A stretch of 64,000 nucleotides of DNA, from NCBI RefSeq assembly GCF_001447785.1, contig NW_015173707.1, positions 6,110-70,109 of the forward strand. Reading direction: 5' to 3'. Shown here in pieces: positions 1-64,000 of this stretch; the first letter of the stretch is position 1; the number at the start of each line of letters is the position of its first letter. The stretch comes from Gekko japonicus. Lineage: Eukaryota. The notes under the pieces are model-generated. The model worked only from the letters and a program-made list of their open reading frames with translations. It did not search any database and was not told where the DNA came from. A program made the translations under genes and the position numbers.

Positions 1-40
1 CTGCAGTTCAGCGTCTTAACCACTTGAGCCACCGGAGCTC
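1..40 (-). mobile_element. 5' head of a Sauria SINE, truncated by the window edge
   Basis: Reverse complement ggagctccggtggctcaagtggttaagacgctgaactgcag matches the head of the copy at 13202. Confidence 0.8.
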
Positions 41-468
41 CTCCCTTCTGCTGTACTTGAAGGAAAATACAAGAATACTCCTTTCTCAGAAAGGCTTTGT
101 ACCTGCCCATTAAGGGAGGTTGAGACTACAGAGCACATGTTTTTTAGATGTCCGTATTATAAAGTGGCGCGTAATAAAATCATTCCGCTGACTGAACAAA
201 TTTTGGGTCTTTCCGAAAAAGCTAGACTCGAGTTTCTTCTATCTGATAGAAACCCCAAAATTACCCACCAAGTAGCCAGTTTCTGTATGGTGATACTCAG
301 ATCACAGAAATTCTAAGGTAGCTAGTTAGATATAGTTGTTTGAAATTAGATTAAATTTTAATTTGCTTTTAATGTGTCACTGATGTATCTTAAAATCTTG
401 GAATATTGTAAAGGTGTACTTCTTTTTGTATGACTGGTCTAAGGACTGTAGAAATAAATTGATTGGAT
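41..468 (+). mobile_element. 3' end of a 5'-truncated non-LTR retrotransposon (RTE-X-like C-terminal zinc knuckle)
   Basis: Open frame LPSAVLEGKYKNTPFSERLCTCPLREVETTEHMFFRCPYYKVARNK...QKF* (TAA at 314-316) with a CxC..H....C motif, then an AT-rich 3' UTR ending aataaattgattg. Confidence 0.6.
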
Positions 469-3400
469 GTCATCCAAAGGCCCCCCTGCTGCTCTGGCTG
501 GTTTCCTGCTCCAGATATATTTAATTTTTTAAAAAGGCCCTGAGCAAACTTTCTTTCCTTTTTTTTTAATCTGCTTGCCTAAAGATGCATCACCTTGCCT
601 ATCAGCCCATTCAGTGCATTCTTCCTATTGTGCTTTGATCTCAGCTTACACAGGTTACTGTCGACCTGCATGACAGATGGGAATGTGAGGGTTAGTGCTT
701 TCATGATTAAAGCCAACACCTTCTATTGTGCCAGGAAACCCCAGGCAGCCCCTGCACTTTTCTCAGCAGAGGTGTAACGTGGCCACTTCAGCTCACTTCC
801 GCTAGTAGGCATGTTAGTAGTAAAAATTTTGAAAAATCTTTAAAGGCTTCCTGGTGCAGAGTGGAGTCAACTACAGTGGCCCAGGCTGGAGCTTACAAAG
901 GTATGTATGACAGTTGTCAGGTCACCATTCTCTAGATGTGTTTACAGTTGGTGAAACAACCTAAGTCAATAAAGGGATTCTATCAGCAACACTAAATCTA
1001 GAAATACGCCAAAATTCATCTTTCAGATGCTATGCTGTCATCTAGCATAGAAAAGCCACAAAGTCCAAGATCAATTGAACTTTTCACATTAACATTTATG
1101 TCATTCTAAAAGAAGCATCCTATTATCCCCAGGAACACTAAACAAGATGATAGACTTGTATTCATAATCTGAATTTAGTGAAAGGCTGTATAAATTATCA
1201 AGATCTTAAAAGTCTTGGCCCATAATTCTGTTGATGGTTTCTGCTCAGGTTATAAATGTACATAATTGCTATCAATTCACCACCAACTTGTGGCAACCTC
1301 AGCCAAGTGGCTTTTAAGGCAAGTGAAAAACAGAGGGGTTTGCCATTGCTTTACTTTGCAGCGTCTTTCTTGGTGGTTTCCTATCCAAGTATTGACCCTG
1401 TTTAGCTTCCAAGATTGGGCTATATCATGCTGTCTTCCATCCATATCTGCTGAGGTTTGCAGAGCCCCAGATTTGGAGACAAATCTGAAATCTAAAAGAA
1501 AAAAAATGGGGTGTGTGTGTGGAGGGGTTACAAAGCACCAAAATAATAGAAGCAGTGCCTTTACCTTTAAGAAAGGAGATCTCAGTGGCCATTGTGGGGA
1601 TTGCTAGACAACTACAGAAGCACTGTCAGCCTTTAAACCTGGTTTCTATTAGTAAAAGGCAGGGGCAGGGCCTTTTTTCAGGACTATATTGGCCTCCCAG
1701 TACACCTCTGCTCTCCTCTTTCTTGCCATGGAGGAAGGACTCATTGGGGCAAGCCCAGCAGCAACCACTTGCTACTAGGGGTAGGCACGAACTGGGGGAA
1801 AATGGAGGTTTGTCGTCTGGGGTTTTCACGAATACCATTCAAGGACAATAATTTTATTCTACAAGAAGCCTAAATTCCAAGAGGTAGAATGCTTCCTGCT
1901 AGGCATTCTTTCCTAAACTAGAACTGAACTGTTACCCTGTACCATTTTGTACCCATAATAATAAAAACAGGGATATTTTAGATGGAGCTTACAGTCGATA
2001 AACTTATGTCTGTTTTTACAGAAGTCCCACTGACTCCAGTTGTATTTATTGCCAAGTAAATATACATATACCTGAATTAGAATTTAAATGTGAATATTTC
2101 ATGAGAGCAAATATGAGTAACATAAATTCATTGTTTTATTGTGCTGAGATTAAAACAATTTGTTTAACTTTAACTAAAAATGCAGTGGGTTGGATCCAGT
2201 GATCCATCCTCAGTGGACAGTCATGGATTTTCCAGTTTCCCCTCTCCACAGCAGTCGCAGGATTCACCTGAACTAATAGCTACATGGTTGGGAGGCTGCA
2301 GTGAGAAAGGTGAAGGGGATGAAATCACCCTTTCTGCCTCTTTCATCAACAGAGCCCCCCAAGTTCTCCCCCTTCGCCCTCTTCATCGCAGTCTATCAAC
2401 CAGTCTGGCTATTACTTAGTCCATGTGGGTTGCAACCGCAGGAATAAATTTTCCCGGGTTGAAAAGGACCGCTGCAGGGATGGAAAAGTGGAAGACACTC
2501 ACAATCCTTGTGCTGGATGTTACCCAATGGTATGACATACTGGGGATGAGCATGAGCTAGAACTGAGGCTGCGGTCACATGCGCCAGTTGGAGTGGAGGG
2601 GAAGCGAGGCTATTTCCTCCGGAGGAATTTGACACGCAGTTGCAAGATCACACATCCCTTTGTAGCTGTGGGCTCAGCCCATCACTGTGTGATCAGACGC
2701 AACTGCGGGTGAGTCAGGGTTTTTTTGGCCATTTGTTTCCCATGCGTATAAACGAGGAATCGCACCTCCGCACTGAGGGCCCCCGTGGAGTATGTGATGA
2801 TGCGCATAGTGAGAAGGGGGGGAAACAGTATCGAGCCAGGATGGAATGATCAGACCATCCCAACAGCATAAGTGCGTGCTTGTGCGATCAGACGGGAAAG
2901 TCTGTCTGTGGTCCGTCGGAACCTGTTAGAGCCGGACTTTCCCTGGTATCTTTTCACTCCGCTTCTGCGGCGGAGCAGCACGGGTTGCCGACAACAGTGG
3001 GATGCTTCCCAGGTGTTGCTGTCTGATCACGCCTTTTAGATCCGTCAGGCATTCGCACCTATGTCATATCTAAAGGTGTGTGTGATCACAGCCTGAGAGT
3101 CCCTAGTTCAAATCTTCATACAGCAATGGCTTACAGCATGTACTTAAATTCAGGAGGAGTAACCATGCATGTTCTTAAGGCAGAACTAGACATGTGGGCA
3201 AATGCATAGTCTCAGATCTGCAGAGATAATGGGGCTGTGGGGCACTTACAGGGAACTGTGATGGGAAGAACAAATACTTAACCAGTCCCATTCCCTGAAA
3301 ATCTTCCCTCAGGTGATTTTTACCCAGCTTCTACTTTTTGCACAACTTTGCATAGCTGCTTAGATGCTTCCAGTGATGGTGCTCCTAGTGTCGAAGTGCT

Positions 3401-3825
3401 TACCCGTTTTACAATGCTTTCAGTTAGCAGCGGGTGTGTATGCAGTATTATGCTAGTACAGTGATGCTGCATCCGACTGTAAACATTTTTTTGCAATCCA
3501 GTTCATAAGGGTAAGTGTGAGTATACATGGTATGCCTATTAGATGAAGTACAATCTTGTATTAATACTACTTTACCAAGATTTCATTGCATGATGAGAGT
3601 TTTTGCAAGTTGTTTGGTAAAATATTAGTACATTTCCTGCCCCAAAGTATATACATTTGAAGCCTTAGCTGTTGACTTGTTAGACTTTTAGCAAACTCCA
3701 GGATGTTTCTAATCTTTTTATATTCTGATGCTACATAAACCATCCTGGTGCTTCTTGGGTTTGACCCTAATTTAAGGATAAAACAAATGCTTATTGTGTT
3801 CTTTTCTACTTTGTGCTCCTTGCAG

Positions 3826-3938
3826 ACACCGAGGACATATTGTGCTTCTAATACAGAGGACTTGGAAGCTGTTATTCATCATGTACACAGCTTGTATTCC
3901 TCAGCTCCATTTATGGCAGCAGGTGTTTCTATGGGAGG
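3826..3938 (+). CDS. ABHD3: ABHD3 internal coding exon containing the nucleophile Ser motif
   Basis: ttgcag|ACACCG...ATGGGAGG|gtaagt, 113 nt, encoding TPRTYCASNTEDLEAVIHHVHSLYSSAPFMAAGVSMGG with the GxSxG motif of alpha/beta hydrolases. Confidence 0.95.
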
Positions 3939-5769
3939 GTAAGTAGTTATGTAACAGACATTCTGCTAGCGAAGATCTCCAGTTATTACGAATTTCCAAA
4001 AGCCGTAATGAAGGATTCTTCTTGTATACTGCAGACTCAGTGGAAAATGTACTGCCTTGTTTTGTGCCCTGGTTGTACATTTTCCTGCAACAATAAGAGG
4101 TATACAGTAGGCACAATTTGTTTTAAATTGTTCTGGGACAGGTGGCTCTTCTCCACAATCACTTGTATTTACCATTAATCGTAAGCAAGTTTTTGTGTTG
4201 CAGCCTGTTGAAGTGATCTAATACCTGCAATAAATGACTTTTGTTGGCAGAAGGTAGTTGAGGCTGAAAATGGGAGTCAGTTTAAATTGCAGCCCTCCAA
4301 CTGACGTGAAGTGCCATTGAGGGACATCCTGACCACCATTTTACGATCAGATTATCACAAAGCATCAGGTCAACCACATTGCAGGATTCTGACAGGAGAG
4401 ACTCTTATCTTAGTTTTTTGAATTAATTTTGTAGTAACAGTTGGTCTGCCAACTGTTTTCATAGGTTATAAGACTATGAGGGAGAGCTGTTTAGCTTTGT
4501 TTGTTAGTGAAGATGATCTACTGTCTGTTACTGTTTCCTTTATATTCTTTTGGGGGTTTGATATTGGAGCTGTGATTAAGAGACTTCCAAGGTACACACA
4601 GGTGCAAAAGCAATTTTTTTTTGTTTGATTTGGGGGGGAAATGTAAAAAGAAATAACAGCAGCAACCTTCTGTCTATCCACATTGGTCCTTGAACCAGCA
4701 AAACAGTATTTCACTTTCTCCTCTATTCATCTCGTCCTTATTGTATATATTGAATGGAACACATTCGTCCCTAACCATTTTTCATCTCTTCCTACCAGAG
4801 CTGTGCTACTATTCCTATATTCATTTTCACAACCATTTCATATATTACGAAGAGGTAAAATACAAGTTTGCTCAATTCAGTTTCCATTTTCCAGCATCCT
4901 AAGTGTGCACCTGAAACTTCAATGGGTGAAGTGCCCTCCAGAGGGGTGGAGGATAAAAGGTGCCACTTCATACAATGATATGACATATTTACTGAAGGAG
5001 CAAAGACTCGATCCATGTGATCATTTAATGGATTGCAAGTTGCAAGGTTATTAATGTCCAGAGGCTGTGGCTTCATGTACCTTAGGATATGCCAGTAACA
5101 AAAAAAAAATGGCACTGTATCAAAGAACATGATGTTATCCTGTGTCAGGGGCCTGAGCAAACCCCAGGTTCCTCAACTCTGAGGGTAGCCAGGGACCCAC
5201 CCTCTGTGTCCATGAGCCAAAGCAGCAACACATGTGGTGCCTTTCAGGCAAAGCCCACTGCTTCCCTGCTTGAGAGGGACTGGCCCTTTAACAGCCTACT
5301 GCGTGAGGAGCAGCTGGGATACAACCCTGAGGGGTGGGGAAACAAGGAGATGAGTTGCAGCTAGGATGTAGGGGTGACAACAGCTTCTTGCAGCAACTGC
5401 TCAGATCCCATGGAAGTTCCAGAGGGGTGGAGCCTCCAAAGATGTTGGCCCCACGATGAGCCAGGCCCTTCATAAGGCAGAGGAAGTAGGACAGGGAGGG
5501 CACACTATTGTTTCTGAGGCTGACGGGAGCAGGGTCAGGAGAGAGGTGAAGAACCTGGGTAATGGGAAAACTCCTTTCCTCTCAGTCCGAGGCCTGTAGG
5601 TGGCTACACAAGTGCTCCCTGCTGTTAAGGGACTGCCAGACTTCAGCAGGTCTTCTACACCCTGACTCTGCCATGGATTCTAGTCTCATAGGGTTGAGGT
5701 GCCACAGAAATATGCACCGATAAGCATGATGAAACATAATCTGAATCAATTGTTTTATCTTATTTGCAG

Positions 5770-5932
5770 CATGCTTCTTGTCAACTATTTGGGTAGCATT
5801 GGCACAGAAACACCACTGAATGCAGACAGCAGGATGGAATGATTTTGATTGTGTAGACTCACTGGAAAAACCTGTGAACTGGCTTCTCTTTAATTATTAT
5901 TTAACTAGCTGTCTACAGTCTTCAGTGATTAG
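5770..5932 (+). CDS. ABHD3: ABHD3 coding exon with an apparent 11-nt frameshifting deletion and in-frame TGA at 5840-5842
   Basis: ttgcag|C ATG CTT CTT GTC AAC TAT... encodes MLLVNYLGSIGTETPL. The conserved GWNDFDCVDSLEKPVNWLLFNYYLTSCLQSSV continues in another frame. The exon ends AG|gtgagt and is 163 nt between two phase-2 introns. Confidence 0.88.
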
Positions 5933-6600
5933 GTGAGTCAACCTCACATCAGGTTTAAAAGATCACAGCATGTTAGGATAAACAGCAAGTCTCTTGTAAT
6001 AAATGTTAAGGATGACCTGATTAAGTGAATAACCTTCCTTTGATGTTTGTAATACAGAAGTACCTGGCATAAAAATGTGTCGCATTTGATGGGCTTCTTT
6101 CAGTCTAAGTACAATGTATGCATTTGGTCAACCAGCATACACTATCAAGGGCTTCAACGTATAAATTGTGCATTCTTAAATAACAGCCTTCTCTTTCTTT
6201 GTGACCAAAAGTAAGATAATAGTTATAAGCATGAGCCATGGGCCAGACAGTGTCTTATAGCTACCTATAAGTTTGGGAAGCTTGGTGTCTACTTACCATA
6301 GTCAAAGCTGGCTGCAAGCCACATGAACATCCTTCCATATGTGTGGAAGCAGACATCACAGAGATCAGCCTGAGTTTAACCACATAAGTAAAGCCCTCAT
6401 TTTGGCTTTGCTCACCTGGTTACACTCAAGCTGACCTACCTGGTGCAACTTCACACATGGCTGTGTGCAGATGCCTCCATCTTTCAGGTTAATATGACCT
6501 GGGTTATAATCAGTTGTTTTATTCAAAGCGTGTATTTTTTATTATCTTTGTGGTATTCTGATCCAGTTTTAAGACTGCCCCCTTCTTTCATTTTTTATAG

Positions 6601-6649
6601 ACATCGGGAAATGTTTGAAAAGCTATTTAATATGAACCTTGTCATGAAG
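6601..6649 (+). CDS. ABHD3: ABHD3 coding exon
   Basis: ttatag|A CAT CGG GAA ATG...ATG AAG|gtatga, 49 nt, HREMFEKLFNMNLVMK. Confidence 0.92.
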
Positions 6650-6739
6650 GTATGAGAACTAACTGCATGTTTTGTATTTCATTTGCATTTTGTATTTTGG
6701 TTTTACTAGCTCTTACGGAAATTATTGTCTTGCATTCAG

Positions 6740-6905
6740 GCTAAGACCATCAGGGAATTTGATAAACAATTCACTTCTGTCATGTTTGGCTATCCTACAA
6801 TTGATGATTACTATTCAGATGCTAGTCCATTCCGTAGACTGAAGACAGTTGGAATTCCAGTGTTGTGCTTAAATTCGATGGATGACGTTTTCTCACCAAA
6901 TCATG
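6740..6905 (+). CDS. ABHD3: ABHD3 coding exon (catalytic Asp region)
   Basis: attcag|GCTAAG...CATG|gtaagg, 166 nt, AKTIREFDKQFTSVMFGYPTIDDYYSDASP...IPVLCLNSMDDVFSPNH. Confidence 0.95.
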
Positions 6906-8126
6906 GTAAGGCTTTTCCCCCTCCCATAATGTTTAAATACAAAAGTAGACAGCAGACATTTTGCTGTGAGACTGGAAGGACATGGTCTCTGAGGTTGTAG
7001 GTAAGAGCCTGCATGTAGGTCCAGCTCCAAATTTTGAGAGGATCTAGACAAGGTGACTTCCAGTGCTCGCTTATAAACATACCACCATGTCTCATTCTCT
7101 CTCAATCCATCTGCCTTCTTCACATACACCAATACCACCCTCCTCCGTCTACCTAGTTCCCTGGAGTTGGTGAAGCTAAAGGGAGGCAGAGAATCACTGT
7201 TTCATTCCTTCTCCGTGATCAAAGAATGACCAAGACTCTCAGAAATGTGTTAGGTTTCCCATTTTCTAAAGGGAGAGAGATCTAGTGGGAGGCGAGGAAT
7301 TGTAATGCAGCTCCTGCAGGTGAATATGGCTGTTTTGCTGCAGTCCCTTAACATCCCTTTGATCAGAAAATGCAGGACTATTTCAGAGGCTGAGTCCTGT
7401 GACATCACGGTCTCCTGGTAGGGGGAGTGACTGGAAGAGAATGAAATGCAGTTCTCATATGACTGAACTGTTGCTGCTCCTGTCAGAAAAGAGAGGCCCT
7501 TGCAATATCAAAGGGGCACCTGGGGCAAACTCCCATCCCTTAATGGACAAAGTATTACAGTTCAGTGCCAGGCCACCTGTTGGGCCTTGGGCTTCAGCAT
7601 GTGTCCTATCATGCCAGCCTCAATATTTGTCTTGCATACATGTATCCAAAAGAACTTTCCCCTTCACTTGCCACATAAACGTTGCCTTAGTGACATTTCA
7701 TGTTTGTTTAAGCAACTTTATGTTTGTTTAAGCAACTTCAACCCTTCCTGGAAAGTGGCAGAAGCCACTTCACTAAAAGAATATTTTGTCATATCTTTGA
7801 GTAATAGAAAATGAAAGAATCAGACATCTTGCAAGTCTGTAAAAGGTTGAGAACCAATATTGCATTAAAGTGCAGTGTAAATAAATGTAAATAGTTTAAA
7901 ATGTAACAGGTATTATACCCATAACCCTCTACAGCATGCTTAGGCAACTTTTTGACCCAAGGGCCAAAAGAATGGTGAGCTGGCAAATAAAATTTCAAGA
8001 ACTCTCTTAATAAAGCAGCATTCTGTACATATATTGCAGTTAGCTTTCACTAAGTTACAGGAAGCCTAATAATTCTGAGAGAGAACAACATTGGGAATGG
8101 CGACTTATACTTTCCTCTCCTTTTAG

Positions 8127-8305
8127 CCCTACCAGTGGAAATGGCGAAACAAAATCCAAACGTGGCTTTGGTTCTTACTTCCTGTGGAGGCCATATTGGT
8201 TTTCTGGAAGGATTGTGGCCAAGAAAATGCACGTACATGGACAGAGTCTTCAAGCAGTTTGTTCAAGCTGTGTTTGAGCATGGAAGCAAAATCCTTAATA
8301 TGTAG
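8127..8305 (+). CDS. ABHD3: ABHD3 last coding exon (catalytic His)
   Basis: ttttag|CC CTA CCA GTG..., LPVEMAKQNPNVALVLTSCGGHIGFLEGLWPRKCTYMDRVFKQFVQAVFEHGSKILNM*, with TAG at 8303-8305. Confidence 0.95.
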
Positions 8306-8931
8306 CAACTTAGCAGGACCATGATTGCACCACAGTAGCATTTTATGATCAGGGTATATAAACTTACTGCACACGATTCAGCAAATAAGCCTGCAAAATG
8401 GATGAAATCCATGATTATGAGCAAAAAGCATAGTTTTGCTTAGGTACTTTGCAATAATATTACTTTTGTATGTTTGCTTTAATATGCCTTATATAAATGA
8501 TATTAAATGAAAAGAGCACTTTGCACACATGAAATTGCACTTAACCAAAAAACATTAAGTAAACAGATGATTTCTCAGGTTTGTTTAAAAAAATAGACAA
8601 TTCAGAATTTAGGAATTTGTTCTGATGACTTGTTCATGTGCACTTAACATTAAAAAATGTAACTCACATATGGGTTTACTTTCGAGGGAAATGAGGAAAT
8701 GCAATAGAAACTTTTAAAAGTAATATAAAATAGTGGTTTAAAAGCCATTTTTAACTTTACTCATGGACTGCAATAGGATTGCTGACTGCACTTATTATAC
8801 CCTATGAGGATAATTCCAGTTTTGTTAATTTTGTCAAAGCCATATATATATGTCTTAATTTTTTAACATTGTTGCTTGTCATATAGTATTTATATTTCTA
8901 CCAGCTGTTTTATGTTGAAACACAGAAGGGA

Positions 8932-8937
8932 AATAAA
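8932..8937 (+). terminator. ABHD3: Probable ABHD3 polyadenylation signal
   Basis: AATAAA about 630 nt after the stop codon, followed by a T/GT-rich tract (tgtggcttggtctttctgtgtgt). Confidence 0.6.
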
Positions 8938-9162
8938 CTACATTTTAAAACCATCTTTCATTTAATCTTTGCATGTGGCTTGGTCTTTCTGTGTGTATTT
9001 CTATTTCATATAAAGAAAATGTTGCTTTTCATTAGATAGTTGTCAACAGGAACATTTAACTTCATGGTAAAACTGAAATGCTTTGAATAATACCATTGGA
9101 ATATCTGCAGTCTTACTCCCTATACAGCTGGAAATGGAACTACCTTTGCAGTGTTTTCAGTA

Positions 9163-9280
9163 TAGAATCATAGAGTTGGAAGGTACCTCCAGGGTCATCT
9201 AGTCCAACCCCCTGCACAATGTAGGAAATACCCCCCATACACACCCAGTGACCCTTGCTCCATGCCTAGAGGATGGCAAA
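9163..9280 (-). mobile_element. CR1 LINE 3'-end fragment
   Basis: tagaatcatagagttggaaggtacctccagggtcatctagtccaacc is the reverse complement of a CR1 (ATTCTATG)n tail and matches the copy near 47270. Confidence 0.75.
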
Positions 9281-9639
9281 TATATATATATTGTTTTTAA
9301 AATGCACATCTTTACTATTTCAACAGATTTTGAATAAATCCTTCAATAATTACCTCAAGAATCATCAAGGAACTAAAAGTGTTCTTTCTTCTCCTGTGTT
9401 CTTCCCTAATATCTAAGGCTGTTTGGGAGTAAGGAATGAGGTTTGCTTAGAATTGCTCCCTATGTGTGTCATGTTTTTAGAGTGCTTTTGAAATTCAATA
9501 TAAGCCAGACTGAGCTGGACTGTATTCTTAGCAGAGGTTCTCCCACCTAAAACGAATTCAGCAACAGGATTTAGCCTTGGAATGCACCTAACATAACTCA
9601 TGGGGTTGTAGCAAAGGTAAACCAGTAGGGCAGGATAAA

Positions 9640-9800
9640 GAGGAGGAGGAGGAGGAGATTGGATTTATACCCCGCCCTTCACTTGGAGTCTCAGAGCGGC
9701 TTACAAACTCCTTTCCCTTCCCCTCCCCACAACAGACACCCTGTGAGGTGGGTGGGGCTGAGAGAACTCTGACACAAACTGCTCTTTTTCAAGGACAGCT
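9640..9800 (-). mobile_element. Squam3-like SINE, 3' portion
   Basis: ggatttataccccgcccttcac...ctcctttcccttcccctccccacaacagacaccctgtgaggt is nearly identical to the copy at 53445-53720. Confidence 0.75.
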
Positions 9801-10474
9801 GTGATAGCAATGAAATATGTGAAGTAATCATAATTAAGAATACCTTTTAACATGTAAACCGAACCCTCTACCACACATATGGATTTAGGAAAAGGATTGC
9901 CTCGTGTAGCTGTCAGGTAAGCTTGCATGTAAAACCTCAGTTTCAGACATCGTGTCAACAACCATCTAGAAAAGAGGTATTTCCTGCAAAATGTCATATA
10001 CAAATAATATATAAATAATTGGGTTTGTATTTTTAAGTGGGATTAATGTATCGTGAAATGTCCTAATTCTCTATAGAAAATAAAATATACAGACAAAACT
10101 GGATATTCATGTAGTGTTTTGAAGTTTCTAAAATGAATTATAAATAATTGGATTTTTAAAAAATAGTGAACTTGCAGCTGCTGGAAGTGTCCATTCTGCC
10201 AAAACAGATTGTGCCTTCATGAAAAGTGCTTTGGAAGCAAATCCTTAAAAACAGAGTTGGATATAACTATTACCAAGAACACTCGAGAGAGAGAAATACC
10301 TCTAATATGGGATATCTCAAAATGTAGGTTACACAACTGAGTTATAAAACCAATATCTGATTCTAACAGGTTTCAGATGCAGGTTGCAAGTCTGTGTACA
10401 CCTTAAAAGATCTGCTTATATCTGAACAGAAAACCACTGTAGAGTTCTGCTGTAACATGTGCTTGTAGCCTGTG

Positions 10475-10578
10475 CTATGCATGTCCCCCCCCCCCAAGTA
10501 AGTGCCAGGGTCATGCCACATGAAAACCCTGCACTGTGCATGCCCCCCCCCCAGAAGTGCCAGGGTCATGCCACATGA
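10475..10578. repeat. Two-unit tandem repeat (~55 bp)
   Basis: tgcatg-poly(C)-aagtgccagggtcatgccacatga occurs twice. Confidence 0.8.
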
Positions 10579-12019
10579 GGACCATTTTTGCACTGCTGAA
10601 GGTGCAAGAGGAATCACAACGAATGAAAAACTTACTGTATGTCATCTCAGAAATAAATTTCCTCCAGTAGAGATCCTGCCCTCCTGCCTTTTTTCCCTTT
10701 GCAGCTTTGTTGTATCCTAATTCATTACTTCCATCTCCTGGCTGGCTGGCCATTTGTCTTGTGGCATTTAAGAATAAATGGTTAATTATCCACCTGGGGG
10801 GAGAGCTTAAGAAATGTTTAATTGTGCAAAATTCTAAAAAAAAACCTCCATAAAACCCAACTATTTATATGGTTACCAACTTGCCCGTGGATTTTGGGAA
10901 TTGTGGAATAATATCTCCAGACTCAGAGGTCGGTTCCCCTGCAGGAAATGTCAGCTTTGGAAGGCTGAATCTATAGTATCACATTTAATACTAGAAACTC
11001 GGGCAAAAGTCTTTGTGAGTTTTCAAATATTTCCCGGTAGGAAGATTAATTCAAAAACAATGAACGAGAGCAACTAACTGACGTCTGTTTTCCGCACTGC
11101 ACGGAGATCTTCGCTTTTTCTGCGTTTTACTCCTCGGAGGCCACCAGGGGCCATTACAACCCTGGAAGAACCAACAAGTAGCAAGGATAAGTTGCCGATG
11201 CAGGAAATACATACAAAATACGTCGCCGGAAGCTCCGAAGGGGAGGAACTGACTCCCACAAACATGACAGTTCAGGCGTCACCTGCCCTCGCTATGTGGG
11301 GTGGGAGGGAAACTGGTCCTCTGCTAAGAGGTATAAAAAACAAGCAGACCTCACGTCCGGTTCCCAACTGCAGTTCTTAAATTAGCCACAGTAACTGTAC
11401 AGATGTCTGCAGAGAACCCCAGATAAGTCCACAGAGGTGTAGTAGTGCTTTGAAACCGTCATGCCTCCATACCCCCGCTACCGTCCTAATGCTTGCTGGA
11501 GGAGCCTGCTGTCAAAACGGAGCTCTGTAATTTCCAAATGAAATGGTTGGACTTTAGAGAGCATTGCCAGAAAAAAAAAAGATGGAGAATTTAAATTTTT
11601 AAAATGGAACTTGTTGTCTGACTTAATTCCCAGTACTGTTATTTCCTCCAATAGACCAACACCTTCTAAAATTCATTTGGGTTTGCTTTTTCTCCTCCAT
11701 TTACTGGTGTTATCATTTTCTTGGACTAGCCCATTGAACGTTAATTAGATTTCATAAAAGAGCAATCCTAAACTCGTCTACCCAGAGAATCATACTCAGA
11801 TCACTTTTTAGTGGGGCTTATTCTAAGAAAAATATTTTTAGGGTTGCCCTATAAATCTGGGGCGCTCATTACACGCTAAGCAATTGTTTGCTTGTTTCCC
11901 ACCGCTCCATCCCGTGTGCATGAGAAAAACACACTGGCGCTTCATCCCCTGTCCTGAATCCAACCTACTTTGGTCTCGGTGCATCACAGCATCTGAGTTC
12001 CAGCTATCTCCATGAAGGA

Positions 12020-12195
12020 GGGGAAAGGTGGCCATTGTTAGCTCTACCAGGCCCTCATGTTTTAGAGCAGACTTGGGTGCTTTGTCCCCAATTTTCTTCC
12101 TTCCCTGCGGGGAAAGGGGGCCATTGTTAGCTCTACCGGGCCCTCATGTTTTAGAACATACTTGGGTGCTTTGCCCCCAATTTTCTTCCTTCCCC
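12020..12195. repeat. Two-unit tandem duplication (~89 bp)
   Basis: ggggaaagg.ggccattgttagctctacc.ggccctcatgttttaga...ccccaattttcttccttccc occurs twice with few mismatches. Confidence 0.9.
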
Positions 12196-12299
12196 ACATA
12201 GCTTGGCTTCCATGCTTTTGGGATGCTTTCAAACAGTTCAGCTAAAGAGGGCCTGGACTACTGCTACAGAAGAAGACCTAAGGAAATGCAACATCTCCA

Positions 12300-13630
12300 T
12301 TTGAATGAAGTTTGAGTCCAGTGGCATCTTTAAGACCAACAAAGTTTTATTCAAGGTATAAGCTTTTATGTGCACACACACTCCTTCAGGTACAATGAAA
12401 TGGAAATTAACAGTCTGTACATATAGGTAGAGGGTAAGCAGTAAATTAGCATGCAGCATAATGAAGATATTTAACAGATTCAAGGACCAAACAGGAATAA
12501 TAAGCTTAGTTTATACAGTCGGTTACCATTTGTTTGGGTTTAATTCTGGGGGGAAACATAGTGAAGGAAATGAATAAGTCAAAATTGGAGATTGATGGAC
12601 TGCTGAGAGTAATTAACTGAGAGTAATTAACTGAGTAATTAACTGAGACCCTGCCATTATGCTCCATCCATCTCCTCACAAGCATGGAGGCAACCTTACA
12701 GCATCTTCTTCTTTGAGGTGGGGTGACTGGCTGTGTAGAATTATCTCCCCTGTTCCCAGACCAGACAAATACATTCCAATCTACCATTCCAAATTACGTT
12801 ACATTCACCCCAGTATGTGTAAAAGAGAACTGTCATTATCCAGTAGAGGTTGTAAGTCGCTGATGATGCGTCAAACTGTTTTGAGTTGAGAGCCCTAGTG
12901 ACCACTAGTGGTGTTATATTATTGTCTCTTTGGGGCCTGTCTTGCAACAGGTTTTCTCTGGGTACCATTCTAGCTTTGTTAATCTGTTTCTTGAATTCAT
13001 CAGGTGGACTCTTTAGTTCTGAAAAGGTTTGCTGTAGATCCCTCAGGTGAGAGTCTCTGTCTGTAGGACTGGAGCAGATGCGGCTGTGGTGTAGAGCCTG
13101 GCTGTATACAATGGATCATTTAGTATGTTTAGGGTGGTGGCTGGAGGCATGTAGGTATATTTGTCAGTCAGTAGGTTTCCGGAATAAAGTGGTGTCTATG
13201 CGGTGGCTCAAGTGGTTAAGACGCTGAACTGCAGGCTGTGGAAGGTCGGTAGTTCAGCAGTTCAAGACCCGGGTGCCGCATGACGGAGTGAGCTCCCGTC
13301 TCTAGTTCCAGCTCCTGCCAACCTAGCAGTTCGAAAGCAAGAAATTGCAAGTAGATAAATAGGGACCACTTCAGTGGGAAGGTAACAGCGTTCTGTGCAC
13401 CTTGGTGTTTAGTCATGCCGGCCACATGACCACGGAAACGTCTTCGGACAGCACTGGCTCTTCGCCTTGGAAACGGAGATGAGCACCGCAACCCTAGAGT
13501 CGGATTAGACTGGCTTTTGAGCAAGGGGACCTTTACCTTTACTATGCATCCATTGTGTATTTTTACAGTAGTGTCCAGAAAACGTATTTCTTGCATAAAC
13601 TGGTTCATTGTCAGGTTGATGGTGGGGTTG
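12300..13630 (-). mobile_element. Decayed Penelope-like retroelement fragment, interrupted by a Sauria SINE
   Basis: Minus-strand RT C-terminal remnants (EIRFLDTTVKIHNGCI|DTTLFRKPTD..YLHASSHHPKHTK..IVYSQAL...NKARMVPRENLLQDRP..NITPLVVT). Its terminal region carries a hammerhead-like core at 12355-12394. Confidence 0.75.
13202..13541 (+). mobile_element. Near full-length Sauria SINE with target-site duplication CTATGC
   Basis: tRNA-like head ggtggctcaagtggttaag, body cctgccaacctagcagttcgaaagc, (ACCTTT)n tail. CTATGC lies at 13196-13201 and 13542-13547. Confidence 0.9.
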
Positions 13631-13739
13631 AAAACATCTCAATTTCTCGAACTTCAGCCTGCCATGTTTTTAAATGCACACAAACCTTGCCGGGGAAGAA
13701 GAAATTATCCTGATCAGGCTTCTTTTTTTCTTTGTAGAG

Positions 13740-14620
13740 TGCAGGGTACGCTTATGTCAACGCGCTGCCGAAACCTTTAAGGTTGCCTGTTTTGCTCTGG
13801 CTTCTACATCGAGCCTTGTTTATTTCCACCCACTTTTTACCACCACCACCCCGCGCATGGAAGCGCAGATCCGCAAAGCATCTAGAGATCTGGTTTTGAC
13901 TGTAGCTCTATGGACTGGTCAAAGCACCCGGATGTGAAGCGGCGTTTTAGTCGCTTCCGTCTTTGCTCGTCTCTGCGATGAGGCGCCGGCCGGGTGACAT
14001 GAGGAACCTGCGCGACTGACTCGGAGGCAACGGCGAGGGCCGCGCGCCGAAGTGATTTCGTTCCCACTCGCCCTGCCTGGTGCGGAAGCGGCTCGTGCTG
14101 TCAGAGGCTCGGTTTGCGGAGCCCCCCTTTCATAGAGGTAAATGCCAGTTGTGCAGCTTTCCTTCCTCCTGCGGACGGGAGCGGAAACAAACAAAAAAGT
14201 GCAAGAAATACCGCGGCTTGGCCTTTCCCCCTCGGCTTCTGTTCCCTCCCGGAACGGCTCGGCCTTCGGGACCCGGAGGGGGCAGGGTCCTCGATTCGAG
14301 GGTAGCGAAGTTGGCTTTGTTGAACGTGGGCAAGGAGATGGGGTTGGGTCGGCAGCCTGCCCACCTCTCCCCGTCCTACATTCCCTCAGTCTCCGCCGGT
14401 TCCTTCTCCCTGCCTCGCCGCCCTTCTTTTCCCAAAGTCCCGGCCTTGTTTTGTGGCGTCTGAAACGGAGGTGTGGTGTGAGGTAGTTTGATGTTGGGGG
14501 GCCTGATCCGATGAGTGGAATAGCCGCCTTTGTACGCATTGCTGCCCTGTCTTGCGGGAAGACCCCACACTTTATACGGAATTGCTCTGCGCGAACACTA
14601 ATACTCGATGCAGAATGTAA
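13740..14620 (+). promoter_or_regulatory. ESCO1: CpG island, ESCO1 promoter and probable non-coding first exon (candidate donor GAG|gtaaat at 14137/14138)
   Basis: High GC and CpG density about 2 kb upstream of the first coding exon, with several ETS-type cores (ccggatgt, cttccg, gcggaagc). The exon boundary is inferred. Confidence 0.75.
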
Positions 14621-16284
14621 ATTTTGGGTACAGCCATCTGTAGACACCCCAGGTTCAAGTGACTGAGCCAAAGCCCTTGGCGTACGTGTGCAAGTGTTCA
14701 AAAATGTGTGCATGTGCCCTGCAGACAGGGTTCTCAGGTATATTTTAAAGATGCGTGTGCTGCCCTGCTTTGAAGTAAATTGGGATGTCTATGCAGCCAC
14801 TGAGGTTGTAAAGTATGGAGCTGCCCACTAGAGTTGTTTCACTCGCTATGCAGTAGCAAGCCTGGGCGTGCGACTGAGTGGCCATGAATCTGGGAGCCGC
14901 AGCCAATTCTAGCTTTATGACAAGTATCAGGCATGAGTTTTTGAGGCACACTTTTAAAATCTTGAGTATATATCTGAAACAGTAGAAAATAGTTAAGGAA
15001 AGCCATTTTCTCAGTGCGTATGGTATTTTGTGGATAAGTATGATCTATGTATTGCATGCTAATAATTTCTTATAGGTCGAATAGTGGCTAGAATATTAGA
15101 GTAGAACCATACCCCCACTTAATCATGAGACTCACTGGGTGATCTTGACCCAGTCACTTACCACTGTGACATCACTGTGTTGTCATAAGAATAAAATGGA
15201 GGGAGCCCACACCGAGCTTCTTTGAAGACCGATGGAATAAAATTGTAATAAAGTAAACAAAACAATTCCTGCATGATGCACTTAGTCTTTGAATGGTCAT
15301 AGGTTTGTGATGTACAAGCCTGGCCTTGTCTACAGGGCCTCGCAAGTATGAAAACCAGGTATTGTCAGAGGCTAAGGAATTTTCTTATGTCAATTAGAAG
15401 GTTAAAATTCTATTTGCTGTTGCTGTAGCAAGGATCAAACTGATTGTACCAAAACAATATTTCTTCTTTTCTCATGTTATTACACATCAAACTCCTCTTT
15501 TCCAGTTGCCAAGTGTTGACAGCTAAGATCAGGTACCTTGTACTTGTCACAAGTACCCAAATTATGTAAATTCGTCCATATCTTTCTTTATTGCACAATT
15601 TATTTGACTTTTCTTAGTCCAGGGAAGAGGCAAGGAGTTATGCAGAGTACTGAAATACTGCTCCCTTGGAAGTGGGAATACTACTCCTTCATTCTGGCTT
15701 CTGAAATTTTATTAGGCAAGTTTATCTTTGCATTTGAAATAAAACAAAAACAACATCTTAGATTATCAGGCTGTGGAATTCTGACCCATTACCAAATTGT
15801 TCACTGTTTTGGAATATGCACCTACATAATCATTCTGTTTAGTATTATGTGACTTGCAAAAGATTCTCTGCTTTTCATAGAAATTGAAGACTCATGCAAA
15901 CCTCAATGTATTTCCTTGGAAGTAAATTCCATTGATTGTAGCAATATGTAGGATGCAGTAAGTTTAGATTAAGTTGAAATGGTAGGAGTAAATATATATG
16001 CAATTGAGTAGGTGAAATAGGGACCTCTGTAAAACAAAGTCATTTCTAGTCTTTTTAGTTTGTTTGTTTTGTTTTTTTGTGTTGCCTTTAGGAGATATAT
16101 ACTACTCTCTTTGGATGGAAATTGATAAGGAATGTCTTTGACACAGAATATTTTTCTTCTGTTGAGACTTTCACTTATAACACGGTACCTGTAAGTAAGC
16201 CAGGTCATCATGTTAAACTTTATATTTTGGTAATCTGATAAGAGTCATGACTGGAGAAGTAACTTAATGTTTGTGTTTTCAGAA

Positions 16285-18324
16285 ATGGCAGCACAGAAAA
16301 GAAAATCTCTGCTAGTAGAACCCCCTGCTAAACAGAGGAAGCTGGATAAGAGTAGCAAATTGGTCGCACCTAACAAAGAAAGAAAGTTGCTTGATGCCAA
16401 ACATGTATCAAATAAAAAGGAAACATTAAGGAAAGAAGTGAACAAAATCTCTACCAAAACAAACAGATCAACTACAAATAAAACCATTAAGAGGTCATCT
16501 ATTCAGTCTGTATGCTCCAGACAAACTCAGAAATGCTCCAAACTGGCTTCAGATGAATTAACAAAAAAACCCTGTAAAACACTATGTGTAAAAAGAATAT
16601 CCTTAAAGTCTTCAGCTAGATCTACAAAAACATCTGTGAAATCTTCCAAAATAAATCATGCTAGCTATTTGGGCTCCAGAAAAACTTCCTCTAAGACACG
16701 TTCTGGAGGGAAAGGAAAACCCATTGCCATTACAAGTAAGACCTCCGTAGAAAGCAGGAGGCAACAACTGAAGTCATCTATAGGTGTTAAAAAACGTTCT
16801 ACTGAACTTCGTTGTAATAGGCGCTCAGCATCGCATGCCGCAACTTCTCATAAGAATCTGAATTCCCAAACAAAATTGGCAAAGGAAAATTCCAAGAATG
16901 ATAAAACTACTAAAACTGGTAAACTTCTGAAAAGTAGCAATGCTAACTTAGAGATTCATAAAAATACTTTTACAAAAAACTCTGATTCACAGAGCACTGT
17001 AAGGACACGGGCTAAAACTAGACATGACAAAAAAACTTGCAAATCTGACCACAGACTGCAGAGAACTACAAGGTCAACAGTTAGTAAATCTAATGAAAAT
17101 TCTGTCAAAATTAAGAAAGAAGAGTTATCGAATTCCAGAAAAACAAAAGAAGCATCACTGGAAGCAGTACAAGACCTTCCTGACTTATGGCGGTCTGTTG
17201 CACGTGATGAACATCTAACTAGAAGATCATTGAGATTGCAGCAATTATCTGATGTGCCTAAAATAGCCTTACGTAGCAGAAAAATTAAAGAAGGAAACTC
17301 CTCAGCAAAGAAGCAGCATTCCCAAATGAAAAAACAGATTTCACATATTAAAAATGAACAGCGGAAGTCTGTAAAACAGAACATGGAACAAAAGCCTGTG
17401 AAAAACGATGAATGTAAAAATAAAAGGAAAGAAAATTTTAATTTAGAGAAAATGAGTTCTTTGAAAGAAAAACATCATGAAGTGGATCCTAAACTTACTG
17501 ACTTGATTACTTCTCAAGATAAACTTGGAGAATCAAAAAGTAATCTTGACAGCAATCTTCAAGAATCTGTGACTGAACATGTCAGTACAATTTCCTGCTC
17601 TGTGAAATCAGCTGGCAGTATAATAAACAAGGAAAAAGAGTCAGTGCACAAAAATGGAAAGATCAGTGTAAAAACAAAGAAAACTTTGCCAGCATCTTTG
17701 AGTTCAAAACCCGCTCATCAATCAGATGATGTGATGAAATCTAGAAAGATTAGTATTCTTGAGCTGTGTGAAGAAATTGCAGGTGAGATTGAATCAGACA
17801 CAGTGGAAGTAAAAAGAGATTCTGAGCATGGAAAAGAAGGAGAAAAAGATTCAGTAGTGGAGTTGGCACAGACTGCAATTCTTCCTGATGAGGAAACTAA
17901 TCAGAACTTTCAGTGCAAGCGTTTTTTCCCAAGCAGAAAAGGAATGTCCGTGAAATGCATTGTGAATGGCAGACATAGCACAACAAACAAAAACTCTAAG
18001 TGGACCAAAATAAAATTGACAAAGTCTAATCATGTGAACCAAAGTGTCCCAAATTCCCTATGTACTCCGAAGCGTGATTTGTTAAACTGCAATGTTCTAG
18101 AGGGTGGGAAAGAAACAGCTCTAGAAATGCAACTACCGGGAGTTCAAAAGAAACTGATACAATCATACCAAGGTAGTAACTCATCATATGAGCAGAAGCA
18201 TGCAGTTGGTTTTGAAGGGCTCCAAGCTAAAGAGACGATGCCATGCCCTGGACAGATCACTATGCAGGCAACCAAAAATGGTGTACTGGAGGCAAAGCAA
18301 ATGCCAGAGCCAATTCCAGAGGAG
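16285..18324 (+). CDS. ESCO1: ESCO1 first coding exon (680 aa, Lys/Ser-rich N-terminus)
   Basis: ttttcag|aaATG GCA GCA CAG (acceptor AG at 16281-16282) to GAG GAG|gtaatc. Contains the ESCO1 motifs RRSLRLQQL, SILELCEEIAGEIESD, QCKRFFPSRK and KNSKWTKIKL. Confidence 0.95.
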
Positions 18325-18519
18325 GTAATCAATTTTAATACGGTTATATGGTGATGACATATATTTGTTATATTCTATATGAGATTAGGCTCAATAGTAA
18401 TATTCAGTGAGACATTTTAAACAGTCATTGTAGTGTAATCTGTTTAAAATGAAGTATTCTCTAATACTGTTGTATAGTTCTGTAATTACTGAATTCCCAA
18501 TAGTTGCAATCATGAGCAT

Positions 18520-19781
18520 TATGGTTCCTCATCAAAGGCTCCTAAATAAGCTCAATAGTCATGGGATAAAAGAACAAGTCCTCTCGTGGATCAAAAACTG
18601 GCTAATTAATAGGAAACAGAGAGTGAGTATAAATGGGCAATTTTCACAGTGGAGAGTGGTAAACAGTGGGGTACCACAGGGCTCAGTACTGGGTCCAATG
18701 CTTTTTAACTTGATCATTAATGATTTGGATTTGGGAGTAAGTAGTGAAGTGGCTAAATTTGTGAATGACATGAAGTTGTTCAGGGTGGTGAAAACCAGGG
18801 AGGATTGTGAGGTACACCAAAGGGATCTGTCGAGGATGGGCGAGTGGGCATCAACGTGGCAAATGGGGCTCAATGTGGCCAAGTGCAAAGTGATGCACTT
18901 TGGGGCCAAAAATCCTAACTATAAATACACGTTGATGGGGTCCAAACTGGCAGAGACTGACCAAGAGAGAGATCTTGGAGTCATAGTAGATGAGTCAGGC
19001 AGACACTGAAAATGTCGAAACAATGTGCGACTGCAATAAAAAAGGCCAACGCTATGCTGGGGATTATTAGGAAGGGAATTGAAAACAAATCAGCCAGTAT
19101 CATAATGCCCCTGCATAAATCGATGGTGCAACCTCATTTGGAATACTGTGTGCTATTCTGGTCACCACACCTCAGAAAGGATATTATAGCATTGGAAAAA
19201 GTGAAGAAAAGGGCAACTAGAACGATAAAAGGGTTGGAGCACTTTCCCTATGAAGAAATGTTAAAGCGCTTCAGGTTCTTTAGTTTGGAGAAATGATGAC
19301 TGAGGGGTGACATGATAGAGGTTTACAAGATTATGCATGGGGTAGAGCAGGTTGAGAAAGAAGTACTTTTCTCCCTTTCTCACAATACAAGGACTCATGG
19401 GCATGCAGTGAAATTGCTAAGCAGTTAGCTTAGAACAGATAAAAAGAAGTACTTCTTCACCCAAAGAGTGATTAACAATTGGAATTCACTGCCACAGGAG
19501 GTGGTAGCAGCTACAAGCATGGACAGCTTCAAGAGGGAATTGGATAAACATATGGAGCAGAGGTCCATCAGTGGCTATTAGTCACAAGGTATAGATAGGA
19601 ACTCTCAGTCTGGGGCAAGTGATGCTCTGTATTCTAAGTGTGTGTGTGGGGGCCTCTAGTGTCCTGGCCCCACTGGTGGACCTCCTGATGGCACCTGGTA
19701 TTTTTGGTGACTGTTTGACAGAGTGTTGGACTGGATGCGCCATTGGCCTGATCCAGCATTGGCTTCTTTTAATGTTCTTAT
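18520..19781 (+). mobile_element. CR1 LINE, 5'-truncated and decayed (RT domain plus 3' UTR)
   Basis: ORFs read SGVPQGSVLGPMLFNLIINDLD...AKFVNDMKLF (FADD motif mutated) and LEYCVLFWSPHLRKDI, with stops and frameshifts. The element ends in a ttcttatg tail. Confidence 0.93.
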
Positions 19782-20359
19782 GGTACCCACTAGTGGGTTT
19801 CCTGGCACCCATTTGTGTCTTTTCCCAAAGAATCTCTCCCATAAAGCAGAGCAGGAGATGCTTCAAAGGAATCCAGGAGGTATCACCTTTATACTTGCAG
19901 GGGGCACCGATTCAAAAACAGCTGCCCCATTTTATGGGGATGCTTGGCTTTTTGTAATTGGCCCCCCTGTGGCAGCCATTTTGTGATGGCATCCATTCTT
20001 TTTTCCAAAAATTCTGAAAACACCCACAGGGTCAACAAAACTGGAAACTCCTAGTCTACAGCATACCACAACCTAATTGCATTTTAATGTCAGTGTAAAC
20101 AATTTACAGGGCAGAACCACAATGCAGTTAATTACAGAAACGTTTCTGAAATGTGTATTGCCACTTGATTCTTCAAGCTGTGTTCTGTAATTCAGTCTTA
20201 CGGAAATGACCTCTGTATTCAGCATAGAGTAGGAAATCGTAGGAATAGTTAACCTGAACCATTGTTTTTAGAGCATTGTACTCTACCTGGCAATATTTGG
20301 TTGATTGTCATATAGTGTAACAATTTAACTACAATTATATATTTTAACACTTTGTGTAG

Positions 20360-20483
20360 AGCTTTAACTTACACTTGGACACAAGTCCAGAAAGTACACC
20401 AGTGAAAATCACCACCAACAGTGAAGCTGCACCACCGCTAGCAAAACAAGCAAAACAAGATACTGTAGAAAACAGACCTCAAG
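20360..20483 (+). CDS. ESCO1: ESCO1 coding exon 2
   Basis: gtgtag|AGC TTT AAC...CAA G|gtatgt, 124 nt, SFNLHLDTSPESTPVK...AKQDTVENRPQ, phase-consistent with its neighbours. Confidence 0.88.
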
Positions 20484-21589
20484 GTATGTGTTAAAATGCA
20501 AGTTCACATATTTTCAGAATGTGATAACTTCTATGGGAAGGTTATGGTGGCTGAATTCTATGTATGAAAGAAGGAAGTTCTGTTCCATTGCAGGGGAAGT
20601 GTGACAGTTACTTACTTTACTTTATGTATACCCCAGGTTTCTTCTCAGTGACGAATTAATGTGACACATAACATTCTCCACTTCATCCTCACAACAACCC
20701 TATGAGATAGGTTAGGTTGCATGTCACTGGCCCAAGGTCACTCAGGAAGTTTCTATGGTAGAGTGATGGCTCAAACCTGGGTCTTTCGGATCCCAGTCTG
20801 ACACTCTGACCATTACAACCACACTGGTTTAGAGGATCACTTAAATTGAATCACCATAATTAAAACTGAAAAACCAACCGTCTGCAAATCAATTACTTCT
20901 TGAAATTTCATATTTAATCTCAGTGGTACCATCAGGAAATAGTTTGCAGACAATTTACAGGTAAATAATATTAAATTTGGCAATTAGTTTATATTACAAA
21001 TTTATCCATGCTTTGTAGTTGCAACTGTAGAACCATAAACTTGGAAGGGTACAGTGGAACATCAGATCAAACCTTTTGCCTTAACAGGATAATCTCTGCT
21101 TAATCCATCCCAGACAGATGCCTGAGTAGTCTTTTTTGCAAATCTCCAAGTGAGGACACTTAACAGTTTTTCTAAATGCCCTAATTCATTGCTGAGATGC
21201 TCTTATATTTGGAAAGTATATTCCCTCATTTAATTCAATATACCTTTTTACGTAGTTTAAATATTGCCTGCCTCAGTCAATAAAATTAATGCTTCTTTCT
21301 GAAACCTTTGAAAACCACTCGTGTATTTTATATTGCCTTAATCTAGGACGTGTGTACACCAGCACATGATCCATCAAGGCAAACCACAAAACCCAGGCAG
21401 AGGTGGATAACCCTTTGGTGGTAAAAACAGGAATTATTGAGCCCCATGAGTAACATAACAAGCTATGTCTAGTTTAGTGCGTCGTAGATTGTAGAGGTCT
21501 CCTCTAGGAAATATACCAGGCTCTTTTTCCCATGGATATGCCTTTGGACATTTGTAGCTATCTTCAGTTGTTGAGTTTTACGGCCTGGA

Positions 21590-21880
21590 GCTGCTGTAGT
21601 TTTCCAAATAAGAGTTTCGGCTGTGTTCTGTAGGGCAATACTGCTTTCCAACTGACCTCAGATGGGACTCAGGAGCATATTCCATCAGGCCAGGGCCAGG
21701 GCAGAAAAAGCCCTGGCCCTGGTTGAGGCTAAGTGGACGTCCCTTGGGCCAGGGACAACCAGCAGGTCTTGATTGGCAGAGCGCAAGGCTCTCTGGGGCA
21801 CATATGGGGAGAGGTGGTCCCTCAGGTATGTTGGTCCCAGGCTGTGGAGGGCTTTAAAGGTCATAAATACATAACTTGAT
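21590..21880 (-). mobile_element. Old L2-like LINE fragment
   Basis: ccagggcagaaaaagccctggccctggttgagg...ggtcccaggctgtggagggctttaaaggtca is typical of reverse-oriented squamate L2 ORF2 remnants. Confidence 0.5.
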
Positions 21881-23722
21881 ATGATCCCATCCCTTGTTTA
21901 AGAAATGAGGAAGAAACTGCTGACTAATGCTCTCAGGATTCTTGGTTGAAAATCCTCCAGACGGAAACACTGAATTTTTTAGTAGAAGCTAAAATGAATT
22001 TGAAGATCATTCAGAGACAGTACAACCTGGCTTACTTTAGGAATTGTTACTCTTGATTCTTGGATTATTTTACAGTTACATTTATGATTTATTTTGTTCT
22101 TTCTTATACATATTTTAAATAAGTGACTTTAAAATTTTAGCCCGTTAGCAAAGCTTGTGGCTGTTAATAAGGGTTAAAAAACAAGATAAAAAATTAAAAG
22201 TTCATAATACTAACATTAGAATATAACCAATTCCTAAAGCAACTCCATTTCCCTTCACCAACAGTTTAATTTATTTACAGCCCACCTTTCTCACTGTGAT
22301 TCATGGTGGGTTACATGGTGTAAAACAAGGTAATCAAATAGCACAAGAGATCTAATAACCAATGCAGTAGGACTGGGATTGCAAATAGAAACAATGCAAA
22401 AAGTATCAGACATGATATGTCAAACAATGCAAAAATTGGGATTACAACTGTAGAAAACAATGTAGTAAGAGCTGGCTAACAGGTACAACAAATGGATAAT
22501 ATATGGCATACACAATTGCGTAGACTACAGTCCTGTTCTCCTTTATAAAGAGGCTTCCTTAGCACCATTCTATTAAACTGTTGCCCTGTTAGCTTTATTA
22601 AAAACACCCTCCTGAACCTGTTTGAATACTCAACATACAGAAGTTATAAATCAGTAACAGGACTGCTGTTTTTAAGAATTCAAATCCACTAGTCCAGTAT
22701 CAACAGAATGCTGTCTTTGCAAAAGGCAAGAAGGGAATCTGGTAGATCCCAGAAGGATATTTCATAATAATGGAATGGAAATTAGGTAAAAACCCACAGA
22801 TTTTTAGTCCAGGCCAATCAGACCAACTGAGATGAAGGAACAGCTAAAAGATATTATCAGACAGATATAAGAGGATGCATGGGTTTGTACCAGATGTACA
22901 AGTTGTATTAAAACTGTATCTACAAAGGTGGAGTTACATAGTGTTGGATTTTGCCAGAATTTCTGCTGGACAGTATTGTTGGATTCTTCTGTTTACTACA
23001 TCCTCCATGACTTTTTCTCCTTGAGGGTCTTACAGCCCCCACAAAAGTGCATTCTGGCCTCAGAATGCTCCTTCCTACCTCTCATGTCAGCTGAAAAGCT
23101 TGCAGGATCCAACAATGGAAGCTGAGTTTGCTTCAGGTGTTTAAAGGATACTTCAAGTAAATATTCTGTTATTTGTCTTCAAACTTACAGATAGTAAAAC
23201 AGTCTGAGGGAAGCTTAGCCAATTATTATATGCTGTAGACCCAGTCATATTAGAGCTTGCTATAGGAGCTCCCCAGTCATCAGAATCTAAGCGCGGTAGC
23301 GTACATCAAAAAATTATATAAGAATTAGCATTTTGAGATATGGCTTGCAGCACTTTATTTTAATGAAGAAATAATTACAGAATGACAAACCTGAAGGACA
23401 CGCAAACGGATTGTGTACTAGAACTCCGTCATTTGTCTGTAACTAGTACCGTATTACTCTGTATGTACTGCTAAGCTTTATATCGCATATTGTAGTGTTA
23501 TTGTTGTAATTTTGTTAATAATTGAATTCTAAACATTGCCTATAAAAACCAACAAATATTGTTTAATTGTACACAGTGATTTACTGTTTTACTAGCTATT
23601 ATACACCGTGGTCCTGTTTGTTGTAATATATCCTTCAAACTTACAGAGCCTGCTATTTATTTTATGTACTTGAATTAAGAGTATCAAGGCAGTAATAACA
23701 TAACCTATTGATTAATTTGTAG

Positions 23723-23789
23723 TTCCTGCTCCTAAACAGTTGGTTCGGACTCTGTTCACAAACAAATCCTCAGAGGCGGCTGAGAGCAG
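23723..23789 (+). CDS. ESCO1: ESCO1 coding exon 3
   Basis: ttgtag|TT CCT GCT CCT AAA CAG...AGC AG|gtatag, 67 nt, phase 1 to phase 2. Confidence 0.85.
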
Positions 23790-24194
23790 GTATAGTATTT
23801 TTGGGGTTGGGATGCATGGTCTTGGTTTCCCATTTAGTTCTTTAAATTAATGGCTTTAAAATATATACACACCTTTCTTACCGCAGTCAGTGGAACTCAA
23901 AGCCTGTTTCGACCTTTTTTGTTTTAGGAATTCTTAAATAAAGGAAGACGATTTACCAGTAAATGCAAGAACAGTACTTGCTCCCTTCGCATTCTCACTT
24001 TAATGTTAGAAGTTGAAATGAAATGTTTGCAGGCTGACTTGTCAGGCAGAAACGTATCTTGTCTCCCCTGATTGAAACCCCACGTATCCCTTGAAGGGGT
24101 AGACCTCTGCCAAGACTTGAGCTTTTTCTGTATTGGTAGCTTTGCCATTCCTGTGAAGAGGCCAAGAGAGGGGGTGCATGCGCTATTGTGTGGT

Positions 24195-24415
24195 GGTGGA
24201 AAGTGCCGGTCAAGTTGCAGCTGACTTATGGTGACCCTGTAGGGTTTTCAAGGCAAGAGACAATCAGAGGTGGTTTGCCCTTGCCCGTGCTCTGCGTGGC
24301 TGCACTGCCCTTCCTTCATGGTCTCCCCTCCAAACCGTGACCAAGGGCTGGCCCTGCTTAGCTTCCAAGATCTGACAAGGCTGGGCTGGCCTGGGGGCCA
24401 TCCAGGTCAGGGCCA
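24195..24415 (-). mobile_element. 5S rRNA-derived SINE
   Basis: The reverse complement contains ccctgacctggatggccc..cagatcttggaagctaagcagggccagccc, the same family as the copy at 37862. Confidence 0.75.
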
Positions 24416-24942
24416 GACACAATAAAAACCTGATCTGGTTTTCCTGGAGGCAGTTGTTATTCACTACAGATGCCATCCTAGTCTGCCAAATGAATGTAAT
24501 ATATAAATATTGGCTCTTGCAAGTCATGCTTGCTTTTTAATATAGTTAAAGAGTTTTAGACATAGTTATTGGTGCATTGAAATTGGTTCCAGCTATTTTG
24601 ATTTCATTATTTATTGATGTTATTTATAGTCTGCCTTTCTCACTGAGCCTCAAGGCGGATTACACTATGTAAAGTTATGCCGTCAACAGGATGGGACATA
24701 AGCACTGTAATAGTATTAGAATTTCAGAAATCTGAAACAAAGCCTAAGTATCAACATGACTAACAATGCAGAAATTTCAGAGTTGGATAATGAATACAGC
24801 AAGAGATATACTGTGTATCTGTTACACAGTAGTACGGTCCACAGTCCCTTTCCATTCATGTTTTATATTGCAAGGTAAACATTTGTGAAGAACAGTTATA
24901 ATACTGAAATATGAATCCCATGCAATGTTTTTATATTTAAAG

Positions 24943-25054
24943 GACATGCTTGGCAAAGACACCAGTGTCAAAGTGTGCTGTCTTCCATTCATCAGAAGAA
25001 CATATTCAAAAACTAAAAGAAGCAGCAAAAGACGATGAAAAGCAGCTAATCATA
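24943..25054 (+). CDS. ESCO1: ESCO1 coding exon 4 (start of the PIP-like QLIIDAGQK motif)
   Basis: ttaaag|G ACA TGC...CAG CTA ATC ATA|gtgagt, 112 nt, ending KLKEAAKDDEKQLII. Confidence 0.92.
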
Positions 25055-26764
25055 GTGAGTGTGTGTATGCTCTAAATTTTAAGCTTCTTTCTGCCCGCTA
25101 TTTTAAGGAAAATATCTTTTTAAAGTGCCTCTATCTTTCTGTGTTCATAAAACATTTTGGAAATGGGGAAGCTTAAGGGGAAGGCAGTGGACTGTATGGC
25201 AAGTGAAGGCAGCCAGAGTCTATCTTCTTTGAAAAGAATTTTCCTCCCCAAGGGTGAGTGAATTCGTAAAATCGGTTGTTGTATCACAGGATATATTTTG
25301 TCTTCTTCACAGTGCCTGTTTGTATGATAAAGAGAAATAGTTACAGTACTGAAACTCTGCATCATTATGTAGCTCTTGTGTCTTCTCTTCATATAATCTC
25401 TGGTTTTAGCTATACGTTTAGGGCATTACCCTTTAATAACAAAAATAACACCACCACTGTAAGTGGGAATAAGCTTCCATAAACAATAAATTATGTGCAT
25501 TAGTCTTCTTATGAGCCAGTAGAGTATGTATGCGCTCAGAATTTTCTTGATCTTCTTGCCACAGTAGATTCCAGTACTGAGCATCCCGTAAATATAAAAG
25601 AGAGAGAGAGAGAGAGAGCTCTCTGGCGGTTTAGTGCCCACATTCAGATTCTTTGTGTTTAAAATGCGTATTATGCTGGCCACCCATAATAGCTGTTGGC
25701 TTTTTAAATATGTGAGCGAAAAAAGGAGAGCAACAGGAACTGCTGCATTCTCAGCCAAAGGGGAAAATCCAGATATTCAGATGTATCTGGCAGCTGCCCC
25801 TCTGTATCCCTTATTCCTCAGGATGGCAGCCAAGGAATTCATGCCATAGAATCTCATAAGGTTTATTATATGAGCTTGCTTCCTTAACAGATGTGTGCAT
25901 TATGTTATGTCTCTTATCTGCTTTAAGAAATGTCTACTTGTAAATATGTATATCTGTCAAGCCAAGTCTAAACATACTGTAGTATGATCAAGAAACAAAA
26001 CTCAGAGGGGTGCAGAGAAGAAGCTCTTTTCCATATAGAAATGAATGGTAACTGTCTAGTTATATGGGAGAAATGACAGTGTTGCCCTTGGGGACAGGGA
26101 GAGAGAGGGGGAGAGAGAGAGAGAGTTAAATATGTAAGCGAAAGCAAACAGATTATTTGGTTGAGGTAGGATGCATGTGAAAATCTATGCCTAAATCATG
26201 GGAAACATAATTTGCACCTACCTTGTTCCAGTGCTGAGCAGGCTGACTTCCTGAGCACTGGTGGTGTTTAGAGAATTTCTCCTCAGGATCAGGGAACCCT
26301 GACCCAGTCTGTGCATTTATGTATTAGTACATTAAAGGGACCGGCTCTGCACCTGAACTTCTGACTTCTCTGGTGAATCATGTTAATGGAAGTCATGTTA
26401 ATGGAAGTTACCAGAAGTAAAACTCCTCTACCCCGGCTTTTTGAACTAATATCACATTAGGCATATCACTGTAGGATATGGAGCAGTGTACCATCCCTGC
26501 CTACCTATCATAAGTAAGGAATGAAGGACCATGTTTACCTGATGCTTCTTTGTTACTTCCAGAGTTGCTAGTATAGTTATGGGGCTGGAGTGTTTATTTG
26601 ATCATGATATTTGTGTCCAGAGCACTTGAAGTTGATTCTCAGCCATGATGCTTAAAAAAACCTCCATACATAGCAACATGAAATTACAAGTGTTCATATT
26701 GTTATGGTCTCTTTATTTAAATAAATCTTTTGTATAGCATAAGCAACATGTTTCTTTTACTTAG

Positions 26765-26896
26765 GATGCAGGACAAAAAAGGTTTGGAGCCATTTCCTGC
26801 AATATTTGTGGAATGCTTTATACTGCTTCAAATCCTGAGGATGAAACACAACATCTTCTATTCCACAATCAGTTTATAAGTGCCGTAAAGTATGTG
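26765..26896 (+). CDS. ESCO1: ESCO1 coding exon 5 (C2H2 zinc finger)
   Basis: cttag|GAT GCA GGA...TAT GTG|gtaaga, 132 nt, [44 protein letters not shown]. Confidence 0.97.
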
Positions 26897-29800
26897 GTAA
26901 GAAGACCTCATTTCTTTTATAAAACAGAGTATGTTATGTGGGGTTGCTGTATTTATTAATTAGAATACTTCTGGATGTTGATTATATTTCATTTAACAAA
27001 CATTTCTAAAAAGCTAAACAAGAGTCAGATCTGTTTAAAAATGTCTTTGGAACCTAGTCGGTTATGAATGCACTGTTTATGCATTTTTTACCTGTCTTGA
27101 TAGTTTTTTTTTTAAAGCTGTCTTACAGTATATAGCTTAATACTCAACATTTGACATAAAGTTGGACAGTGGTTTCTCTACAAAGCCATGAATGTTTTTT
27201 AATATGTTTGATCACTGTTTACATTTAAAATGTAAACTCAGAAATAAAATGGGGCACACTTTCAACATAATTTTAAAGACATTTGCAAATAAAACTGCTA
27301 ATTAAGAATATCAAGCTTTGAATTGTACAAGAGTTTTTATACTATACAAAGCTGATCTGCCCCTCTAGCTGAAGTAAGAATCAATGACATTAGTTTTCTT
27401 TATCACATGTTACCTTCCTTATTCTGCATTGGCATTGGTAAGACCTCCAGGAGAACTGAACTGAACTCATTAAGCCACTTCATTTGTGTACCACACAGAA
27501 ATTCCATCTTCAGTTCAAAACTACTGTAGAATTTCATGAGGTACTGTTCAAAATTCTGAGTATGTTTTTTAAAAGGCTCTCATGTGTTGCAACTTTTCCC
27601 CTTTTTAATTTGGCAGTCTGAGTACTAACCGCCATATTCCAAAATATCTTGTCATATATTGGTTACTTATACACAGTGCAGTCAACCTGGGTATTTTAAA
27701 GCAGGTTCTGAGCTTTTATTTTCCAAGATTCTTCTGAAAATATTTGTGTAGCTTGATGATCCAGTATTAGTAATTAAACTCTTCCATGACTGATCTAGTC
27801 CCCTGTGTAAATACAGAGTATTTTTAGCATGGGGGACTGAGGTAAAAAGGGCCTAAATTTGAGAGATTGAGAGTTCTGTTTCATTGTGCCCCTTATCTTT
27901 TCTTCTGATTTAATACTGACATTTATCTGCTTTTTAGCAGATGTTTGGCACTTTTAGCAGATGTTTGGCACCCTTCACAGTAATCCTTTCAACAGCCCTG
28001 TAAAGTAGGTTATTATTAAAACATATTGCAGGTACAGGGGGTTTGCATAAAACTTGCCTAAAATCATGGCTTTGGTAAGGTTTGAGTCAGAAAACTTCCA
28101 TCTTTAATATGAAGGATTAGAATTGGTAGAAGAAAGTGCCTGATACTCGAGTATGGGCAACAAAGAAATTCTTCATGGAAAACACTAGTTCTGTGTAAGT
28201 GGGAAAAGGTGATTTTTCTTCTTGTGTTTCTTTAGAGCTCCATTAGAATTGGCAAGCTTTGCTGTTTGCCTGAAGCAGTTGGTATCAGTGCATTTTTATA
28301 GAGCCATGGTGTGGGGATTGAATACCCACTCTCCCTTGTAATTTTAAAAGACCTTTTAAATACTTCACAGAATGAGAGAGAAAGTGTTGCACTGGCAAAC
28401 ATTGTATTTCATCTACATGTGGAGTAAACTAGGCACAACAGTGATTTTAACCTTTATTTCATTTATTTTTTATGTCACCTCAGAAGTTTAAATAGAGAAA
28501 AAGTGTTTAAAAAATTAAAATAAATTGGTACCTGGAGAGGAGGAGCAGAAGGGGTTCATCTGTTCAGAATCGCTTCATCTTGGTAGTTCTCCTTCCATCT
28601 GAACTTTATTCCCACTTCAGTTGTTGGCTATATTGGTGATCATGGACAGCCAGCAGCAGCACTGTTAACAAGATGCCCCCCCACTCAGTGTGCTTGGCAG
28701 GAGGTAGGGAAAAGCTATGGGAGCAGGTGTCAGAGCTGTGAGAAATGTTTTCCCCATTTTTCTTTGAGATGAAGGATTTTGTGCTTGGAAGTAAGGTATT
28801 CTTCAAATTTTATTTATTTATTCTTCAGATTTCTACCCTGCCCTCCCAGGTGAAGTCTTTCCATTTCAAACAGAATCCAGCGTTTTATTTTATCAGTGTT
28901 GTTTGCAATTAGAATAAGGCTGTGAAAGCAACAAGCAATCAAAGTGGGCATGGATTCACAGAAGCATAGTTAGTTTTCAGATTATATGATCTTTATGCAT
29001 CCATAGGGTTGCCTTTTATCCTGCGAGGGGCTCCTGGCTCCTCTTCTGGAGTGAGACCGTCACCGGTAGTGATGTCATCATACAAGGGCCGTTGCACTGC
29101 GACACTCTAGTGTTTGAGGCAAAAACTCAGTGGTAACCATAGAGTTGCTCCGTGAATGCTAGAGCATTGCTGCATGGCGGCTCTAGTGTGATGTCATTGC
29201 ATCAGCAGTGTCCCTGTGTGATGGTGCTGTTGGGGGGTGGGGCCTCCCCCACTGGCCAGCGGTGGATTGGGGCCCCTGAAATTGGGGGGTCCCCTGGCCC
29301 CACTGGGGGAATGGTAATCCTATGCACCCATCATGCTTGAAATATTAATTTGAACCTAAGAGTTTTAAAATCCTTGATTCAGTTTTTAACTGTCTAGTCC
29401 TGTGCGTGCTGAAAGTAAGCCATGTTGATTTCAGTAGGACTTAATCCCAAATCATATATGCATAGCTTTGCAGCCTTAGATTTTACAAATTCTGTCTTAG
29501 NNNNNNNNNNNNNNNNNNNNNNNNNNNNNNTAGAATATTTTAGAGAATTTAAGAAATACTTCTGGCTTCTGAAACTGCCTTCTGAATTGGTTGGGATAGA
29601 CATCCAAATGTTTTGATGAAATGTAACCTTGTTATGCTATCGCAAACACTTTAAAAAGACCTTTATCTGATTGGATGGTAGTATCCCTTCAGTGTCTTCT
29701 CTTGAAAATGAGTATTGAAACAGAATGTACTGCAGTCCATGAGCTATGAGATGAACTTCTTTTTTTAATCATAGGGACATCTAGGGACAGCATAGCTTGA

Positions 29801-29981
29801 AGTGAGTTCCCCTCCTTCCAGCCTCTAAGTTTATGCTTATAGGTAATCCTAGTGAAGTATTTGTTTGTTCTTTCTATAAACACTACTTTCAGTATTCTTT
29901 CTGACCAGCAAAAACTCTAACTTCCAGATAAGTCCCATCTTAATAGACTTAAGTGGCTTTTTGTTTTGTTTTTCCATGCAG

Positions 29982-30099
29982 GTACAGCTCATTAATCACC
30001 ATCAGTGTGGATCTGAAGAAGAGTTAATTACCTCTTTTTGAGTATGTTTAACTTCAGATACACACCACATAGCAGCTTTTCCCATTAGGTTCTTAGAAG
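29982..30099 (+). other. ESCO1: Candidate ESCO1 poison (premature-stop) cassette exon
   Basis: Strong acceptor ttgttttgtttttccatgcag| and donor GAAG|gtagtt, 118 nt. In frame it reads VQLINHHQCGSEEELITSF* (TGA at 30039-30041) and contains an inverted repeat. Confidence 0.7.
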
Positions 30100-30675
30100 G
30101 TAGTTACTATATTACTTTATAGTCTCATTTTGCGACTATGATAGTTATAACCAGTGACCAAATATATTCTTTATATTTTAAACACTGCATGCCATTCAAT
30201 TTGTTGAAAACCTCCTGGAGGTCTTTTGCATGCCAGTACTTCAAGATGTATGCACTTTATATCTGTGGAGGTAACTATGTTAAAGAAACAACAACTGTAA
30301 ACATCTGACTGTTTACAGGAGAGTAGGTACACGCATACACACTTTAATGCCTGCATAACCTCAATGTTGCTGCTTGGGGAATGGGTTCATTTAATAAACT
30401 AGGTTGCTAATTCTAATCCAACCTGTGTTGAAATTATTTAAAACAAAACTGAAGAATTTTGAAATATTAAAAATGTCCATAAAATACTTGCTGCCTTTCT
30501 GTATTTCATAACATTGCTTCTGTCCGCTCATACAAATAAATTAAACAGTTCATTCAGATTTTTGCCTACCAAATAGAGATAGATTATTTTATAATCACCT
30601 TAAATGAAAGCGGCATAATTGTAAACGATGGGTTATGCAGTATATGCTTAGTCAGATATTTATTTGTTTCTGTAG

Positions 30676-30765
30676 GGTTGGAAAAAAGAAAGGATTTTGG
30701 CTGAGTATCCTGATGGCAAGATGATAATGGTACTTCCTGATGATCCAAAGTATGCACTGAGAAAG
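30676..30765 (+). CDS. ESCO1: ESCO1 coding exon 6
   Basis: ctgtag|GGT TGG AAA...AGA AAG|gtagtt, 90 nt, GWKKERILAEYPDGKMIMVLPDDPKYALRK. Confidence 0.97.
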
Positions 30766-31784
30766 GTAGTTCAAACTTCTAAAAGCATATTTTCTATTCT
30801 TGGTTATGCATTCCAGAAAATAGTGTAGGAGCACTGGATTAGTAATTCCAGGGGTGCTTCCTTGGTTAATTGTGTGTCTTCCGTCTCCCCCCCCCCCCAA
30901 TACACTTAATCTTAAATATTTGCAATCTATAGCTTGGTCAACATAAGTGAGCTGCAGTCAGAAAGATCACTTAGTGGTAATGTCATCTTTGTGATGCACA
31001 GTTATCTTTGGATTTTTATATGGCCCAGATAAAATCATGTAGACATATAAAATTGTGAATTTTTGAACACCTGTCAGCATTTTAAGAATCTTAACTGTTT
31101 TCCCTTTTCACCCACATGGACTGCAGCCTGAAAAAAAAACAAACCCTAATATGTATGAATGGTCAGGTTATTCTAAAAATGTCATAACTGACAAGTCATT
31201 GTGTAGCTGGATAGGAGTAGATACTTCAAGATAGACAGTGAGGTAACCACTAAGACTGGGCACGAACTGGCTCACAAACTAAAGTTCGTGATGAATTTTG
31301 TCTGGTTCGTGCTTCACAAAGTGATGTTTGTAAGTGTCGCTATCATCATGAATTGCTACAAACTTTTAGCACAGTTTGTAGGCAATTTGCAAATGGCTAC
31401 ATTTTGCACACTGTCTCTGATCAATCAACTTGTTTTCCAAACCGCCCAGCAACAGTGGGGGTGGAATTCTCCAGCCTTGAAAACACCAATAGGGTGCCTC
31501 CAAAGCTTAACAGGCAGTGTTGGCTGCCAATAACAGAGTTCCCATTCTGCTCTATTAGGCGAGAAAGCTATATATATTCTAGCTCACCTCTGCACTCTCT
31601 CCTTTGTTGGCTGAGAGGAAGGGCACTTGTGGAAAGCAGGAAAGCTTAGCAGAGCACATTCATTTCTTTTTCAATCAGGAATCTTTCCTGATTGTGAGTA
31701 CACCTCTCCCCAGCTGGTTGTGTGGGTGGTGTGAGGGCTGTGAGCCATCTTGCCTCTCGGCTGACCCTGAGCCAAAGGGTTAGC

Positions 31785-34710
31785 CAGGGGTCATTTGGGG
31801 GGGACGCGGGGGGACGCGTCCCCCCGGGTTAGGGGCGGGGGCGGGGCACACAACGAAGCCCCGCCCCCTGTGAAACCAGAGGCACAACCAGCTAAGGAAG
31901 GGGGGAGGCAGCAAGAGCACTCAGAACTGAGAGCCGGACCCGGCGAACGCTCTCATGGAGGGACTGGGGCTCCTGCGGCGGGATAGGGCTCGCTCCCAGG
32001 CGGGTCCCAGTGGTGCCGGCTGGCGCGGCTAGGCTGGGGCGCTGATTCCTCTCCTCCGCCGCTCCGGCTCTGCTCAATACACCATGGCCGCCTCTTTCAG
32101 CCAATCCCAGCGCCAGAGCCATTCCCACACAGCGTGTAAAATGCTGCCACTGGTCTTGTACTGCATTTTATACAGTCTACCTGAAGAGACGGGGCGGAGA
32201 GAGAGCGGTACAAACATCACGCTCTAGAAAACCAGAATGGTTTTGTCCCCTTCGCCCGCCTGTACAAACCCTGGAAGTGTGGCTCCTCCCCGTCTCCCCA
32301 CCTCCCTGCCGGCGTTGCCCGGCTTTGGCGCTCTTGAACCTTCCTGGGTAAGCCCGTGTTTTGCCACTCCTCTCCCATCGTAGATTTGGTATCTTCTTCA
32401 TTTTCCTTTATCTGTATAGGGTCTTGAGGTGGATTCAGCTATGCTGTTGTCATGCAGAAATTAACACTGTCCTTTTGAGAACAGTGAGAGGATCTTGTGG
32501 AATGGGTTCCTTTATGAAGCCGGGTGGCTTGGTAGTGGAGGGCAAGTCTGTCTGCTGTGAGTGCTTTTTTTCCTGAGGAACCCCTGCTAAACTTTCAAAG
32601 AGTCCCAGGCATTGCCCATGTGGCTTCTTCCTCTCGCCCTACAAACTTGTCCCCACACGCCCCCAGGCAACCCCCACCCCCCAACTCCCTCGCTTATAGC
32701 ACATGAAGGCTCCAAATGGGGCGAGGAGGCAGTGACTCAAGAGACGGGAGGCGGCAAGGACGAGGGGTGCTGGACCGAGGCGCAACCCCTTCCCCGCAGA
32801 TCGCATCCTCGAGTGCGCTGCCGGAGAGCGGGCCTCGAGACGGCGCCGCCGCCACCAGGGTCCGCTGAATCGTCCCATTCAGGCAGCGGCGACACACCCC
32901 CTTTGCTCCGGGCGGGGCCAAACTGGCCCGCCTGGGCTGAGCGTCTCCACTGCCAAGTAGGGTGGACGGGGAGGAAGTGCTGGGAGAGACGCAGAAGGAG
33001 ACGGTTGGGCTGGAGGTCGGAGGGAGAGCCGACCAGGCGAGCGTTTCCTTAGACCCTCTAAAACACATTGTTGAGCGATTGCACAAACCACTCCCCAAGA
33101 ATCACACAGAAGCTTCCGTTTCAGAGTAGGCAGGGTAGGGAGGGCGAGCGGGGGATCTCGAGAGTCTTGTTGCCCTCCTCTGGCTCCCCCCCCCCGGTTT
33201 CGTTTTTCCAAGCCTTAATTCCTTCCTCTGTAGGATGTCAATGCTGGATGAATTTTTCCTCTCCTGTAGTGCTGGTAATTGGGCTGTCCCATGAAGTTGA
33301 AAGAGGATAGATTCAGGACAGTCAGGTTTGCTGCGCAAAGTGTTAATTGTGGAATTTTTTGAGCACCTGTGTATTAAGTGCTCTGAAGTCACTTTTGACT
33401 TATGGTGACTAGTGTTCCCTCTAAGCTGAGTTAGTGTGACCTAGCTGACAGTTTTTTAGCCTCTGGCTCACACTTTTGTCTCAGAAAGGATGGCTCCAAA
33501 GCAAACTGATTTATGCAGTAGCCAAATTGCTAGCTCATAGTTTTAATGCCAGTAGCTCACGAANNNNNNNNNNNNNNNNNNNNNNNNNNNNNNNNNNNNN
33601 NNNNNNNNNNNNNNNNNNNNNNNNNNNNNNNNNNNNNNNNNNNNNNNNNNNNNNNNNNNNNNNNNNNNNNNNNNNNNNNNNNNNNNNNNNNNNNNNNNNN
33701 NNNNNNNNNNNNNNNNNNNNNNNNNNNNNNNNNNNNNNNNNNNNNNNNNNNNNNNNNNNNNNNNNNNNNNNNNNNNNNNNNNNNNNNNNNNNNNNNNNNN
33801 NNNNNNNNNNNNNNNNNNNNNNNNNNNNNNNNNNNNNNNNNNNNNNNNNNNNNNNNNNNNNNNNNNNNNNNNNNNNNNNNNNNNNNNNNNNNNNNNNNNN
33901 NNNNNNNNNNNNNNNNNNNNNNNNNNNNNNNNNNNNNNNNNNNNNNNNNNNNNNNNNNNNNNNNNNNNNNNNNNNNNNNNNNNNNNNNNNNNNNNNNNNN
34001 NNNNNNNNNNNNNNNNNNNNNNNNNNNNNNNNNNNNNNNNNNNNNNNNNNNNNNNNNNNNNNNNNNNNNNNNNNNNNNNNNNNNNNNNNNNNNNNNNNNN
34101 NNNNNNNNNNNNNNNNNNNNNNNNNNNNNNNNNNNNNNNNNNNNNNNNNNNNNNNNNNNNNNNNNNNNNNNNNNNNNNNNNNNNNNNNNNNNNNNNNNNN
34201 NNNNNNNNNNNNNNNNNNNNNNNNNNNNNNNNNNNNNNNNNNNNNNNNNNNNNNNNNNNNNNNNNNNNNNNNNNNNNNNNNNNNNNNNNNNNNNNNNNNN
34301 NNNNNNNNNNNNNNNNNNNNNNNNNNNNNNNNNNNNNNNNNNNNNNNNNNNNNNNNNNNNNNNNNNNNNNNNNNNNNNNNNNNNNNNNNNGGCCCTCATT
34401 CAGCTAGGAGGAGGCAGGAGAAGAGGGAGGGTACATTGCTTCCTCCCTGCCTCTCTCCCCCCCTGCCTGCCTGGGGCCAGGGAGGGCCTTCGCGGGGCTT
34501 CCTTGCACTCCCGCCGGCCTTGCAGGTCCACCGCCGGGCCCCTCATGGGGCTCGGCAGTGGAGCTGCAAGGCCGGCAGTGGCGGCCGGAACCGTTGGGGG
34601 CGGGGTGTGTGGCCTTATGACACACTTCCGGTGATGTCAGGGGGTGTGGCATATGCTAATGAGTTATGCTAATGAGTTCCCCTAGCTCTTTTTTTACGAA
34701 ATGACCCCTG
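31785..34710. mobile_element. Non-autonomous hAT-type DNA transposon (~2.9 kb including an N gap) with GC-rich interior
   Basis: Terminal inverted repeats CAGGGGTCATTT (31785-31796) and AAATGACCCCTG (34699-34710). Perfect 8-bp TSD GGGTTAGC at 31777-31784 and 34711-34718. No transposase in the sequenced part. Confidence 0.85.
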
Positions 34711-35744
34711 GGGTTAGCTACTGAAAAATGAACTATCTGCACTAAGGGCCTTCTCGCCCCTGCAAGAAAAAACTTTGTACATGAATTAAAGCCTGAGCTG
34801 AGGTCTGTGTAACTGGTTATAAAGAGTGAAGACCCACCTCCTGGAAGAAAAGTCTCCCACCCCCCACCTCCTTGAAGAAAAGCAAGGTAAAAAAATAATA
34901 ATCAGATCCTCCAGAAGAAATGCGAGTTGGAGTAAACTTCTAGTAGATGAGTTCACTTTGAGAACTGGCTATTAACAACGTAAAATGAATTTGCCTGAAG
35001 TCAGATTATGAACATACAGGGTATGATCTAATCCACTGCAGGCAGAGCATCCATAAGGAGAAGCATCACTTGAAGGAATGCCTCGTTCCCACTGTCCTCC
35101 TGCAGTCAAAATATTAGAGCATGGTTGCATTTTGTCAGGTCACTAGAGAATGGGAGGCCTTGAGAACCTCCTATAGATCACCCAGGTTGCCTCTGGCTTG
35201 GTCAAGAGGGAGATAAGGTCTGTGATTCCCTGGAATGGGCTGGTTTTGAGTCTGTGCACTAAGAGGGGAAAGGAGGACTCCATTTGCCCTGTGTCAGTCC
35301 TCTGCATTTAGGCATCATGCTCACGGTGGACTAGCTCTGAGTTAATGTAATAGTGTAATAAATTAAATGCTGGTAGTTCTAACTGCCCTTAGTTCTTTCA
35401 GTATTTTAAAAAAAGCTATAACAAGGCTTTGATGAAAGTGCAAAAATTAAAATCTTTAATTAGTAGGTAACTATGATTTCCCCCCCCATATCAGTTTTAT
35501 AAATTGCTTTACGGCTTAAACTAAAGTGGAGTACCTGTTCAATTCAGCTATTAGGTGTGTATGGTTACTGAAGCTACAGTGTGCACACTTTTATTCTAAG
35601 AAATTCATTCTTAAAAACTCATACATGTTCTGTATATAGATCCTTAAGCAATCCTATAGCACTTTTTAAAAAGCATCACTTTAATACTAGTACTACTTTT
35701 TTGTGTCTTGGGTATAATTCTACCCTGTTTGTTTTGTTTGGCAG

Positions 35745-35885
35745 GTTGATGAGATCAGAGAGATGGTAGATAATGATCTTGGATTTCAGCAAGCTCCTCT
35801 TACATGTTCCAGAGCAAAGACACTCTTATTTATTTCAAATGATAAAAAAGTAGCTGGCTGTTTAATTGCAGAGCATATCCAGTGG
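35745..35885 (+). CDS. ESCO1: ESCO1 coding exon 7 (acetyltransferase domain)
   Basis: ggcag|GTT GAT GAG...CAG TGG|gtaagt, 141 nt, VDEIREMVDNDLGFQQAPLTCSRAKTLLFISNDKKVAGCLIAEHIQW. Confidence 0.97.
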
Positions 35886-36699
35886 GTAAGTGGGGTGTTG
35901 TCCATAACAACTGTAACTTTAATCTTTTGTCCCTCTGTATATTGAGACGTTCCTGTGGGTACTCTGCAGGTTTTCAGTTCCTACTGTGAAGAGCAGAACT
36001 GTGATGATTTGCAAATGCCCACCCTTCCATGTCTAGCAGCAGACTGTAATTGTTGTGTTGAGATCAGTTGGCTAAGAATGTTCCAGACCATTCCATAACT
36101 CAGGAGGCTGGAATCCTTTGTACAGCAGGCATTGTAATCCGTTTCATTCCTTACATGTTAGTGAGGTTGATCAGACAACACCTTTTCAGCTTTCTGCTCA
36201 CAACAGCCTTCTAGCAGACCTCCTGTGAATGGAGTGATTTGCATCAGGCACCCTGCTGTTGAGTGACCAGCTTTTGTAGGGGGCAATGTTCATTTAACCT
36301 GGAAAAATCTGAAGTGGAGCCTAAATGAATTTGAGGACTACACCAGCTGTGCATAGGACAAGCATATTCTGGGTAAAAAATAGCTGGTAGAAGATGCATT
36401 CTAAATTTTAGAAGACTATATTGCATAAAACTGATAGACTTATTTCTCCAAGTATTTGGCAGCAGATTGTGTAGTGCCACTTCAGTTAGAGGCATAAACG
36501 CTTCCAATTTCTGCTTCTGTTCCTGCTAAGCAAGGTAATAAAAATGTGATGGGGGAAAAGTGCAGTGCTCTAGATGGAAAATAGTCCTGGGAAAACTTGA
36601 CAGGAATATTTCATTATAGCACATAAGGCCATCGTGCATAAGCAGCTTTAAATCACTTTGCAAGGATAAAGTATGCTAAAACTAGGATTCTTCCCCTAG

Positions 36700-36887
36700 G
36701 GTTATAGAGTTATAGAAGAAAAGATTCCAGAAGCTGATTCTGAAAATGAGAAGGTCATCTTTGAAAGGCAGAAAGCTTGGTGCTGCTCAACGTCTCCTGA
36801 GCCTGCTATATGTGGCATTAGTCGCATCTGGGTGTTTAGCCTGATGCGAAGGAAGAAAATAGCTTCTCGCATGTTAGAATGCCTTAG
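36700..36887 (+). CDS. ESCO1: ESCO1 coding exon 8 (acetyl-CoA-binding region)
   Basis: ccctag|GGT TAT AGA...CTT AG|gtaagc, 188 nt, GYRVIEEK...AWCCSTSPEPAICGISRIWVFSLMRRKKIASRMLECL. Confidence 0.97.
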
Positions 36888-37293
36888 GTAAGCAAATTTG
36901 CAGAATTAGCATGGACTGTGTGTTTAAGATGCATGTGTTGTCTTAATACTTTAACATTTATATAGTATTTTAGGGTATTCAAAGTGTTTTGTGTATCAAA
37001 ATTCACCAGAAAAGATAAGCTGCAGAAACCTTTTCAGTGTTGCTGTAACTGTTAGAAGACTTCTCGTTTCATCATGGTTATAGGAGTCCTATTAGCAAAG
37101 GTTTATTATTCAGAAGTTGTGTGCTCAGTGGTTGCACAGACTAACATTGGTGTTTGAGAGTTATTAAATGAAGTATTTACAGAAGAAGTATTTGTACAGG
37201 TATTCTCTTCATAGTATGTATTTTTAATCAACAGCATGGCTGCTTCTTACAATTTCCCTTGCAACTTCATGATTTTTTTGTGTCTTTAAACAG

Positions 37294-37441
37294 GAGTAAC
37301 TTTATATATGGTTCATATTTGAGTAAAGAAGAAATTGCTTTTTCTGATCCTACTCCTGATGGGAAACTCTTTGCAACACAGTACTGTGGTACTAGCCAAT
37401 TCCTGGTATACAATTTTCTCAATGGACAACAACCTGCTTGA
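37294..37441 (+). CDS. ESCO1: ESCO1 last coding exon
   Basis: aaacag|G AGT AAC..., [48 protein letters not shown]. The nine exons sum to 3042 nt (1013 aa plus stop). Confidence 0.97.
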
Positions 37442-37861
37442 AGTGTAAAAACTTTATAGCAAGCTGAAGCAAGAAACGTCAATTTATTGCCTGGCTGCAG
37501 ATTTTGACGAAGAGAATTGGACACTTTTATTAGCAGCAAACTCAGGACTAGTGACAACCGAAAGGTTGTACTTTGTATTTTATTAAAGTGTAAACATTAC
37601 AAAACTAGGATAATTTTAAAAAAATATTTTTATAAACATTTTATGTATTACCTAGTTTAGTCATGTTTACATGCAGCAGAATTGTTCATAGTGGACTGTC
37701 AACTAGTGCAAGAGCTGTGGTCGCCTTAAAGTATATTTTGAAGTTCACAATGCAGCAATATACCGAGACCAGTGACTGTTGCTCCTGGTGACAGATAATA
37801 TGTATGACAGTGAACGCATCAAATGTTCAAGAAGGGCTTGTACATCAATAAAGGCATTCTA

Positions 37862-38092
37862 CCCTGACCTGGATAGCCCAGGCAAGCCCGATCCCGTCAG
37901 ATCTCGGAAGCTCAGCAGGGCCAACCCTGGCAAGTACTTGGAAGGGAGACCTCCCAGGAATACCAGGGCTGAGACACAGAGGCAGACAATAGCAAGCCAC
38001 CTCTCTGAAACATCCAAGACCCACTAGGGGTCACCAGGTCAACCATAAATCCCAGACATATGCCCACAAATACCCCCCCAAAAAAAGAAAGA
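37862..38092 (+). mobile_element. 5S rRNA-derived SINE with 12-bp TSD in the ESCO1 3' region
   Basis: gcccgatcccgtcagatctcggaagctcagcaggg...agtacttggaagggagacc...ggaatacc resembles 5S rRNA. It has an A-rich tail and TSD AAAGGCATTCTA at 37850-37861 and 38093-38104. Confidence 0.88.
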
Positions 38093-39139
38093 AAAGGCAT
38101 TCTATAGCAAGATACTATTTTAAGTTTCAATAATTATTTTGAACTTTGCTGTTCAGAATGCTATTTTCAGTGTCTTCAGCAGTAGCACACTGGGTATGGA
38201 TCTTCATTAGTGGACTTCATTTTGATACTTTAATCTGAAACCCTCCACTTTCAGAGGGAGCATAGATGTTGAAATACTATTGTGGCCTTTCTTGACCTGT
38301 ACATAATGTAGATGAAATAAACTATTTGATAACCTTAAATGATGTACTAATACTAAATGCATTTAAGCATTTCCTTTGATATGGTTGAATATTAAAAGTT
38401 GATTGAAATACTAATCTGATTTTTATAGCAAAGTGATGATTTTGTGTGATCCAAGTACACTAATATTATCACTGGAAACATTTGCTATGTAAGATGGACC
38501 TTGCTGGACAAGATCAAAGACCTGCCTAGTACAATATACAAAAATGCAAAGAGCACACACTAATAATGCCGGTGCTGCAATTTTTTGTTATATATATAAA
38601 AACAAACTTCAGTTAACTGAACTGTTAATCTTGCAAATCAACAGTGAGTGAGCACCTTGGCCCTTTCTGTAAATGCCTTGTTGTTGGGAAATGAAGCATC
38701 ACAATTTCGTTGGAATTTGATGTGGGGGAGATGGGTTCAGTCTCGTATACTAGGCTGCTCTAGAAAAATGGAATAAACTTCTCATCTCCTCCACGTTATT
38801 TGTGGCTGAAAAGATGCACAGTACACCCAAGGAGGGTTGTTAGTGGTATAAGACGCAGCAGTGAGATGCTATTTTCACTTGTTTGTTTAGAGAAGGAAAA
38901 GCCATTTTCCCCTCTCATATAGAAGAAATGAGATGTAGCTTCTCCCTTCATTTCTGCATAAACTTAGCTGATAGAGAAGAACCTACTCTTCCTTTCTTCC
39001 TCTGGGAACTTGCATAAAGAAAAGGGTGGTGGTGTTTTTTTTCTTTCCACAGAAGTATTGTAGGAATTTCTCTCCTGCACAGGAATTAATGGAGGCAAAA
39101 CTTGGTTATCCTTGGGTGGGGCTGCATCTTTTACATACT

Positions 39140-39270
39140 CTTGAAAGGGCAGTTCTCTCAGCCCCACCTACCTCACAGGGTGTCTGTTGGGAGGGGAGGG
39201 GAATGGAGTTTGTGAGCCACTCTGAGACTCCAAGTGAAGGGCGTGGTATAAATCCAATTTCTTCTTCTTG
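39140..39270 (+). mobile_element. Squam3-like SINE, 3' half
   Basis: ctctcagccccacctacctcacagggtgtctgttgg...ggtataaatccaatttcttcttctt is the reverse complement of the family at 53445. Confidence 0.75.
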
Positions 39271-39415
39271 CTGACCTATTTTGAGCTCTCTAAAATGGAG
39301 CTCTGATTGACTGTTCTATTCTGCAGTACTGTAGTACACAGTGGCTTTTAATTATCCTAAGAGCAGGGTCTGCTAGTGTCCTCGGGTAGATGGTGGGATA
39401 ATGATACCATTATGC

Positions 39416-39545
39416 AGGGGTCTTGTTGTAGAAAAAGAGCTGCCGGAGCTCATTAGCATAACTCATTAGCATAACTTATTTGCATATGCCACGCCCCCTG
39501 ACATCACCAGAAGTTACAGAAGGCCACACCCCCTGACATCATACC
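39416..39545. mobile_element. hAT MITE terminal fragment, same family as the right end of 31785-34710
   Basis: caggggtcttgttgtagaaaaagagctg...ctcattagcataactcattagcata...gccacgccccctgacatcacc. Confidence 0.7.
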
Positions 39546-42500
39546 ACTATGTAATTGCCAAAGAAAATGTCAGAATTTCCTAACCTGGTTATATTAAAAA
39601 ATCAAACCAGCAGCAGCCATGGGTAATATTTGTCACTGGATATTGCCACTTCAAACTGAAAGGGTTTCTAATTAACTGGGTTTTCTAGCAAACCTGGCAG
39701 TAACCCTAAGCTTGTGGAAAGATGTCTTTTCTTTCTGTATGTCTTTGATCTAGATTTAAGTAGCCAAAGATGGGTCCATATCCAGAACTAGATATGTTGA
39801 GAAGCCCATATGGCAAAGCTCAGCTGGATCCAGTGGAACATACTGAATGTTCCATTGGAATGAAAAACTTACATGAATTGGATGCAGTTTTCACCAGCCC
39901 ACCCTCCCCATTTTCTTTTCACTGTACTGAAATTTGGGATAACTATACTGTAGCAGAAGCGTTTAAAACCACAAATAACAAAATGGTTAACATAACATAA
40001 TTGGAGTTTGAAGAGAACTGGTGTTTTGCAGTGGTGTTTATAAACTTGATACAGAGCAACACTTTATAACTCCTCAAAAAACAGAATACACTCTTGAATA
40101 GTAATGTGATAACATTCATTGGATTTAATGAAAGAACATTATAAACATACTATAGCCACAATCGCAGACATCTTCAGTTCAAACAATAAAATGTGAGGTA
40201 GACTGACTAGTGAAGCTAAATTCACCAAGTTTTGGTTAAGAGAATTTTTACATTAAGGACTGCTTAAAACCTGATTCACTTCTTACGTGAAGAGCATCTC
40301 ACTGCTGGGGGGAAAATGCATCATAGAGGAAGGCTGCACATGTATTTGATATGCATACATCCTCAGGGAAGCTGCAGCCAGTTTTGCCTGGAACAAAGCA
40401 GATGGCTGCGTGATGACTAGTGATTCATACGGTTTGCACGCCTTCCCTGGAGAGAATGGTTTTGTGTGCAAGAAGATGGTCAAGTGTGAAGCAGCCCTAA
40501 GAAAGCAACATTAAACCTCTTTTCAGAGGTCGCATATGTTATAGACATACAAGTGATTTGATTCTAAGTATAGATTACATTCAGTATCAACCTGTGACCT
40601 CTTCAAGAACAAGCCTACAGGTAAAATAATGCTGGCCTGTTTAATACATTCATGTCATTGCCTTGCTTGCAAGACCTTTAACCAAAATAATAAAAAGATA
40701 TCCATTTGGTATTATCATATTCTGGTCCTTTCTCATTTCAGGTTAGTGAACTGTATTGTTAAAAGCATGTGGACCCTTCTGAATTTGTTGAGACTTTACC
40801 AATACAGGCTTCATCTTTGCCTCAGTGATCATTGTTTCAAATTGTTCTTGTGTGATGTAGAAGGCAGGCGTATCTAAGGTTCTTCCACACAATCATATAA
40901 AAAGTAATACTAAGTGGAGCTCCTGGGCTGAAAATGCACATTCCTACACAAATCCGTGAACAGGAAGTATACTAGCAGAAACCTGCCAAGTAATTATTTT
41001 TTCATTGCACGTAGTATAAACACCCGAAGGTGCAGTGGTCAGAGTTTCAGACTATGATCTGGGAAATCCAGGTTCAAATCTCGCTTTCTCACGGAAGCCG
41101 GCTGGGTGACCTTGAGCTGGTCGTACAGCCTAACCTACCTCCGCGGGTGGTTCTGAGGATAAAGTGGAGGAGAGAATGAGCAAACCACTTTAGATCCCCA
41201 CTGGGTAGGAAGGCAGGGTATAAGTGAAGTAAATAAATAAATTATACCAAGTCAAACAATTGGTCCATTTCGCTCAGTGCTGTCTCCTCTGATGGCTGGT
41301 GGTGTCCAGGATCTCAGAAAGAATAATTTCCCAACATCTTCTACTTAAAATTCCTCAACTAGAGATGTCAGCAGTTGAACCTGGGGCATCCTGTTTCCAA
41401 AACATGTACTCGCTCACTGAGCTGTATAATAAAAACACGAGCATGCTCACAAAATGGTCCCTCAAATAAAGGTTAAGGACTGAGTGAAGGAATTGTGCAA
41501 CTTTCTTTCAGAAATTAGATCACAGCTTACACTAATGCTTGTGGTACCCCTGCAATCACATATTTACAAAAAATTAAAATGCACGACTTAGAAGATGTAT
41601 TACATTTTTCTATGTACAGAATATAGTGCTTGCTCAAAAGCTGATTCAAAAGCATTCATTTCAGGGAAGATGTGCAAACTGTCTACTAAAAAGTTAGTCC
41701 CCCAAACCCCTGATTGTGTGAAAAGGACCTTAGTTTAGTACATAGCCTATCACTATTTTTGTACCTTTTGGCCAAGGGTCTATAAGTCTCAGCACCTGAA
41801 ATTTTAAGAACTTAGTGCAAACATCAAATATACAAGATTTTGAAAGTTTTATATTTGCAATAAAATGGCAACTCTTTGGAAACTTTCACAGATTAAAATC
41901 ACGTTATGCAGGTATTAAGGTCAACCAACATAATTTGGAGGGAAAAAAAACCCTAGTTATCCCTAGAACACCAGTATTCATCAAGCATCTTGTAGACTGC
42001 CCAGTGAACACCCAGGCTTTATAACTAATTGTAGCTCTTACATAGCTTCTACCAAATAAAAATTAAGGTATTCTTTAAAGAATAAGGCAGATTCTGTATG
42101 GGTACCAAAAAACCCCCCAAATAACCTACACTAAAGTAAACAATTGTTCATTTGAAATATGCTACATTTACAGCATTATACTTAAGATATAATCAACAGG
42201 TATGAAAATCATTATTATTTTCCTTTTCAACTTCAATATATTATGTTTTTCATTATTTGTAAACAGCTCTTTCAGAAAGTAAAAAAGTTGCATGATTAAC
42301 ACTTTGTTCTGAAATGCAGTTTTGGCAGGTGCTTCTTAAGTTGCAGGTATACATTATCTGTATAGATCATATTAAATGTGATGCACTGGATGAATAACTA
42401 CTTTCACAAAACAGCTTGCACACCTTAAATATCTGAAAAAAATTATGTATGGTGTGAGGAAGAACTATTAATAAAGTATGGGATAAGCATCAGAGAAGCC

Positions 42501-42731
42501 AGAATGATCTGATTAATAGAGTGTGGTGGGATGCAAGTAAACACCATCTAAATATTAACTGCAATATGAAGACCAGATTGTACTTAACTGATTTCATCTC
42601 AGCATATTTTTGCACCAAATATTGGTGCAAATGAACATAGAGCATTACATGGCTTTTGGGTTTTGGTGCAAAGAAGTTCATTCTGGAACAATTCAATGCC
42701 TGCTTAAGCTACATGACATTAAAATCACCTA

Positions 42732-42868
42732 CCGTGTTTTCCCGAAAATAAGACACTGTCTTATATTTATTTTTTCTCAAGAAAACACACTAGGGCCTAT
42801 ACCACAAATGCATAGAAATCCTGCTAGGGCTTATTTTTGGGGTAGGTCTTATTTTCGGGAAAACAGGG
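42732..42868. mobile_element. Tc1/mariner-superfamily (pogo/Tigger-like) MITE, 137 bp
   Basis: TIRs ccgtgttttcccgaaaataagac and gtcttattttcgggaaaacaggg, flanked by TA on both sides (42730-42731 and 42869-42870). Confidence 0.88.
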
Positions 42869-45218
42869 TATTTCTGAACCAGGCCATAAAGCATGGATTA
42901 AAAAATCTGCAAACTGGAGCCAGGGACAGACAGGCGAGATTTCTCTGCAAACCTAAAGGAAGCCCCAGCTTTGCAGAAAAAAATCTGCAATCTTAAAAAA
43001 AAAAAGGAAGGGGGATTAGAACACAAAATAATAGAAAAACACCTCTAGCTTTAAGAAAAATGCCTACTAAGTCTAGTTTCTGAGATCTCAGTGGTCACTT
43101 TGGGAGTGCCTAGGCAGCCACAACAATATTGTCTAATCTCCCAAACCCTGGAATCTGTAAAGCAAAGTTGTAAGGGGGGAGCAGGGCTGGACTGGGAGGC
43201 CAACAGCCTTAGATGAGCTCCTATCCCTTTCCCTATCATGTCTCAGATGGAGGAGAACTCATTGGGGACAGGCCTGGTAGCAACTACAGAAAATACTACC
43301 CACACAACGTCTCTAGGCCCAGTGGCTGCTGGGAAAGGAGGAAGGGAAGCTGAAAATGAGGGAGCAGATAAAGGCATGGTGGGTGGGTGAGTTGGAAGGA
43401 AGGAAGCAGGAATAGGAGAGATGCTTTGGCGGCTGCTGGGAGAGAGAATAGCGGGGGGGGGACATACAGGGAAAATGAAATGCCCCCCACAAGTCCTTGC
43501 AGGTTCCCTGCTTATATTTCTATAATGCAAATAAAATCCAAGCTGTTGACTTAGTGAAACATAAGCATATTGCTTGCATGCAAAGGAGTCCCACTAAGAT
43601 CAGTAAAGTCCTGTTTTCTCCATTCCCCCACCCATGCAAGCATGTGCAAGCATCGTAAGAGGGCACCGCAGGGGTCTATGTATGCCTTCAGCATGCCCAT
43701 TGAGTCCTACTTCTGTGTGCAATGCATTTCACTTGTGCAAGTTGAGACCAATCTCTACAATGCCATGTTGTCCTGCCTCCATGAATGCCCATAAATTCAT
43801 GGTGGTGCTGGTGGGTAGAAGATGAAAAAAACCAGAAATCTATTGAGACCAGTAAACTCTTCCACACAGAGGTGCTGTGCCTATTCAAATAGACTGAGCC
43901 TTAGTATTTAAAATGGCCAACTTTTTTCTGGTATATAAACAGTTTTATAAAGCAAGGGTTCCTGAGGTGGGTCCCAATCCAAACAATTGATTTTCAAGGA
44001 TGTTCATTAACTCTCATTGCTTGGGGCTTAATTTGGATTATTCTATAGTCTGGTTTTTTTCCTTCATGGGACACGAATAGCTCAGTGAAAGTACAAAACA
44101 ACAACTACTCTGAGAAACAAGAGAATGCTGGTGCAAATGAAAGGCACCCATTGCAAAAATAATTCAGGCGATTTCTGCTGTGTAAAACAAACTAGAAGAC
44201 TGATTACTTTAAGACACCTCTGCTTGTACTAAAGACTGGAATAGTTTCAGTGAAGTTTAAATACACTGTGGAGACTATGCATATTTAGGCTGTCTAATCA
44301 GATACTTTTAGAAACAGGTATCTGCGTGGTGCTTAGTTTGTTGTTGAATCCAATTTCATATGTGTTGCAAAGGGGGGGGGGAGACGATCTCTTATTGAGG
44401 AGAGAAGCTGGTTCAACAACCCCTTCCCTCCAAATGTAGACTATCTGAATGGAGAGAAGCTGGTTCAACAACCCCTTCCCTATCTGAATGTGAATCTGTG
44501 GATTCAGGCCAATAACTGAAACACAAGTGGGTGTAACAAACCTTTTCCAACAAACCTGCATGTGTGCATGATGCCTGCCATACATACATTCATTAATTTG
44601 TTCAGGCTTATGAAGTAAACTTTTAAACTTCTGTGGAAATTTTGCCAAAACAGTGTCAATACATATAAAATTACAAACCTTAAGCTAACACTGAACAGAA
44701 AGTGAACAAAGATTACATTTTTAACACAAATATCTATGTTTGTCATTTCAAACCCCTGAGTTACGCCGTACCAAAAGTACAGAATTGAAGAGAAATGAAC
44801 AGCATTCCTCAGCATATTATCTTCAAATAATTCCACATCCTCAGTGTGAATTTCATGTAACACATTCAAGATGACTGGTGCCAAAAATCATTTTTCTCCT
44901 GTTTAGCATAGTATGAAGAGACCAGGAGAGCTTGTCATCCACCAAAACGTTGTTCTCCATACCATGGGTCACAACATGTATGCCTCTGTGTTAGCTTCTG
45001 TAACAGTGCCCCATTAGGAATTAACTTGAATCAACATGTTCTTTCAATCACAAAAGAACAGAAAAACATGTAAAGATTTTTGGCAAATCCTCAGAGTAGT
45101 GAAGATAAATATTGGTTGCACTTTGCTCCACAGTGATTGTACTTTAAATGAAAGAAGGAAAATGACACAATACAATTTGTCATGCTCTCTTCTTCTCCTC
45201 CTTTGTCATTTTGTTTCT

Positions 45219-45383
<165 letters not shown>

Positions 45384-45962
45384 TTAGGTTAAAGAACAAA
45401 TCACAAAAGTTTAGAGTGCCATAGGTCTTTCATATTGTTAATTTGTTGAAATCTCTCCCCATTGCTTAGAATAATTTCCCATACTGAGTTACTGTAGTGC
45501 TCAATTTGCACTACTACAACATGCTATTGCTCCTAAACACAGAATCTGCTCTCATTTCCAAGCATAATTCATGGACCATTTTATCTAACATTAAACTATC
45601 CCCCATTATGAGGATAACAAGATAGCAGTCATTAAGGGTTAGACAATGCATTTAAGTTTAAGTGGCTTTGAGTACATATACAATAGCAGCGTGCACTGTG
45701 CTTAACGGAGACATCACACGGCTGAGTGTCTGGGATGGATTTGGCCTTCAGCATCCCACCAGCTTATTGGGCACCAGCTACCATGATGTAAATTTTAAAG
45801 GCGCTAAAGAAATAAGGAAGAAGGTAGTGGTTTCCATTACCATTGCTGTTTCTTTGTTGATGTTGTGACTGTTAATAGTTTATATATGTGTTGCCCATAC
45901 TAGCCTAGTCAACCCTATTAGAAAACCATCATATCTTATCAAATGAAAGCACAAAAGGTTTA

Positions 45963-46109
<147 letters not shown>

Positions 46110-46926
46110 CTAAACAAACAATAAAGGGGGGGGGGGAAAATAACCTTATTTACATTGTAGTTTTTTGTCTTTCAATGTTCTTAATCCTTTAAGGCACACA
46201 ATTGAGAGATACTGTTCATAATGCCTACTGTTCATTTTAAAAAATAGTCATTTTCCTAACAAAATAAATTTGTCCTATACAGTAAGTGTCCATGCTGTGA
46301 AAGTAGCAATTAATAATAATGAATTAATTAATTGTAGGAACCTAAATAATAATATGAATGTGACTTTAAAAACTGAGGGAAAATTAATTATAACAATGGA
46401 TACATTCAACAAAAGGAGTGCTAGCAATACAATAATATAGAAGGCTGATACAGTAAATTCAGAGAAATCAGAAGGAAGAAAACAAAGAAGCATGCAGGGA
46501 TGTATCAACAAAACATGTTCACATAAAAACGATGGAAGAAGAAAAATTCAAGTCAAGTAAAAAAATAGCATTCCAGTAAAGTTATCAGCAATTCATAACT
46601 AGCCACAACAAAATTACATAAGGATTGTAGAAAAGCAAATCTAAGTGGAAAATATGAGAATAAACATTTGAAACAATATTGTCACAGATAGCTTATGAAG
46701 TAAACCCAGAGAAACCATTAAAATTGAATAAATGTTACAAGAGGTGAGAGAAAGAATTTATTGGATGACTACTAAAAATTTCATGGGTAATAAAAATAAT
46801 TCTTCACAAACGGAAACTAAGGACTCATGTAAAATCAATATACAGTTGTCTTGTCATGTTCACAAGGAGTGAGGGATAAGAAGCAGATTTTTTTTTTAGA
46901 AGATCTGATTATTTGTAAGAATTCTA

Positions 46927-47136
<210 letters not shown>

Positions 47137-47269
47137 CTACAGAGAAAACAATAGGCAAAAATACAAAGTAAGAAGTAACATTCTAATCACCACAAAGCAA
47201 CAACAACTTTTACACACGACAACAGTAAGAAAAACAATAGCATTTCAGAAAAAAGAATGTCAGTCTTTG

Positions 47270-48600
47270 GAATCATGGAATCATAAAGTTGGAAGGGACC
47301 TCCAGGGTCATCTAGTCCAACCCCCTGCACAATGAAGGAAATTCACAAATACCTCCACCCCCCACACCCCCAGTGACCCCTGTTCCATACCCAGAAGATT
47401 ATAAAAAAATCCAGGATACCTGGCCAAACTGGCCTGGAGAAAAATTGTTTCCTGATCCCAAAGTGGAAATCAACATTTCCCTGGGTGTGTAAGAAAGGAT
47501 CGTGAGAGCTAAGCACTGCGGCAACCCTTCCTGCCCTCCCTCCCTAGCCATCTAGCCTCTGTTTGAAAACCTCCAAAAAAGGAGAGCCCACCACCTCCCG
47601 AGGAAGCCTGTTCCAGAGAGTCCACCATCTCCCGAGGAAGCCTGCTCCACTGAGCAACCGCTCTAACAGTCAGGAAGTTCTTCCTAATGTTTAGCCAAAA
47701 ACTCTTATGATTTAATTTCAACCTGTTGGTTCCGGGGCAACAGAAAACAACTATGCACCATTCTCTACATGACAGCTCTTCAAGTACTTGAAGTTGGTTA
47801 TCATATCACCTCTCAGTCGTCTCCTCTCCAGGCCAAACATACCCAGCTCCTTCAAACTCTGCTCATAGGACTTGGTCTCCAGACCCCTCATCATCTTCAT
47901 TGCCCTCCTCTGGACACGTTCCAGCTTGTCTATATCCTTCATAAATTGTTAGGTGAGGTCTAACCACAGCAGAGTAAAGTGATAATCACTTCACGTGATC
48001 TGGACACTATACTTCTGTTGATACAGCCCAAAATCACATTTGCCTTTTTAGCTACTGCATCACACTGCTGACTCATGTTCAGTGCATGGTCTACTAAGTC
48101 CCCTAGATCCTTTTCACACATACTGCTGCCAAGACAAGTCTCCCCCATCCTATAATTATGCATTTTTTTCCTACCTAAATGCAGAACTTTACATTTATCC
48201 CCATTGAAATTCATTTTATTTGTTTTAGCTCATTTTTCCAGCCTGTCAAGATCATCCTGTATCCTGACACTGTCTCCTACCATATTTGCTATTCCTCCAA
48301 ATTTAGTATCATCTGCAAATTTAATAAGCATTCCCTCTATTCCTTCATCCAAACCTTTTATAAAGATGCTGAACAAAACAGATCCCAGGACAAATCCTTG
48401 AGGCACTCCACTTGTTACTCCTCTTCACGAGGATGAGGAACCATTAACAAGCACTCTTTGGGTGCAATCTGTCAACCAGTTACAGATCCACCTACCAGTA
48501 ATAGGATCCAAACCATATTTTACCAATTTGTCTACAAGAATATTATGTGGAACCTTATCAAAAGCCTTACTGAAATCAAGATAATCTATGTCTACAGCAC
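47270..48600 (-). mobile_element. CR1 LINE, 5'-truncated and decayed
   Basis: Minus-strand ORF fragments FNGDKCKVLHLGRK..., [20 protein letters not shown] and IRKNFLTVRAV, with the reverse-complemented tail gaatcatggaatcat at 47270. Confidence 0.92.
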
Positions 48601-48682
48601 AGACTTCTTTTGTTTTAAGAAAAACAGGGTGGACCTCTCCCCATGTTGTTCTGCCTCAGAACATCTCAAATGCAGGTGCTAA

Positions 48683-49027
48683 AGCCCACGGTGGCTCAGA
48701 GGTTAAGATGCTAAGCTGCAGACTGGAAGGTCTGTATTTCAGCAGTTCGATACCCTAGTGCTGTGTGATGGAATGAGCTCCCGTCTTTGGCCCCAGCTCC
48801 TGCCAACCTAGCAGTTCGAAAGCAAGAAATTGCAAGTAGATAAAGAAATACCATTTTGGTGGGAAAGTAACAGCATTCCGTGCGCCTCGGTGTTTAGTCA
48901 TGCCGGCCATATGGCCACAGAAATGTCTTTGGACAGCGCTGGTTCTTCAGCTTGGAAGCGGAGATGAGCACTGCCCCCTAGAGTCAGATTCAACTGACTT
49001 TCAAGCAAGATAAACCTTTACCTTTTT
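48683..49027 (+). mobile_element. Sauria SINE (diverged copy)
   Basis: Colinear with 13202-13541 and ends aacctttacctttt. Confidence 0.85.
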
Positions 49028-49336
49028 ATAGATGGAACACTATGTCCGGGGCAGAGATGCTCTGTATTCTTGGTGCTTGGGGAGCAACAGTGGGAGGGCT
49101 TCTGGAGTTCTGGCCCAACTGGTGAACCTCCTGATGACACCTGTGTTTTGGCCACTGTGTGACACATAGTGGTGAACTGGATGGGCCATTGGCCTGATCC
49201 AGCATGGGTTATGTTTTTATGTTCTAATGTGTGCCATCACTGGATCACTATGATGTACTGCTATTTTTCTATAAGGTGGGGCTCTGTAAGGAGCTACTGG
49301 TTAAGGAGATGTGCCTGTCTATGCTTCTGCTAAGTA

Positions 49337-50450
49337 CTGGTCAGGGTCTTCTCCAGTGATTGCTCCCTTCTCATTTGGTGGCCAAAGTATTTGAGCTTCA
49401 GCTTCAGTATCTGGCCTTCCAGGGAACAGTCAGGGTTGATTTCTTTTAGGNNNNNNNNNNNNNNNNNNNNNNNNNNNNNNNNNNNNNNNNNNNNNNNNNN
49501 NNNNNNNNNNNNNNNNNNNNNNNNNNNNNNNNNNNNNNNNNNNNNNNNNNNNNNNNNNNNNNNNNNNNNNNNNNNNNNNNNNNNNNNNNNNNNNNNNNNN
49601 NNNNNNNNNNNNNNNNNNNNNNNNNNNNNNNNNNNNNNNNNNNNNNNNNNNNNNNNNNNNNNNNNNNNNNNNNNNNNNNNNNNNNNNNNNNNNNNNNNNN
49701 NNNNNNNNNNNNNNNNNNNNNNNNNNNNNNNNNNNNNNNNNNNNNNNNNNNNNNNNNNNCAATATTGTTCTTTGCAGCATTGGACTTTCCTTTCACCATC
49801 AGACACATCCACAGCTGAGCATTCTTTTGGCTTTGGCCCAGCAGCTTCACTCTTTCTGGGGTTACTTGTACTTGCCCTCTGCTCTTTCCCAGTAGCATAT
49901 TGGACACCTTCTGTCCTGAGAGGCTCATCTTCCGGCATCATATCTTTTAGCCTTTTGTTCCTATCCATGGGGTTTTCTTGGCAAAGATACTGGAATGGGT
50001 TGCCATTTCCTTCTCCAGTGGATCACATTTTGTCTGAGTTCTCCACTGTGGCCTGTCAGTCCTGGGTGGTCCTCCACGGCATAGCCCAGAGCCTCATCAA
50101 ACCACGCAAGTGTCCGCTATGCTGCCATGGGGGTTGGGGAGTTAATTCTGTGTCTTGGTAATTCCTATTGCATTCCTCTCCCTGCTGTTCCCAGCTTTAG
50201 CCACCTAACGGTTTCCTAACTTATCCCACGTGCGGGAGGGTACCTAATTGGCCCATGCCATGGGGGGGGTGCATACGAATACCCTATATCCTATTAGGCT
50301 CTATTGGATGCCACCATTCTTAACAGTGCCTGTGTTACTGCATCTATAGCTTTGCAATAAAAGTATAACCGTTCCTGAATGTGTGTACTTCGTTGTTAGC
50401 TGTGGGCTCTGACAGCAAGCCCCCTCGCCACATCAAGGCAGCGATCCATG
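49337..50450 (-). mobile_element. BovB/RTE LINE fragments spanning an N gap, interrupted by a solo LTR
   Basis: Minus-strand LKEINPDCSLEGQILKLKLKYFGHQMRREQSLEKTL (RTE C-terminus) and GVQYATGKEQR...GERKVQCCKEQY (BovB 5' region), plus gcaaagatactggaatgggttgccatttccttctcca. Confidence 0.85.
50111..50414 (+). mobile_element. Solo LTR (304 bp) with 5-bp TSD
   Basis: TGTC...GACA termini, GCAAG at 50106-50110 and 50415-50419, internal AATAAA near 50356. BovB sequence resumes after it. Confidence 0.8.
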
Positions 50451-50666
50451 AGAGAGAGGGATCTGGGCTTTGTTGTTAGTAATGCTGTCTAAGGCTTATT
50501 TGACTTAACACTCCAGGATGTCTGGCAACATCAAGGCAGCGATCCATGAGAGAGAGGGATCTGGTAGCTTGTAATAAAAGTACCAGCTACATAGAACAAA
50601 CTAATGGAGCGAGGGCCTGGTGGTCCTGTGAGCCCAAGGAAGCAAGAGAAGGCCAGAGCCAATACT

Positions 50667-50959
50667 TTTGTTGTTGAGGGGTTTTGTTTTGATTTTTTTG
50701 TTTTGGTATGTTTGCATCTGAATTTGTGTGTATGTGTGCATGCGTGTGTGTGCCCATGCCTGCAAGTTATGGCAACCTCTGGCAACTCCTACTCAGGCAT
50801 GGAGGACATGCAGAGAAGTGGCTTGGTAGCCTGCCTCTGCCTCCCAACCCTGGTATTCTTTGGAGGTCTCCCATCCAAATACTTGCCAGAGTTGGCCCTG
50901 CTTAGCTTCCAAGATCGGGCTTGCCTGGACTATCCAGGCCAGGGCACCAGGCCAGGGCA
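50667..50959 (-). mobile_element. 5S rRNA-derived SINE with 14-bp TSD
   Basis: ggtctcccatccaaatact...ccctgcttagcttccaagatcgggc is antisense 5S-like sequence with a T-rich tail on the left. TSD CCAGAGCCAATACT at 50653-50666 and 50960-50973. Confidence 0.85.
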
Positions 50960-51754
50960 CCAGAGCCAATACTGAGAAGACTCTTAGCATTCTCTTAGCA
51001 GGGTTCTTAACATTTTCTGCCATCCTGCTGCACAAAGACTACATATTAATGCCAGGCAGATGGGGAGATCTAATGAAAACATACTGTTGTGTGTTGAAGC
51101 AAAGTTAGCAAGTGCATACATACAGCTTTGAGCAACATTAGGTGGGGGGCTGAAGTAATTATTTGGAACGGGATGTAAGAAGCGGCCGCTCTGATTATCC
51201 TGATCTCAAATGAAAATTAATTTCTTCTTCCTTCCTAACGTATTCTAACGTTTAGTAAATCATAAACCCGTGGACAGTTCTCCCTAGTCTTTTAATAATT
51301 GTCAAGTGCGTAGCAGCTTAAGCTGTTTGTAAATAATAAATACTTAACATAAATAATAGAGTAAGGTCCCACTAGTAAATAAAACACAGAGCTCTACAAA
51401 GCCTATTACCGCTGATTAAAAAGAAAAGCAATGAATAAAATAAAAATCCTCAAACAAACTTCGTTTGTGAACACCATTCTCAAACACTATCTTGGGCACT
51501 GACACATGGTATCAAAAGGGAAGGTATAGGATGCCACCAGTCCAAGGAACACAATAAATTATTTCTCCTAAGGGGCATCAACCTAATCTAACTTTCAGCA
51601 CCATCAACAAATACATATGAAAAGAGCATACACCCACTTGTGAATCAGTTTGGAAAATGCCATAATCAAAGCAAAACCACTCAAATTATTGCTCATTCTA
51701 CAATACAAGTGATCCTATGTTCTGTGAGTGTATGTGTATGTATGTGTTGACTGT

Positions 51755-51896
51755 AGTAAAGTAAAGGTAAAGGTTTCCCTTTCTCGAAAGCCAGTCGAAT
51801 CCGACTCTAAGGATGCGGTGCTCATCTCCGTTTCCGAGCTGAAGAGCCAGCGCTGTCCAAAGACGTTCCTGTGGTCATGTGGCCGGCATGACTAGT
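51755..51896 (-). mobile_element. Sauria SINE 3' fragment
   Basis: gtaaaggtaaaggt tail followed by gcggtgctcatctccgtttcc...ggtcatgtggccggcatgacta. Confidence 0.8.
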
Positions 51897-52264
51897 CAAC
51901 ACATGCAAATCTTTATATTCCAAGACGGGTAGAAACCCTGTAAACTGACATGCACACCTGGATTTTCTTCTCAAATACTGACATTTCTTTGCAGTAAAAT
52001 ATTTTTTGTAACCCACAGTAAAACTTAAAATATTAAACAGTGGATTTAATTTAAATTACTGCAATTCATAGGGCAGAACACATTTAAATTGTTCTCAGTT
52101 CTCTGGGAAGCATTTTAAAGAAGTTCCTTGTTGCCAACAGTAGGCCCGTAGAGAAATTTAGACATTCAAATTCCCTTTTCCCTTCATTAGCAATTTCATC
52201 ATAAGAATGGAGCAATAGCCAACCTTTTAAGGCCACAAGACAATGTTATTAAGGCAATACTCAC

Positions 52265-52406
52265 CATTATTTTAGGCTTAACAGCAAAATCCTTTTGCCC
52301 TCCAACCTGGATGTGTTTCTTCATGAGACTGAAGTTGTTAAAGCAACAAATAAGCAGGCCACTGCTGTTTGTTCTCAGATTAAAGTCTACATCTTCACAG
52401 AAATAC
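52265..52406 (-). CDS. GREB1L: GREB1L coding exon
   Basis: ccttag|G TAT TTC TGT GAA GAT...ATA ATG|gtgagt, 142 nt, [47 protein letters not shown]. Confidence 0.96.
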
Positions 52407-52491
52407 CTAAGGAATTGAACATTTAACTGATCATGTGTTTGCTGAAGGCAAAGATCTGTAACTTGCACTATGCCTTTTGACTTCTCATAAT

Positions 52492-52884
52492 CAGGGCTAT
52501 TTTGGGGCAGGAAGGCACAGGAACGGAGTTCCGGCTGGCTCCTGAGTTGGCCACGCCCAGCAGGAACTCATTAGCATAATAGGCCACACCTAACAGCAGA
52601 AACTCATTAGGATTGGCTGCATTAGGGGTGTGTGGCCTAACATGCAAAGAAGTTCCTGTTACAAAAAAAGCCCAGGGTTTTGACAACAAAGTAAACAGAA
52701 TAAGAAGCAAAAAGTGGGTGTGGCTGGATGACCACACTTTTGGTAACATGGGTGTGTGTGGCCTAATATGCCAATAAGCTGTGCTATCAGGGGTGTGGCC
52801 TAATATGCTAATGAATTTCTGCTGTTGGGTGTGGCCTGTTATGCTAATGGGTTCCTGCTGGCCTTTTTCTACAAAAAAGCCCTG
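52492..52884. mobile_element. hAT MITE (393 bp) with 8-bp TSD
   Basis: TIRs cagggctattttt and aaaaaagccctg, TSD CTCATAAT at 52484-52491 and 52885-52892, repeated ctcattagcat and gccacacc subterminal motifs. Confidence 0.85.
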
Positions 52885-53444
52885 CTCATAATAAATGTTA
52901 TGAGTAATCACACTGAGACCAGAAATCCAATAATTCTAGATTAAGACAACAAAAAGCTGTCCATTGGCAAAAGCCTTTAAAAGTAGCTTTAAGCAATGTG
53001 GTACCAGAAGTAGTTTGAAATGGGCAAGGCTGTCTATGGGAGGAAGGCTGGACTCTGTTTCTATTCAGTTCAAACCTCAGCTGCCAAATCTGAGCATGAT
53101 TTGTGAGTGCTCAGAGTGGTTTACAATCAGTCATAAAGGACATAAAAAAGAATCAAATACAAGAAAAAACCCCAGTATCAATTTAAATGCCTATACCTTA
53201 TCTGGAAGGCCTTTCACAAAGAAAGACCCCCAACTGAGAAGGCATGAGCCCTAACTAAGACGGCATGAGCCCAAACTATCTCCATCTGGGGATACCACCT
53301 GCAGAGCCTACTGAAAGGATCTAAGCTAGAGAAAAGGGTACTGTAGGGAGAGATGCTCTTTGCAGGTACTTTGACCCTAGATTGTGAAGGACTTTATAGG
53401 TAAAAATGAACACTTTTGAATGCATAAGATTGCTCTTTGGACCA

Positions 53445-53720
53445 AGAAGAGGAGACTGGATTTATACCCCGCCCTTCACTACCCAAGGGAGTCTCAGAGC
53501 GGTTTACAAACTCCTTTCCCTTCCCCTCCCCACAACAGACACCCTGTGAGGTAGGTGGGGCTGAGAGAGCTCTGACAGAAACGGCTCTTTTTCAAGAACA
53601 GCTGTGCCAGAACTACAGCTTGCCCAAGGTCAATCCAGAATGTGCAAGTGGAGGAGTGGGGAATCAAACCCGGTTCTCCCAGATTAGAGTCCACGCACTT
53701 AACCACTACACCAAACTGGC
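53445..53720 (-). mobile_element. Full-length Squam3-like tRNA-derived SINE
   Basis: The reverse complement starts gccagtttggtgtagtggttaag (A box), contains ggtttgattccc (B box) and ends ggtataaatccagtctcctcttctt. Confidence 0.85.
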
Positions 53721-54160
53721 ACTAAGCATTTAAATCTCCCTTCAAATTTCAAACTGACCAAGTGATTCCCTAATGCAACCGTAAATCACATGTGCAAACA
53801 GACCTCAATGCAATATCAAAATACTATTCATAATCTGTGCTGTTGCAAAACTCCTGTTCATTTCACTGCGGGTTTTGGTAGGAAATGTTCTTGAGAGCTA
53901 AGCCTTCCTTCAGCTAGAATGATACTCAAATGTCAGTCTCTCTCTCTTCTTTAAATATATGATTTTCAGGTGGTATTTCAAAACAGCCCAATTGTACACG
54001 AGGGAACTGTGACATCAGGAGTAATTTGGATGGTTCTCTTGACGACGCCTTTCTTAAAAATTTGCTTGTGAGCCTCATTCTTATTTTTAAAAGGGATCAG
54101 GTTTTTTAAAAGGGACCTAGCCTTTGGTATAATTAGCAGCAAAAGATTTGCATTGCTTAC

Positions 54161-54388
54161 CTGTTTAGATCATATTGCACATTTTGAGTCAGATCTATGT
54201 TGAGCAGAATGAAGTCATGGATGTGGCACCTTGAGAAGGGAGCTTTTGGTGGCCTGGAATTCAGTTTGCTCTTCCACTTCTGAATCCCTAGTATTGCATA
54301 GTGGACAATTTTTGGCGTGGCTTCAATGTGCTGCAGGACACTTTTCAAAGACACATTTTTACTGGTTGTTCCTTGATCCATGGACTGA
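54161..54388 (-). CDS. GREB1L: GREB1L coding exon
   Basis: ttcatag|T CAG TCC ATG...AAC AG|gtaagc, 228 nt, ...[30 protein letters not shown]...[19 protein letters not shown]. Confidence 0.95.
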
Positions 54389-54552
54389 CTATGAAAAGTA
54401 AAAGTAGAACATACTGTACTAGATCCCTGCTGCACTCAGAAATTCAAATGTGCGGTCACGTTAAAGCTCTTACAACTGTAAAACTAATATAATACATCAT
54501 TTTAAGTTACACATGGTAAAATGATTAGTTTTTAAATGGCAGTTATGAATGA

Positions 54553-55137
54553 CAAGAAGTGGGGACCCATGATACTTGCGGGAGGGGAGGAGCTCCATGT
54601 GGAGGAGGAAGCGGCCACAGGTGAGCCTTCTCCCCTTCTCCCCCCCCCAGCACCGGCAGCGAGGCCTGAACTCGGCCCGCCAAGCTTTCTCCCTCCCCCC
54701 CAGCAGCTGCGGTGGCGGGGAGGCCTGGGTTCGTAATTCAGTTGCCTCGCTTCCCTGTCAGTGGCTTCCCCCCGGCATCTGATCGTGCCGGGGAGGAAGT
54801 GCGTGGCGGCTCAGGGGATCTATGTGATCCCCCTGCTGCATGTCTCTATGGTGCGGCTTTAAAAAGCCGCACTTTGCCCGTGTCCCCCCCCCCCCCCCCC
54901 CCCGGTGGCGGCGGCGAGGCCGGAGCAGCTCACAGCAGCTGGCCCGCCAAGCCTTCTCCCGCCCCCTCCTGTCCTGGCGGCGGGACAGTTGCCGGGGCAT
55001 TATCTGCGCACGTGCAGGGAACGCTCTTGTACTTTTGGGGGGATTTAAATATCCCCTGTATATTTTTTCAACTTTTTAGATTTTTCTGCATTTAGATATC
55101 CGCACACGGGGGGCACCTCGGCTATTAGATATATAGA
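54553..55137 (-). mobile_element. Possible non-autonomous Helitron-like element (GC-rich)
   Basis: The minus strand begins A|TCTATATATCTAATAG and ends with an imperfect hairpin cccgcaagtatcatggg followed by ..CTTG|T. No TSD. Confidence 0.45.
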
Positions 55138-55365
55138 TTACTGAGTGGTACTGACAACACTTCAGTTTATATTAGATATGGTTTTCCTTTTTTCATTTAA
55201 AACCTGTTTATTGTCAGACACCAAAACTATAACAAAAGTGCAAACTGACCAAGTGATTCCCTAATGCCATAATGTACCAAATCAATTTTCCAAAGCTTGC
55301 ATTGACTTAAAATACTGCTGGAGGCCCCAATCCATGCACCTCCCTGGTTAGGAGACATTGATTAC

Positions 55366-55531
55366 CTGGATTGTTCTGGGATACTATGGCAGTTCCATAA
55401 AACACAAGAGTCATCCATAACAACAATGAAAGGCCAGACACACTGACGCTTGACCCCCAGCTCTTCTAGTCGGTTCCTCTCCAGTTCCAGGTTATGGTAA
55501 GAAAGCTCCTTAATAAGGAATCTGGCTGCAC
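55366..55531 (-). CDS. GREB1L: GREB1L coding exon (acidic MDDS motif of the GREB1-family glycosyltransferase-like domain)
   Basis: ttttag|GT GCA GCC AGA TTC...TCC AG|gtaatc, 166 nt, [46 protein letters not shown]. Not shown in the ORF track. Confidence 0.96.
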
Positions 55532-57200
55532 CTAAAACATATGACAGAGATTATATGAAAGAGAGGAGACTAACGTTCATCTACTGGCCCCTAATCCTCT
55601 TTATTTAACACAAAACAGTTGGACTTCACTATGTACATAATGTAGAAAGGGACTGTTATAAGCTCCTGATGGGGAGCTTATATCCTGATGGGGATATATT
55701 TACTGGAAAGGTGCCAAAGAACATTCTGAAGCCAATAGCAGTTGGACATTGTCAGATTGCCCAGTGAGTGTTCATGCAGAGTCAATCATTTCTCTGACTC
55801 CACCTTGATAAGCTTCAGCACAATGAAAATGTTTCAAGGATTATTTGGAGCATTATTTGTAATCTTCATTAAGGCTCCCTAGAATGATGTAAGTATAGCT
55901 CCAGCCTTGAGATGGGGCATCATTTGTGCTGGGGGGAAGGGGGGCAAGGATGACTTTCAGCAACTGCACCCAGCACCGGCTGTCAGCCAGTCAGCTCTCA
56001 AGCAGCTTCCTGCAGCCTGCCCCAGAGGTCAGCCCATCGTGGCATGGCTGGGGCACGGAGACCTGCAGGCTGCAAGCGTCTCTCTTTGGTACACAGCTCA
56101 GATTGAAAGGAATAGGCTGAAGAGGTGTTTGACATTCAGTAACTCTCTCTCAGCAAAGGAATTTCACTCAGAGCTAATTGGCTGATAGGCCTTGGCGTTT
56201 TTACCTTCGCCCTGGCAAAATAATATATTTACTGTGTATGCTTGTCTGCACTGTTAAAAAGAGCATATCTGTCACAATTGGCTGCCACTGTTTAGGCACT
56301 GGCTGGGAAACATAGCACTGGTTATGCAGGGTGGGTCCTTGCAAAAGGGAAGTCCCCTTAAGGAGCTCTGGGGGCTGACACACTGGTGATGGCTAGGAAC
56401 AGAGATTTTTACTGCTTTCAGCTCTAATACCTGCACTTTGCCCTTGGTTAACCCAACAGGTGGGTTGGGGAAGGTGCTGACAGCAATTGGGTTGTCGGGC
56501 ATATCCACTGTCCCCAGCCTATGCTGTGCCAAGACCTGGGGAACTTATAAACCATAAAGTTGTGGCTGATTCTCCCCAGCGCATGTGCCTGTATCATCCC
56601 CCCCACCCAGTGGAATGGTCCCCACTCCAGGCACAATGGTTTTTCTTAGGAACAAGTCTTTTAAAAAGGCCACATGGAAGCTCTAAGAGAATTTAGCATA
56701 TTCAGCTGTCAAAAACAAATTTAACTCACTGCATGTCAAGCCAAGCTGCTCTTTCATCTTTGTGTTAGCTAGAACCATCTATTTTATTCTATTAAAGCTT
56801 CCTTTGGCACTTTATATTTTTGCCAGATTTTGAAAAAATTATGAGACTTGGAGACAAGGTGAAGACATATAAAATTATCAAGCTTTTTTTTTTTTAAATA
56901 AAGGATTTATAATTATAACCAAAGACAGGAACCAATACAGTGAAGGGAAGTCCAAAGAAATAAGAGAGCATTCAGCTTGAAGTTCCTGCTAGGTCCTCAA
57001 ATGCATTTTAAAGTAACATTTGATTTATTGAATATTAAGCAGATAAGTAATCATTATAGAAACCAGGGGACCTAGGGGACCTTTAGAAGAATTAAATGAT
57101 AAATTCCCAGGTAACTCCTTTTTGGAATTCCTGGAATAAGCACAAATGCCAGCAGCCACTGGCTAATTCGATAATTTAATTAGATTAGTAATTAAATCTG

Positions 57201-59975
<2,775 letters not shown>

Positions 59976-62257
59976 GTTTGTATTTTCCCACATTTCCACC
60001 ATACATGTATAAAGGTGCCGACATTGTTCTTACATTTCCAACAATTCTTGTTAGCCTTTCCATAACACTTTGATATCTTATCTGGTGTCCAGTACCACCT
60101 ATGGAACATCTTCAAAATATTTTCTTTATATGGAATTGCTCTCATCATTTTACTGTATTCCATATTTTAGACCATTGTTCTATTTCTATGAGATGCCCCA
60201 AATCCCTCATCCATGATATCATTGCTCCTTTTACGGTCTTGTCTATTAAGTAATCAGCTAACAAGGAGTTGTATAGTTTTTGTATTAACTTATCAGTTGA
60301 GGAGAGCCAAATCTTGTCTAATTCATTGTTATTATCATAAAATCCTATTTTTTATCCCTATTAAATCTTGACGTTAATTGTAAAGTATCCCACCATGTAA
60401 GTTTTATATTTTGTTTTTCTAATTCTTTATCGGATTTTAGTTTATTATCCTTATTTAACAAATCATTATATGTTATTTTCTTATATTTGTCTATCAGAGT
60501 CTGCTTTGTGTTAGCCTCTATGGGGGCCACCCATTTTGGTATTTTAGTATACAAATTTTTTCTGATTTCTTTCCATATTTTCATTAGCGATCTTCTTAAT
60601 GTGTGTGTATCAAAAGTTTTTCTCGTTTTCTCTTCATCATACCACACATATTTGTGCCACTCCATCATTAGGTTAAATCCTTCTAAATTCAATAGTCTAG
60701 AGTTTTCCAGGAGTATCCATTCTCTTATCCATGTCAACGCAGCTGCTTTGTAATACATTTCCCAACTGGGGAGACCAAAGCCCCCTCTTTCCTTTTTATC
60801 CTGCATAACTTTTCGATTAATTCTTGCTTTTTTTACTGTCCCATATAAATTTGCTACAGATTCTTTCCAGTTCTTGTAAATAAGTGTTTTTTCTTAATAT
60901 TGGTAGATTTTGTGCCAAGAACAAAATCCTTGGCAACACATTCATTTTTATTATTGCTATTTTCCCCATAAATGAANNNNNNNNNNNNNNNNNNNNNNNN
61001 NNNNNNNNNNNNNNNNNNNNNNNNNNNNNNNNNNNNNNNNNNNNNNNNNNNNNNNNNNNNNNNNNNNNNNNNNNNNNNNNNNNNNNNNNNNNNNNNNNNN
61101 NNNNNNNNNNNNNNNNNNNNNNNNNNNNNNNNNNNNNNNNNNNNNNNNNNNNNNNNNNNNNNNNNNNNNNNNNNNNNNNNNNNNNNNNNNNNNNNNNNNN
61201 NNNNNNNNNNNNNNNNNNNNNNNNNNNNNNNNNNNNNNNNNNNNNNNNNNNNNNNNNNNNNNNNNNNNNNNNNNNNNNNNNNNNNNNNNNNNNNNNNNNN
61301 NNNNNNNNNNNNNNNNNNNNNNNNNNNNNNNNNNNNNNNNNNNNNNNNNNNNNNNNNNNNNNNNNNNNNNNNNNNNNNNNNNNNNNNNNNNNNNNNNNNN
61401 NNNNNNNNNNNNNNNNNNNNNNNNNNNNNNNNNNNNNNNNNNNNNNNNNNNNNNNNNNNNNNNNNNNNNNNNNNNNNCATATTACCAGTACCTCATGATA
61501 TGTTCCCTTATCAGAATGGAAGGAAGTGTAAAATTATTAAATTCTAAGTTGAGGAAAGCTACAACACACAGTTAGAAGGAACACATTTTCTTTTTCATTC
61601 CATGTTGAAAGTAATAGGTCAGAAGCAAATTGTCTTAAACAGGTATGCCCTTAACACTTAGCTGCAGCAATTAAATTAATCGCTCACCAATTAATCACCA
61701 AAATCTTTAGTTGACTGATCTACCAATTAAAGTTTGGAGCCCTATTTCATAATGTACTGTAATAACTGTTTTGCTGTCAGATGAGGACACATTAAGCACA
61801 TACAAAGCATCAGATTTAAATAACACTGTACTGGACATTTAATCTCCATACTGCAAAAAGCAGATACAAGGAAAACTGTACAGTAAATTAAGTAGTACAG
61901 TATTTACTCAAAGGTAGGCAACCCTGAAGGTAAGACATCCCTCCCCCTTTTTTTAACTGGACATAACTGTAACTTGTATGAAAATGTAAGATGTCCCATA
62001 TACATGACTTTCTTCTGAGTAGACCCACTTCGTCTTGCTCCCTCAAGTCTGTCTTAGCCTAACCTAATTCACAGAGATGGAGTGCGGATAAAATGGAAGG
62101 GGGCAGAGAACCATGTAAACCTCCCTGAGTGCCTTGAAGAAATGGCAGGATAAAAAATGTAGAGAGATCCTGACCAATTTGTCTGAACGTCTCACTCTCT
62201 TTCCTCTCCCCTAAAAACAAGAGAAAAGCCTGCATTCTGGCCTCTCATTTTGCCTCA

Positions 62258-62467
<210 letters not shown>

Positions 62468-63600
62468 CTATTGGAAGGACAAAAAAAAGATTACTGTCTT
62501 GGATAGTCATGGTATACATCCATCTCTCCTGAAGGGACACATATACACCAGTAAAACAAGTATCCTGCCAAGGGGAGGCAGTGCCCTATTTTCCTATTCC
62601 ACGTCTTTTCATTTGCCTCTCTTTCCCATAAAAATCAATGGCTCCAACTGACTTTCATAGGAAAAATATATGACTGCTATCAGGAAGGCAACTGACATTG
62701 GGTAAAGTTTTCTATTCTTCCCATACCCTGGGGTTCTCACTTCAGTTGTGTTGCCAAATCGCAGCATTTTAATTTTTCTCTCTCATGGAAATCAAACAGA
62801 ACCATGACTGTAAAAGGCAGTGCTGATAGCAATATGATATATGCTGTCATGCGTAAACACTCTGCCATTCTGCTCTCTCTACAGAACAAACAGGACAGCT
62901 CCCATGCAAAAGAATCAATATACCCAATTTGGCACACACACACCCGATTTAGTAAATGGAGCCATGTTCAAAGGGGAGAAATGGTTCTACAAATCCAGCT
63001 TTCAGAAAAATACTGAAACTTAACTTAAAGAAGGGGCAGTGGTTGAAACCCCCTTCCCAAAACACAGGTGTGTTGTTTGCATATGTGTGGACAAAGCACC
63101 TCCATACAAGAGGTGTGCTACCTGATGGTACAGCCACACTTTGATGTTCTTGTGTTGAAGAACTGTTGACTTTCAGCTGAGTAACAAAGGGTGACTCTAG
63201 AAAGAAACTGCTGAATTGGAATTTGTTAATAGGCTTCACATTACTACCCCACTCCATAAAAGAAGATTTGGAATTTCTTACTCATTACAGGTGTTAATTA
63301 TCTTAGCACCCCTCCTCAAAGTAAACATATAATAGGGTTCCCAGACCCCCAGTCGGGGCAGGGGATCCCCCAATTTTCACAGCTTTTGCCCACCGCCGGC
63401 CAGCTGGTCACTGGGGAGAACCCCACCCCCAAACACTGACATAATGAGGTAACATCCCCAATGGAAGTCGTTGGCAAGTCACGTGGTGACATTCTGCTTT
63501 TTGGGCATAACTCTATGGTTTGAGCCCAATTTTAACCATAGAGTTTGCCCCAAACATAGAGTTAACCATAGAGTTTGCCCTGCATAACTTCGCTGGCACA

Positions 63601-64000
63601 TTTTAAAAAAGTTTATTTATTATTTATATCACACATATCAACATATCGAGTGCAATACATTTATCATTGCGAGACATTTTTTTGTCTTCTCTAACCAGAC
63701 ATAAAACTTCTTCCATCTTTTTTCAAATATGTCATATTCCTTTCCTTGCAAAAGTACATTTAATCTGTCCATCTCAGCTAATGTCAACATTTTGTCTAAC
63801 AGTTCTTCCTTAGGGTGAATTTTTTCTCCTTTCCAGTATTTTGCTAGTAAGATTCTTGCCGCAGTAAAAGTGTAGCTTATTAAATATTTATTCTCACTAC
63901 TATAATAATTTGGGAGCATATTCAATAGAGCTATCTCGGGTGAGAACGGTATATCCAGTCCTGTAATCTCTTTTAATATTTTGTATATCTTAGACCAGTA
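63601..64000 (-). mobile_element. L1 ORF2 3' end (duplicate copy)
   Basis: Matches 59575-59975 with a few substitutions. Confidence 0.88.

Follow-up and report, generated by a model that had tools for sequence, protein, structure and literature searches.

The ABHD3 gene of Gekko japonicus raises the question of whether the broken reading frame of its exon 6 belongs to the species, to one animal or to the genome assembly. In the window (the whole 64,000-nt stretch of DNA that was analysed), exon 6 as assembled (5770..5932, + strand) is 163 nt long, bounded by an acceptor AG at 5768-5769 and a donor GT at 5933-5934, and both of its ends are confirmed by RNA joints (3938/5770 and 5932/6601). Translation in the acceptor frame gives MLLVNYLGSIGTETPLNADSRME followed by a premature stop, the TGA at 5840-5842 (+ strand). 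The frame shift lies at 5825/5826, and the conserved second half of the exon, GWN..SLEKPVNWLLFNYYLT, sits in a different frame from that of the acceptor. The interval from the PL to the GW codons measures 13 nt in the window (5819-5831). The SMGG-to-GW interval is 24 residues in 62/62 pattern-matched homologues (those matching the motif pattern among 124 proteins, the remainder being fragments, other isoforms or non-matching), so that the orthologous exon 6 has 174 nt. The 163-nt exon with 11 nt missing, as described in the original prediction, is therefore confirmed by splice sites, RNA joints and homologues, and translation of the window agrees with it on the premature TGA and on the displaced conserved half.

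Beside the 11-nt loss we found a second change, absent from the original prediction. The letter A5842 makes GWN-V-F into GWN-D-F in the true frame (D for V at residue 246), and the residue encoded at this codon is V, T, A or I in the homologues and D in 0/62. The premature TGA at 5840 depends on A5842; with a T at this position, the stop in the shifted frame would come two codons further on. The splice-site scan around exon 6 revealed no frame-rescuing AG or GT in the range scanned, bar one AG which leaves an exon of 24 nt, and this bears out the earlier statement that the nearby AG dinucleotides do not restore the frame. There was no N gap near the lesion, the four N gaps of the window being located at 29501-29530, 33564-34390, 49451-49759 and 60977-61477. 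A chimera with another locus was ruled out, the 24-nt lesion sequence being found a single time in the genome assembly (G000) with up to 2 mismatches allowed.

The other ABHD3 exons of the window, all on the + strand, are exon 5 (3826..3938, 113 nt), with the nucleophile motif GVSMGG and its Ser codon at 3928-3930, exon 7 (6601..6649, 49 nt), which is intact, exon 8 (6740..6905, 166 nt), also intact, with the catalytic Asp codon at 6884-6886 and a synonymous C/T at 6886 in run X23, and the coding part of exon 9 (8127..8305), with the catalytic His at 8192-8194 and the normal stop TAG at 8303-8305. Exon 5 showed 88-93% identity to gecko ABHD3 by tblastn, and its joint to 5770 was present in runs X3, X4, X22 and X23. 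With exon 8 as the query, the top named matches were gecko ABHD3 at 96-98%. Exons 1-3 were located elsewhere, on scaffolds C10098 and C9249; together with C13997, the gene is split over three scaffolds. No match to the small exon 4 turned up in the stretches searched, and a gap of 4,383 N (L002 1727-6109) situated directly upstream of the window probably hides it. Besides exon 6, the 7 other exons located are all open and carry no further lesion, in line with the original description of intact flanking exons, and Ser215, Asp341 and His370 are present in the window exons. We take the triad roles of these three residues from their motifs, as established knowledge, and an alignment to a bacterial haloperoxidase-type hydrolase supports the assignment. 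The PF00561 (Abhydrolase_1) family was above the cut-off for the orthologues P0123 and P0122, and no family was assigned to the two single exons of the window that were scanned. The product of the intact gene would be a normal alpha/beta-hydrolase of 406 amino acids with the Ser215-Asp341-His370 triad.

One copy of ABHD3 was found in the genome assembly (one DNA match and one exon set, these counts being lower bounds), and no second contig across exon 6 was listed in X1 or X2. A processed or duplicated pseudogene standing beside a working copy was not encountered, no second intact ABHD3 having been found in the assembly, where the counts are likewise lower bounds. A paralogue, only 43-58% identical to ABHD3 (44-60% to that of geckos), is located at G000:C8944:1792064-1799846; it has introns and a full-length counterpart of exon 6, carries the motifs GISLGG, Asp and GGH, and is probably ABHD1 (a putative name). 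On the same strand as ABHD3 and directly after it (window 8900-14000) comes ESCO1, at 16285-37438, with 9 coding exons that are all open in comparison with three gecko orthologues. SNRPD1, which we take to lie between ABHD3 and ESCO1 in human, was not seen between them here, and 0/21 LSM-family matches (a lower bound) were on this scaffold. In a rattlesnake, ABHD3 and ESCO1 bear consecutive locus tags.

The RNA-like contigs of X3 and X4 showed two upstream partners for exon 5 at 3823-3826, the end of exon 4 and the end of exon 3 (IQQSKELGY). These two partners point to an isoform that skips exon 4 (a predicted 46 nt) with a shift of frame, and this isoform is likely a target of decay. Rescue of the lesion by such a skip was considered as well: the predicted loss of 46 nt and the 11-nt loss add up to a number divisible by 3, but in that frame a stop TGA at 5817-5819 precedes the lesion.

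We examined whether the lesion is carried by other sequence runs of the species. The run search listed 24 runs, 22 of them under one organism label, and neither the window's own haplotype nor a run of the assembled animal was found among these 24, for which the highest word share was 0.83. This value, reached by X1 and X2, is that computed without the words of the lesion (0.832), compared to 0.902 with them. Eight of these 24 public runs were aligned to positions 3500-9100 and four of them span the lesion: X1 and X2, which are DNA-like (study P1), X3 (study P2) and X4 (study P3), the last two as spliced RNA-like contigs, with the proviso that contigs show majority paths and drop minority alleles. 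The four other runs are uninformative on the allele, X17 and X21 being without coverage of exon 6, and X22 and X23 without a read across the lesion (in X23, one read reached 5825 and none was present at 5826). The raw RNA runs X21-X23 were sampled at 3-12% each, and 8, 11 and 18 reads were aligned, respectively.

All four spanning runs, from three studies, exhibited 11 extra letters at 5825/5826 and a T for A at 5842. The differing placements of the 11 letters in X1 and in X2 yield the same sequence. Compared with contigs X1-X4, the assembly thus has, at 5825..5827 (+ strand), a net loss of 11 nt that is present in it only, in which 12 letters of the run allele become a single A or, equivalently written, 11 letters are lost together with a T>A. 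In these runs the codon at 5842 is a V codon, exon 6 is 174 nt long and without a stop, and it reads NAAAIFSAGWNVF across the site, with 55/57 residues identical to Gekko kuhli ABHD3. X3 and X4 show all four joints between exons 5 and 9, and raw reads of X22 or X23 confirm three. Among the joints listed for the 8 runs, none bypasses exon 6, and exon-6 skipping was rejected as an explanation on this ground. ABHD3 in this gecko is intact, transcribed and normally spliced. The 174-nt exon that the original prediction proposed to look for in reads or cDNA was seen in 4/4 spanning runs of other individuals, the chromosomes of the assembled animal excepted. A named intact ABHD3 protein of Gekko japonicus was not found among 173 matches or 7 clusters.

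The variable sites of the region indicate how the window relates to these runs. We tabulated 31 of them, a count that excludes three rows derived from repeats, the variant at 6886 seen in X23 only, and four indels in introns or UTR. The window allele was present in at least one run at 27/31 sites, from which we conclude that the window and the runs represent one gene pool; two of the 31 sites (6337 and 7690) were covered only by X1 and X2. Only two sites were contradicted by all four runs, the indel (5826) and position 5842, which are 16 nt apart. Were they independent private changes, they would come to lie so close together with a probability of 0.006-0.03, so that the pair is best read as a single event, and the data point to one complex event that this assembly alone has. 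The other coding variants among the runs are two synonymous changes and a common E/K change, the latter due to a G/A polymorphism at 5807 (+ strand) with G in X1 and X2 and A in X3, X4 and X23, and with E in 23/62 and K in 18/62 homologues. One X3 contig showed a 25-nt intronic deletion (4440-4464) relative to the window, an ordinary indel polymorphism.

The protein encoded by the window was compared with those of relatives. The closest named one is Gekko kuhli KAL8182253.1, with 97.7% identity (213/218 residues) over the exons found. Over 382 mapped residues, the identity was 94.2% with Heteronotia binoei XP_060099893.1, 93.2% with Euleptes europaea XP_056710365.1 and 91.4% with Paroedura picta XP_077208755.1. 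Relative-rate tests on the protein gave 0/15 significant results, with a highest chi-square of 3.0.

The original prediction had left three options, namely pseudogenisation in the species, a null allele of the sequenced animal and an assembly error. A recent pseudogenisation of ABHD3, fixed in the species or in the source population of the genome, is very improbable. In its favour one can count the presence of the frameshift in the reference and the comparison with G. kuhli over 218 residues, in which the window has 3 specific changes versus 0, one of them the private D, a difference that is not significant. Against this, 4/4 spanning runs that bear the same organism label have an intact exon and share the other alleles of the window, spliced ABHD3 mRNA is present, and the 8 located exons showed no further lesion, the remaining coding variants being the synonymous and E/K changes described above. 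With the lesion in 0/4 spanning runs, the 7 other exons open and no significant rate test, a unitary pseudogene is refuted for the species.

The 11-nt frameshift and the T>A situated 16 nt away are, in our judgement and not by computation, probably a local error of this one assembly, which is the option of the original prediction that we favour. The assembly is fragmented into 191,500 contigs, with ABHD3 distributed over three scaffolds and the gap of 4,383 N immediately before the window, and independent data from the species contradict the reference at the lesion yet share its other alleles. The indel and the change at 5842 may have arisen together during consensus building or gap closing, possibly triggered by a contig break at the polymorphic position 5807, 18 nt to the left of the lesion, or by a 10-nt palindrome that has the left breakpoint as its centre. 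However, the flanks of the lesion look accurate, the letters around the site being free of N and all 9 ESCO1 coding exons open, and a breakpoint centred on a palindrome, together with a 14-nt match upstream, would fit real mutagenesis equally well. The runs that contradict it come from individuals other than the assembled animal, and the lesion could also be a real and rare null allele, which the sequenced animal most likely carried in heterozygous form. It would have been produced at the short palindrome by a single complex repair event, in which 1 letter took the place of 12 and a base 16 nt off was substituted. We hold this reading to be unlikely but worth weighing. Some private variants are to be expected in any animal, and genuine DNA repair can leave an indel together with a substitution close by. 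The accurate flanking sequence, in which the other alleles are common to other individuals, is consistent with a null allele, and so is the palindrome, since only 1 such was met in 2,574 nt of other exons. The four spanning runs bound the frequency of the allele loosely (95% upper bound of 0.63-0.75 under a simple model), minority alleles are dropped by contigs, and a null transcript would be hidden in RNA by decay. The paralogue on C8944 with triad motifs, and the dispensability of Abhd3 for survival in mice (PMC11358025), also count in favour of such an allele.

What speaks against this null allele is that it was seen in 0/4 spanning runs and that it needs at least 3 elementary edits within 28 nt. 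A possible template for the substitution was considered in the intron before exon 5, where a 14-mer at 2837-2850, 3 kb upstream, equals 5830-5843 including A5842; such a match was present in 0/76 control tiles, a rough control, because the position of the tile borders kept the lesion's own tile from scoring. This 14-mer accounts for the substitution only and not for the deletion, and it lies in a repeat for which about 2,300 candidates exist; of the copies viewed, 1/10, namely itself, has the full 14-mer. Templating from the intronic repeat at 2837, which explains at most one base and whose full match is absent from 9/10 copies viewed, was set aside as a weak lead. The repeat itself, partly located at 2780-2920, is of high copy number, with 2,305 candidates and 81-85% identity among the best. 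In its most specific form, a natural ABHD3 knockout allele segregating at low frequency, created in one step by repair at the 10-nt palindrome with a base copied from the intronic repeat 3 kb away, the proposal appears doubtful. Were the null allele real, its mRNA would be removed by nonsense-mediated decay, which follows a 50-55-nt rule, the stop being 90 nt before the next joint with three joints downstream. Its protein, if any, would have 241 amino acids with the Ser and without the Asp or the His, as the original prediction also has it for the truncated product.

The frameshift is present in the letters of the window, yet it is no property of the species: likely it is an assembly error, and possibly a private null allele. 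The correction matters because a comparative screen relying on this assembly would mistakenly count ABHD3 among the lost genes of this gecko. For lizards, the literature searched (mostly papers outside subscription, without their supplements) gave no mention of a loss of ABHD3. Should the allele be real, it would join the numerous rare loss-of-function variants that an outbred vertebrate is expected to carry, and its use for lipid biology would be modest, because homozygous Abhd3-null mice survive to phenotyping, with elevated C14 phospholipids and a dilated-heart phenotype (PMC11358025). A true natural knockout would offer a reptile model for the loss of medium-chain phospholipid turnover.

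In mammals, ABHD3 is a serine hydrolase whose substrates are phosphatidylcholines with medium (C14) or oxidatively truncated chains (PMC8389839, PMC5701053). The intact gecko enzyme would, by transfer through orthology, be expected to hydrolyse medium-chain and oxidatively truncated phospholipids as in mammals. The ABHD3 orthologues of geckos have the same triad and the same exon 6 length as the run allele, and only the assembled exon 6 of the window is 11 nt short with D for V at residue 246. Polymorphic pseudogenes, or segregating loss-of-function alleles, are a described type (PMC11576641), and they correspond to the reading of the lesion as a null allele unfixed in the species; unlike in those cases, no second carrier was found here in 4 spanning runs (majority contigs, with X21-X23 having no raw read across the site). 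For the assembly error that we favour, false frameshifts in older or draft assemblies are documented in PMC9516821; that paper also gives Illumina-based assemblies far fewer frameshift errors than Sanger-based ones, a point that counts against the error. The cases presented there are read-confirmed errors with indels <10 bp and a bias to GC-rich 5' exons, whereas the ABHD3 indel has 11 nt, lies in an internal exon of ordinary GC and is contradicted by data from other individuals and not from the same animal. It resembles the false frameshifts described there in that a frameshift in one reference is unsupported by the reads of the species, in a gene that is split over scaffolds with a gap.
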